DNA of 63,739 bases, filler included, from Craspedostauros australis (GCA_030167865.1; 8 parts of 8 records of this genome joined end to end with filler, not necessarily neighbours in it); one strand, 5' to 3'. Positions 1 to 63,739 are shown, counted from the first letter of the whole stretch. Made by a program: numbers and translations. Notes: generated from the sequence alone by a model not told the origin.

Positions 1-381
1 CTTTACAACGGTCTCGGCGTCAATGATTGGAAGAACGCCAACTACGACCTCACGACGGACTCGGAATCGGTCGTGCCGGTGTGTTCGAAACATGCCTATC
101 CGACGACTGATATGACGGACGATGCCGTGTGTTCGCGCGTGACTGCACCTGGCAATGCGACGATGGCGCCGACTACATTGTCCAGTGAAGGACCCACGCA
201 AGCGCCGGATGATTTCAATGTGACATCGCGGTGCGCTGGTGCGGGACGCAAGTTGCAGGCTGGTCAATCGCGGTGCAATCCAGATGCGGATAGTGACAGC
301 AATGATGGATCGGACGCGACACGCATGGTGACATCGTGGTTGTTTGCGGTGATGGCCTCATTCGTTGTTCTTGGAATGTAG
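1..381 (+). CDS. 3' end of a probable GPI-anchored or surface protein (5'-truncated by the window)
   Basis: Frame is open from base 1 (LYNGLGVNDWKNANYDL...) to TAG at 381. It ends in a small-residue omega-like region and a hydrophobic tail (SDSNDGSDATRMVTSWLFAVMASFVVLGM). Confidence 0.6.
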   Translation, partial: LYNGLGVNDWKNANYDLTTDSESVVPVCSKHAYPTTDMTDDAVCSRVTAPGNATMAPTTLSSEGPTQAPDDFNVTSRCAGAGRKLQAGQSRCNPDADSDSNDGSDATRMVTSWLFAVMASFVVLGM

Positions 382-725
382 CTCGTCAAGTACTCAACAA
401 CGTGCGAACGAACAAAGGAATGGATAGTTTACGGAAGCAATGTTGGGTTGAGTGTATTGAACTGAAGATAGTACTCTAGTATAGTTTTAAGTGTAACGTA
501 ACCTTGGTTGGCATGCCAGTTCGTTGGCACTGATTATGTGATTGTTACTGTTGCTGTTGAGGGTCTCGAGTCATGCTGATAACGGCGCTGCGGTTCTCCT
601 TGCTGCTGCCGTTGCTCAACCATGATTGATGTATCCAACTCCTCGTTGCGTGATCTTAACGTTGCAATTGGAGTAGATTGGAATGCCTCGCCCTGGATGA
701 TCCAGTCATCCAAGCACAACTATGC

Positions 726-1196
726 TCATCGCGCCTTATGCGCCGCGATGACACGCTCAGCGCGGCTCAAGAAGTTGTTCTTCTCCGCAGTCGTCACGAT
801 GCCATTGCCGACATGCTCGCAGATGATCTCGTCGATCTTGCGACACACCGCATAGTCTTGGTCGGCGCGCACCGACGCTTTACTCATCACCGAGCTGTTG
901 CTGAACTGCATCGCCGAGATGCTGGTAACCTTCATCGGACTCTGCTTCGCAGACTTGCGCGCGCGGCGTTGCTCCAGTTTCACCCAACGTTGATCCAACG
1001 TGCAGCTGGAGAGGCGCACCGTGGCGACTTCGTGGCACGTGTCGTTGCGCAAGAAGCGGATATCCAGGCTCTTGCCTCCGCCGCCAGGATGGCGCAGCAC
1101 GATGGCGGGGCGCATCTGAAAGCGGCTGGAGTTGACGATCACTTGGGCGCCGATGGGGAAGTCGGCTTGGGTTGGGTGTTGGGTGCGGTAAGACAT
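726..1196 (-). CDS. hypothetical protein, 156 aa
   Basis: ATG-initiated ORF preceded by a CA-rich leader like other genes here. The N-terminal half has an SH3/Tudor-like beta pattern (FPIGAQVIVNS...PAIVLRH...LDIRF). No family recognised. Confidence 0.45.
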   Translation of the reverse strand: MSYRTQHPTQADFPIGAQVIVNSSRFQMRPAIVLRHPGGGGKSLDIRFLRNDTCHEVATVRLSSCTLDQRWVKLEQRRARKSAKQSPMKVTSISAMQFSNSSVMSKASVRADQDYAVCRKIDEIICEHVGNGIVTTAEKNNFLSRAERVIAAHKAR

Positions 1197-1868
1197 GGCG
1201 GTTTGCGTGTGTACGTATTATATGTGTGTGTGTGTGTTTGTTTGTTGAACTGGTTGGCTTCTAAAGTCAAGTGAATTGGAAATTGTGAGCAACACATCAC
1301 TCTGCCAACTTTGTTTGGTTCACTTCATTTCATCGCAATCTGTCGTAATCTGTCGCAGTCTATCGAATTCTGTCAACATGTTCATGATCGCTCTTCGGTC
1401 CTGCATTCCATTGTTACGCCCATCGCTCATCTCAGCAACATGTGATCAGAGTCGACATCCATCAACCCTACTAAGATCGCGTTGACCACGACGTTGCAGG
1501 ATGATCATCTTTGTGGGTTTGGTGACAAGCAGACCTGGATCGCCAATGAGGTTCTGCATCCGACAACAACAACAGCAACGACGGAGACGACACGACATGT
1601 TTTCGCCGAAACCGGAGAACTTTGCGTCAAATACGTGACTGAATAATTACACAAGACTGAATCTGGAAGTAACCATGTCGTGGTATCATGCTGAGAACAA
1701 CGATACTACTCCATTGTGTTTGAAAATCGCCAAAAAAAACGGCTGGATTGATGTTGTTGACAACGTGCGCAGGAATGCACCTGCACAAGTCGCAATGGCC
1801 CCATTGAGAGATTCCATAAAAGTATCTCCTCCATCCCCATTCTGCTTACAAGCAACGGCATCATCACC

Positions 1869-3374
1869 ATGACGACGACAGCGACGACGACGACGATGAC
1901 GGGATCCGCAAGCACGAAGGCCAGCCTGGTGATATGCAGTTTGGTCCTTGTTGCCATTGCAACGTGGAGCAGCGAGAGATGGATGCTGGCTCCTTTTCGC
2001 GCTCTGCAGTCAACGAATACCCTGCAGCAGTCTGCCCGCGATGCAACTGTGTTGGATGCTATCAAAGCAGATGACGCGAGGGATGCCGCCGATGCGATTG
2101 TGGATGGGGCTGTTGTTGCAGAAACCACCACAAGCACAGTCGCAGCCACAGCTGCAGCCACAGAAACCGCCAATGCTGCCGCTGTTCCTTCAGAGACCGC
2201 CGAGCAGACGAGCGATGAAGCACCCACAGAAAGGCTGCCCGTGCGCACGGAGACGAGGATAGACAGGTACTGCCTCGGTACGGAATACGACGAGCCGCGC
2301 ACGGTGCAGTACGATCCCGATGTGACGCTCGATCTCAAGGTCCCATTCTACGTCTACGACAACGAGCTCAACATGGCCAACATGACGTCGTGCGGCGAGC
2401 CCATCGGCAGATCGTGGTATACGTACTTCAAGCACGCCGACGACTACTGGCTGCTGCAGAGCGCGCTGGTGCATCCCATGCGCACGCACGATCCCGAGGA
2501 GGCCAAGCTCTTCTTCGTGCCGACGTTGATGAACGCGCTGTGCGATTCCTTCATTTGGTATAATCGATATTACTGCATCCATGATGGCAAGACGTGCTTC
2601 GATAAGACGGTGTCGCCGCATGTGGGCTTCGACTGGGTCGATCAGGCGCTGGGGCGCTCCGAATACTTCCAACGATCCAAGGGCGCGGACCACATCCTCG
2701 TGCTGTCGCATTACTTGACGCAAAACATCGGCCCGTTCTTCATGGACCTGGAGAATCTGATGCTGTGCAACCGCATCACGTTCCACAACTTCGCGCAACG
2801 ACGTGAGAACAGCCAACTACCCCCGCGCTTGGAAATGCCGCATCTCTACATCGCCAACAAGGACGGCTGCAAACCCACAACGCCGGGCCAAAAGAATGCC
2901 GATTTCGCCATGATCGCCAGCCTCAAACCGCACGATCCCAACTTCCGCGATCGCAGCAACGTCTGCAACTGGCTCAAGGACGGCAACTACTCCTACGACG
3001 TCTGCGGCAAAGGCGACATGTGTCCCTACCTCGCCGACGCCAAATTCGGTCTCCACGTGCGCGGCGATGACGTCGGCGCCCACCGCCCCTTCGAAACGGT
3101 CGCCAGCGGCACGGTGCCCCTCTTCACGTTGATGGAACAGTACGACCTCATGCCGCCATTCGCGCCGTTCGAGGAAATGAGCTTCTTCGTCAACGTCTCG
3201 ACGCCGGAGACGTTCCATGCGTCGTTGCAGGCCGTGCTGGCCGTGTCGGACGAGGAATACAATGCCAAGTTGGCCGCCATTGCGAAGTACGCCAACTTCG
3301 TTGACGTCAAGACGGGGGTTCCCTTTGATGCGTACATGACACATTTCGCGCGGGGGTTGAAGTTGCAAGACTGA
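1869..3374 (+). CDS. exostosin-family (GT47) glycosyltransferase, type II membrane protein
   Basis: N-terminal TM helix and Ala/Thr stem. GT47-like motifs: FYVYD, RTHDPEEAKLFFVP, YFQRSKGADHILV, AKFGLHVRGD, PFETVASGTVP. Confidence 0.85.
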   Translation: MTTTATTTTMTGSASTKASLVICSLVLVAIATWSSERWMLAPFRALQSTNTLQQSARDATVLDAIKADDARDAADAIVDGAVVAETTTSTVAATAAATETANAAAVPSETAEQTSDEAPTERLPVRTETRIDRYCLGTEYDEPRTVQYDPDVTLDLKVPFYVYDNELNMANMTSCGEPIGRSWYTYFKHADDYWLLQSALVHPMRTHDPEEAKLFFVPTLMNALCDSFIWYNRYYCIHDGKTCFDKTVSPHVGFDWVDQALGRSEYFQRSKGADHILVLSHYLTQNIGPFFMDLENLMLCNRITFHNFAQRRENSQLPPRLEMPHLYIANKDGCKPTTPGQKNADFAMIASLKPHDPNFRDRSNVCNWLKDGNYSYDVCGKGDMCPYLADAKFGLHVRGDDVGAHRPFETVASGTVPLFTLMEQYDLMPPFAPFEEMSFFVNVSTPETFHASLQAVLAVSDEEYNAKLAAIAKYANFVDVKTGVPFDAYMTHFARGLKLQD

Positions 3375-3938
3375 GTAGAGGAGGTTGTGTGGTGTGTATG
3401 TGATACTGTAGGTACATATAATGAACATATTAGTAGCAGTAGGAGTGGACTTTCGCTTGATTCGTTATATTAGACGTAAAATGAAAGTACAGAAGTAGTT
3501 GTTCGCGAGTGCGACAACAGACATCGAACAGATGCCGACGCAGAAAGCGAACACGACAACGCACAAAATCATCATCATGAGAGAAAGGCACCACCCACCA
3601 ATTCTCGCAGAATCCGCAACAACGAGAAAGGCAGGAAGCGCGCCAAAGTGCCATCGGATTGCATCGTGGATCATCTTCGCAGAAGCAGGTCGCACAAGTG
3701 CAGCACAAGTGCAGCACAAGTACAGCACAGTACGAGGCAAGGGTGACACGGACAGAGGGAGCAGCGACGATACCAGGTGAGGCAAGCAGAGGGGCACAAA
3801 AACGCAAGTCTCAGCAACAAAAGAAGGCACCGCTGACAGCAAGAGCCACGATTTCCCCCTCTCCCTCTCTATTCTCGCTGGGCCGTCCCATCTGCCAAGC
3901 TGACGTCGTCTTCGACTCGAACGACGTGGGTCGGCGTC

Positions 3939-6900
3939 GTGCTTCTGTGCACGTCCCTGCCGCTCGTCGTTGCGTTGGCATCGCTGTTGGCTCCGCTCGG
4001 TGCAAGATCGTTCGCAGCACTGCGGGCCGCATCGGTCTCGGAATTCGCGCCGGCCTTGGAGGAAGTCTTGGCCTCCGAACTGGATCTGCTGGACGCGTTT
4101 GAGATCCAGGCCAAGCAGATCCCGCGCAGGTCGCAGCAGGCGCAGACCGGCATCGTCCTGCAGTGCAATCCGGCCAATTCGAGGTTGCAGCAGTTCGTCC
4201 AGCCGACTTGGCAACGCCAGCGCCATCTGCCGCATTTGGCGCATCACGACTTCATTCCCACAGCTTCCACGGTCCATTCCGCACATATCGGTTTCACCGC
4301 AACTCCCCATCGATTCAACACGTGCGAAGGCGGCAACAACATTGCGGAGCCTCCTTATACCAACAATTATATCAACAATCAAGCAGGTGCAGAGATTGCA
4401 ACTCACGGGCACGAGAAGCCAAAGGCGATCGATCTGGCCAAGATCCTGCGCACGCACAGCAGCATGGCGAGCCTCACGCCCCTCACGACGAACGACCGCG
4501 ACGACAAGTTCTACAAACGCCTGCAGCGAAACTACGAGACGGTGCAAGCGTGGGATGCGAGTCCCGAGCTGCTGCAGCAACGCCGCGAGGAGCTGCCGTG
4601 GGAGTTCCTGCGCACGGGCCATGGCATGCCGGACCTCGATGGCACCGTCGCCGAGCAGCACAAGGGTCATTCGCATCTGGTCGCGCTGCAGCGCCTCGTG
4701 CGGTGGTTCCAACAGTCCATGACGTGGGTCAACACGCCGCCGTGCGTGGATTGCGGGTCGGCCAACTGCAAGCTGGAGAAGATACGCGGCCCCGTCACGC
4801 AGGAAGAGCGCATGCATCAGGCCAACCGCGTCGAGGTCTATCGCTGCGGCGACTGCAACTCCACCAACACCATCTTTCCAAGGTACAACAACGTCACCAA
4901 ACTCTGCGAAACGCGCAAGGGCCGTTGCGGGGAGTACGCCAACCTATTCGGCCTCACGTGCCGCGCGGCGGGATTTGAGACGCGCTACGTCCTGGACGTC
5001 ACGGACCACGTCTGGACGGAGTGCTACATTCCCTCGTTGGAAGAGTGGGTCATGGCCGACGGCTGCGAGGGCATCATCAACGAACCCGGCATGTACGAAC
5101 ACGGCTGGGGCAAGCAGGGTCTGTGCTACATGATCGCCATGGGCATCGATCACATCCTCGACGTCACACCACGTTACACGCGCAACTTCCTGACGCCCGC
5201 ATTGCAGGCCGCGCGCCGCAATCACACGTCGTCCGAGTTGGTCAGCACGCGGCTGCTGGATCATTTCAACGCGACCTTGCAAAACAATTTGACGCAAGCG
5301 CGGCGCGATGAGCTCCACGTGCGGCGGCAACGCGAGATGCGGGCCCTGGAGGTGTGCCAGCAATCGACGGCGTGGGATCGGCAGCAGCAGTACAATTTGG
5401 GACGCATCAGCGGATCGCTGGAGTGGAAGCAGTCGCGGTCGGAAGATGGGGGCCAGGCCTCGCACGAGGATGAGGATCACGGTGCGAAGATTTACGGATT
5501 TCAAGTCGAATCCTTCGTGCCGCAGCAAATGATGACGGCGGAATCCAAAAAGACCATCACGTTGTCCGTGCATCATCCGGACCTCGTCGTCAAGGACAAT
5601 CGCCATCCGCGCCATGGACAAATACAGGTCTGCAACGTGCCATGCGCCGCCGAAGGACCCAACGACGACGACACGGAAATCGCCGTCTCCGTCGTCGTCC
5701 TCGATGATGCGCCGCTTGGTTGCATCTTGCAATGCAAGGCATTTGAAACGTGGCACGACTTGGCGCACTTCGTCTCGCGCCTCAAACCCAACAAGATCGT
5801 CATTGCGAATGGCGTGTGCAAGACCTGTGCGAGCGAGGATGATGACGATCTGCGCATGCTGAAGGAGCGGCTGGGCGGATGGTCGTTGGATGTGAATGGC
5901 ACGACAGATGAAGAAGCTCATGGATTTGCATACATTGGCATGGTGGATTGCAAGCCGGATTGGGCGACGTGGAAATCGCATGACGACCTGGCCACGGCAG
6001 GATACCAAATTCAGCTGCAGCACGTTGACGACAGCGAGACTGTCCCATGGAAGCTGCGCACGGTTCCGCAAACGCAGCCCAAGGCCGTCATTGGCCGTCT
6101 GCCCGAATCGGTCATGCCGCTTGCCACGCAGCAGTTGGCGACGCAGGAACAGAAACGCACCGCATTCTTGTCCTACTGCTCATCGCCGTGGCACAAGGAT
6201 CGCATGTACTCGGGGTACACGACGAAGAACGGCTCCCCAGTCTACCTGCTGGGTCCGTCATCCTTTCCATTCCATCCAAGCCACACCAGCAGTCCAGAGG
6301 ATGCGAGTGCCGATGCGGATGGTTGGAGCACGTACTACTTCCTACCAGAAGACATGGTGACATCATCCGAACAAGACGTGGTGCACGCTGAAACGCCAAA
6401 GAAATCAGGAAAGCAGCTCGACTTCGACATTCCGTTGGATACTCAGTTCTTCGACAATGCGCTGGGCGATCAGCTCATGGTCAACGGCTTCACCTACCAC
6501 GATCGTCTCTCGACGCCCTTCGCTCTGCACAACACGCGATTGGTCGGCCTCTACTTCTCCGCGCATTGGTGCGGCCCCTGCCGGCGCTTCACGCCCATGC
6601 TGGCAGAAATGTACACGCATCTCAGGGACGCAGGACTTGAGATTGTCTTCGTCAGCAGCGATCGCGATGAGGCCAGCTTTCAGCAGTACTACGGCTCCAT
6701 GCCGTGGAAGGCGGTTCCATTCGATCGTATCACGGCGGGGGTGAAACAGCGGTTGAGTTCCACGTAAGTGTGATGGATGTGTGCATGTGCTTGTTGTGTG
6801 AATTGTGTGCATCTGTATGCATTTTGTTGCTTACCATGATGCATTCATTGCACATATCTCCACCACCACCGTCATCACTCTCTTCTTCTTGATGAATGTG

Positions 6901-7788
6901 TGTCGCAGATACGGAGTCCGTGGCATCCCTAGTTTTGTCGTGTTGGATTCCATGTCGGGGGAAATCGTGGTGCCGGCCTCCGAAAGCAGAACGGACATCT
7001 CCATGGCATGCCAGAGGGGCGAGGAAGGCATCGAGCGCATGATGGACTCCTGGCTGGCACGCATTCCACGACAGAGTCAAGAAATGCTTCGCATGCTGGA
7101 GCTCTCGTGCGAAACTGTCAACGGCGATCAGACCAAGGAGCACAACAGTCCAAGTCAGCACGACCAGTATGTGTTTATGGAAACACCCAAACGGCTCCCC
7201 AAGCAACCGACCACCAACGACGAACTGAAGGAGAATGTGAAAGAGCTATTCGCCAAGTTCATCGCACAAGGCGCGGAGCCAACGACGGCAGCCGCGCAGG
7301 CCATCGAAGCTGTCGCTGCTCAGCAGGAAGGCACTGCGCAGCCGTACATGGAACCGGGCAGTCTCGACGGCGCCGCGGTGGGGAAGGGATCGGTGGACTG
7401 GACAAACGTGGACACGAAGATCAATCACACCATGGGTGATATTCTGAAATTCAACATGTCGGACGACGTCAAGCTCGTTTTGAACACAGCAGTCAAGTAC
7501 CTCAAGAATTGCGCCAAGAAGCCATGCAATCCGAAGTTCCGCATCATGAAACTATCGAACACGGTCGCTGATCGCATGTTCCGAATGCCTGGGGGCGTGC
7601 AATTGCTGGAGGCCATCGGTTTCGAAGTGTTCGGAACGAGCCAAGACTTTGTGGCGGCCATCCCGCTGACTATGGAGTTGGAGAAGGTGATTCAGAAGTG
7701 TCAAGAGCTCGTCGAAAAGGTCGATGCTGACACGCACGCCATCGCATTCTCCACCGCCGAAGTCGAAGTCGCGCCCATCGAGAAGTGA
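3939..7788 (+). CDS. PNG1: peptide:N-glycanase (transglutaminase-like core) fused to a nucleoredoxin-type thioredoxin and a C-terminal PUB domain; intron 6764-6908
   Basis: PNGase motifs: [10 protein letters not shown], Zn pairs CVDC and CGDC, FPRYNN, catalytic [10 protein letters not shown] / TDHVW / MADGCE, YEHGWGK, DVTPRY, GRISGS. Trx: [18 protein letters not shown]...EIVFVSSD, completed by splicing GTAAGT(6764)..GCAG(6908) to [43 protein letters not shown]...[11 protein letters not shown]. Start uncertain; first in-frame ATG is at 4464. Confidence 0.9.
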
Positions 7789-8094
7789 AAGTGAGGCGAA
7801 GTTGGTGGTTTGATGGGTGGACGGATGAAAGGACCAGAACATCCGAAGTCGCGATGTATATATGGAGTCTCAATGTTAATGTTGATGCAGTGCTTTCGCC
7901 GCCGGATCCGACGGTCATAACGCAAGTGTAGAAACAAGTGTACAAATATGAGTGCAAGTAAATGTGGACCACCAGTGCACGACGACACCTTGCAAGTCGA
8001 ATCAGTCATGACACGGCCCATCCGCTATACTACGAGCTAGTGCAAGTACGAGTGCAAGTTCAAGTGCTCTCTATTGGTTGTTCTATCGCATTCT

Positions 8095-11000
8095 TCACCG
8101 CGCCAGGTCTCTCCATAGCTCTGGAAACAGCTCGTCGGGGATTTCAATGTCGTGGCGGAATGCCCTCTTGTCGAACATGTCCGAGCGCAGCGGTTTGGCC
8201 ACGAAGCTGAGATCAGATCCGCGGAAGGAGCGAATGCGACTCAGGATCTTGGCATCTATGTTTTGATTGCGATTCAGGTGCATGATAACGACATCGAACG
8301 TCCGGTTGGCCTTGTGAGCGGATATCACCTTGCATGGCAGCGACTGCCGGCCTACGAGCTGAGCCAGTTCGAAGCCTTCGTGCTGCCACGCGATGCCTTC
8401 GTAGGCCAACGTCACTTTGCCCTTTGGAGTTCGATCCAACTGAGCGGCCTGGCTGCCACGCTGGGCGATGAAGATCATCTCCGCATCCTCGTACTCGGAG
8501 GACTGGTGCATCGCGCATCGCGTGTAATGATCCTCCGACCATTCGTGGATCTCTGGATTGAACCTGTTTTCCGGAAGGTTCATATCGAAGATGACCTTGG
8601 ACGATTTGTAGCACGGTCCGTTGATCTCGGCGCACGGATTCTGCCACTTCGCGACGTGGTCGTTCCAGGCATCTTCCCATGCCTGCCCGTAATCCATGAA
8701 GATTTCTTCGTCCGCTTCGATGTCCCTCGTGGCCACAAAATCCATCACGACCGTGGAGTACTTTTGCTTCGCGAGATCCTCCAAGGGAAGATTGAGGAAG
8801 TAAGTGCTCTTCTTGTTCCACGTTGCCCATTGCATTTCGGCATTGGGACCGGCCTTGTTATCGTTAAGAGCATTGGTGGTCTGCTGACTCTGGGTGACCT
8901 GACGGTTGCTTTTGTGGTTGATGGCGATGGCGTGAGTGGAAGGAATGAAATGAACGCTAGACTCGTTGTGTCCCATCATGTAGTTGTAGAGCAGCTCTTT
9001 GGGGTTGGCATGATCTGGGACATTGGGTCCGTCAAACTTGTACGGCTGTTCGCCGAAGGCCGGCAGCAGCGGCGCCGTAATAATGGTGGATCCCTTGGGG
9101 ATGAACCTGCGGGCGAATGCGCCTCTGCCCGCCTGCTCGATGGTGCTCTGTTTGACGAAGATGTGGTCCAAGCATTGCCCATTCTCCTCGAACCACTCCC
9201 GCGAGCGCACGGCGGATGTGGAGGGCGCGGTGCCGTTGATGGCAACGATCTCCTCCAGCTTGGAAACGGTGGTGGCCAAGCCAAGTGCCGATTTGACGCG
9301 CAGGTCTGACACCACCGTCGTGCGCACAACCTGCATCAATTCTTCGATGCCTGCATCCGACACGCTGGCGTTGCCAAACTGACGCAGCGACCAGTACATC
9401 GCGTAGATCAGATCCGCAGCCTGGAAGTCATTGAGCAACGGGACATCCTTGAAGTCATCTCGCACGCGGAACCAGCTGTCACCGTAGCTCGTGAAGAGCT
9501 CGCGTCCAGCAGGGATCGGGTGGATGCTGATATGGGCGTTGGCAACGTAATCGCTGAACGCGCCCGCACCGGGATCCGTTTGACGATCCAGCGTCGGATG
9601 ATGAATTGGAGGTTTCAATTGAATATTGTTGATGCCCGGGTGGCAATTTGTGAGACTTCCGAAAAGGACGGAGAACAGCGCGGCCGAGAGATCCTTCCCC
9701 ATCTCGAGAGGGTAATTGGCCGTGTGCCCGCTCCACACGTAGTCCTTCATGATCCATGAGAATTTCTGACCGAGCCCGGACGTGTCCGCTGTCATGAGGC
9801 CCGGATGGTACGATGCGATGGGGAGGTTGCCAGCGGGCACATCCACGGCCGTGTACATGCCGAATCCTGCGTTCGGGATCGTGCTGGGCGCAATGTACGC
9901 CCCGCATGGCACGGAGCGCAGACTCTTTTCGTACAACTTCTCTGCGTCCTCCACTGAATCGTTGCTGACTGCCGTCACCCCCAATCTCCACGATTCGGCT
10001 GTCGTGTAATCGTCACGCCAATGCAGCGGGAACATGGCATCCGAGATGGGAATGTGATGCCGAAACGCCCACGGTTGGTGCTGATCCGAGGAATAAGCAC
10101 GCGGGACGTAGAAGATGCGATCCCTGGGACAGTTCTTGTACCTGCGGATGATGCGATTATCCTTCAGGTGTTTGGCGTACACGGTGATGGTGAAGGTCGG
10201 GATGGATGGGTTGGAGGGGCGTTCCACGTCGCATGGGTACATCCGAATTTGGCGGTTCTTGTCGTCCGTGTACCACGACAGATGATCTGGTTCCCAGTTC
10301 GCAGCATCCATGGCGACGTTGGCCGAGAACTCCTCTATCTGCGGGATAACGTTCGAAGGATACTCCTTGATGAACGGGTACAAGTCGCATTCGTACGTGA
10401 TCGGGTTGTCCAAGAGCTCATAGGACATTGACAGGGTTCGATTCTCCAAATTCCATTGATCTGAGGGGTTGGGCTTGTGCATTGCAACGCGTTTGGACGT
10501 TGCGTCGGTGTGCTGCTGGAAGGCACGTTCCCATTCGTCACCGTAGTCAATGAAAATCTCCTCGCCCTCCGCGATCTCGCGCGTCGCCACGACATCGAAT
10601 GCCACTGGGGTATTGTACGTGGATAGATCGACAATGTCAAACTTCAATGCCTCCAGATCCTCCGTGACGACTTGGCCTTGATGTTGACGGCCGTTGATGT
10701 TGGAGGAGGATGGCATCCACACCAGTTTGGCGTTGGCACGTTGCTTGGAATGGTTGATCAGCGCCAGGTTCGTGGTGGGACACAGACGCAGTTGGTTTTG
10801 CTCGTGATGGCCGAAGCAGTAGTTGAGGAACAGCTGCATAGGGTTGGTGTCTGGAAGTTCATCTTCGATGTCGTTGTCCGTCACAAGGAGCTGTTGCTTG
10901 GCTTTGAAGATGCTTTGTGCATCGAATACTGGAAGCAACGGAGCAGGCGTGACGAGCTGTCCAGTTTGCAAGTCCCTCGTCGCGAATGCTCCTCGCTTTG

Positions 11001-12291
11001 GTTGATTTTGTGCTTCCTGCTCCGGTTGATGTTGCTGTTGCTTTTGTTCTGGAGTATTTGTCCTCGTCGGTCCCTCCCGAATGTTGTCCATGCATTTGCC
11101 CTGCGATTGGATATCTTCCAACGACCGTCGCAGCAAGTTGGAACGCGCCGTGCCCTCCGCATGCGCCATTTGCAAGTCCTGCTGTGTGCTGGGCAGCAGC
11201 ATGGCCACCAATGGTTCGTTGCGCAACAAATCACGCTTGGTGCGACGCAGCACATCCATCCATTGCGCCTGCGTCAGTTCCAGATCGCTGTCCACGAAGC
11301 TGCGCACCAACGTGTCGGCGCGTTGGTAGGTGGACTTGGCAAACATGGCGTGGGGATGCGACTGATGCTGCAGAAAGTCTGCCAGCGAGATGCTGTTGCG
11401 CGATTCTGGTATCGATGACAGGATGGTGCGGTCGACGAAGAGTTCCTCGCCCGCTTGAATATCACGTTTGGCGATCATGGTGAAGCCATGGTAGGCGGTT
11501 TCCGATCCCAGCACCGCGCTTGGGGTTGCGTCGCCGTCTCTTGTCAGTCCGGACGGCATCACTGTGCGTTGGCAGGTATGGAAAATGAAAACATGCACAC
11601 ATGTACGGGTAGATATCGACGCATGTGAGAGATGTGATAAAGACTTACTCAATGTACTGCTCAATGTGCTGCTCAATGTGCTGCTCAATGTGCTGCTCAA
11701 TGTGCTGCTCAATGTGCTGCTCAATGTGCTGCTCAATGTGCGGACCATCTGCAGTTGTATCCCATGCACCGCGCTCAACCGTGCGTTCGATCATTCATCC
11801 ATGCATACATCCATTCACGCCCATATCTCAATCAATCAAGCAATCATTCACTCAATCAATCACGTACCATTTTCCAGATAGGAATGATGATTGGCCATGG
11901 AGGCGATGCCCGGAAGAAACAGCATGGCCTCCTGGGCTTCCGTGGATCCACCGACACTCTGCGACGGCCACAGGTAATCGTTGAGGGGTGAGTTGAGGGG
12001 CGCCGCATGCCCCGCAACCGTCACGTTGCGCAGATGCAGCGGCTTGATCCTGCCACGTTCGCCAAACAGACCGGAGAAGTGATCATCGATGTGGACGTCC
12101 AGCAGCACGATGCCGATGGACGGCGGACCGATGCGGTCGCCTTTCGCGATGTCCTTCGTCGTGAAGACGCCATAACCGCCGTTGGGGATGGTGCTGTCTG
12201 CCAGCATGATGTCGCATTCCTGCGTTGCACGTGCATCGGCGCATGCAACGAACTGCAGGATGCCTGCAATCACGAGTGTGAGTCGCATCAT
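8095..12291 (-). CDS. signal-peptide protein with four SET-like domains (diatom BacSET-like methyltransferase); exons 12291-11868 and 11561-8095
   Basis: Signal peptide MMRLTLVIAGILQFVACADA. SET motifs recur four times: G(Y/R/F)G.(F/Y) start (three preceded by STI), NH/NCH, and A.R.I..GEE(I/L)F.DYG or variants. Intron GTACGT(11867)..CACAG(11562) joins SYLEN-V-MPSG in frame. Confidence 0.85.
11648..11740. repeat. 12-bp minisatellite (CTGCTCAATGTG) x ~8 inside the SET-gene intron
   Basis: Tandem copies are directly visible. Confidence 0.95.
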
Positions 12292-14639
12292 GGGCAGAAT
12301 GCCACCGAACTGAGATTGACTCGTCATCCTTCGTCGTTTCGCTCGATGAAGAAGCAATGTACGACAGAACGATGGTGGGGAAGATTGTGATGAACGACGC
12401 GAAAGAGAGTCCTCGCACGCAAAGGCCATCGAAGTCAATGACGCGATGCTTCCTCTTGCTGTCCTCTCTCTCTCTCTCTTGTGTGCGAGAGCACTGGTTT
12501 GGCGTTGGTCATGGCGAAGAAGTATCTGAGGGGCGAAGGTGGTCATCGTGGATACGTTGACGACCAAATGCGTTTTTGGTTCCATTCCTTGGAGTCGGGT
12601 GATTCACAAAGATACCGTCACAGATTTTACTCGGTTGGGTCCATTGGCAGGTCACCATGAGAGGTAGTCCCTGTCGGTTCGATGGATGTGGCGATGCCAT
12701 CACGTGCGCAGCCATCATCCATGACGCAGCGGCGACGTCAGGCGATGTGATGAGATACGATGGGACGTCATGTGATGAGTTACAATGCAACGTAATCCAC
12801 AAGGAGCGAAGTATTGACTGCCAATCCTTCGAGAGCGATCCTTGTTGCCTATTGACCCTTTGGGGTGGTTGCGACGGTTGCGCAACTCGGAAGTCAGAAA
12901 GAGCAAGAGGGAAAGAGACGGAAAGTGGAGAAACTGAATGCACAGAAGAGTAGAGTGACGAGAAGTGGAGGGAGATCCGAAGTGGCGGGATCGAAGCGCT
13001 GAAGCTGAGCATGCTCTCCAGAGAGCAGTTCTCGACGCCATGTACATCGCAGAATACGCAACAAGTACCCGATTAGCTTGTGCTTGCGTTGCCGTCATCA
13101 AGTGTGATGAAAAATCACACAGGGGGAAAGCTCACCGGATGCGTGAACCAACCATGATGGGATGCTCTAAGTGAGATCACTGGCGGAGGCTGTTTGACGG
13201 TTGTGAAAGGTGCAACAATGGTCTGTGGATCGATGACTTCACATTCCCATCTGGCATCAAGCGCGCCCGTTTCGACTTCCCAGGATCCGGATCCATCGCG
13301 GAGATCAAGTACCGCCCAACCATCTGCCATGATGAGGACATCTGCTCCTTGCCAGCAATGCGGAAGGCAGAATAGAGAAGACAGAACGAGACAACCCCCC
13401 TTTCGAGGCGCATCATGCAATCATGCTGGCCCGGAGTACACCCTGGTATTCTACCATCCAGTGACTGAGCGCTGACCGATGGCTGTTCGCAAACATAGCG
13501 TCCACAAATATGAGTGTTCCACTCCGGGTGACTCTTCATTGGAGGCTCGGGGGAATACATCAATATTTCTCACTTTGGACGTATTTCATACAGGTCTCCT
13601 CGTACACAACTATGTCTGTGCTTCGTCAGTATGGAGGTTGCAAACACAACACGATTCAATCCCTGCTTTGCCGACCAGACGAGTCCCAAACGGTTGCAGC
13701 TTGTCGTGCAAAATCTGCGCTTCCAAGATCGTGCGCGGCACCACAACGACGTCTCTGAATTTCTGTTGGGATCGATGTAGCGGCGGCATCAGGTGCACAC
13801 AGAGATGTGATGATGGGACGCCAATTCCCAAGCTCTCTTTTGCGTCACAATGCGCACGAAAGGAATTGGACTGAATTGGATCGAATCGTATCCGACAAGA
13901 GGATCGACGCAAACAAAGGAAGATGACATCGCACCTTGTGCGAGGCAGAAAGCGATACTCAACAATCTACGGATTGAATTGATCGTGGTGTTGCGCGTTT
14001 GTATTGCTTGCTTGCTTGTTTGGAATTATTGCTTTCTCTTCTCTATCCGTACTTAGCTTTGCTGCAAGGAGTAAGGGTATTCGTTCTTTTATTCCTCTCC
14101 CTCTCTCGTTCTTGAATCGAAGCGTCGACTCCTCGAGCGATCCTTGTTACTTTTGGGTTGGAATTGTCCCCCCATTGCTAGGATTTATAGAGACAGAGAT
14201 ACAGTCGCACAGTTTGTATCGCGAATGGTCGGCGACAACAACATCAAGTCCATGGACGCTTGTGCGATCACGCTCTTTGGTGGCGGCCACAGCCACAACC
14301 ACAACCACAGCCACATCTCTTCTCTGCCTTGTCCTCCCACCTACTATTTTCTGTCATTTGGATTTCTTTCTACCACGAATACAATCGGATGTGGCATCAA
14401 CGTAGCGAGTTATGGCGACCATCGGAGGGCAGCACTGGGAGTTGAGGGAAATTGACATCCGTGACATATCTCCACCCGTGATTCGACATCTCAGAATCGG
14501 ATCGAACAATCTCGAATGTTTTGCAACACAACACAAATCAGCTGTCTCGATTTCACAAAACTGATTGTTGTTGAGAACTACTACTACTGTTATGTTTGGT
14601 GTTGATGTTGGTGCAAGATGCGATTGTGCACTGTTTGCA

Positions 14640-14941
14640 CTAGGATGTGGCTTCATTGGGATGGATGGACATGTCATCCTTGGTNATGTCCTTCTGCTTG
14701 TGCGCTGCAGCACGTCGAGCACGTCGCACCTTTTTCTTCGCAATTGGCGTCGCCTTCACCTTCTTGGTATCGCGGACACAAAGAGCAAATGCATACATGA
14801 CATAGAAAATGGGCATGTCATTGTCATCAGAAACATCCTCGAAGACCTTCACAACATGATCAGGGTCTGCTTGAAAATGAAGAAGAGTGATGGGATCGTC
14901 ATCCTCGCCAACCTTGGCGTACCCGTTTTCAGGATCCACAA
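14640..14941 (-). CDS. possible 3' fragment of a hypothetical protein cut by the contig end
   Basis: Open frame from the contig edge with protein-like composition and a basic C-terminus. Contains one N. Confidence 0.3.
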
Positions 14942-15041
14942 NNNNNNNNNNNNNNNNNNNNNNNNNNNNNNNNNNNNNNNNNNNNTTAATTAATTAANNN
15001 NNNNNNNNNNNNNNNNNNNNNNNNNNNNNNNNNNNNNNNNN
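14942..15041. other. artificial contig spacer
   Basis: 44 N + TTAATTAATTAA (stops in all six frames) + 44 N. Confidence 0.98.
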
Positions 15042-16060
15042 GTAGAGCTGTACTCCGAGGTAGCATCGATGGGTGCTCTGTAGGGCACATCCCTGAAGTC
15101 GATCTGCGTAGGCTCCTTGCTGAGTTGGTCCTCCGCTCCGCTGGTGGTGATTGCTTGCTCACTCTGGTTGATGCTCCCGTCATCATCGTCCATTACCACT
15201 GACTCCTCGTCGTCGCTGACCAGATTGGCTGCGTCCATTGGTTCGGTAGGAGTGATTTCCTGCACTGAATTTGTCAAGCAGTACTTCCTGAATCCATTGT
15301 AACCCGATGACGATCTGATCATGCCGATGTTGGATGACGTGAGTGGTATGGATCGTCGGTGCTTGCGACGGTCCCAAAAGATCTCCATTCTGTTGCCGAG
15401 GGTGGTACATCCGGTTCCCTCAAGATCCTTGCTGCATTGCGCCCAGTGTTGTGGGCAGAGCAGTCGGAATGGAAGGCTGGGCTCATAGATCACCTTGTCG
15501 AGCTCGATGATGTGCCGGTTTCCGCGGTCGTCCTCGATCTTCCATCTCACCTTTCCTTGCAGGTTCACCTTCCGACTCCCAACTCCCTTCACAACCTTGT
15601 CGATCTTTGTAGGCTCTCCGATGAAGTCATCCTTGCTGTTGGTGAATGAAGTGGATGCGCAATTGTCCACCGCCATCTGAAACGAGTCTGAATCGAATCG
15701 AGCGAGAGGCATCGCGAAGGTGTCTTCTGTCTCCGTGTCTGCGGCTGCCCAAAGGTGTCGCATTGTTCTTGTGCGCCATCCGGACTTTCGTCCGATCCTG
15801 GGTGGCCGGATTCTGTTGCCATGCGCGTAGTATCGCCGGCATTGGTGGTGGTTTGGTCGCCATCTGGTGTGTTTGCGTGGGTGTCCTTGGATTAGCGCAA
15901 TGCGCCAAGCTGTCCACGTGACCAGGGCGACCACCACCATGGCCAATGCTGACTCCTCATCTCCGTGCGCGAAGGCGGCAACGCAGATGGCTGTCAGTAA
16001 TGCCATGATGAGTGGCCTGCAGAGGGTGAGCAACTGTGCCCACACCCTCCGGCCGATCAT
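15042..16060 (-). CDS. pol: Pol N-terminal part: hydrophobic leader and aspartic protease
   Basis: Protease motif FQMAVDNCAS...VKGVG...G.VRWKIEDD...VIYEPSLPFRLLCPQHW. Continues into the 17899 contig via the overlap. Confidence 0.85.
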
Positions 16061-17662
16061 TCAGTACTCCTCTTCGGCCACATGTGGCATGGCCACCGTT
16101 GGCTTGTTGGAGGTACCATCTCCTCCTGACTTGTCAGGCTTGCCATCCGAATTGGCCCCTCCCTTGAGGGCCTTGCACTCCGATGGCTTGTGACGGACCC
16201 ATTTGCCGTTGGTTCCGTGGTTGGGGCACCAGTGGACGTCTTTTCCGCTCGGATCCTGCTTGGTCTTGGGCTCTCCGCTGGCTGGAGGTTGGTAGAACCA
16301 TGGGGTGTCCCCAGATCCTCCTTTCTTTCCGTCCTTCTCTTTGCCCTTCTTGCCCTTCTTGCCCTTGCCGTCCTTGCCGTCCTTGCCCTTCTTTCCGTTG
16401 CCGCCCTTGTTGGCCTTCTTCATCTTCTCGAGTTCTGCCGTCAGCGCCACGATGTGTTTCTGGTCCTCTGTTTGGGCCTTCCACGTTCCGCGTTCAACCA
16501 TGGTCTTGTATTTCTTGTCTACCAGATCCATGAGTTCGTCGGCATCGATTGCGATTCCTTCGTTGTGCTGGTCCTCCTTGCTCTCGATGTATCGGCGGAA
16601 TGTCTCATCGCTCACCTGCTTGTAGGCGTCGAAAAGATAGATTAGCAGATCATGGGTGACTTGTCCACGTGCCGTCAATCCGTTGCGTTGCAGTTTCGCA
16701 TACTCGTTGAGTTCGGTGATGTTGTCCGAGAGGTCGCCGATCTTGTTCGACAGGTTGGCCAGGTTGCTTCGCAGCATGCTGATGGTTGCGTTGGTGTTGA
16801 CCAGTGATTTCTCCATCAGGACCTTGAACATCAACAGGCCATCGTGAACCTTCCCTTCGGCTGTGTGCAGGGAGTACTTCTCTGACTCCAGCTGCATGCG
16901 GGACCTTGCGTCTTGCGTGAGGGACTCCTGAATGCACTTTGCGATTTGCATTGCGTTCTGGGCGTGCCTGGTCTGTCGGCTGGAATAGCGTTCGGCGTAT
17001 TCCCGAACCTCTTTGTAGCTGATTGTGCTATGTTCGAGGAACAGGTTTCGCTTTTCGCCGCGGATGTTGATGATGACAGTTTGGAGCCAGTTGAACTCCA
17101 TTGCTCGGGCGTTGAGGAGGTTGGTGAACTTGTGGACGAGGTTCGAGGTCATGTCGAACTCCACTGGGAGTGCCTCGACGGCCTTGTAGTACAGCTTTGC
17201 CACAGATGTCTTGCTGTAGTCGAGCAGCCGATTGTGGATGCGAGCTGGCGTCAAAGCGTACTGGAATGCAGGCTGTGCATCCACTACCTCTTCATCGTCC
17301 TCTTCATCGTCCTCATCGTCGCCCCCACCGTCTCCTCCGAAGTTGTCGAAGAAGGGATCGTCCTCTTCGTACGGGTCGCCCCCGCCTCCGCCATCTCCTC
17401 CGCCGTCCCCGCCGCCGTTGCCTCCTGGGTTGGTGTTGCCCTGTGGAACGTTCTGAGCGGGTGGCTTCAGGTTGCCTTGGTTGGTTGCCATGGCGTTTGG
17501 GTTGTTGTCGCCTGGGTTGGACGGTTGGTTGCTGGCTGCGGCTTGATTGCCCGCAGTGCCTCGGCCTGCAGCTGTGTTGGGTGCGGCGCTCGTGTTGGCA
17601 GCTGTGTTGGCTGCGGTGCTGGATTGTCTCGCTCTTGAGCGAGTTGTTGCTGTGGCGACCAT
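16061..17662 (-). CDS. gag: retrotransposon Gag (533 aa from first ATG)
   Basis: Low-complexity N-terminus, helical capsid-like core, Lys/Gly-rich segment, and C-terminal knuckle WCPNHGTNGKWVRHKPSEC. Directly upstream of and in frame with pol. Confidence 0.85.
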   Translation of the reverse strand: MVATATTRSRARQSSTAANTAANTSAAPNTAAGRGTAGNQAAASNQPSNPGDNNPNAMATNQGNLKPPAQNVPQGNTNPGGNGGGDGGGDGGGGGDPYEEDDPFFDNFGGDGGGDDEDDEEDDEEVVDAQPAFQYALTPARIHNRLLDYSKTSVAKLYYKAVEALPVEFDMTSNLVHKFTNLLNARAMEFNWLQTVIINIRGEKRNLFLEHSTISYKEVREYAERYSSRQTRHAQNAMQIAKCIQESLTQDARSRMQLESEKYSLHTAEGKVHDGLLMFKVLMEKSLVNTNATISMLRSNLANLSNKIGDLSDNITELNEYAKLQRNGLTARGQVTHDLLIYLFDAYKQVSDETFRRYIESKEDQHNEGIAIDADELMDLVDKKYKTMVERGTWKAQTEDQKHIVALTAELEKMKKANKGGNGKKGKDGKDGKGKKGKKGKEKDGKKGGSGDTPWFYQPPASGEPKTKQDPSGKDVHWCPNHGTNGKWVRHKPSECKALKGGANSDGKPDKSGGDGTSNKPTVAMPHVAEEEY

Positions 17663-17798
17663 GATTCCGTCCAGTTGGTTTGACCAGTCGTTGAATAGGT
17701 ACACTTGATTGTTTGTGGGGCCTGGAGACGAGATTGTGGATTGCAATGTGTTGTCGTGTCCTGGACCTGCAGTAGAATAGCGCTACGAGAGGTGACTT

Positions 17799-17898
17799 NN
17801 NNNNNNNNNNNNNNNNNNNNNNNNNNNNNNNNNNNNNNNNNNTTAATTAATTAANNNNNNNNNNNNNNNNNNNNNNNNNNNNNNNNNNNNNNNNNNNN
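17799..17898. other. artificial contig spacer
   Basis: N44-TTAATTAATTAA-N44. Confidence 0.98.
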
Positions 17899-20800
17899 GT
17901 GATCTATGAGCCCAGCCTTCCATTCCGACTGCTCTGCCCACAACACTGGGCGCAATGCAGCAAGGATCTTGAGGGAACCGGATGTACCACCCTCGGCAAC
18001 AGAATGGAGATCTTTTGGGACCGTCGCAAGCACCGACGATCCATACCACTCACGTCATCCAACATCGGCATGATCAGATCGTCATCGGGTTACAATGGAT
18101 TCAGGAAGTACTGCTTGACAAATTCAGTGCAGGAAATCACTCCTACCGAACCAATGGACGCAGCCAATCTGGTCAGCGACGACGAGGAGTCAGTGGTAAT
18201 GGACGATGATGACGGGAGCATCAACCAGAGTGAGCAAGCAATCACCACCAGCGGAGCGGAGGACCAACTCAGCAAGGAGCCTACGCAGATCGACTTCAGG
18301 GATGTGCCCTACAGAGCACCCATCGATGCTACCTCGGAGTACAGCTCTACTCCAACAGCCGACATGCTCCGACTGCACTACAAGCTTGGGCATGTATCCT
18401 TCAACAAGATGAGGACCATGGCTTCCAAGGGAGAGATCCCTGCGAAGTTCCGAGACTGCCAACTGCCCGCATGCGCATCATGTGAGTATGGAAAGGCAAC
18501 CAGACGGCCATGGCGGACCAAGGGAGGCAATCAGCAAGTGAGCAAACTCGTGCCAATCAATCGGCCTGGAGACTGTGTGTCGGTGGACCAGATGGAGTCA
18601 CCAACACAGGGGTTCATCGGACAGATCAAAGGCAGGCTGACTACCCAGCGGTACCGCGCAGCCACCATTTTCACTGACCATCACAGTCGATTCAGCTACG
18701 TGCACCTTCAGAAGAGCACCAACGCCGAAGAAACCCTGCATGCCAAACAAGCATTCGAGGCATACGCCAAGACCTACGGAGTGACGATTCGGCACTATCA
18801 CGCCGACAATGGTCGATTCGCAGAGAACAAATTCCTCTCGCATGTCGATCGCTCCGGCCAGACCATCACCTTTTGCGCCGCATACGCCCACTTCCAAAAC
18901 GGAGTGGCGGAGAAACGCATCAGGGATCTGCAGGAGGCAGCTCGGACAATGCTGCTGCACATGCACATCAGGTGGAAGGAGGCCGCATCCATTTCACTGT
19001 GGCCGTACGCTCTGCGCATGGCAAATGAGGTGATGAACGCAACCCCGAATCCAGTGATCAATCACATCACACCTATTGAACGATTCTCTGGGTCCGCAAT
19101 CAAGCCCCAGCTGAAGCATTTTCATTCGTTCGGATGCCCAACGTACGTCCTGAACCCTCGACTCGCCAATGGCCAATCACAGCCAAAATGGATGTCGAAG
19201 GCAAGGATCGGGATCTACCTTGGACTCTCTCCTCGTCACGCAAGATCGGTGGCGCTCATCCTCAACCCAAGGACAGGACTGGTGTCGCCGCAATTTCACG
19301 TCAAGTGCGATGACATGTTTGAGACAGTGGTGGGTACCACAGGCACCAATCATGGCCAATGGAAGCAGTTGGCAGGCATCAGCAAGCCTGGAGTGATCAA
19401 GCGCTCCAAGGGAGTGACCGCAACCGAAGGGTTACGCGGGTCCTCCGACACGGATGCGCCAACATCGCCAACAAATCAGCATACGAACGCAGATGACCCG
19501 GAAGGAGACGAAGAGTTCGAAGCATCACAGGCGGCAACGGGCGACGACATCAACATCGGCGAAGCGCCCAGCAACACCGCCACCACGGAGCCACCAGCCA
19601 GGAATCAACAGGAGCAGTCAGCAGGACTGCGTCGATCAAACAGGCACCGAACACCATCCAGAAAGGTAAGAGAGAATGGAGACACCGAAGTCGTCGCACT
19701 ACCCAGCGCATTCGAGGTGGCAAGCACATTCGAGAACGGAAAAGGATTCGACACCAACGAGACCTCAGATCCGATCGCATTCGCCGCATCAGCCGACCCA
19801 GACACCATGTACTATCACCAAGCAATGAAGCAACCGGATCGGATGAAGTTCAAGGAGGCGATGCAAGCTGAGCTCAACGCTCACCACGAGAACGGCCACT
19901 GGGAGGTCGTCCCGAGATCAGAAGTGCCAGAGGGAACCAAGGTGGTAGCATCGGTGTGGTCCATGAAGCGGAAACGCCGAATCAAGACCAGAGAGGTGTA
20001 CAAGTGGAAGGCAAGGCTCAACGTCCACGGAGGCCAGCAGGTCAAAGGAGTGAACTTCTGGGAGACATACGCCCCGGTCGTTACCTGGATGTCCATCAGA
20101 CTCGTCCTCATCCTCTCAATCCTGCACAAATGGCACACAAGGCAGATCGATTTCGTGCTCGCATACCCTCAGGCGGAAGTGGAGACAACTATCTACATGG
20201 AAGTACCAGTTGGAGTGAGCATCGGAGATGGAGACACGAAGGACTATGTCCTGAAGCTGGTGAAGAACCTGTACGGCCAAAAGCAGGCCGGACGAGTCTG
20301 GAACCAGCATCTGCACCGGGGATTGAGCGACATCGGATTCACACAGAGCAAAGTCGACGAATGCGTCTACTACCACGGTAAGACAATGTTTCTGGTGTAT
20401 GTGGACGACGGCATCCTCGCAGGCCCAAGCGCAGAAGAGATTGACAAGCTTCTCAATCAAATGCAACAGCGGTTCAATATCACCGACGAAGGGAACCTCA
20501 CGGACTATCTGGGTGTGCATGTCACTCACCTGGAGGACGGACGCATCAAACTGTCGCAGCCCCATCTCATCGATCAGATCGTAAAGGACCTGAACTTTCG
20601 TCCAAACACCAGACCCAGGGACACGCCGGCAATGACGACGAAGATCCTGGATGCAGACGAGAATGGCGAGGAGCACAACGCGACCTGGAGCTACCGATCG
20701 GTCATCGGAAAGCTCAACTTCCTGGAGAAATCCACTCGCGGGGAGATCGGGTACGCCGTGCATCAAGCAGCCAGATTCAGCGCCAATCCGAAGAAATCGC

Positions 20801-21054
20801 ACTCACAAGCGGTGAACCTAATCGGGCGGTACCTGATGGCAACCAGAGACGAAGGCATCATCCTGAACCCCAACGACAAGGCATTCGAATGCTTTGCCGA
20901 TGCAGACTTTGCGGGATTGTGGAACAGAGACACAGCAGCCGAAGACTCAGCCACAGCCAGATCAAGGACTGGATACCTGATTCGATTTGCAGGATGCCCC
21001 ATCGCATGGGCATCGCGCTTGCAGACGGAGATCGCATTGAGCACAACCGAAGCC
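17899..21054 (+). CDS. pol: Pol: integrase, reverse transcriptase and start of RNase H (both ends truncated)
   Basis: HHCC LHYKLGH..CASC; rve core VSVDQ, HADNG, QNGVAEKRIR; FGCPTY; RT WKARL, ETYAPV, QIDF..AY, LYGQKQAGRVW, YVDD; RNase H FADADFAG and IALSTTEA. Uninterrupted frame. Confidence 0.95.
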
Positions 21055-21154
21055 NNNNNNNNNNNNNNNNNNNNNNNNNNNNNNNNNNNNNNNNNNNNTT
21101 AATTAATTAANNNNNNNNNNNNNNNNNNNNNNNNNNNNNNNNNNNNNNNNNNNN
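21055..21154. other. artificial contig spacer
   Basis: N44-TTAATTAATTAA-N44. Confidence 0.98.
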
Positions 21155-23959
21155 CATGATCTGGAACATGAACTTGTTTGAGAGGATCTTCTTCTTGTCA
21201 TTCAGTACCGGAAGCGATAGGATCTGCTCATCCGTGTGGCGTCTGAGGTATGATGTCAGCCATAACATATCCCGAATCACGTGCAGCACATATCCGCGCT
21301 TGGGGTACCTTCCAAGCAAGCGGACAGTCTCTCTGTTCATTTTCATGCAGAGATCTTGCCTGTCCTGCTTGGCGTATGCTACTGCCATACAGGAATATAC
21401 CGACAGCTTCTGTTCGGTTGTGTCTGCCCTCTCCAATACCTCTCGACCCAGATCGTATCCCAGCTGGTAGTGGCCCAGTGTGAGCTCCGCATCAGCTCGG
21501 AGCTGATGTAGACGAAGCGAAAGATCATAATGGTTCTCCCACGGGGCGCGGAGCTTGCGGAATGCATTGTAGGCCAGCTGCAAGTACATGGCTGCTGGTG
21601 CCAGCGCTGCCATCTTCAATGCCTGCTCTCCGACTTCCAAGTTGAGCTGAAGGGAGAATGGATGATCCTTGGTTGGTATGCAGTTGAGATGGTCGGCGGC
21701 AACGAAGAGCAGGCTCGCATCGATGGTTGGAAGTGACTGGCCACCGCCTTCGTTGCCGCCGCTGCTGACTGTAGATGGAAGTGGAGATGTTGTTGTTGCT
21801 GTCGTTGCAAGCGGAAGTTGGTTCTGTTCACAGTACATCCTCCAGATGTACAGCCCGATCCTGTGTTTCAATTTGCTTCTCATTTCGCCGAATGGGACGA
21901 GTCCCAATGCAGCCTGCTGGATGCGATCATGAGCGAAACGGAATGTCTTGCTCCCGACTGGGTTGGAGAGGAGACCTTCCAGCACCGCTTCTTCCAGATG
22001 ATCCGACAGCAGCATTGAATCTACTCCAGATGTTGAGAGCGTCTCTGCTCCTCCGCCACCATCGTGTTTGACGGTGTTGGTACCTGCAAATACGAACCCA
22101 TCCATCGGAGGCTTCTGAATGCTCTCTTCTCTCAGCACAAACTCCAACAGATCAACATCAAAGCTGAAGCGGATATACGACGCGATGATCAGGGCGGTAC
22201 GAAGTTCGGCGGGCTGGTTGTTGAGTTTCATCGCCATCAGCTGGACCACGTTGCCTGCAGATGCGAACGCTTGTTTGCGGCGCTGTTGATCTCCATATTG
22301 GGACATGCTCAGATCGTTGCTGCCAAGGGATGCATCATCAGGGATGTGCCACTCCCATTGGAATGAGATGCGGCTGTACACGATGGCGTTGCACCGCTCA
22401 AGCTCCTCCAGGAGCTGCAGCATGAAGAAGACGTTGCCTTCCGTCTTGGTGTAGATCTTGGATGTCAACGGTTGCAGCTCCTCCACTTCGCGGTCGAGAA
22501 GCTGCGACAGCCACAGTCCGACATCATCCTGCGTCATGTTGGCGAGATGGATGTCGGTCCATATCGCGCTTGCGTCTTGTGCTGGTGGTGGTTTGGGCCA
22601 TAATTGGGGATGCTTGGGAGACGCATGGTCTTCTGCGTGATGTTGAGAGCTATGCAGCTTGTCGAACATGCTGGCGAGTGGAGATGTCGGGGCTAACTCC
22701 AAGGGACAATCGGAGTGCGGGTTTGCTTCCTGACGGATGGCACCGATCAAGAGGAAGTTGCTGAGCTGTTTGTCTTGCAGCAACGTGGCGAGAAGATCCA
22801 AGGCCACTTGGGAGCTCCACTGCATGTCATCAAGGAACATGACGACCGGTCGCTTCCTCGTCGCGATGGCCTTGATGAATGATCCGAACATGTACTGCAG
22901 CTTGTTCCATGCCTTGTCGCTGGAGGTCACCATTTGTTCCACACTGTCGCTCTCGATGGTGCAGTTTGTGCGTTGGTGTCCACCTTGGATTTGATCTCTT
23001 GTCGATGATACTGCAGATGATGGTGGCGCCGGCGATGCTCCTCCACCGGCCTTGCTTCCACTGTTTCCCTTGCTTCCCTTGCTTCCCTTGTTTGCCTTGT
23101 CCCTCTTCTTCTCACGCGGCCCATCATGCAAAGACTCCGTCTCCAGCAAGGATGCGATGGATGGCACGATGGTTGCCATCATCTGCACTTCGCCACCGAT
23201 AGTGTCGCGAATGATGTCGGTCATGCGTTTGCGTTCATCTTTGGGTTCGCTGATGACCTGTTGACAAAAGTCGCTCAAGGTTTGAACGATGGCCGAGAAT
23301 GGGTCCTTGGATCCTGTCGTTTCATCGTTCTTTCCTTGGATGAAGTATGCGCGCTGTGTTGGCTGCGAATGATTGGCGTTGGTGTTGGTGTTGGTGTTCG
23401 TGTCGACTGGTTGATCGTCAGGATTGTTGCCCTGCTCACCAGCAGCACCAAGGGACGCTGCAAGCTGCTTGACGAGTCTGGATTTGCCAGTTCCGCTGAG
23501 TCCCCAAAGGAACGCGGCAGGAAGTGTTGGCCCGGTGGATCGAATGCCAGCTTTGGCATCGCGAGGTTGGCTCGCAGCTGGTGAGGCGTCATGAAGGATA
23601 TGGTGACGATCGGCGTCATCGGCCGCCTTGTGGCTGGTGTTGCGCTTGCGATTGCGGTGTGCTGGCTTTCCTCCTTTCCGATCGCTCCCGTTGTGAGATG
23701 GTCGTACGATGTCTTCGAAGGCGGCCTTCAATTGGTCGAGCTCCTTTGAACGACCGAAGAACTGGGTGTTGCGGAAATCTAGCTTGCAGTGGATCTGCGC
23801 ATCCAGCTCTGTCTCGTTGTATCCATCATCGTAAAAGTCGTTGCCGGACGTGAACGTGACCGCAGTCTGCAACGTTGATGATAGCCTTGTGTTGTTGCTT
23901 GAGATGGACTTCGTCATGGCGAGCAAGTTCGATTTGTGGATTAGCCCCGGCCTTGGCAT
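21155..23959 (-). CDS. STAND-class (AAA_16 / COG3899-like) ATPase with helical TPR-like region, copy 1 (3'-truncated)
   Basis: FFGRSKEL, Walker A GLSGTGKS, Walker B VMFLDDMQW, TEGNVFF, FRFAHDRIQQAA. Confidence 0.88.
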
Positions 23960-24544
23960 GGAATCTGGTTAGCTCCGGTTTCGTTTGGGTTCGTCGCCGT
24001 GTTGTCATTTGTCTGCGATGAAGCGCTGCCTCTCCCACTGCTGCGGAATGGAAAGTTGTTGCATCCGCTCGAGCAGTTACTGGTGTCGCTGTTGGTGTGT
24101 TCATGGTGTGTGCAAAGCGCACGCTTTTTCTTCTTGGACAGTCACAAATTGGTGTCACGCTCTGTGAGCCGTTGGTGACGACGTTTGTCGCGTTTGTTCG
24201 GGCCTTGTGGATCACGCCTTCACATCACGGTGACACACTTGTTATGCCTTCTTTGTGACTCCACAAAGCGTCAAAAGTGTCGAATCCGCCAAATTCAGCG
24301 CTTTGACATGTCGTTCAAGTTGTGTCTCTGTGCGGTCTTCGAAAACCTCAAACACTTAGCGCTTCAACGCCTTCTCATGACCAATAGGTCATCTTTGACA
24401 AGACTTGGGTGTCCTTCACATTATCAATGATAGTTCTCTGTTTCGAAAAGAAGTGTGCGCAAAAAGTCTCTTGGGGCAAAAGACGGAATGAAACACTTCA
24501 TTCGGGACATACTAAATGAAACAAGACAGTTGAAGCCTAGTTAA

Positions 24545-25280
24545 GGACAGACTACTCTTCCTTCGTAGTGTGTCCCATGTAGTTTCCTGAAATTCACTAT
24601 TGGCACGACGCCTTCAGACTCCGACGACGACAAATCCTCCTTTCTCTTCTCCTCCTCTTTTCAATCACAGGCCATCACTGACTCAATGGCATGATTACCT
24701 TGATCCAAGTTGTCCTGGAACTATGCTCCTCAGATCCTTGCATTGCAACTTGTCTCGATTCCCTTTCTGACTATGGTTGCCACACTGACACCACAGCTAT
24801 TGCAAGGAGATCCAACCTGCTTCAACACAAGCAGGGAATCCAACTGTGAATTTGCAACACAGCTACTGCTGTGTCTTCATCACAACTTCAACAAGATGCA
24901 AAGCACTTGTGCTGAATGTTGGAAGACAACTGCAGATGGTGAGATCAACAGGCAAGGCACCTTGTCCACCCTCAACACTGAACCCTGAGGATCAGTGCAG
25001 AGCCACACCAACTGTGTGAACATTGTTTCTTCATCCTAACAACAACAACTGATCAACTCGTAATGACTGTAATAGCAAAAGCCAAGATTAGTCCAAACAT
25101 CACTACTGCACTCATCGTTACAGTAACACTACACCAAATGCTCATCCTCCTTGAGAACTGCATTACTCGGTTTTCTTCAACCAGCAGTCTCCAAGGCCCT
25201 TCCCTTCTAGATCGTGTTACAACAGCACACAAAATCCAACTACAACCATTTCTGTTATCACAGTCAGTCCGTCGCAAGCA
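24545..25280 (+). repeat. degenerate dispersed repeat family A, copy 1 (probable TE relic)
   Basis: Colinear similarity to 40108-40780, e.g. GGACAGACTA; GGAACTA(TA)TGCTC.TCAGATCCT; ATCCAAC.TGCTTCAAC.CAAGCA; ACTCATCGTTACAGT; GAACTGCAT. CpG-depleted. Boundaries approximate. Confidence 0.75.
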
Positions 25281-25873
25281 ACGCTTCACAGTGACATAGT
25301 GGGTAGGCTTCATCAAACTATCCAGCATGGCCGCAAGTGCTTTCGCAAGGCATGAACTATGGACCAACTTTCCGATCGCTGCTTTCGCTCATCAGTGTCC
25401 TGATATTGATTTCTGCGCGCTGTGTTGCTCGATCTGCAACTCTGTTCGAGATTGCTGTCTTTGATGTCGCGTACATTCGGCACACCAAACATTAGCAGCC
25501 ACAAATCGTTCCAATTTGGCGTCCCCAACACGTCGACGTACTACTACAATACCGCCGCTCCAGCATGGCATTACCCAGAAGCGAATCTTCAATACAAATG
25601 CAAACCTTAGCGCATGGAAACAGCTGTAGCACAGACTGACTCTCTCAAGCATCACTATCAGCACCGTACAGTTCACTGCACTGATCGGTATCATTCTGTC
25701 TCACGGCTCGGGTGAGAGAGGCGTTCATGCTTCATTCATTTCAGTATGGGATATTGCTGATTCGCTACTATTCCATAATACATTGGTTGCATCTGTGATC
25801 GAATATATCGATGAATAGGTGGGATACCAGCCTTGTGTGCTTGCAGTGTACCAGTATCCGCCCGCTTACGTTC

Positions 25874-28800
25874 TTATTCGTGGTCCGTTAGAACTGATAT
25901 TTCGTCATCCTCGAGATTCTCATCCATGTTGCTCATCTTTCCGTTGTTGCTTGCGTCGCCAGCGTTGTCATCATTTTCAATACTCCTATTCCCCCGATGA
26001 CTCTTGTCACCATGGTGTGACGAGGTTGTTTGCCTCAACGTTGGTTGGTCCACGCTCCCAACCAAGATACTCTGCGCATCGGTACCAAAGCGAAACTGAA
26101 GACGGCTATTGGTTGTCCGTATATATGATGGAAGAATCACCTTCCCCACCGGTGGCTCATGCGTCTTCATAAACCTACCAACCTGATCTTCATCGACGTA
26201 TTGTAGACGTCGTTGTCGAAGATCATCCACCTTTGCCATAGCTCCCCATCGATGGTAGTATGTGCACGCCTGAGTCATGTACTTCGTCGCATCGGAGTCC
26301 AACTTCGTTCTGATGAGATACTCTGCAAACCGTTCACAGGCAAGCCCAGCCTCGTGAAGGTGGCTGACTTCATTGGAAACGAAGATCGCATCCTGGTATG
26401 CTGCCTTGACAGCCATGATGCTGTGACGGTCGCCGTGCTTCGATGTCGCTGCGATGTATTCGGCCCGGATGATGAGATGTCTACTCTTGTGACACTCGCC
26501 TCTGATGGCGGATGAAAGACTCTTCTTGTATGTTTGCCTCAGTAATCGTTTGTATTTGGGACGCTTGGTTTCCTTGTAGAGAGAGGCGGCCATCAATGTG
26601 ATGTAGAGCATGCGCGAACTTTGGTAGTTGTATCCTGGGTCAGCTGTAAAATGCTTGTCCAGACGTTTGAATAGGACCTTCATCGCATCAAACCTCTGGA
26701 AGTAGGTCGCCAATAGTAGTCGGATCCAATATCCAGCTCGGAGCAACGGCAAGGTGTCATGTGTCCTCATGATACCCTCACCAAAGCGGGCCATTTCATT
26801 CCAATCTACTCCTTCTCTCCCAAGAAGAATTGCTGGCATCTTGGCATGCTCCTTGAACCAATCAATACCTGATGATACCTTGAATAGTGCCATTTGCTCA
26901 AACATAGTTTCGTATGAATGTTGCATCTCTCCCAAGGGATGACCCTCCCACGCAGCGACTAGATTGCTGGCTAGCCAAGCGAAGAAGCCAGTCTCAAAGT
27001 CGCCCTGCTGCATACATACAGAGAAGCCTCGATGCATTTTCTCAAGGATCGAAGCTGCTGGTTCATGCCACCCAGATATGAAGAGGCCGTCGGTCATGTC
27101 AATCCACGCCTTGATGTAGGGATCACGATGTTGGTGGATGACTGAATTGGCCAGTTCGGCCAGACGCACGGCCATGGCTTGATTTCCTTGTGCAGCTTGC
27201 ACCATCCCGAAGCTAGCGAAGCCCAAAGCCGCTTCCGCACAGAGGCCATGCCGAATGGATAACCGCACAATCTTCATCACTGACATCATCCACTCCACCG
27301 CATCTCCTCCAGTATATGCACGAGCCATGATCTGGAACATGAACTTGTTTGAGAGGATCTTCTTCTTGTCATTCAGTACCGGAAGCGATAGGATCTGCTC
27401 ATCCGTGTGGCGTCTGAGGTATGATGTCAGCCATAACATATCCCGAATCACGTGCAGCACATATCCGCGCTTGGGGTACCTTCCAAGCAAGCGGACAGTC
27501 TCTCTGTTCATTTTCATGCAGAGATCTTGCCTGTCCTGCTTGGCGTATGCTACTGCCATACAGGAATATACCGACAGCTTCTGTTCGGTTGTGTCTGCCC
27601 TCTCCAATACCTCTCGACCCAGATCGTATCCCAGCTGGTAGTGGCCCAGTGTGAGCTCCGCATCAGCTCGGAGCTGATGTAGACGAAGCGAAAGATCATA
27701 ATGGTTCTCCCACGGGGCGCGGAGCTTGCGGAATGCATTGTAGGCCAGCTGCAAGTACATGGCTGCTGGTGCCAGCGCTGCCATCTTCAATGCCTGCTCT
27801 CCGACTTCCAAGTTGAGCTGAAGGGAGAATGGATGATCCTTGGTTGGTATGCAGTTGAGATGGTCGGCGGCAACGAAGAGCAGGCTCGCATCGATGGTTG
27901 GAAGTGACTGGCCACCGCCTTCGTTGCCGCCGCTGCTGACTGTAGATGGAAGTGGAGATGTTGTTGTTGCTGTCGTTGCAAGCGGAAGTTGGTTCTGTTC
28001 ACAGTACATCCTCCAGATGTACAGCCCGATCCTGTGTTTCAATTTGCTTCTCATTTCGCCGAATGGGACGAGTCCCAATGCAGCCTGCTGGATGCGATCA
28101 TGAGCGAAACGGAATGTCTTGCTCCCGACTGGGTTGGAGAGGAGACCTTCCAGCACCGCTTCTTCCAGATGATCCGACAGCAGCATTGAATCTACTCCAG
28201 ATGTTGAGAGCGTCTCTGCTCCTCCGCCACCATCGTGTTTGACGGTGTTGGTACCTGCAAATACGAACCCATCCATCGGAGGCTTCTGAATGCTCTCTTC
28301 TCTCAGCACAAACTCCAACAGATCAACATCAAAGCTGAAGCGGATATACGACGCGATGATCAGGGCGGTACGAAGTTCGGCGGGCTGGTTGTTGAGTTTC
28401 ATCGCCATCAGCTGGACCACGTTGCCTGCAGATGCGAACGCTTGTTTGCGGCGCTGTTGATCTCCATATTGGGACATGCTCAGATCGTTGCTGCCAAGGG
28501 ATGCATCATCAGGGATGTGCCACTCCCATTGGAATGAGATGCGGCTGTACACGATGGCGTTGCACCGCTCAAGCTCCTCCAGGAGCTGCAGCATGAAGAA
28601 GACGTTGCCTTCCGTCTTGGTGTAGATCTTGGATGTCAACGGTTGCAGCTCCTCCACTTCGCGGTCGAGAAGCTGCGACAGCCACAGTCCGACATCATCC
28701 TGCGTCATGTTGGCGAGATGGATGTCGGTCCATATCGCGCTTGCGTCTTGTGCTGGTGGTGGTTTGGGCCATAATTGGGGATGCTTGGGAGACGCATGGT

Positions 28801-29692
28801 CTTCTGCGTGATGTTGAGAGCTATGCAGCTTGTCGAACATGCTGGCGAGTGGAGATGTCGGGGCTAACTCCAAGGGACAATCGGAGTGCGGGTTTGCTTC
28901 CTGACGGATGGCACCGATCAAGAGGAAGTTGCTGAGCTGTTTGTCTTGCAGCAACGTGGCGAGAAGATCCAAGGCCACTTGGGAGCTCCACTGCATGTCA
29001 TCAAGGAACATGACGACCGGTCGCTTCCTCGTCGCGATGGCCTTGATGAATGATCCGAACATGTACTGCAGCTTGTTCCATGCCTTGTCGCTGGAGGTCA
29101 CCATTTGTTCCACACTGTCGCTCTCGATGGTGCAGTTTGTGCGTTGGTGTCCACCTTGGATTTGATCTCTTGTCGATGATACTGCAGATGATGGTGGCGC
29201 CGGCGATGCTCCTCCACCGGCCTTGCTTCCACTGTTTCCCTTGCTTCCCTTGCTTCCCTTGTTTGCCTTGTCCCTCTTCTTCTCACGCGGCCCATCATGC
29301 AAAGACTCCGTCTCCAGCAAGGATGCGATGGATGGCACGATGGTTGCCATCATCTGCACTTCGCCACCGATAGTGTCGCGAATGATGTCGGTCATGCGTT
29401 TGCGTTCATCTTTGGGTTCGCTGATGACCTGTTGACAAAAGTCGCTCAAGGTTTGAACGATGGCCGAGAATGGGTCCTTGGATCCTGTCGTTTCATCGTT
29501 CTTTCCTTGGATGAAGTATGCGCGCTGTGTTGGCTGCGAATGATTGGCGTTGGTGTTGGTGTTGGTGTTCGTGTCGACTGGTTGATCGTCAGGATTGTTG
29601 CCCTGCTCACCAGCAGCACCAAGGGACGCTGCAAGCTGCTTGACGAGTCTGGATTTGCCAGTTCCGCTGAGTCCCCAAAGGAACGCGGCAGG
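25874..29692 (-). CDS. STAND-class ATPase, copy 2 (5'-truncated; holds the C-terminus). Composite protein is 1418 aa
   Basis: 27326-29692 appears identical to 21155-23521 (offset 6171). C-terminal motifs HEAGLACERFAEY and YYHRWGAMAKVDDL are typical of this ATPase family. Confidence 0.88.
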   Translation of the reverse strand, partial: PAAFLWGLSGTGKSRLVKQLAASLGAAGEQGNNPDDQPVDTNTNTNTNANHSQPTQRAYFIQGKNDETTGSKDPFSAIVQTLSDFCQQVISEPKDERKRMTDIIRDTIGGEVQMMATIVPSIASLLETESLHDGPREKKRDKANKGSKGSKGNSGSKAGGGASPAPPSSAVSSTRDQIQGGHQRTNCTIESDSVEQMVTSSDKAWNKLQYMFGSFIKAIATRKRPVVMFLDDMQWSSQVALDLLATLLQDKQLSNFLLIGAIRQEANPHSDCPLELAPTSPLASMFDKLHSSQHHAEDHASPKHPQLWPKPPPAQDASAIWTDIHLANMTQDDVGLWLSQLLDREVEELQPLTSKIYTKTEGNVFFMLQLLEELERCNAIVYSRISFQWEWHIPDDASLGSNDLSMSQYGDQQRRKQAFASAGNVVQLMAMKLNNQPAELRTALIIASYIRFSFDVDLLEFVLREESIQKPPMDGFVFAGTNTVKHDGGGGAETLSTSGVDSMLLSDHLEEAVLEGLLSNPVGSKTFRFAHDRIQQAALGLVPFGEMRSKLKHRIGLYIWRMYCEQNQLPLATTATTTSPLPSTVSSGGNEGGGQSLPTIDASLLFVAADHLNCIPTKDHPFSLQLNLEVGEQALKMAALAPAAMYLQLAYNAFRKLRAPWENHYDLSLRLHQLRADAELTLGHYQLGYDLGREVLERADTTEQKLSVYSCMAVAYAKQDRQDLCMKMNRETVRLLGRYPKRGYVLHVIRDMLWLTSYLRRHTDEQILSLPVLNDKKKILSNKFMFQIMARAYTGGDAVEWMMSVMKIVRLSIRHGLCAEAALGFASFGMVQAAQGNQAMAVRLAELANSVIHQHRDPYIKAWIDMTDGLFISGWHEPAASILEKMHRGFSVCMQQGDFETGFFAWLASNLVAAWEGHPLGEMQHSYETMFEQMALFKVSSGIDWFKEHAKMPAILLGREGVDWNEMARFGEGIMRTHDTLPLLRAGYWIRLLLATYFQRFDAMKVLFKRLDKHFTADPGYNYQSSRMLYITLMAASLYKETKRPKYKRLLRQTYKKSLSSAIRGECHKSRHLIIRAEYIAATSKHGDRHSIMAVKAAYQDAIFVSNEVSHLHEAGLACERFAEYLIRTKLDSDATKYMTQACTYYHRWGAMAKVDDLRQRRLQYVDEDQVGRFMKTHEPPVGKVILPSYIRTTNSRLQFRFGTDAQSILVGSVDQPTLRQTTSSHHGDKSHRGNRSIENDDNAGDASNNGKMSNMDENLEDDEISVLTDHE

Positions 29693-29792
29693 NNNNNNNN
29701 NNNNNNNNNNNNNNNNNNNNNNNNNNNNNNNNNNNNTTAATTAATTAANNNNNNNNNNNNNNNNNNNNNNNNNNNNNNNNNNNNNNNNNNNN
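29693..29792. other. artificial contig spacer
   Basis: N44-TTAATTAATTAA-N44. Confidence 0.98.
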
Positions 29793-29831
29793 TCATCAGC
29801 CCCGAAAGGTGATAAATTGAACGGAGGGTGC

Positions 29832-31113
29832 TTAGAGAGCGGTGTTGCACACCTCAACGAGCAATGCCTCGTAGTCTCCGCCGGTCTCGCTTCTGACGGT
29901 GTCCTGGACGGTCTTGCCCTCCTTCTCGATGTAGGCCTCCATGACGTCCTTCAGGATATTCTGGTAACGGATGAGTGTGCAGGTGAGCATCAACTCGTTG
30001 GTTCCGAATCCCTTGCATGCCTTGGTGATGAGGTCGGCCACAGCTTCGTATGGCTGGAGCTTCATGGCGAGCATGAAGACAGCAGCATCCTCCAATTGTC
30101 CACCGAGCTCCTTCTTCAGGACCTTGAGGAGGGTGTAGCCGTGCTCCTCGGCGTACGAAGTGTTCAGTGCCTTGAGGTACTCTGGCGGGCATTTGCAGAG
30201 AGTCTTGAAGAGGCCAGCCTCGTCGGTTCCCCACTTGCCCTGTCCTGCGTCGTACAGGATCTCGATATCCTCCTTCATCTTGTCCTCGCTGCCGTGGAAC
30301 TCCTCGTCGTATTCCTCCTCGCAAGCCTGCATGCAGTTCACGATGAGCTTTTCAAAATCGCCGCCCAATTCCTCGTCGAGAATGCGTCCGAGGTCCTCGT
30401 CGTACATGTCGAAGTATGTCTTCTTCAGGATCTGCATGTCCTCGTTGCTGCGTCCGCAGATGATGGGGTAAAGGACCTCCTCCTTGGATCCCATTCCCTT
30501 GCATGCCTTCTGGATCATGTCGCACTCGGCTTGGACTGGCGTCACGGCCAAGAACTTTAGCGCGGTTCCGAAGTCTCCGTTTCCGCACTCGCTCTTCACG
30601 ACGTCTCTCAGCTCCTTGTCGAACATCTCCTTGAACTTGATTGGAATTTGGCATCTTTGTTCCGGTGTGGTTGCCGCAAGAGCCTTGACAAGGCGCTTCT
30701 CATCGGTGCCCCATCCCTTGCAGGCCTCGTTGATTTCCTGCCATTCGTTTGCGTAACAGCAGGGTTTGAAAGTTATCAGATGGAAGGAGGGAAGTGGTGC
30801 CAACGTTGATGAAGAGGCAAAGGGCAATCATGCGAACGAATTGAAGGGAAGCAGGTGTTGGACAGAGATGAAGGAGAAAGAGACGCAGAAGTGAGAATTC
30901 GTCCAAAGTGATTCGTTGGGATTCAGACGCCGTTCCTCCAGTCCGTGTTGCCATTGTCGCAAGGGACACGATTTGATCAAGGCAATGCCATCTCGCCGTC
31001 GCACTCGTGCGAACGCATCATCGTACCTCGCAGATGCCTTCAATCTCCTCTCCGACAGCGTCTGGGGAAAGATCGCCGTCGTAGATCATCTGTGGGTAGA
31101 TTCCGAGACTCAT
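29832..31113 (-). CDS. annexin (330 aa); exons 31113-31027 and 30737-29832
   Basis: Four annexin repeats (KGWGTDE, KGMGSKE, GKWGTDE, KGFGTNE; ELGGDFE, ETGGDYE). Phase-0 intron GTACGA(31026)..GGCAG(30738). Confidence 0.93.
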
Positions 31114-31764
31114 GGTTGCAGTTGGGGTGGGTGTCGGGTGTGCTTGTGGTGCTTGTGGCGGTGGTGGTGACGAGGTTGCTTCGTTGGCGAAGTTTTGCAA
31201 ATTTATGTCAGAGAGAGGAGGCAGTTGGATCTTTCCGCATGTGTCGTCGTGTGTTGTGGTGTGTTGTGGTGTGTCGTGGTTCTGTGTTGCTGGTTTGCTC
31301 ACAAGGGACGGATGTGCGCAACATGCGACGGGCACGAACCATGTGGTGTCATGCGCAACACACACTGCGACGTTTCGCCCTACATTTTCAACGACAAGAT
31401 TCGGAAGAAGAACAGCGAAGCAAGGAGGAGAAGAATCCTTTTTGCTGTTGAGAAAGTCCATTCGTGTATAATCCGGGATTGCTCTGTCGATGGTTGCCAA
31501 ATCGCACATTCGGTTCGCATGTTTATTTGGGGGCGAAAACAAACAAAAGAGCAATTGATCAGTCTGTCTACCCATCCGTGCGATGGATCATTTCGCATCC
31601 CCAAAATCGCGCACCGCAACAAAGAACGAGAATCTTTGCCTCGTGAGCCGTTTGGGCACCGCTGTTGCCACCGACATCGAAACGAATCCATCATTCATCA
31701 TCAACCTCCAACTTTGGCTCCCCGCGCGAAGTGCAATACCAACCATACCAAGATGATGATGCAG

Positions 31765-31864
31765 NNNNNNNNNNNNNNNNNNNNNNNNNNNNNNNNNNNN
31801 NNNNNNNNTTAATTAATTAANNNNNNNNNNNNNNNNNNNNNNNNNNNNNNNNNNNNNNNNNNNN
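31765..31864. other. artificial contig spacer
   Basis: N44-TTAATTAATTAA-N44. Confidence 0.98.
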
Positions 31865-32547
31865 GCAAGCGATTGTTCGAAGGAGTGCGCATCCAACCAA
31901 ACGAGAGACCAACAGAGAAGGCACAAAACCAACGGTCACCACATGATGTCGGAGTAACTCGAAAACCACGACTAAGAGTTGTTGGGTGAGGTCGAAGGTC
32001 ACGACGACAACAAATAACGAGCCTGATGTTCTCCATTGTCTGTCCGACTGTACGTGATTCTCCGAACATGAAGAAATCGCATTGTTTCCAAACACGTTTG
32101 CTGCGTCACTCGTGTCGAACAAGATTTGTTTGTCGAGTGTCCTCGCAATCCGCTCACATTTTTGGCAGATCGTCACAAGATTCACAATCGCATCGCCAAC
32201 ACCCACAACAACAATCCCTTGGTGACGATGCCCAAAGCTACGACACCGTTCATGCTCACAACTCGTGCAAACACCGACAAAAATTCAATCGTTTCCCAAG
32301 TCCCAACCTTGGCCAAACTCGAGAGTCAGCGTCCAAGATGCATGTCATCCACCAAGACAACTGTGTTGCTCCATCACGACGGAAATGGTACCGACTACAA
32401 CAACAACAACAGCAACAACAACAACAGCCATAACGGCGACGACAGTTGGGGACCTGATGGTGCGTCGACACTTTCACCGCGACGCACAAGCCAAGATTGT
32501 CCTCATAAAATCAATCAGTTGACCAATCTGCCCACTGCTACAAACGC

Positions 32548-32593
<46 letters not shown>

Positions 32594-32637
32594 TACCGCA
32601 AACGACAACCTCATCAGACCAGCCAACGCCGTCCACC

Positions 32638-33387
32638 ATGAAGATCTCCATTCTCTCCTTCCTCTTCGTCGCCCTCTCAAACGTCGCCACGACGAACGGG
32701 CAGCTACCAAGCAGTTCGCCATCGTCCGTTCCAACCAGATCGATCGCGCCGTCTGCGACCCCATCGACCTTGCCATCAGCTGTTCCCACCAGGTCGATCG
32801 CGCCGTCTGCAACCCCATCGACGTTGCCATCGGCGGTTCCCACCAGATCAGAGGCACCGTCTTCGACGCCGTCGTCAGTACCAACGAGCATGCCGACAGC
32901 AGCCCCAACCAGCGTGCCAACAGGGTCGCCGTCATCAACACCAACGGATATGCCAACAGGATCAGCAGCACCGACCGGCATGCCAACCGCACGTCCAACT
33001 GATCTCCCAACCCTGTCACCAACAGCAGTGCCAACAGGGTTGCCGACATCAGCACCAACATATATGCCAACAATCACAGCCTCCCCAACCATGAAGAGCG
33101 TCAAGGCCACCAAGTCGCCAAAGACAACCAGCGATACCACAAGTGGCAGCACCAAGGCACCGAAGGCCACCAAGTCCCCAAAGACAACCAGCGATACTGG
33201 CGGAAGCGCGAGCACCAAGGCGCCAAAGTCCACGAAGGCACCGAAGAATGGCAGCACTACGACAACAACGACTACTACCACTGCAGCGAGCAGCACCAAG
33301 GCTCCAAAGACCTCAGAGGTCACGAAAAAATCGAAGACGGCTTCGGCGGATGGTTTCAAGGAAACCAAGAGCAAGAAGGTACGTTGA
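32638..33387 (+). CDS. secreted Pro/Ser/Thr-rich mucin-like protein with KxxK (silaffin-like) C-terminal region
   Basis: Signal peptide MKISILSFLFVALSNVA, PS/PT tetrapeptide repeats, then KATKSPK / KAPKATKSPK / KAPKSTKAPK. A possible intron at 33379-33591 (GTACGT..CACAG) would end the protein KKAST* at 33603. Confidence 0.8.
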   Translation: MKISILSFLFVALSNVATTNGQLPSSSPSSVPTRSIAPSATPSTLPSAVPTRSIAPSATPSTLPSAVPTRSEAPSSTPSSVPTSMPTAAPTSVPTGSPSSTPTDMPTGSAAPTGMPTARPTDLPTLSPTAVPTGLPTSAPTYMPTITASPTMKSVKATKSPKTTSDTTSGSTKAPKATKSPKTTSDTGGSASTKAPKSTKAPKNGSTTTTTTTTTAASSTKAPKTSEVTKKSKTASADGFKETKSKKVR

Positions 33388-34338
33388 AAACGCTGCTCCT
33401 GCCATGGCCCAAGCATCCATTCGTCTATTCATGCAGTCCGTCGTTGCCAGCGAGAAAGCGGCACACATGATTGGCAAACCAGGAGATGGACCGAAACCGC
33501 TACAATCATCAGCACACGCGTCCGTCACTTTGATCTCATCTCACCTTTCGTTTCTCTCCGTGCCGTTGCAATACACCGTCCACAATCACAGGCATCCACG
33601 TAAGCACAATCTGGATACTATCCGACTGTCCTCCAACGCATCCATCCTCCAATGAATGGCTTGGTGGATGATCAACCAAGCGGAACAGATCCGGCGATTC
33701 GGCATTGAGACAGTGGCGGCGTTCCTTGTCAATATGCTCCGCCGCTCTGCGCACAATGACATTCTCATGGAACGGTGCTCTCGAACAGAGATCCAGCAGA
33801 AGCATGGATCAACAAGCCCCTCGTTGAGGAGGCCCTCGCACTCCCATCATGACCTTCGTGGGTTCATGGCGAGATGGAGATGTGTCACACAACTCGAATT
33901 CATATGTACGAGTATGTGAGAGTTCGTGGAGCATCTCCCGCTGTGGCAAATGGACTGCGCGGGATCGTCGACATCTCGATGTATCAAGCGCATCCATGGC
34001 ACACGTACCAACACGACGGCTTGCCCCTTCGTGTACTCGTATGAAAGTCCAAACCCATCACATCCAATCTCGTTTATATCATATAATAGTACACATTGTA
34101 AAGTAAATGTTTATACGTCCAGCCATCGTCTACACTTACGACTATCAGCACGATAGGAGAGCGCGAGCAGAGAAGAGTGCTTGCATCTCTGTTGTCCGAA
34201 CTCAAGAACACGTTCGCCTCCAGTACTCGTCGTCGTACCGTGGACCGTCCACTCGCACGAGTCGAGTGCGGCCGCCGACATCGTTGTGCTCGTCCGTCCT
34301 CCAATGTACTTGAAACGGTGTCACGATAACACCAGTCG

Positions 34339-34517
34339 CGAAAGAGATCGAATAATATGCACATCCATCGGTCCATAAAACTTAACATAGGACCTAACTC
34401 AAAAATGTATTGGTTACCTCATTGTTTTAGAACTGCAAAGGTTACGGATATGTGCTTGGTTTGGATATTGGAGAGAAAAAGTTAGGAGGTTCATTTCAAA
34501 GTGCAGGTCGACTCGCT
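34339..34517 (+). repeat. dispersed ~180-bp AT-rich repeat family B, copy 1
   Basis: Aligns end to end with the reverse complement of 60886-61064 (CGAAAGAGATCGAA..ATCCATCGGTCCATAAAACTTAA..ATATGTGCTTGGTT..GGAGAGAAAA..GGTCGACTC). Confidence 0.85.
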
Positions 34518-35303
34518 GGCCAGGCTCATGTTGCGCGTGGTTTCCTTGAATGAGACTCGGCTCGTTCGCGCTGCTCTTCCATGTCCGGAATCATTATCAC
34601 GAGATGTTTGTGCACACTTGGGACAGGCTTCTTTGTCGGACACGAATGGTCGTTGTGTTAAATGGGACACGCTACAAGCTAGTCCGAACGTGATGAAAAC
34701 GAGATGATTCTAATTAGTCCTACCGGAAGCATCGAGGGCCGCGGCAATGACGGATACCTTGATATAGTCGCACCCTCGATGCCCAAGATGATTGATGACG
34801 ATTACGTGCAAATTGGCACAAAACAAACCAGGCAAGTTAACACACACATGCATTGTCATTGAGAGTTGCAAACCCAAAGGATTCAGATTACTATATAAGG
34901 GTTATAGGGTCGTGTAGGATTGTCAGAGAGTACGCTACCCTCCCGTGGTTGGGCGATACCCGTGTTCGAATGTTAACCCCGTTTTAACCGTTTCACACGT
35001 ATCCCTGTTTGCAGGAACAACAGCAGCAACAGGAACATCACAGACACAGACACAGTTAGTGCCAAGACAGTATCCATGACTCGATTAGTGAATGAGATAG
35101 AGTAGAAGACACAAGCGAAGCTAGAGTTTGTATCATCGTCACAGAGTGCTCTGCTTTGCCAGTACGAAATAGGAAAATGGCTGTAGAGTACGAGATAGAG
35201 CATGCTAGTATGTGTGGCTGTGTATGTAATGATTGAGTAGTTGAAATGCAGATTGGTCTGGTCCAGGGCAATCCGTGGCTGCGTTGTCGATTACGTACGT
35301 TTC

Positions 35304-38032
35304 TCAGTCTAACGTACACAATGGTCCTTAGGTGCAACTGGTGCAATTAGCGTCCGTTGAATTTGTATAGACTCTTCCTCTGATGATGATGTCATTGGTT
35401 GCACTGCCACGTTTGCCAAGATCCTTGCACGTGTTCGCACCAGAGCCGGCACCGGCTTCGATGATCACGCTTCCTGCAATTTTGATTGATGAGGGGCGAT
35501 AGAAATCCCGACAAGCGGAATTCCCTTTGCACGCACTATTCCCGATGAAGACACTTGCCACGATCGGTGTCATGGTTGCAGACCCTTGGTAGCTGCGCTG
35601 CGCAATTCATGAGCACGAAGATTGTGAATCGCATGCACCTTCTTCCACTTGCACGTTGCCATAGATATTTCTTCCAAGAAGATTGCAACTCTCCTCTGCA
35701 AGGCAAGGTCTTGGTCCGATCACCCTGAATCCGACTTCGACACCAGCATCTGGCTCACCTTTGGAAAAACCGCCCAACTTATGGCAGGCATCTGTGCCTT
35801 TGCAACTGTCAAGTATGATTGCATTGGGACCTATGGATCTGCAGGCATCAGACCCGGTACACGACCCTGAGCTCACCGTTATCATATCGTCATCATCAGA
35901 GTCAACGACGCAAGCATTGCTACTACCGCTGCAGCAGTCGTGACTGCACGCATTCGTCACCACAGACGCGCTGCCAGTGAAAAGCTTCTTGTCCTCGGTC
36001 GCGAATGCCAACAATGTTTTGGTCACACTTTCTTCGTTCTTGATCTTATCAAAGTGTTCCTGCGCCACCTCCAACGCCACAGGCTGTGGAGGGTCTGCAT
36101 TATCGCATCCAAAGATGCTCTTGACCATCTTTCGCTTCCCCTCATCAGTCAGAGCATCAACCATGGAGACGAATTCCGCACATGTGCCTGTTGAACCATC
36201 GCACAATACGTCACCATCGACGAGATTGAACACTGATGTGTCGTTACCCGGTGTTGAGAGACATCCGACAGTCAAGGATGCTGGGGGGAGAGTTGGAGGT
36301 GAGATAGGAGCTGCTGTTGGAGCTGTTGGGGCTGATGTGGGACGTGATGTGACAGGTGTGGGGAAAGGGGTGGGGGAAAAGGTTGGACAGTCTGTGGGCA
36401 AAGTGTTCTTGCCAATACAGTACTCCTCCACCTTGTCACCAGTAGGATTGCCACCGGAGCTGCTGTCTCCCTTTGGGCAGGCCTCATCGACATCGCTGAT
36501 GAAGTAGAATTCATCGGGGCTGCATTCTGTCTTTGTCATACAGCCTCTGCAGACTTCGACACTGCTGCATCCACCAGGAGGGACAAGGAGGTCAGTTCTC
36601 ATCCTGTCACTGAAGCCCATCTTCTCGCATGACCCATTGATGGCGCAACCACCAGTACCAATGGTCAGGCTGCCTTCATACTTGCCAGCAGTGCCATGGT
36701 TGACGGTTGAATGGGCATCCTTGCAGGCCTTGCTGCCGACGCACGCATTCGCCCCGATGTCGATATGGCTGCGGAAGCGATATGATGGTGCCTTCTGCAC
36801 AACGCGGCGGCCGGCTGAGTTGCATGCGTCTGATCCGATGCATGCGCAGGTCTGGATGGTGACATCACCATGGGAGCGGCGTCCCACTCCCTCACAAGAT
36901 TGAGGGGTGGTGCATGCCATCTCACCGATGAAGGTGACTCCTGTGATGAAGGGATTGATCTCGTTCTCATTCATCAACTCGCATGCACTTGTGCCAGTGC
37001 AGGAGGAATCGAGAATGAGGGAATTGAGTCCCATGTTCTTGAATGCGCTGTCGCCGGTGCAGGCAGAGATGGTGATGGTCATGAATGGAGGGAAGTTGGA
37101 GGCGGAACCGGTGGCTGAAGTGCATCCCAAGGATCCTTGGCAATAAGGGTCGATGGCAGGCGGCAATTACGCCATTCCGGTGGCCATGCACGCCTCCTCC
37201 ATTGCATCCGCTCGTTCGATGATGAGAATTGGGTTGGTGGCAACGATCAACGCCAATTGGCCTGCGAGAATGTCATCCGAGCGTACTTGGTGAAGAGCTT
37301 GCGAGCGGCTCCTTTGCTGAGGTCTCCTGTGCATCCAAACAAGTTCTGTAGTTACTCTGATTCCTTGACGGCGGCGATAGCCTCGCTGCAGGATGGCTTG
37401 TTGGCATCGCAGATGATGGCCTTGGCGCGGGCTTCTTGTGGTGCGAGGACAGCTGTACCATCCGGCTTGCAAATGACTTCGATGGTAGGATCGAAGACGG
37501 TTGGGGGAGCTGATGGTTTGGCAGTTGGTAGGAGGGTAGGCTGGGAGGTTGGCGAAGAGGTTGGTTGGGCGACAGGGCGCATTGAGGGCGTGCCAGACGG
37601 CGACCCAGTTGGCGGAGGAGTCTCCTTGTCGGTAGGTGAAGAGGTCGGGATGCGAGCAATGGAGGTTGACGGCATGAGCGTCGGAGGGGCGGATTCATCC
37701 GCCATGCCGCAACCATCGCAACTGTTGCCGTCTCTGTCGATGCCATTGACGTTCTTGTTCATCTTCTTGGACTTGGTTCCACCTTCGTCGAAGTTACCAT
37801 CGTTGTTGAGAACGGAGGCCTTGCGCATGTGGTTGGCCCACAAGACGACATGTATCTCGCCACTTGCGTCCATGGTCTCGGAAATGGTCCCATCCGTGGC
37901 CGCATCCGCGACCGTACCCGCGTACTTCTCCGCCTGATTCTCCGCGTGCTTGTCTCCTCGGAGACCAGCTTCGGCCATTGCCGAGTTGGAGATGATGGCA
38001 GCGCTGATGATGACTGCTTTGGTGTACATCAT
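35304..38032 (-). pseudogene. disrupted gene for a secreted Cys-rich repeat / PTS-rich protein (~900 codons)
   Basis: Signal peptide followed by AGLRG, PT repeats, and two copies of a [C..C..C..(L/I)FGC] domain each followed by AC-x4-AC repeats. Interrupted by TAA 37352, a frameshift near 37280, TAA 37167, TGA 35607 and possibly TAA 35328. Confidence 0.75.
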
Positions 38033-40107
38033 GTTTGCTTGATGGTTCTTGGTTGTTGGTTGTTGTCTCTTGATTAGACGTCGATGGACGTCAACGGACG
38101 ATGGTCGCTTGTCGACGGTCGATGGTCGATGCTTTTGACGACTCGGTTGGATTTCTGAGATGAAGAGTCGTCTTGATGGCTGTGCGAAATGACCTCGAAA
38201 GATCACCTCGCTGTTGTGCTGGATGTCATGGGCTTTTGTGCTGTAATGATTGCGTTGCGTATTGATGTGGTGGTTTTGATGCCGTGTAGACTCGGGTGAG
38301 TGAAGAGTATGGTACTCCACGTGATGCTGTCGTGGCGTGAGGAAGGCCAAAGCAGTTTCACAACTACTACGACTATACGGCCATTGTTGTGCCAATACAG
38401 CATGGAGTAGAGTACACGTAGAGATCGAAGCCTGCTTGGAGATAGAAGGCGGCACATTCGTACCCGCTACCAACACAGGCAACGGGCGCAGGGACGCGAA
38501 CGTTCTTCTTTGCGTGGTTTTCATAACTACAATGCCTCCCGACAAAACTCTTCGTCGCCATTGGAGGTGGTTGTAAGGGTCATAATTTCATAACTGGTCA
38601 GCCTCGTTCACCCCGATTTCAAGTCACGACCATCAGTCCCGTAGTCAAATCTGCCCCCAAGACTAAATCAGTGCCCATCAATCCATTGGGTCCTTCCATG
38701 CATCACCATTTCTCTCCACGACCATTTTCCTCGTATCACCCCGTTCGGGGTTATCTTGTCATCACTTGCGGATTGTTAAGATAAGCATGATGTACATCCT
38801 ATTATATTGTGGAGAGTATAGTTTACTATTCATACCATAGGATGAGTCACTGTGCTCCATTGTATTATATAATATTATGCTGCATAGTATTCGCAAGTGT
38901 TGCCGTGTACGTGGGTGTGGACGTGTAGGGATGCCACGAACAACACTGTGCTACTTGACACAACACACACAAGGGAGGAAGCACACAACAGAGCCCAATT
39001 GTCCACAACATGAGGAATCAACACAACACCGAAGCTCTCACAACATCACCACCCACACTGTTGGATACCATCGCAGTCTGATATCGACCAACAATGACGG
39101 CATCATTCTCGTCCACAGTGAGGACAAGCCATGTATTAGTGTTGTAAGAGCTATCTAAATATATCTAACCCTAATGGACAACATGCCACATAGATGCCTA
39201 ACAAGGTCATGTTGTCCAATTCAACATTGACAGGATTATGCTCGACCTCGCTGAATGGGGTCGTATGTTGACACATTCACAGCTTCAGTGTCGCACATCT
39301 CTTGCTGCTTCACACATTCACAAATACATGTGTCTTGCCTAAGTGCAGTTTTCAACTGCCATGAACCAGATGAATGTGTTTGTATGTGCATATGTGTCGC
39401 TCCGTGCCATCCGCAGTTCATCTCCATACTATTCACTTCGCGTTGCCACTTTCCTGCTTCCCCGTCTTCCTTTCTCCATCGGCTGTGCTGCTGGTGTCCA
39501 CTCCTTCATTCGTTGAATGCTCAACGTACCTATCCCAACCATCGCAGCATTCAGTGCAATCGTTTGCTTGCCAATTATCTCATTGTCAATGCTTTGATGA
39601 TACAAATGGCCATTGTAGCTTCCCACTCGCACCTTCTTTGCTTCTGGGCATCGTCGATGCCCACCACATCTTCCTTTGCTTTCTTCTCAAGAGCCATCGC
39701 TTTGTATGTCAGGTTACAATTGTCATCCATAGTCCCTGTTTCGCGATAGTGCTCTTCCATTGCCTCAACTTCAGCCTCTGCCATGTCCATTGCTCCCTAC
39801 ATCCTCCAAGATCTCTTCCAACCTTTCAACAAAGGCAGATCCTACCAGAAATGGTTCTTCAATGCTGACTTGAAAGTCAGATACTTCATTGCAATGGCAG
39901 TGACATCAATGTAGCCAAACTTACAACAGCGAATATATGATGGTCATGGTGGCGCCATGTCTCACGGATCGATGGGCAACGCTTCGATGCCAGGCTATAG
40001 CAGTTATGCCAATCAATCGAACGATGGCCTGGTAAGCCCGATGAAGTTGTAGAACTCTGTGGAGTCACTATACTCTCAAATCAAAGACCTGAGTTGAGAT
40101 TCAATGA

Positions 40108-40780
40108 GGGACAGACTATTACCGAACACGGTATCAACCCGATGGGAGAAATTCTTGTTTTGGCGCGAAATCTTCCGACTTGATTGACCACCAAATCTTT
40201 TTCTCCTCCTTCCTCTCCTCCATTCACGAATCCATCATGACTCAAACCTGACCGACCTGACTCACAACCCATCTGGGAACTATATGCTCTTCAGATCCTC
40301 CTTACTACAACATACCTCGATTCCTCCATGCTGATGACCACCACACTACCACCGTGGTCTCAAAATGCGTATCCAACTTGCTTCAACCCAAGCAATGGAA
40401 TCCGAGGGTCAGCTTCAGCCACAGCCACTACTTCATGACCGTCACCACTAGGTGTCATGACCTACACTGCAGTGTAACTACATGTACGGAGAGCAAAGCA
40501 CTGTAATGATTGTCTACTCTGTTGCACTGAATCAAGTACATCAGTGCAGGGTCTCGCCAAGTTGTGTGGCATCGTTTCTTCACCCTACTAACACCAATAA
40601 GCTAACTCATAATAACAGACAAGGATTAGCTACAAAGCACTCTACTACTCATCGTTACAGTTACAACTCTTCAACCAGTACACCTCTCTTGAACTGCATC
40701 ACACGGCTATCCCAAAGCCAGCAGATTCACGAGACATCCTCCACCGATTCGCGCCGTCTACGCCCGAATCGTAACTACCT
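40108..40780 (+). repeat. degenerate dispersed repeat family A, copy 2
   Basis: Colinear similarity to 24545-25280. Boundaries approximate. Confidence 0.75.
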
Positions 40781-41874
40781 GAAAGATATTGCTTGATGAT
40801 GGAAGATGCTTGAGCTGAGGTACCAACCCCTTCGCACACTTATTGGCATGGTGTCGAGGATGCAGTGTGCTACAGCACACATGAGAAGGTGCTGCTGTGC
40901 AGCAAGATGCTCAAGAACGACAAGGATGATGGCAATCAAGGCAGCCTGGTGCTGGCAATGATACTGGAGGGTGGACGTCATGATGGTCGGGGAAGATATG
41001 ATCCGCTGGAGTTCATCAGATGATAAATGCAGAGTTACACTAGGTGCATGTAAAGAAAGAGTTGAACTGCAACAGAGAGTTGCGATGCAACGGGTGGCAA
41101 CGAATAATCAACTTGCAGTAGAGCACATTGGATCAATCTGGTGTGAGCACAAAGTTTTGCTCCGATGCAGCCGTTGAGAACGAATTTTGGACTACCACGA
41201 CTCGTCAGAGAGATTATGAAATTATGAACGGTCTCCGAGGAGCGTTCATATTCGCGGACAATGAGTTCATAATTATTTCGATTGACGTTATGTCGACGTT
41301 GACCCCCAATTCAACGAGGAGCCGAAAGGTATCTTGTGCCCTAAATGGAGCGATATGATTGGCCGAGAGGCCCAGATTATGAAATTATGACCCTTACAAC
41401 CACCTCCATTAGTGCACTGAAGCCATTCACAGTTACCAAAACAATTTCTGTGCGGATTGAGGCAAAGCCAGACACGATTCGTCGCGGAATTGTGAATGGG
41501 AGAAATTGCATGTCGGATTGAATCGAGAAGTCGACGACCATGTAGACCGGCAGGGTCCTCAGGTGTGATAGATAGTAGAGATGGAGAGGACTTGGCGGAG
41601 GCGACAATAACGCCGGTCGCGTAGTCGGAGAAGCAATAGCTCGAGAGAGAGTGTAAAGAGCAGACGTGTGAGGAACAGCAGTCGTTGTCTATCTATCCAT
41701 CTATCTACTCTATGCGCGAGTATATGCCTGTGCTGATCTATTGGATGTTGGTAATGACGATGCGGGCAAAGAAGAATGGCAATATCATCAACATGAACAT
41801 CAACATCAACGCCGACTGTTACATGGAAAGTGCTTGAGCTGCGCGACTGTCATCAAGAGTAGAGTAGAGCAAAC

Positions 41875-42189
41875 GCAGGCAAGCCATATGGGAAGGTAGA
41901 GGCTGTGAATCTTGGATCGACTAAGCCGTCCGCATCTTGCTTTGCTATCAGCAGCCTGGTCTGAGTTGCAGTGCATTCGTGGCAAATCAGAGCCCAGGTT
42001 GGGTCTGCTGCTGGACTATCGATGGCCGACAGCAGGGTGACAATACGGTACGGAGTGACCGTCGGTGTGCCGAGGGCGGCAAGCACCGAGCGGGTTAGAT
42101 CCTAGGGACCAAGGGTCAAGCCCGGAGAAGGTTAAATGCACACGAGCTGTCGAAGCCAGCCGAAGGCAGATAGCCACTAGCACGAAGTG
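41875..42189 (+). ncRNA. candidate structured RNA element of unknown family
   Basis: Seven near-contiguous helices with G-U pairs favouring the plus strand, and a possible 7-bp pseudoknot. No Rfam family recognised by eye. Confidence 0.4.
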
Positions 42190-43274
42190 ATTGAAAGGCA
42201 GCAAGGGACAACAAAGCAACACCTCTGACTCAACTGCAGGAGACGAGCGGGATGCAAGCAGCGATGCCAACGATCGCCAACCTCAGATTACAGAACGTCT
42301 GATGCGATGCTAGATGACAACTTCGTCTCGGTCCAATTTTCGTCGATGTCGGCTGATGATCAGAAGCAAGAACGCAGTCAGATCCAAGCAATTGTGGCAG
42401 CCATTGACCCAATACGATATGACGTCGTGAACATGGCGGACGCGTGCTTGTGCGAATCGAGGAAAGAGAGGCTCAACAAGCAGCATACTGCAACAGCCAG
42501 AGAGTGTGACGACGTGCAATGATCAATGAGATGACATCATCTTCACACAGGTGTTTCGCTCAGGCGATTGGGCTTTTGCTCCTCCACAACGAAGAGGATC
42601 GACAGAGCGACATACGTAAGAAACCTATGCAATGAAGGCTCGTCACTCGCCATGCAGCATGGAATCACAGATAACGGTAGAATCTTTGCATGGAGCTCAG
42701 GGTATCCTAGATTTTCATTGCCAACGTTTTGTGCGCTCAGAAACGAGTCGGCTCTCGCCTAACGCTGCCTGGAATGTGCACTAACATCTTGATTTCTCTA
42801 CGAGTACGACTATACGGCATCGTTCCTCGTCAATACAGAATGCGGCGGTGTACTTGAGCAAACCTACTCACTTAAGTTTCCCAAACGATACGCTTGCGGA
42901 CGAGTGCCTGCCTCCAATCTTGTGCGGCCTTGGTCGTTGTTTTGGATGCATTGCACGTAGGTGTGGTCGTCATCGCGTGCAGAGTGATCCTGTTTCCCAA
43001 TTCCGGATCGTCCAACGCTCTCAATTCCCCGTACTCCGCACTTCTCTATTTCACAAGCGGGCACATACTGATCTGGTGACAGACAACAGCGCAGAGCACT
43101 CTACTCGTACGAGTGGAGCATTCCAAGCAAACAGTCGAAGCTAACTCAATTCATATGACAGTGCATAGAGGTCTGTGTAGAATTCATATTATACTATGAG
43201 TATATGCAAAAGTACAGCCAAATGTTGTTCATTCCATTCATACAATTCATTCTTGGCCACGGTCTTCGTGTTCA

Positions 43275-44189
43275 TTACACGTTGTAGAGTTCAAAGTTCT
43301 TGATGTCCATAGCAAACGCATTATCACCAACTTCGTGGAAGTTCATGGCGTCGCCAAAGCATGCCCATGTCTTTGCCTTTTCGATGTCGCATTCCACGAC
43401 ATCAAGCTGCAATTTGGGAATGCAGTCCGTGCCATTGGCTGGTGACTGCGCCATGGTGTTGTTCTGAGAGCTGAAGACTTGTTGTGAAGCCGTTGACGGT
43501 TGCAACAGCTGTGCAGCTCTTCCTGCTGGCGAAGTGGAGTCTTGCAAAGACTGTGCTCTTCCCGCCACGGTTTGTGTCGATTGACTTCCTTCATCGGATG
43601 CGTGGTTGTGATCCGAAACTATCCTGGCAAGGCTTGTCTGTGCGGAAGCTCCTGGGATGATGTCCTGGGCCTGGGAGAACGTGGGGGCTGATTGGGTCTC
43701 CGGGGGCGGAATGCTGCGAACAGCCTCGCTTCGGCTGTCCACGCTCTCACCGGAAAACCCACTGAGTTGAATTGCAGACGAACGGATTTGGGCCAGCTGC
43801 GCTTCTGTGAAAGCCTGCTGCATTTCCCGTCGGCGCTTGACGCGAAGCTGCGTGCTGGACTTGTACTTTGAAGACAGAGCGTCACGGATCATGCAGCCGA
43901 CCTTGGTCCTGGCTGCGCTTTCGTTCATCTCGTACCACCGACCGTCGTGGAACTTGACGAAAGGCGCGGGGCCGATATTGGACACCTTCACCATCTCGAT
44001 GATGTCGGTGACGATGTCCGTCTTTTGCTGCTTGGATGCGGACAGGTAGGCATTGCGGTACATTTCGATGACGCAAGTCAGGCGCTTGTTGCCAGTGGCG
44101 GAGATGCACCGCTTGCCTTTGCCAATCAGGATTGTGTGCGGATATGGAGTGTAGGTCGTTGGCAGGACTCTTGTAGTGTTGAGCATCAT
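43275..44189 (-). CDS. DUF6824-domain protein
   Basis: ILIGKGK...GNKRL...Y..ASKQQKTDIV..I...V...FVK..DGRWYE.....AR.KV...IRD, followed by a low-complexity tail. Confidence 0.8.
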   Translation of the reverse strand: MMLNTTRVLPTTYTPYPHTILIGKGKRCISATGNKRLTCVIEMYRNAYLSASKQQKTDIVTDIIEMVKVSNIGPAPFVKFHDGRWYEMNESAARTKVGCMIRDALSSKYKSSTQLRVKRRREMQQAFTEAQLAQIRSSAIQLSGFSGESVDSRSEAVRSIPPPETQSAPTFSQAQDIIPGASAQTSLARIVSDHNHASDEGSQSTQTVAGRAQSLQDSTSPAGRAAQLLQPSTASQQVFSSQNNTMAQSPANGTDCIPKLQLDVVECDIEKAKTWACFGDAMNFHEVGDNAFAMDIKNFELYNV

Positions 44190-45585
44190 GGTGGCTGTTG
44201 TAGTTGGTATTTGCTGTTTGCTGTTTGCTCTTGCTCTTGTGCGTGTGCGTTGCCGTTTGGATACCGTTGTTGGTTGCTGTTACTAGTGGCGGGGTGGGTG
44301 GGGTTGCAGGATGGTTGCTTCGTGAAGACTGAGATTGAAGATTATGAGCGTTGGGATATTGTGAGTTGATCAGGGCTGACATGAGACGGGAAAAGATGAC
44401 TGCGTCTCTGTTGTTGTCGTTTCTACTGCTGGTGATGTTGCTGCTTGTACTGTCGGATCGTATCAATTGTGTGTCTGTACTTGTCTGTACTTGCACTGTG
44501 GTTTCTGTTAGCTGATTGACTACTTGCACAGGTTTGCTGCCCGAGCGTCGTAATCGCAAACAGGGTGCTGGGCTCGTACGAACACACGCACGAACAAATG
44601 TACCACCACACGTACGAACAAAGGTACGAACACACGTACAAGCACGTGGATGTATTGGTATGAAGTGGTTCCAGCACGCTTCGAGTACGAGTATGACACA
44701 GAGACGCAATTGGTCGCCTCCCCACCCTTTCGCCGGGCGCGAGTTTGGATACGGTGTGTGTACGACTTTGTGTGCGATACGCTGAGTCTTCAAGGGTGGG
44801 TCTGGAGCAACGCAGATGTGCAGACGAACCAATCTCCATTGTTCCGCATGTTGATGCAAGTTTGTGGTTCCAACGAGAGGCGGATCCAGCCAGAGCTCCA
44901 CTTAAGCGTTTGTTGCGCCATGTTGGAAACGATATTTCCGTCGAACGCAAGAAATGTCAACTTGATTTATTGAGTCTGCATTCGGCCACAACAGATGTGT
45001 TCCGTGATCTTCGTTGAAGAACCCGTCGACAAGTACAAATATCAACCAGATATGGTTACTTTGGTCGTAGTACTTAGTGGAGTATTGGTACGATTCCAAG
45101 GGGGGGAAGGGAAAACGGCGTTTTTTGCGAATTGCGACGAAGGAAAACGAAAGTCGAAAAGGGATGCGGGCCACCAAATGGCGAAACATTCTTGCGTATT
45201 TTCAAAAACAACTTGTGGCTTTTTTGCTCATTATCATGTTGTGTACGAACTGCATCTTGTTGTTTTTTGGCTTTTTTCATTCTGGTCCACGGATCCTTCG
45301 CCTCTTCATGCCATTGTACACATTCGACAGCTACAGAGCCAGCATGTTCCCCTCTCTTCGAATGGGGGGTGCGGATGTTGTTGCGACTCTCTTGCCAGTT
45401 GACTTGTTGCATTCCAACAGCAGGATTCATCTAGGTACGACAAGCAAACGTTGTACATTCTGACTCCACTATTTATGGTATTCTCGTTTGCCTTGCTGAG
45501 GCGGTTAACTTGCATCACCACGGCTCTGTCGTGCAGCCCTTCCACGGGTCCTCATCCCAGTAGTAGTCGGCTTTCTTCGTGCTTT

Positions 45586-45685
45586 NNNNNNNNNNNNNNN
45601 NNNNNNNNNNNNNNNNNNNNNNNNNNNNNTTAATTAATTAANNNNNNNNNNNNNNNNNNNNNNNNNNNNNNNNNNNNNNNNNNNN
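45586..45685. other. artificial contig spacer
   Basis: N44-TTAATTAATTAA-N44. Confidence 0.98.
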
Positions 45686-47290
45686 CGGACAACAGAGATG
45701 CAAGCACTCTTCTCTGCTCGCGCTCTCCTATCGTGCTGATAGTCGTAAGTGTAGACGATGGCTGGACGTATAAACATTTACTTTACAATGTGTACTATTA
45801 TATGATATAAACGAGATTGGATGTGATGGGTTTGGACTTTCATACGAGTACACGAAGGGGCAAGCCGTCGTGTTGGTACGTGTGCCATGGATGCGCTTGA
45901 TACATCGAGATGTCGACGATCCCGCGCAGTCCATTTGCCACAGCGGGAGATGCTCCACGAACTCTCACATACTCGTACATATGAATTCGAGTTGTGTGAC
46001 ACATCTCCATCTCGCCATGAACCCACGAAGGTCATGATGGGAGTGCGAGGGCCTCCTCAACGAGGGGCTTGTTGATCCATGCTTCTGCTGGATCTCTGTT
46101 CGAGAGCACCGTTCCATGAGAATGTCATTGTGCGCAGAGCGGCGGAGCATATTGACAAGGAACGCCGCCACTGTCTCAATGCCGAATCGCCGGATCTGTT
46201 CCGCTTGGTTGATCATCCACCAAGCCATTCATTGGAGGATGGATGCGTTGGAGGACAGTCGGATAGTATCCAGATTGTGCTTACGTGGATGCCTGTGATT
46301 GTGGACGGTGTATTGCAACGGCACGGAGAGAAACGAAAGGTGAGATGAGATCAAAGTGACGGACGCGTGTGCTGATGATTGTAGCGGTTTCGGTCCATCT
46401 CCTGGTTTGCCAATCATGTGTGCCGCTTTCTCGCTGGCAACGACGGACTGCATGAATAGACGAATGGATGCTTGGGCCATGGCAGGAGCAGCGTTTTCAA
46501 CGTACCTTCTTGCTCTTGGTTTCCTTGAAACCATCCGCCGAAGCCGTCTTCGATTTTTTCGTGACCTCTGAGGTCTTTGGAGCCTTGGTGCTGCTCGCTG
46601 CAGTGGTAGTAGTCGTTGTTGTCGTAGTGCTGCCATTCTTCGGTGCCTTCGTGGACTTTGGCGCCTTGGTGCTCGCGCTTCCGCCAGTATCGCTGGTTGT
46701 CTTTGGGGACTTGGTGGCCTTCGGTGCCTTGGTGCTGCCACTTGTGGTATCGCTGGTTGTCTTTGGCGACTTGGTGGCCTTGACGCTCTTCATGGTTGGG
46801 GAGGCTGTGATTGTTGGCATATATGTTGGTGCTGATGTCGGCAACCCTGTTGGCACTGCTGTTGGTGACAGGGTTGGGAGATCAGTTGGACGTGCGGTTG
46901 GCATGCCGGTCGGTGCTGCTGATCCTGTTGGCATATCCGTTGGTGTTGATGACGGCGACCCTGTTGGCACGCTGGTTGGGGCTGCTGTCGGCATGCTCGT
47001 TGGTACTGACGACGGCGTCGAAGACGGTGCCTCTGATCTGGTGGGAACCGCCGATGGCAACGTCGATGGGGTTGCAGACGGCGCGATCGACCTGGTGGGA
47101 ACAGCTGATGGCAAGGTCGATGGGGTCGCAGACGGCGCGATCGATCTGGTTGGAACGGACGATGGCGAACTGCTTGGTAGCTGCCCGTTCGTCGTGGCGA
47201 CGTTTGAGAGGGCGACGAAGAGGAAGGAGAGAATGGAGATCTTCATGGTGGACGGCGTTGGCTGGTCTGATGAGGTTGTCGTTTGCGGTA

Positions 47291-47336
<46 letters not shown>

Positions 47337-48019
47337 GCGTTTGTAGCAGTGGGCAGATTGGTCAACTGATTGATTTTATGAGGACAATCTTGGCTTGTGC
47401 GTCGCGGTGAAAGTGTCGACGCACCATCAGGTCCCCAACTGTCGTCGCCGTTATGGCTGTTGTTGTTGTTGCTGTTGTTGTTGTTGTAGTCGGTACCATT
47501 TCCGTCGTGATGGAGCAACACAGTTGTCTTGGTGGATGACATGCATCTTGGACGCTGACTCTCGAGTTTGGCCAAGGTTGGGACTTGGGAAACGATTGAA
47601 TTTTTGTCGGTGTTTGCACGAGTTGTGAGCATGAACGGTGTCGTAGCTTTGGGCATCGTCACCAAGGGATTGTTGTTGTGGGTGTTGGCGATGCGATTGT
47701 GAATCTTGTGACGATCTGCCAAAAATGTGAGCGGATTGCGAGGACACTCGACAAACAAATCTTGTTCGACACGAGTGACGCAGCAAACGTGTTTGGAAAC
47801 AATGCGATTTCTTCATGTTCGGAGAATCACGTACAGTCGGACAGACAATGGAGAACATCAGGCTCGTTATTTGTTGTCGTCGTGACCTTCGACCTCACCC
47901 AACAACTCTTAGTCGTGGTTTTCGAGTTACTCCGACATCATGTGGTGACCGTTGGTTTTGTGCCTTCTCTGTTGGTCTCTCGTTTGGTTGGATGCGCACT
48001 CCTTCGAACAATCGCTTGC
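45686..48019 (-). repeat. reverse-complement copy of 31865-34198 (2334 bp contig overlap; includes the mucin/KxxK ORF at 46497-47246)
   Basis: ORF translations are identical. Each copy starts exactly at a contig start, and coordinates sum to 79884 at both ends. Confidence 0.95.
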
Positions 48020-48432
48020 GTGTCGATCCATCCATCCATCCATCCATCAGACCACAGCACCATGGCGATGTACGAACCACCAGACGCAATTCAGGTCGTG
48101 TTCTCCTCGCACCATACAAAGTCGTACGACATTCATCCATTCGGCCACACGTGACGCACGTCGTCCATCTTTGTCGGGTCTCGTCAAGTGGCCGGGCACG
48201 AGTGTTGCCAGCGTCGGCGCATTTGCACACAAATGTGCAGCGGCCCTTGCCACCGTGCCTCCATCCCAATGCAGATGCGTTGGGGTCGAGGAGGCGCAGA
48301 TCTTTGAATGCACCCAACCCTTCCGCTGTTCTCCCATGACGAAAGACAAACAAACAAACAATCGTACTGTCTTATCCTGCTGTTTTGTGCTGTTGCTGTT
48401 GTTCAAATTGCAAATATTAATGCTCGAGCGCT

Positions 48433-49686
48433 TCACATCTCCTCCAGACCCAAGAAATGGACGATCTCACGGAAACACTCGTCGACGCGACGCGTCTGGA
48501 TATTGTGACCAGCGCCTTCTAATCGCACAACGCGAGTGGACGGAGTCTTCTTTCCCTTGGAAAGTTGCGATTGGTATTCCAGATAGGCCACGGAATGCCG
48601 GTCGTGAAGTGACTTCATCTTGGCGGCACCGTAGATGAACAGCAAAGGCGTGCGTTCCATATCTATCGGCGCATGCACATAGGTTTGATCAAACCGAGAG
48701 TGGAAGGAATCGCAGCATAAATTCCAGTAAGGATAGCAGCGGTAGGATTTGTCCGCGAAGGCCAAGTTCAACTCCAGTGCATGCTTTATGTCGCCTCCGG
48801 GTCCTGGCGCATCGATAGGAAGTGTCCTGGCAACAATGAGGAAGATCACAATGATGTCCTGTATCGCGTACGAGATCCAGCTCGAGATGTATCGATATAC
48901 GCCGAAGATGATTGCGATTGCCACGTGATACACGCGAAGGGAGAAAAGGACAGGCACTCCTTCGTGCTTGTACAGAGCTTCCACGAAAGCTTCGTTGTCC
49001 TGCGTCGTGCTGCGCTTTGCCTTTATTGATGTCACTGTTTCGAGAAAGTTCTGCTCCACTTTGGGATGCAAGCCAGGCATGACGTCGAACAAAACAACGT
49101 CGTCGGGCGTCAATCCGCTTGCATTGATCGGGTCGGACTCGATGGATTGATTGATGTGGGTTATTCCAGCCATCATACCCCAATCGTGACAAATGCACGT
49201 CAACGGGATGCGTTCGGCACCAGCTGCACTCGATGAGGAGTAATGTTTGCGCAATGTCCTTGTCGCTTCTCGCACGCACGCTGTCCAGTCTGCGAACGAG
49301 TATCCGTCCTTGTTTGGTGCGTATGGGACGTTGGATTCTGGCGCCACGGAACCGATGGCGCGTTCGTGTCCTGGCAGGCACATGATTGCGACGGCGCAGT
49401 TGCCACGAGCGGCATCATCAGTGTCGCCGCTGTTGGAATGGAATGGGCTGGACGTCTGCACCAGCCGTTTGGCCAACGGGATGAAGCTGCGGTAGTCATC
49501 TGGATATCCTCCACAGTAAAGAATCAATCGTGATGGTGGTGTCTTTGCCGGAACGTTGTTCTTGCTGTTACCAATGCCTGTGCTGGTTTGGTACTCGTAG
49601 ACATGCAGATAGCCCGTTCCGTCGTGCGGAATTGGGTACGGGATGGTGCAGGTCGGATCGTTGACGGCAGCACCAGTGGAGGTCAT
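48433..49686 (-). CDS. alpha/beta hydrolase, epoxide-hydrolase-like
   Basis: Oxyanion motif GGYPD, nucleophile elbow CHDWG, PLLFIYG, and catalytic His in GAGH. Confidence 0.85.
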   Translation of the reverse strand: MTSTGAAVNDPTCTIPYPIPHDGTGYLHVYEYQTSTGIGNSKNNVPAKTPPSRLILYCGGYPDDYRSFIPLAKRLVQTSSPFHSNSGDTDDAARGNCAVAIMCLPGHERAIGSVAPESNVPYAPNKDGYSFADWTACVREATRTLRKHYSSSSAAGAERIPLTCICHDWGMMAGITHINQSIESDPINASGLTPDDVVLFDVMPGLHPKVEQNFLETVTSIKAKRSTTQDNEAFVEALYKHEGVPVLFSLRVYHVAIAIIFGVYRYISSWISYAIQDIIVIFLIVARTLPIDAPGPGGDIKHALELNLAFADKSYRCYPYWNLCCDSFHSRFDQTYVHAPIDMERTPLLFIYGAAKMKSLHDRHSVAYLEYQSQLSKGKKTPSTRVVRLEGAGHNIQTRRVDECFREIVHFLGLEEM

Positions 49687-50188
49687 GCTGAAAGAGACAG
49701 AATGCTGTATTGTATTCTAAGTGGCTTTGTGGCAACATGCACCAATTTGCCTTTCTGCTCCACGTGTCTGTGTATTTTGTGGCGGCCGAGATGATGAACC
49801 CATTCAAGAGGGTGGTCCAATTCCATCGTGACTTTGATTGTTGGGACTCCGCAAGGTTGCGGTCCTCCCAAAGATACTGGTGCCGCGATTCGTTGCGATC
49901 GCATGGGAGATGGGCGAGGAGGACAGCTCTGCGATGTCACCCATCAACACAGAAAACAAAACATGGGAAGTCTAAACTCACGAAGCTAGATTCCAAACCT
50001 TCTGAACCACACAAAACGCAACCGCCCGCACAGAACAAAACTGGCACCAATGTGGCACGAAACATGAACACTTGCCGAAAGCCTCCAACCCTCACCGACT
50101 CGGAGCAAGCAAACAAGGACAGGAGATCAACAACACCAACACCAACACCAACACCAACACCAACATCACCACCGCACACTTGATCACC

Positions 50189-51028
50189 ATGTTCTCGTCA
50201 CTCGCCCGCAGCCGGCGGCAATCCTTGCCACACGACGATGACTCAGGACGGTTGCACGCCGATACGGAAAGACGCCGGGTGCTGGCATCATCGCCCGCAC
50301 CGGAAGAACCAGCATTCTACGAACACCCAGGCACGATCCTCCTCGTCTGCTCCATCCCGTTCTGCTTGGGCGCGTACTTTGGCACGCGGCAATCGAAACG
50401 CATGGAAGCCATGATGATGGAGGATGAGGCCCACATGGCAGCAGCGACGGCAACGGATCGAAGTCGTGCCTTGGGTCTTGCCACGGCCTCGCGGGCTTTG
50501 AAGGTGGCGACCTTTTCGACGATCGGGGCATTCGGGATGTTTGGGGCGGGTACGTATGGTATTCAATGGACTATTCTAGTCAAATATGTGCTTCGATGTT
50601 GCCATCTTGCAGGAGAAGACTATGTACGTGATCATGGGCGTACCCAGAGAGAGCACCACTGCCGAGTATTTCGACTTGACTAACATCATTCAACTTTTCT
50701 TTCCAATTTCTCCACCATGCTCGACTCAACCACAAATTCAACCACCGCACGCCCCGCAGTGACATTCTATGCCATGGGATACCGCAGAATGGAGGATGCC
50801 GTGCAGGAAACGAAAGCATGGGCGACGCGCAATCGCATGGCGTTGGAGGAATGGCTGGATTCGGACAATCTGCGATCGACCATGAAGGATCCTGAAGTGG
50901 TGGCAACGCGGAACATGAAGGAGGATGAGGAATTGAAGTATCTGTACGATACGTACTTGAAGCAGGAAGTGGACGAGAGCGTGGAGGCTTACGAGAAGGA
51001 GAATGGGTCGGATGTCGAGGAGGAATGA
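50189..51028 (+). CDS. small two-TM membrane protein, TMEM242/DUF1358-like; exons 50189-50549 and 50760-51028
   Basis: Intron GTACGT(50550)..CGCAG(50759) gives ASRALKVATFSTIGAFGMFGAVTFYAMGYRRMED, resembling the TMEM242 ALRAL..TM..LG...DF motif. Family call is tentative. Confidence 0.65.
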
Positions 51029-51470
51029 ACGTGGAGATCTCGATGCAGCTGTGCTCGTCCTGTTATTAGTATTCCTGGCGCTATTGCAATAATGAATGTG
51101 CATGAGATGAAGAAAATTCTCTCTCCAGTTTAATATCAACTCAATTGCTTCGTATCCAGGCTGTGGAATCGTATCGTGTGGTATCTACAGTTGTTTAGTC
51201 ATGCAAGGCATGTATACAGGCATCCATGCGTGCATAGAGAGCATGGAACCACGGCATTCCTGTTGGTGCTGGTTGATACTGATGATGCATTCGCAAGAAC
51301 TAAACCAGAATAGCATCCCGAATGACAGTCCGAATGGGAATAACTGATGGTTGCCAATGCGTTTTTTCTTTCTTCCTTCCCTCCTTCAAAAAAGAGAGAC
51401 GATGTGCTGAATGCAATATAAAATAGTAGTAGCTCGATTGCTCGCTTCATCGTCAATGAGCAAAGCCACT

Positions 51471-52427
51471 TCACAAGTACTTGGCCATCGTCTCATCGTA
51501 ATCCCAATCCGACCGACTCGCCGCGAATTGCCGCTGCACCCCGCGGTACGAGACCCGATCCGGATTGTCGACGGGCAGCTGTCGCGGCGGCGGCAATCCC
51601 GCTTGCGCCGCCAACACGCCTGCCAATCCCTCCTTCAAGGACGCCGCCTTGACGGCGCGCAGGTTGATCGGCACGTCTTCGCGGATGCGCCATTCGAGGG
51701 CGGCGACGGGGACGGGGCCCTTGGGGCGCACGTCGACGACGTAGGAGACGAGGGTCTGGATGCGGCCGGCCGTGTCGGCGATCTCCTGGACCTTCCACGT
51801 GCCGTCGAACTCCTTGAAGAAGGGGCTGTCGACGCACTTGAAGCTGATCTGCTTGGCGTCGAGGGCCGGCAGGTTCTGTTCCGTCATGTCCATGGTGACG
51901 GTGGCGGAGAAGTCGAAGCCGACGATCTTTTGCGCGCCCTTTTGGTAAAGGCGGCATTTGTAGCTGCCGTCGCCGGGCACCGCGCTGGGTGGCGCCCCTG
52001 CGGTGCTGGTGACCTTACTCTCAATGAGGTTGGGAACGTGGATGGAGAGGCGGTCGTAGTCGGTCAGGATGGCCCAGACGTCCTCCAGCGGGGTGTCGTT
52101 GACGACGATCTCGCCGCCGATGCGTCGCGAGTTGGCGGACGTGCGCTCGATGCGCACCTTCACCATCTCCTCCGGGGTGTCGCCGGAGACGGTGGTGCTG
52201 ACTTCCTCGCCTCCCAGGAACCATGCTTGCAGTGCCGATGGTGACTGCGATGAGATGTGCTGCGGTGCTGTTGCTCTGGCTGGCCAGACAGCCGCTATCC
52301 TGGGTTGCTGGAAGGCCTGGGCTGTGAAGGTGGCTGGTGACAGTGTCGTTGACAGTGCTGTTGACAGCACCACCGCGATGGATACCACGGAGGCTGAAAC
52401 CGAAGGCTGCATTGAATTCTTCTTCAT
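51471..52427 (-). CDS. plastid-targeted START/SRPBCC (polyketide cyclase / COQ10-like) protein
   Basis: Bipartite leader with AQA-F cleavage motif. VWAILTDYDRLSIHVPNL, RLYQKG, FKEFDGTWKV, LEWRIREDVPINL. Confidence 0.85.
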   Translation of the reverse strand: MKKNSMQPSVSASVVSIAVVLSTALSTTLSPATFTAQAFQQPRIAAVWPARATAPQHISSQSPSALQAWFLGGEEVSTTVSGDTPEEMVKVRIERTSANSRRIGGEIVVNDTPLEDVWAILTDYDRLSIHVPNLIESKVTSTAGAPPSAVPGDGSYKCRLYQKGAQKIVGFDFSATVTMDMTEQNLPALDAKQISFKCVDSPFFKEFDGTWKVQEIADTAGRIQTLVSYVVDVRPKGPVPVAALEWRIREDVPINLRAVKAASLKEGLAGVLAAQAGLPPPRQLPVDNPDRVSYRGVQRQFAASRSDWDYDETMAKYL

Positions 52428-55400
52428 TTTCTGATTGTGCGTCAAGTTTTTCGTACGTTTCCTTTCTCCTTTCTCTCTTCGTTCTCGCGTTCTCGTTCTG
52501 TCTCTCGCTGTGGCTGTTCTTGCTGCTTTGCTTTGCTCTCCTTTGCGTCTCTGGAATGTGCTCTTCGTTGTGGACGTGCTTGGCTTGTTGTTGGTTTTGT
52601 GATCAAGGAAAGGGATGGTGTACGTTGCCTTGAAGCCAACCAAGAGAAAGAAAGAAAGAGAAAGAGAGAGATTGAAGTACAAGATGTCGCAGTGCAAGAC
52701 AACTGAGATCATCTTGTCTGCTCCTTCGTTGGTTGCTCTGCTCGCCATCCACACACAGCAACCAAAGAAACACGCATGCGCCCCCTGGGTCCTTCATCTG
52801 GCCGCCTGAAGCGGTTTTTCTTCGCACAAACAACGCGACAACAGCGATGATGTGTTCCAATTGCCACGATGGCTGCGTTCTGTTTGCTTCCAGTTGTCGT
52901 CATGTCGCGAACGTGTCGTAGCGACTGACGTTGACCAATCCGAGCGGTCGAAAGTTGATGACGTCACAAAAACACATCTGGTCGTTTTCGATTTCTGTGA
53001 GTCAGCCTCAAGATTTTCCGTGGCTTGGCCGAAAACCTTCTGGTCATTCGTTTGTTTCGTGTGCAACGATCGTGGCGATCCGTGATGATGATGATGATTG
53101 CGTTCGTGTGCAGTGATGTTCGTGACGATGTTGATGGCGGCCTTCGCCTGGAAGACGATCCTGCCAGGTGTGCTCGGTTGACGTAGTTTGTGTGATGGTG
53201 ATGTTAAAATCTTTCCTTCTTTGCTGATGTCGATCGTCAAGAAGGGGAGAGGTTGATGGCAAAGTTCTGTGGAGTCCTGTCACACCAACTCTCTGGATGT
53301 CAGTCAGTCTACCTTCGTCAGGATCAGCACTCCAATACGTATTCTATGTATATTTACGTAGAGCAGCTGTCCCTCCCTGGTGTCTTGTATCCCTTTATGA
53401 ACCAGATATATTTACACTTTTATATCGCTTACTATATCTCGACACCGCGTTAAATTTTGAATGCGTTTGTCCTACCACGGCCTAGGCAAAAACTAAATCG
53501 GTACCTTGATTAGTAGTGCTATTGTTGGAACACAAAAATTGTGTTTTACCATACTTCGTCACCTTCCATGGTAGATGCCCCAATGTTCTTCAAAGATATG
53601 GAACCCACACAAGCTGAAGATCCGTTTCACCCTCTTGGGTGTGCTCCTGTCTAGGTCAGCAATTTATTTGTGGCTTTGAAGTAGCAGCAATATTGGCGCA
53701 GTAGTTGCTTGCCATCATCCTCGATGATGTGTTTACGGTGTTCGTACACGCCCATGAACCTTTCCTTGCTCAGAACTGGTTGAGTGCTGCTCATCCTTCT
53801 CTTCGTTCTTGGAGATGGCAACCTCTGGAAGGGAAAAGCAGCTATCCCCGAAAGCAAAACACAACGGCAGTTCCAGCAACTTGGTGCGCAGAAGAAAAAC
53901 GATGTGATTCCACCCACAATGATAGAACACAGACAAGAATGGGTACTTACTTCGAAATTGGGAGTGATCAGGTCCGTCAAATGAAGTAGAGTGAAGCTGT
54001 TGATAGTTGTCAGTGTGCTATGAGTGGTTATTAGTATTAGATGATGTAAGCTGGCCCAATTCAGAACTGTTGGAGTCTGAATTGTGAGTAGATGGAGATG
54101 AAATGATGAAAAATGATGCTGAGGCAACATGTGTTGCAACACACAGCAGTGCATGAAGATGTTGTCAAGTTTGCAAGACTGAGGAGGTTCATGGTGCCTC
54201 CAACACTGATCTTGCTTCTTGGAACAACAATGATGCATGCAACAAATCCGATCATTGCAGAAATGCAATCTTGCCAAATTTGATGGGATTGATGAGCTTG
54301 TATCTGAGCCAAGATGCTCAGATACATTCACTCAACAAGACAGTAGACATGCCCTGTGAAGGTGGATTTGCTGGGGATTCAGACATACATGTTCATGTAC
54401 ACATAAGGAAGATGACAGGTAGGGCCTGACGTCCATGTATTAGCCCGCCACCATCCCCAGATACCAAGACAGGTATCTGAGGACCGTCGGGAGTTGCGGT
54501 AAATGAGGTAAACATATAAATAGAAAACGGTTCATGACCAACAGTCTCATGCGTGACCTGACGCAGTCTACGCATAACAAAATTAGACGTAGACTAATGT
54601 GAATATAGAATTTTGATCTGGTAGAACCAACAAAGACGAAATTCGGAACGAAGATCATCGGTCTTGGCTCGTTCCACGACTGAGATAAGTCGAGCGAGTC
54701 AGTTTCGATCAGGATTCCGAGACACGTTCGGATTTTTTGCGAAGCGCCCAAACGCGGATGGTGTCATCCGATCGTCACTTCGATGACCCAATGGGCGCAA
54801 AATGCCACCAATCCGATGTCACAATCACTCGTGTGCGCTCAGGGTAGTTCCACTCGCAAATTTGAGTTCCGTTGACGACATGTGACACGAGATTGGTCCA
54901 TAAATGGGTTGTTCTGAGCGACATCGACACGACAACGTTGTTCTGTTCTTCCACAAATTTGGTGTTGGCCGGATCTTCCCAAGCGAACTGTTGGGGGTGG
55001 CTTCTCCACACAATCACGTGATGGAGTTGAGCAACCTCGGCACACACAGTTCCAGCGAACGGCCACAGAGACAACACCAGTACCACCCACCATGACACGT
55101 GATGCGCGAGCGAGCGACTCATTGTCATACGCGTGCTCATGGCGCAGCAACCCATCGGTGCACGCGTGGCTACTCCACTATTCTGCGACAGGTGCTTCCC
55201 GCCCATCCACCTTCTCGTCCTCTCCGTGGATACCACGCCAATACGAGTGCTCCACCACCGATCATGAACACCCCCCCCAACCTGCCATCAACCTCAATCG
55301 CGAAAAGAAGCGACCGAAAAGCCCACCCACACAAGAGGGGAGCGTTCAGCGCATGCGAAAACCCAACGAAGATGGCGGCTGGCGAAGGAATGGCAGCAGT

Positions 55401-55479
55401 TCCTGTTGCTGTTCGTCCCTTCCTTCCCCGGACTCCAAATCATCTCATAAATCCTTCATCTCGTTGATGACGAAAAGCC

Positions 55480-58400
55480 ATGCATTCTCACTTCTACCAA
55501 CGAATCCTTGCTGCTCTGGTGCTTGCGGTGCTTGTCGTTACGGCAGTGGCATCCCCGGCGCCAAAGTTGACGGTGAGTACGAGCAAGATGGCAACTGTCA
55601 CTGTTGTCTCGACGTGTGGGGGCTCCTTCTTTGCTGGCATTCCCGCCTTGCCGCATCCGCATCCACAGACATACGCGTACGTGCATCCAATTCAATGACC
55701 TCATCCTCAACTCAACTTTGTATCTGTACCTTGTATTACGCAATACATCACAACGCATCACGTCACGTCACTTCACGTCATGTCCTTCATCACACAACCA
55801 ACAACTGAATCGAACTCAATTCAGACGCATGACGCTGCCTCGGGCGAACACAGTACCCTACAGGAGCCATGCCTCGTCTCGGCACGTACCATTGGCGCTG
55901 CCGATGGAAATGATGCAACTGACTACTCGTGCATGCTCCAAGGCTCCGATGAGGAAGCGCATGGGCCTGTGCATTTGACCATCGAAGGGCTGACGCCGGA
56001 ATGGGCCAAGAACAACCGTGCATGGTCAACTTCCTCTTCCAAATCCACGTTGTTTCTGGAGAATGTCATCATCGATGTCACCGACTTCTCCTTGAAGCTG
56101 CCGGACTTGAAGACAGTCGATGACATGAACATCGAGCATCATCAATCAAGCGAACAAAGCGATGGCCGTGGACATGGACGTGGTCGTTCTCTGACCACTC
56201 CTGATGTCTTTGGTTCTGGCAACAAGAAGTTCCTCTTCATCCAGGTCGTCTTCCAAACCAACTACACAGTTCCCAAGTCCTTCATCAAAGACGAGATCTT
56301 CGGCGCCCAGCCCAACTTCACCGACCAGTTCGCGGCCATGTCTTTTGACAAGCTGAGGCTCTCCACCATGCCGACGAATGAGACAGATGATGGGATTCTG
56401 ACAATTGAGTTCCCCCCTGACGTTGATCCCACCACTCTCGAGGCAACAACAGTTGATAATCTCATCTCGCAATATCTGAAGCAGGAGGTCAAGATCTATG
56501 ATGACTTTGATTTCTTCTTGATCTTGGTCCCGTTCGGGTTGGGTAGCTTCCAAGGAACTGAATGGACCGGTAAGTGCCGACAAGGACCACACAGCTCGTA
56601 TCTTCTATGTCAACATTACGCACTGGTATCGTGATGAGCTCTACCTGTGCTCACACTCCTATCTAACCCATCTCACTCCATCGTGGAATACCATCTTTCT
56701 TCCGTGCGAATCAAACTCTCCCGATTCTCAACGCGTGCACCGATGTAACCGGCACACCACTGATTCACAGCGTACGCCTATTTCGACCAAAAGATCAGCG
56801 TGTACAACGGTATCAGAAACTATCCAGACACGCACTGGGCAGCCAGCCCACACTTCATCATCCACGAACTCGGTCACAGCTTCGGGCTTGGTCATTCCAA
56901 TCGGAACGGGGTAGAGTATGCAGATCCCAGGTAAGCGCAGCCAACGCGTCAGCAGAGAGAAAGAAAGAGAGAGGTTGAAGACGATCTGTGACATTCTGCA
57001 TCAATCATTGTAGACGGATGGACGACCGGACACAAGAACGCACACAATCAAACTCCGGAGAGAGCACATTGGACGCGTCTGCCATGTTCTGGTCCTCATC
57101 ACATGATAGGGACCCTGTTTTCTCAGTCGAAGCCCATCTCACCCTCCTCTTCGTGTATCCTCTTCCTCGTTGTTGACGTTTTCCGGTCAATGGATTCCGA
57201 CCCCCAACACCGACTATTATTCCGCAGCGGCATGATGGGCGGAACAGTTTTTGGTCCATTTTTTAATGAATCGCTGAGCGATAAGGTGGGGTACAATGGT
57301 AAGTGCTACGACGCCGTCGCCTTGTGGAGAGCAAGGACCTAGATGGTTCCGTTCCAGGAGGAGTCGTGTCACCTCATCACATACGATGCGATGCGGCACT
57401 CTACGTACGCTGTCTCATCAATCATTCCCTTCTCCATCGTTTCGTTCTTTACGTCCACGCCAAATCATTTCACGCTCTCATGCTCATGCTACAAACCTAC
57501 CCCTTCAATATCATTACTCATGCGCCTGCTCCTCCACCACACATAGGTGCCAAGAGCTGGGTGATGGGGTGGTACTCCGATCAGACCACATTGCTCACCG
57601 GAGGTCAAGACATCGACTTCGAGGGAAGGCTCTGCGGAGTGGTCGATTATGACCCCGCTGACACCAGTTTCGACGTCATCATCCAAATTGACGATCCTGA
57701 GAGTGAATTGAACTACTACATCGCCTTCAACAGAGCCATTGGCTTCAACGCCGATTCTCCACTGGGCAGGGATCAGGTCCTCGTGACAAGGGCACAAGAC
57801 CACGGCACTACACAGACGCGATTCTCTCATCTGGAGGCCATCCTGAACATGACACAATCATCGTACAGAATTGACGCCCAGTCGTCTTTGCTGGATGGAA
57901 TCGTTGTTTCGGTATCCAACATCGATGATGGCTCGACCACACCCATGTGTGCGACAGTGAGCGTGAAATTCGATCTCAGTCGATCACCAACCGCGGCACC
58001 ATCCGGTTCTGCGGCACCATCAATGTCATCACTCCCATCGAATGTTCCGAGTATAACCCCCTCGTCTGCCCCAACCGGAATTTGCGGCACGTGGGATTCG
58101 ACAGCGATCGCCGCCTCTCGCTTCGATGAGCGCATTGAGTCATTCAGATTCGATGTTCGCATACTGGACCGCATCGAACTCACCGCCATCAAGATCGTCG
58201 TGGCTCCTGAATTCACCAACATGCCATACACGATCTTCTTCCGTCCAAGCACCTGGGATGCCGATGGCGACTGGACTCAGATTGCATCAGGAAACAACGG
58301 AGAAACGGACTCGTCTGGCTTCACCCCTTCCCTCATATTTGATCAGTCCGTGGTGGTGTCCGCGGATGATGACATTGTATCCTTCCGCATTGACATGGCC

Positions 58401-59348
58401 GACAGGTTGAGGACTATTACCTCATCATCTCCGCGTGTGACCCCAGAGTTCTTTGTCAACTGCCCAGACTGCCCATTCGAGGTATTCAGCGGACAAGGTA
58501 GCCTCGAAGTTGGAAACAACCCACCCAATTTCAGCGATGAGTTCCCCTTCTTCTTCGGCATCCTCGAATTCTGTCCGGATTCGAGCACCGAGATGCCAAC
58601 TGGATCTGCTTCCCCCACTACGACGACACTGCCATCAATTCAACCATCCGCAAGCCCCACTCAGGCACCAACAGACACCTGCCGCGACGCAAAAACAGCA
58701 GGTCTCCCAAGATCATTCTTTGCCGACTCGGTCGCGTCAGTGCGACACGACATTCAGATTCTGGACAGTGTCGACATCACAGGCATGAGGCTTGTCCTGC
58801 CATCGATGGGGAACCAAAATTTCACAATCTTCTATCGCCCAAGTACGCGGGATGCACCCGGGAATTGGACAGAACTTGCATCGGGAATGATCGAGGCCAG
58901 AGGTGATGATGAATTCACAGATGTGATTCCATTCGATCAACCTTTGGCTGTATCCGAAAGCGACGACGTGATCTCCATCCGCATCGATACACGAACGAAT
59001 GTGGGGGATGAATTCTCGAGGAACATCATTCCCATCCCTCCAGACTGGCTTGATTGCGGCAATTGCCCATTCACTATCTTTACGGGAACGGCGAGCCGTG
59101 TTGTCGGTGATAATCCTCCTCCTCTCTACCCTGGCTTCTATGAGTACTTCATGGGTTCACTGGAATTCTGCAACGGTAACTCGAAGATGCCGTCATCCAC
59201 GCCGTCGTCCTTCCCTTCCTCCCAACCATCTTACATGCGCAGCACGAAGGGGGCGAAATCATACAAATCGGACAAGTCATCAAAGGAGAGCAAGACGAAG
59301 TCTCCCAAGTCACCCAAATCAAGCAAGTTGTCGAAGAGCCCCAAATGA
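55480..59348 (+). CDS. secreted peptidase M11 (gametolysin-like) zinc metalloprotease, 956 aa; exons 55480-55572, 55825-56569, 56771-56930, 57228-57298, 57547-59348
   Basis: Four GT-AG introns splice in frame. Signal peptide, prodomain ending RGRSL, HELGHSFGLGHS zinc motif, EYADPSGMMG Met-turn, YNGAKSWVMGWY, FNRAIGFN. Then PS linkers, two repeated domains and a KxxK tail. Confidence 0.9.
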
Positions 59349-59957
59349 CACAACTCAATAAGTATGGATACTCGTGCATCCAGCTCCTGTTGCAGCAATG
59401 AGGGCAGATGGTGGTCTCTCACCAGGCTGTGTCACAATCCTTGACCATGGGATGAGGGATACCATCGAAGCTCGAGCATTGAAGAATGAACAATCTACTC
59501 CATAATATGATACATGTTATAATGTCTCCACAGAAGCACATACATACGTACATTACCAATCTCCTCCGTCCGCATAGCTCGTCGTATGCAGACCGCTCGC
59601 AGAATACTGCTTGCACGTACTCCACTGTAGGTGTGCTTGCTACCATTTTGATCGGATTTATGTTCATTCCGTGGTGATACGCTCCGGGTACGAGTACTGC
59701 ATGAAATCCATTCTCATACCCAACATTCATAATAGTATTATGGACCAGGAGAAAAGAGTGAAACTGGAAGCGTTGGAAGTCTCTGGAGAGGGGAGAGAGA
59801 GAAGATATCGCTTCTCAGTTCCACAGCATCTGCGTGTCGGAGAATGGTAGCATCGTCAAATCTGCGCATGCCTCATGGAGTCGCAACACAAACGACCGGC
59901 GGCCATGGCCAGGTCTCGCGGCTTGCCTCATTTCTCCATCTTCGACCCGTTGGTGGC

Positions 59958-60648
59958 CTACGAATGAACACCGTGGCGCTCCATGATCCATCCAATTCAC
60001 GCCGTTGGCACGATATCTGTGAATGGCATCAGCTCTTCCACGAGGCTCACTTACTTACTTCAAGTTGGAGTGGACGGAATTGTACATGGCCATCACCGGT
60101 ATGAATTGGATCGGCGCCCATATCACATCGCACAGTTCGACGACGATCAGCAACAGGTACGACGATGAATCCACGAAGTCTATCGCCAACGACACCCAGA
60201 GCGAGTTGGGATCGGTGGACAGGGCATGCCGCACGAGGCTGACGGACGTTGGGCGCGGTCTGGTTTGGTAGACCAGTCGCTGCGCTGCCTTGGATGACAA
60301 CAGCAACGAGTCGGCGAAGGGAATGAACGCCGCGCCGCCAATACGTTCGCGTCCATGTTGTGTGCCAGAATACATCACGAGGCTGGACGCGACGATCGAG
60401 GTGATCGCGATGACGAAGAACGGCAACGCGACGGGCATGAAAACGAGGAGCGTGCCCATCATGATGGGCGACGCCACCACGATGACCGTGATGAGCGGAA
60501 CCGATGGCAGGAGAATCATGTTGGAGGATGTCGGTACACGTTTCTTGGATGCAGCGTCCCGTATCCAATCATCTGATGGATCAATGAGATGGAACCACCA
60601 TTGCGCGATGGCGATGAACGCTGCGATTTCGGGTCGGTACGGGGGCAT
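59958..60648 (-). pseudogene. disrupted gene for a conserved uncharacterised membrane protein
   Basis: Motif SSYLL...DVIWAPIQ...NLK/VSLVEELMPFTDIVPTA*IGW is broken by an AAGTAAGTAAG duplication (60050-60060) and a TGA at 59997. An in-frame TAG precedes the ATG. Confidence 0.65.
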
Positions 60649-60885
60649 CTAGATGAAGCTTGACTCGTATGGTCGGTGATGGATTGTCGCTGACGTCATC
60701 GCCAACCGATGAAGCGAAATATCTTGCCGCGGCCAATGCTGTCGCCGCGCGAGTAGTTGCAGATTTGCCAGCAGCATTCGGGATCCTTCCAGTTATTGTT
60801 GTTGCTGCTGCTGCTACTGCTGCTTCAGGTGGTGATGGCGATTGGATGAAATTGAGAATCTGCCAGGATGTTTCTAAACATCCCG

Positions 60886-61064
60886 AGTGAGTCGACCACT
60901 CGTTTGAAACGGACCTCCAGAAATTTTCTCTCCTACATACTAACCAAGCACATATTCGTAATCCTTGTAGGTCTAATACAAATAATTAACCATTAAATTT
61001 TTGAATTAGATCCTAGTTTAAGTTTTATGGACCGATGGATATGCGCAATTTTCGATCTCTTTCG
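60886..61064 (-). repeat. dispersed repeat family B, copy 2
   Basis: Reverse-complement homolog of 34339-34517. Confidence 0.85.
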
Positions 61065-61910
61065 TGTTTCGGCCTCTTGCCTACGACTACATCGATCCAA
61101 TTTAACCCTTTGCTGTTCTTTGTTTCAGCGACTGTGTTCCGATTTTGAATTGTTTAGTCTCTTTTTCAGGTGTCCGGATGAGACCATCCAACAGTCCATC
61201 CACGATAGCACTAGTTGTAGAATATTGGGGGAAGCGGCGCATGCGTGTTTACGTTCATTACACAATGTGCTTGTCCAATCCGTCATCGACGTCACGAAAT
61301 TGAATACTTCGTCATGAAACACCAATGATATCACGATGCGCAACATCATCAGGTCTGCTTCGTCGTGGCGAAGTGGTTGAGTGGGGTTGGTACTCCTCGA
61401 GTGTTTTGTGTCGTGGTCTTTTTGGACAGTCGGTACAATTGGAGGTAAATCTCCACATCCCCCAACATGTGAGGCCNGTTGAGAGTGGCAAACTCGACAC
61501 ACCAAGATGAAAATGGAGCCACACCAAAAAAATACCACAATGGCCGTCGAACGGCATGCTTGGCGCCGCACCAACCAGCCGGCCAATTCAAGATCCAAGC
61601 ACATCGCCGTCACCGCCACGCAACGTTTGGTGGGTAGACGAGCGGAGGCGGGAAGAGAGGTTGATTTGGGGCCGTCGTAGGCCCCAGAAACACGATCACA
61701 ATTTGGCCCCAAATCGGCTGGTTGGTTTTGGCCGGTGTGTGGCACACACCGGCCATATCAGCGCCTATGGATGCGCAGGATGCCTCAAGGAGGCCAAGAT
61801 GAAGGCACCCTCGAAGTTCGAGGCTTGCGGAGCACCGGGAAGGTGTCCGCGCGGAGAGAAAGGTGGTTTTTAGGAGTTTTGGTTGGGGCTCGCCTGGCAC
61901 CATTCGCGTG

Positions 61911-62010
61911 NNNNNNNNNNNNNNNNNNNNNNNNNNNNNNNNNNNNNNNNNNNNTTAATTAATTAANNNNNNNNNNNNNNNNNNNNNNNNNNNNNNNNNN
62001 NNNNNNNNNN
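61911..62010. other. artificial contig spacer
   Basis: N44-TTAATTAATTAA-N44. Confidence 0.98.
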
Positions 62011-63186
62011 GTCATTCCCGCATCATGGCAGGCGCGACTGCGCAAATAGTCATTTATGACACCGTTGTTCCCGCCGGGCACGTGCCTGAGCCCTTCACCA
62101 GTTAAAATGATGACCCTGCGAAGCCGCCGAACTGCCTGCCATGTCTTGCTCACGAAATCACTTCGTGCTGGTGCTAAATCCGAACACATGGCAAGGCGAA
62201 GACCCGCATGGTCCGCGATTCCAAGACACGAAATAACGCGAACACACATCTACAGCAATCTTTCATCCAGATAGACGATGACAAGCAACCATGCAGGGTT
62301 GGATGTTTCGCTTCTCTCCTCTTCTCTTGGCACAAGTGCGACCGGAACCAAGAACAATTTCATGTGACGCTGATTATATGGTAGGTGGCCAGCAGTACAA
62401 GAGGTCAACATGCAAAGGCCAACAACTCTCTCTCCCCCTCTCTGCTTGGGTCATTCCAGTTCTTAGACTCGAGTGCCAAGACCAAGTACGTTTGCAGCAC
62501 TTTCTCATAGACTCCACTTTGACAGACTCACTTGGGCAAAATGGATTGTTGCGTCGGCGCATAAGTGACTGATTTTGTGTCCTTTGTTATGTTGTCGTGG
62601 CCGGGCAAACTGAGAAAAGACCCAGTGTCCATTCGATCTGCCACCGAGCTCCGCAATACCCAAGCCCCTCCCAAGATCAACCCTTCTTGCCTGACATTGC
62701 ATACCGGCTTAACAGATGTCGATAGATCCCACCAGGTCGATTCAAGTAAGGGGCTATCAAGCTGAGATTTTCGGTTTCTCATGGTTACTCTGGCTGCTTG
62801 GGCACGTGGCACTACCCGCAAGCTCGTGCCTCACTCACCTCCACAGTTCGTAGGTGCGCGTGCAGGGCAGAGTCCACGATTAGTAGGCAGATACCCAACA
62901 TCTTGCGAGAAGGAGATCGACTTGCTCAACGCACCTCTCAGGCAGCTTCTCCGATAATGACCCGCCTTCGAGGGAGAGGATTCGCAACTCGCCAACGACT
63001 TCTCACAATCTCACAATCTCACAACACCGAAACTTGCGAAGCATCCACAAAAAACAACTATCACGCAAATAAAACAAACTTCCAACACGGTAGTATATCC
63101 TGTCCGCAGAGAGTGCTGGCAGTTGATCACATAATAACAATCAGCAACAAGTTTCGCTATTACATCATCAGCAAGCAAGTAAGTAA

Positions 63187-63300
63187 GCAAACAAACACAC
63201 AAACAAACACACAAACAAACACACAAACAAACACACAAACAAACACACAAACAAAAACTCAAACAAAAACTCAAATAAACAAACACACAAACAAACAAAA
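63187..63300. repeat. (ACAAACAAACAC)n microsatellite in the 5' leader
   Basis: Directly visible. Confidence 0.9.
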
Positions 63301-63318
63301 GCACAGCATCGAAGCAAC

Positions 63319-63739
63319 ATGAAGCTCTTCCTCTCCGCGGCCGTCGCGTCGTTGATGTCGCCCGCACCGGCCAACGCCATCTTCGATCTTCTCCCGCCGA
63401 CCACAACGTCTGATGGGCCCGCAATCTGCCCCAACGACTTCCAGAAGATCCATCAAGTCGGCAGCACGCAAACCTCAGCCCCAGCTATCGAGATCCTCGA
63501 GCAGAATGGCAGCTCTGTCAAGTTCAAGGTCAGCCAGGTTTGGACTCCGCAAGAAGCCGACAACGTCATCGTGCAATACAAGACAGGAGGCATGGGCGGA
63601 TCTGAGTGCGAAGCCTTCGAAAACGTACCAGGCGGGAACGCACTCACCTTCACCGCCAGCTGCACCATGCTCAATCCCATCACAGTCGTTGATATCTTCG
63701 TCGTCGATCCAAGTGTGGAAGGAGATGCCCACATTCCGG
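63319..63739 (+). CDS. secreted protein with a Cys-containing extracellular domain (3'-truncated; absent from the ORF track)
   Basis: MKLFLSAAVASLMSPAPANA signal peptide, then ICPNDF..IEILEQNGSSVKFKVSQVW..SECE..TASC..VVDIFVVD..AHIP. Open to the window end. Confidence 0.8.
   Translation, partial: MKLFLSAAVASLMSPAPANAIFDLLPPTTTSDGPAICPNDFQKIHQVGSTQTSAPAIEILEQNGSSVKFKVSQVWTPQEADNVIVQYKTGGMGGSECEAFENVPGGNALTFTASCTMLNPITVVDIFVVDPSVEGDAHIP

Follow-up and report, generated by a model that had tools for sequence, protein, structure and literature searches.

The locus studied here raises the question of how a diatom retrotransposon makes its Pol enzymes when an in-frame UGA closes gag directly ahead of pol. 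It lies in the window, i.e., the whole stretch of DNA that was analysed (63,739 nt, filler included, from Craspedostauros australis, GCA_030167865.1), which consists of separate contigs joined by seven artificial spacers of the form N44-TTAATTAATTAA-N44; contigs on either side of a spacer are not genomic neighbours. The first-pass annotation of the window had proposed that this element sets its Gag:Pol ratio by readthrough or stop-start reinitiation, with an RNA stem-loop behind the stop.

The element and its gag-pol junction

The junction is held by contig G000:C4262 (2757 nt). The following features were located in it and around it:

15042..17798, minus strand: contig G000:C4262 (100% match, bounded by N spacers), an internal fragment of a Ty1/copia-type element with gag, the junction, and the start of pol
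16064..17662, minus strand: gag ORF, 533 aa counted from the first ATG (17662, the presumed start), with an acidic C-terminus ending EEEY
16175..16231, minus strand: Cys/His knuckle-like Gag motif W-C-x2-H ... W-x2-H-x4-C, with invariant W, C, H, W, H, and C columns in the Gag alignment
16061..16063, minus strand: in-frame UGA at the gag/pol boundary
16055..16060, minus strand: 6-nt spacer ATG ATC, conserved across subfamilies A-D in length, and not in sequence or ATG
16014..16054, minus strand: predicted RNA stem-loop with a 4-bp basal helix, a 3-nt 3' bulge, an 8-bp upper helix, and a variable top
15977..16033, minus strand: first hydrophobic, membrane-like segment, codons 10-28 past the stop (Kyte-Doolittle 19-aa mean 2.15)
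15890..15946, minus strand: second hydrophobic segment, codons 39-57 (mean 2.03), followed by an Arg/Lys-rich stretch
15665..15667, minus strand: putative catalytic Asp of the protease (D-N-C-A-S), codon 132 past the stop
15044..16060, minus strand: 5' part of pol, 339 codons, ended by the contig edge
17899..21054, plus strand: adjoining contig C4263, in which the same pol continues with gag_pre-integrase, SH3, and RVT_2 (Pfam)
14942-15041, 17799-17898, 21055-21154, 29693-29792, 31765-31864, 45586-45685, 61911-62010: artificial spacers

On the minus strand, a single frame runs from gag through TGA and ATG ATC into 339 open codons, up to the contig end. The junction reads GAG GAG TAC TGA ATG ATC (TGA 16063-16061, ATG 16060-16058, common frame), just as the first-pass annotation had described it. 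The gag ORF gave no match in Pfam; nine full-length homologs were found at 31-45% identity, eight of which share the same aligned acidic C-terminus, and its Cys/His knuckle-like motif is a putative zinc binder.

Contig C4263 overlaps the pol fragment (15042-15493) over 452 nt at 100% identity. Domain order over the two overlapping contigs was Pol_BBD, gag_pre-integrs, SH3_retrovirus, and RVT_2, the Pol_BBD match (PF22936, near the protease region) being weak at E 0.0026, below the family cut-off; integrase core and RNase H gave no Pfam match within these two contigs. Because C4263 overlaps the pol fragment and carries gag_pre-integrase, SH3, and RVT_2, the element is, judged by its domains, of Ty1/copia type, with a copia-type RT and protease-integrase-RT order. 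The claim of otherwise uninterrupted ORFs could be followed in part: pol in the window is cut at 339 codons by the contig end, and the copy C6071 (95% identical) has an open pol of 1362 codons. The window's contigs stop short of any LTR; a purine tract followed by TG was seen 3' of the pol stop in C6071 and most relatives, and direct-repeat matches, some of them ambiguous, were found in 9 of 17 complete pols. Named organisms among the 120 pol matches listed were Fragilaria crotonensis and Epithemia clementina, and none of these 120 was a named CoDi reference. The best Atlas cluster for Gag was assigned to Bacillariophyta, the phylum being known for 5 members. Taken by themselves, these matches make a diatom host likely, though only indirectly.

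The UGA and the frame beyond it among relatives

From the genome itself, 21 contigs were examined, 18 of which show the junction; allelic copies or assembly redundancy may account for some of them. Besides a distant family E (about 30% Gag identity), four subfamilies were distinguished: A (window), B (73%), and C and D (about 50%). TGA was found at the junction in 14/14 contigs of subfamilies A-D and in 17/18 overall, the sole exception being C111 (family E), which has CGA there and is truncated shortly past the junction. A common frameshift in the A-rich part of gag was seen in all three contigs of subfamily D (C4204 (L127, about 1440-1480), C4203, and C413), i.e., one defective copy or a sequencing error met three times.

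A Gag profile search yielded 1646 clusters at 50% identity (E up to 1e-30), and all 150 listed out of these were Gag-only in length (327-604 aa). In a metagenome scan, 180 stretches were confirmed, and the analysis covered the 77 loci listed among them; four with gag running off the contig end and two ending too soon past a premature stop were dropped, leaving 71. For three loci with an extra upstream stop, the next in-frame stop, at the homologous acidic end, was used. None of 170 pattern matches was confirmed in a scan of IMG/VR. Since the query had been built from Gag-only proteins, retrieval was biased away from fused gag-pol forms, which are hence under-sampled; those encountered were P0175, P0185, and C1936 (L131) from the own genome. 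The latter, a distant relative, carries gag and pol in one 2000-codon ORF (Gag profile E 2e-11).

TGA ended gag in 71/71 usable metagenome loci (28-37% Gag identity). Together with seven own-genome loci, which were picked by their junction with C111 excluded, the count was 78/78, or 60/60 families at 80% Gag clustering. As a control, pol itself, complete and open in 17 loci (1294-1463 codons), ended with TAA in seven, TAG in five, and TGA in five. Protease was in the gag frame in 47 of the 50 loci with a downstream protease match, three of these 47 having one further stop, and the remaining three loci were frameshifted. The first-pass annotation had made its proposal depend on the stop being conserved in other copies rather than a private nonsense mutation, and other copies do keep TGA.

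The context in subfamily A is C-UGA-A (TAC-TGA-A), with neither GAA at −1 nor C at +4. Over the families, C stood at +4 in 36/60 (background 0.21) and of the 41 families with Glu at −1, 36 use GAA (0.54 nearby), figures whose independence is overstated by binomial and Fisher statistics as the families share kinship; the commonest context was GAA-TGA-CT.

In the 45 families with at least 150 codons, the 1560 codons from the UGA to the first Met held no in-frame stop (about 67 expected), and the two other frames of the same stretch held 135. Over codons 1-70 past the stop, pS exceeded pN in 11 of the 12 computable pairs (of 13); upstream of the first Met, seven pooled pairs gave pS 0.30 and pN 0.17, a constraint weaker than that in the protease. 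Codon +1 was spread over 26 codons and was ATG in 2/60 families. The first Met lay at a median of 19 codons past the stop (22 by chance), and within five codons of it in 4/45 families (14% expected by chance).

A strongly hydrophobic span of 19 residues was found within the first 90-100 codons past the stop in 43/51 families, with one family each in the two other frames; in a comparison with control regions, it was present in 41/48 post-stop regions, 0/48 Gag, and 0/33 Pol. Median net charge (42 families) was −1 before and +4 after the segment, and in 12/41 families the span ends ahead of the first Met. One segment only is present in 34/49 families, subfamilies A and B have two flanking a short acidic loop, and the two fused gag-pol proteins inspected as well as family E have none. 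Origin of the segment as a by-product of T-rich DNA was considered and rejected on the frame counts above and on the enrichment of T at codon position 2. Two side observations were made in this region. A motif Y-[VIT]-P-[KR], often YVPKSKR, occurs in 21/60 families within the first 120 codons past the UGA, mostly just past the hydrophobic segment, and is a possible cleavage or sorting signal. The family E loci L128, L129, and L040 have AAC-TGA-CAT, reach the protease after only about 30 codons, and lack a hydrophobic segment; a long-range helix may begin at nt 7 (z −3.8).

RNA structure downstream of the UGA

The hairpin at 16054-16014, 6 nt past the stop, had a minimum free energy of −23.1 kcal/mol (z −2.39), and 4/200 shuffles were equally stable, which is modest support for the hairpin by itself, the folded stretch having been chosen by eye. 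In an alignment of A, A', B, C, and D, RNAalifold gave 12 pairs with 59/60 cells paired, compared with 40-55% in slid controls. Covariation of the stem, which the first-pass annotation had named as a check, was found across the four subfamilies: four pairs of the 12-bp core are altered on both sides with pairing kept, and two more on one side only. All four double changes distinguish A/B from C/D and could thus stem from a single branch, and at least four doubly changed pairs were reached in 114/500 shuffles; taken alone, the covariation would be good but not overwhelming evidence for the stem. Of the stem as originally drawn, the hairpin at these positions with its basal 4 bp and 3-nt 3' bulge was retained, and the register with a UG bulge lower down was given up, as covariation prefers a contiguous 8-bp upper helix (GGAGGGUG/CACCCUCU). 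The spacer reads ATGATM in A, ATCACA in B, AACTCA in C, and ATGACA in D, with six bases before the stem in each.

Across the wider clade, local 50-nt folding peaked 6-9 nt past the stop, with z below −2 in 34% of 58 at best. This understates structure because several stems are long-range, and an arm test allowing distant partners was used in its place. A 12-nt arm from nt 7 paired downstream with z below −2 in 50% of 52 families, arms begun ahead of nt 4, or at nt 13 and later, reaching 0-12%, and the first confident helix began at nt 7-8 in 19/52 families versus 9/135 control windows. In about half of the families a helix begins 6-8 nt past the stop; about half have no clear stem, with several AT-rich ones showing none. 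Three further forms were seen among relatives: a compact 11-bp hairpin; a longer, window-like hairpin with a 4-bp base and a 2-3-nt 3' bulge; and, in a second lineage, a stem that closes with a 3' arm 87-128 nt away downstream and differs in a compensatory manner among L091, L096, L099, L105, L107, L116, and L123. The window's own stem motif recurs in one metagenome locus (L119). No Rfam family, SECIS included, was matched in 20 loci. An apparent trade-off between C at +4 and a strong local stem (6/36 vs 10/24, Fisher p 0.04) was dropped, since the families share ancestry and that test overlooked long-range stems in +4 C lineages.

Proposed readthrough and competing routes to Pol

Judged by these comparisons, programmed, structure-assisted readthrough of the gag UGA is most likely at work throughout the clade. 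Most ribosomes would stop at the UGA and release Gag, and a minority would, by analogy with known cases, decode it with a near-cognate tRNA (Trp, Cys, or Arg), continuing in frame via the hydrophobic/basic linker into protease, integrase, and RT to give Gag-Pol at a low ratio. The helix 6-7 nt past the stop would sit at the ribosome's mRNA entry and stimulate readthrough, as alphavirus, furovirus, and SEPN1 precedent suggests. In the window's subfamily, the hairpin would probably be the main signal because the local context is poor (C-UGA-A); most relatives carry the leaky GAA-UGA-C as well. Readthrough would account for the strict UGA, the same frame, the constraint from codon +1, the leaky context, and the position of the helix.

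UGA readthrough is known from viruses and apparently has not been spelled out for diatom copia elements. In the open literature searched, no UGA readthrough, stem, or hydrophobic linker was found described for diatom elements; subscription papers lay outside this search, among them Gao et al. 2003, which reportedly deals with gag-pol recoding. The first-pass remark that no characterisation of such a junction was known for diatom CoDi elements agrees with this, with the supplement of Maumus 2009 possibly bearing on it (PMC2806351). According to the available text of that paper, CoDi elements, likewise diatom Ty1/copia, show at most one stop or frameshift between gag and pol, with ORF1 upstream of the polyprotein ORF; unlike here, stop identity, RNA structure, mechanism, and a hydrophobic linker are absent from its main text, and its supplement may list families with a stop. 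The word 'diatom' does not occur in the accessible part of a 2026 review of animal-virus readthrough (PMC13517186), and nothing on this junction was found in the portions available of PMC6875170, PMC7017206, and PMC2774666.

Tca2 (pCal), a Ty1/copia element of Candida albicans, had been invoked as a precedent, and its available description (PMC2194720) bears this out as regards a gag-UGA-pol arrangement in a single frame with a predicted 3' RNA structure. As regards function it does not: 300 nt around the Tca2 junction gave no readthrough in yeast reporters, and weak promoter activity. The structure predicted for Tca2 is a pseudoknot, whereas the present case has a hairpin, draws on covariation and codon statistics from 60 families, and includes a membrane-like segment past the stop. 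Tj1, Tcry1, and Tosmo1-3 of Schizosaccharomyces also have an in-frame TGA between gag and pol, with a conserved GAA-TGA-CT, the commonest context among the relatives here; they are, however, fungal Ty3/gypsy elements with no 3' stem described in the available text (PMC10085805), and the window's subfamily, with TAC-TGA-A, is without that context.

In alphaviruses, readthrough of a UGA is raised as much as tenfold by a 3' stem that follows after 7-9 nt and can span about 140 nt, and in SEPN1 the stem lies 6 nt from its UGA (PMC3159437, as available). UGA, a short spacer, and a stem with compensatory changes are shared with the alphavirus, furovirus, and tobravirus signals, and some relatives here have a stem closing 87-128 nt downstream together with UGA-CGG. 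Those are RNA viruses in which stimulation was measured and the spacer is 7-9 nt; here the spacer is 6-7 nt and stimulation is presumed from precedent. As in type II, alphavirus-like signals, a conserved UGA with an open downstream frame and a 3' stem are present; the UGA-CUA or UGA-CGG context is absent from the window (UGA-AUG), CGG occurring in 7 and CTA in 2 of the 60 families. Murine leukemia virus, too, has a stop between gag and protease-pol and a 3' structure, and makes about 5% Gag-Pol (PMC8310308 and PMC3159437, in the parts available), but with UAG, an 8-nt spacer, and an H-type pseudoknot; this type III combination was not found here, where the consensus fold is a hairpin and the stop UGA in all 60 families.

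Several points count against readthrough. Besides the families with no clear stem, the possible single-branch origin of the double changes, the kinship of the families, and the biased retrieval, they are the failure of the comparable Tca2 junction in yeast reporters (PMC2194720, available text), a 6-nt spacer shorter than the 7-9 nt of most viral cases (PMC3159437, likewise), and a single membrane segment with a basic C-flank, which is more easily reconciled with a free Pol N-terminus than with a fusion. The RNA run compared with the element covered only a 37-nt low-complexity stretch and speaks neither way.

The last of these points is why a separate start of Pol stays a rival, since one segment with a basic C-flank gives no obvious topology for a Gag-Pol fusion. 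Pol might be expressed as a protein of its own, through an internal promoter, through internal ribosome entry, or from a non-AUG codon right behind the stop, with the hairpin serving that start or RNA packaging and the hydrophobic segment acting as an N-terminal anchor. The weak promoter activity in the Tca2 junction (PMC2194720, as far as available) and the position of the segment near the front of pol, with its charge change from −1 to +4, are in favour; UGA in 60/60 families and the bias to GAA and +4 C are left unexplained, while codon +1 varies over 26 codons, the first Met lies about where chance would put it, and the span ends before that Met in 12/41 families. We consider this route unlikely.

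That splicing or RNA editing takes the stop out of some transcripts was weighed for Tca2 by its authors (PMC2194720, available text), and a conserved hairpin could guide an editor. Donor-like motifs were present in the last 120 nt of gag in 3/60 families, no excess over other windows (1-12 of 41-59), and splicing would make an open, constrained frame from the first post-stop codon needless; the explanation is quite improbable. Diatoms have many selenoproteins, and the UGA might encode selenocysteine, with the hairpin as a Sec redefinition element that ties transposition to selenium. Strict UGA and a 6-nt spacer recall SEPN1 (PMC3159437, in its available part), but beside the lack of an Rfam SECIS in 20 loci, a SECIS-like pattern was found in 1/17 regions past the pol stop (some of only 71-500 nt), as in control windows inside pol, the site has no Cys or redox motif, and fused relatives have no Cys there; although a divergent or more distal SECIS would escape these searches, selenocysteine is very improbable.

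Stop-start reinitiation, the other half of the first-pass proposal, is hardly credible: the adjoining ATG occurs in subfamilies A and D, but subfamily B (80% DNA identity, same stem) has ATC and no Met for 99 codons, the first being codon 100, C has AAC, and the 2/60 and 4/45 counts above run the same way. The readthrough half is favoured by the kept TGA and the covarying stem. A private nonsense mutation, an assembly error, or a host in which UGA is a sense codon can be dismissed for practical purposes, for all that C111 has CGA at the junction, as C111 is itself truncated, TGA stands everywhere else, and TGA is a working stop, since it also ends pol, ahead of the polypurine tract, in C6071 and C4204.

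With readthrough as the preferred reading, the UGA may tentatively be seen as doing more than set the Gag:Pol ratio, namely as a switch by which a membrane anchor is added. UGA, hairpin, and hydrophobic/basic linker would have been gained together by a large clade of diatom copia elements, so that only the readthrough product, Gag-anchor-Pol, is membrane-tethered and nucleates or localises particle assembly, with fused relatives lacking both stop and anchor; the odds are, in our estimate, somewhat against it. To our knowledge, a membrane segment placed between Gag and protease is without precedent in copia elements, and none was found in the literature searched. In a Gag tree (quick mode, two rows under half filled), the two fused proteins lay on a long branch, and the tree says nothing reliable on a single origin of stop and anchor.

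If readthrough holds, a very large diatom retrotransposon family (1646 Gag clusters) makes its enzymes by UGA readthrough, and copia elements would probably have in it their largest natural collection of such signals, ranging over short hairpins, 100-nt stems, and leaky contexts without a stem. The family would also open stop-codon readthrough in stramenopiles to a first study, with tests possible in a transformable diatom, and bear on the standing problem of Tca2. Annotation can easily mistake elements of this kind for broken copies or for two separate genes, and the hydrophobic segment, being confined to one frame, suggests that the particle cycle includes a membrane step.

Elsewhere in the window, a 681-codon ORF (57303-59348, plus strand) gave no Pfam match and no convincing Atlas match. 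Stretches 31865-34198 and 45686-48019 (2334 nt) are 100% identical and inverted at the starts of two contigs, which reflects redundant assembly or a recent duplication. Likewise, 21155-23521 and 27326-29692 (2367 nt, 100% identical) lie at both ends of one contig, both copies falling within AAA_16 (NTPase) genes, as a tandem duplication or a collapsed repeat.
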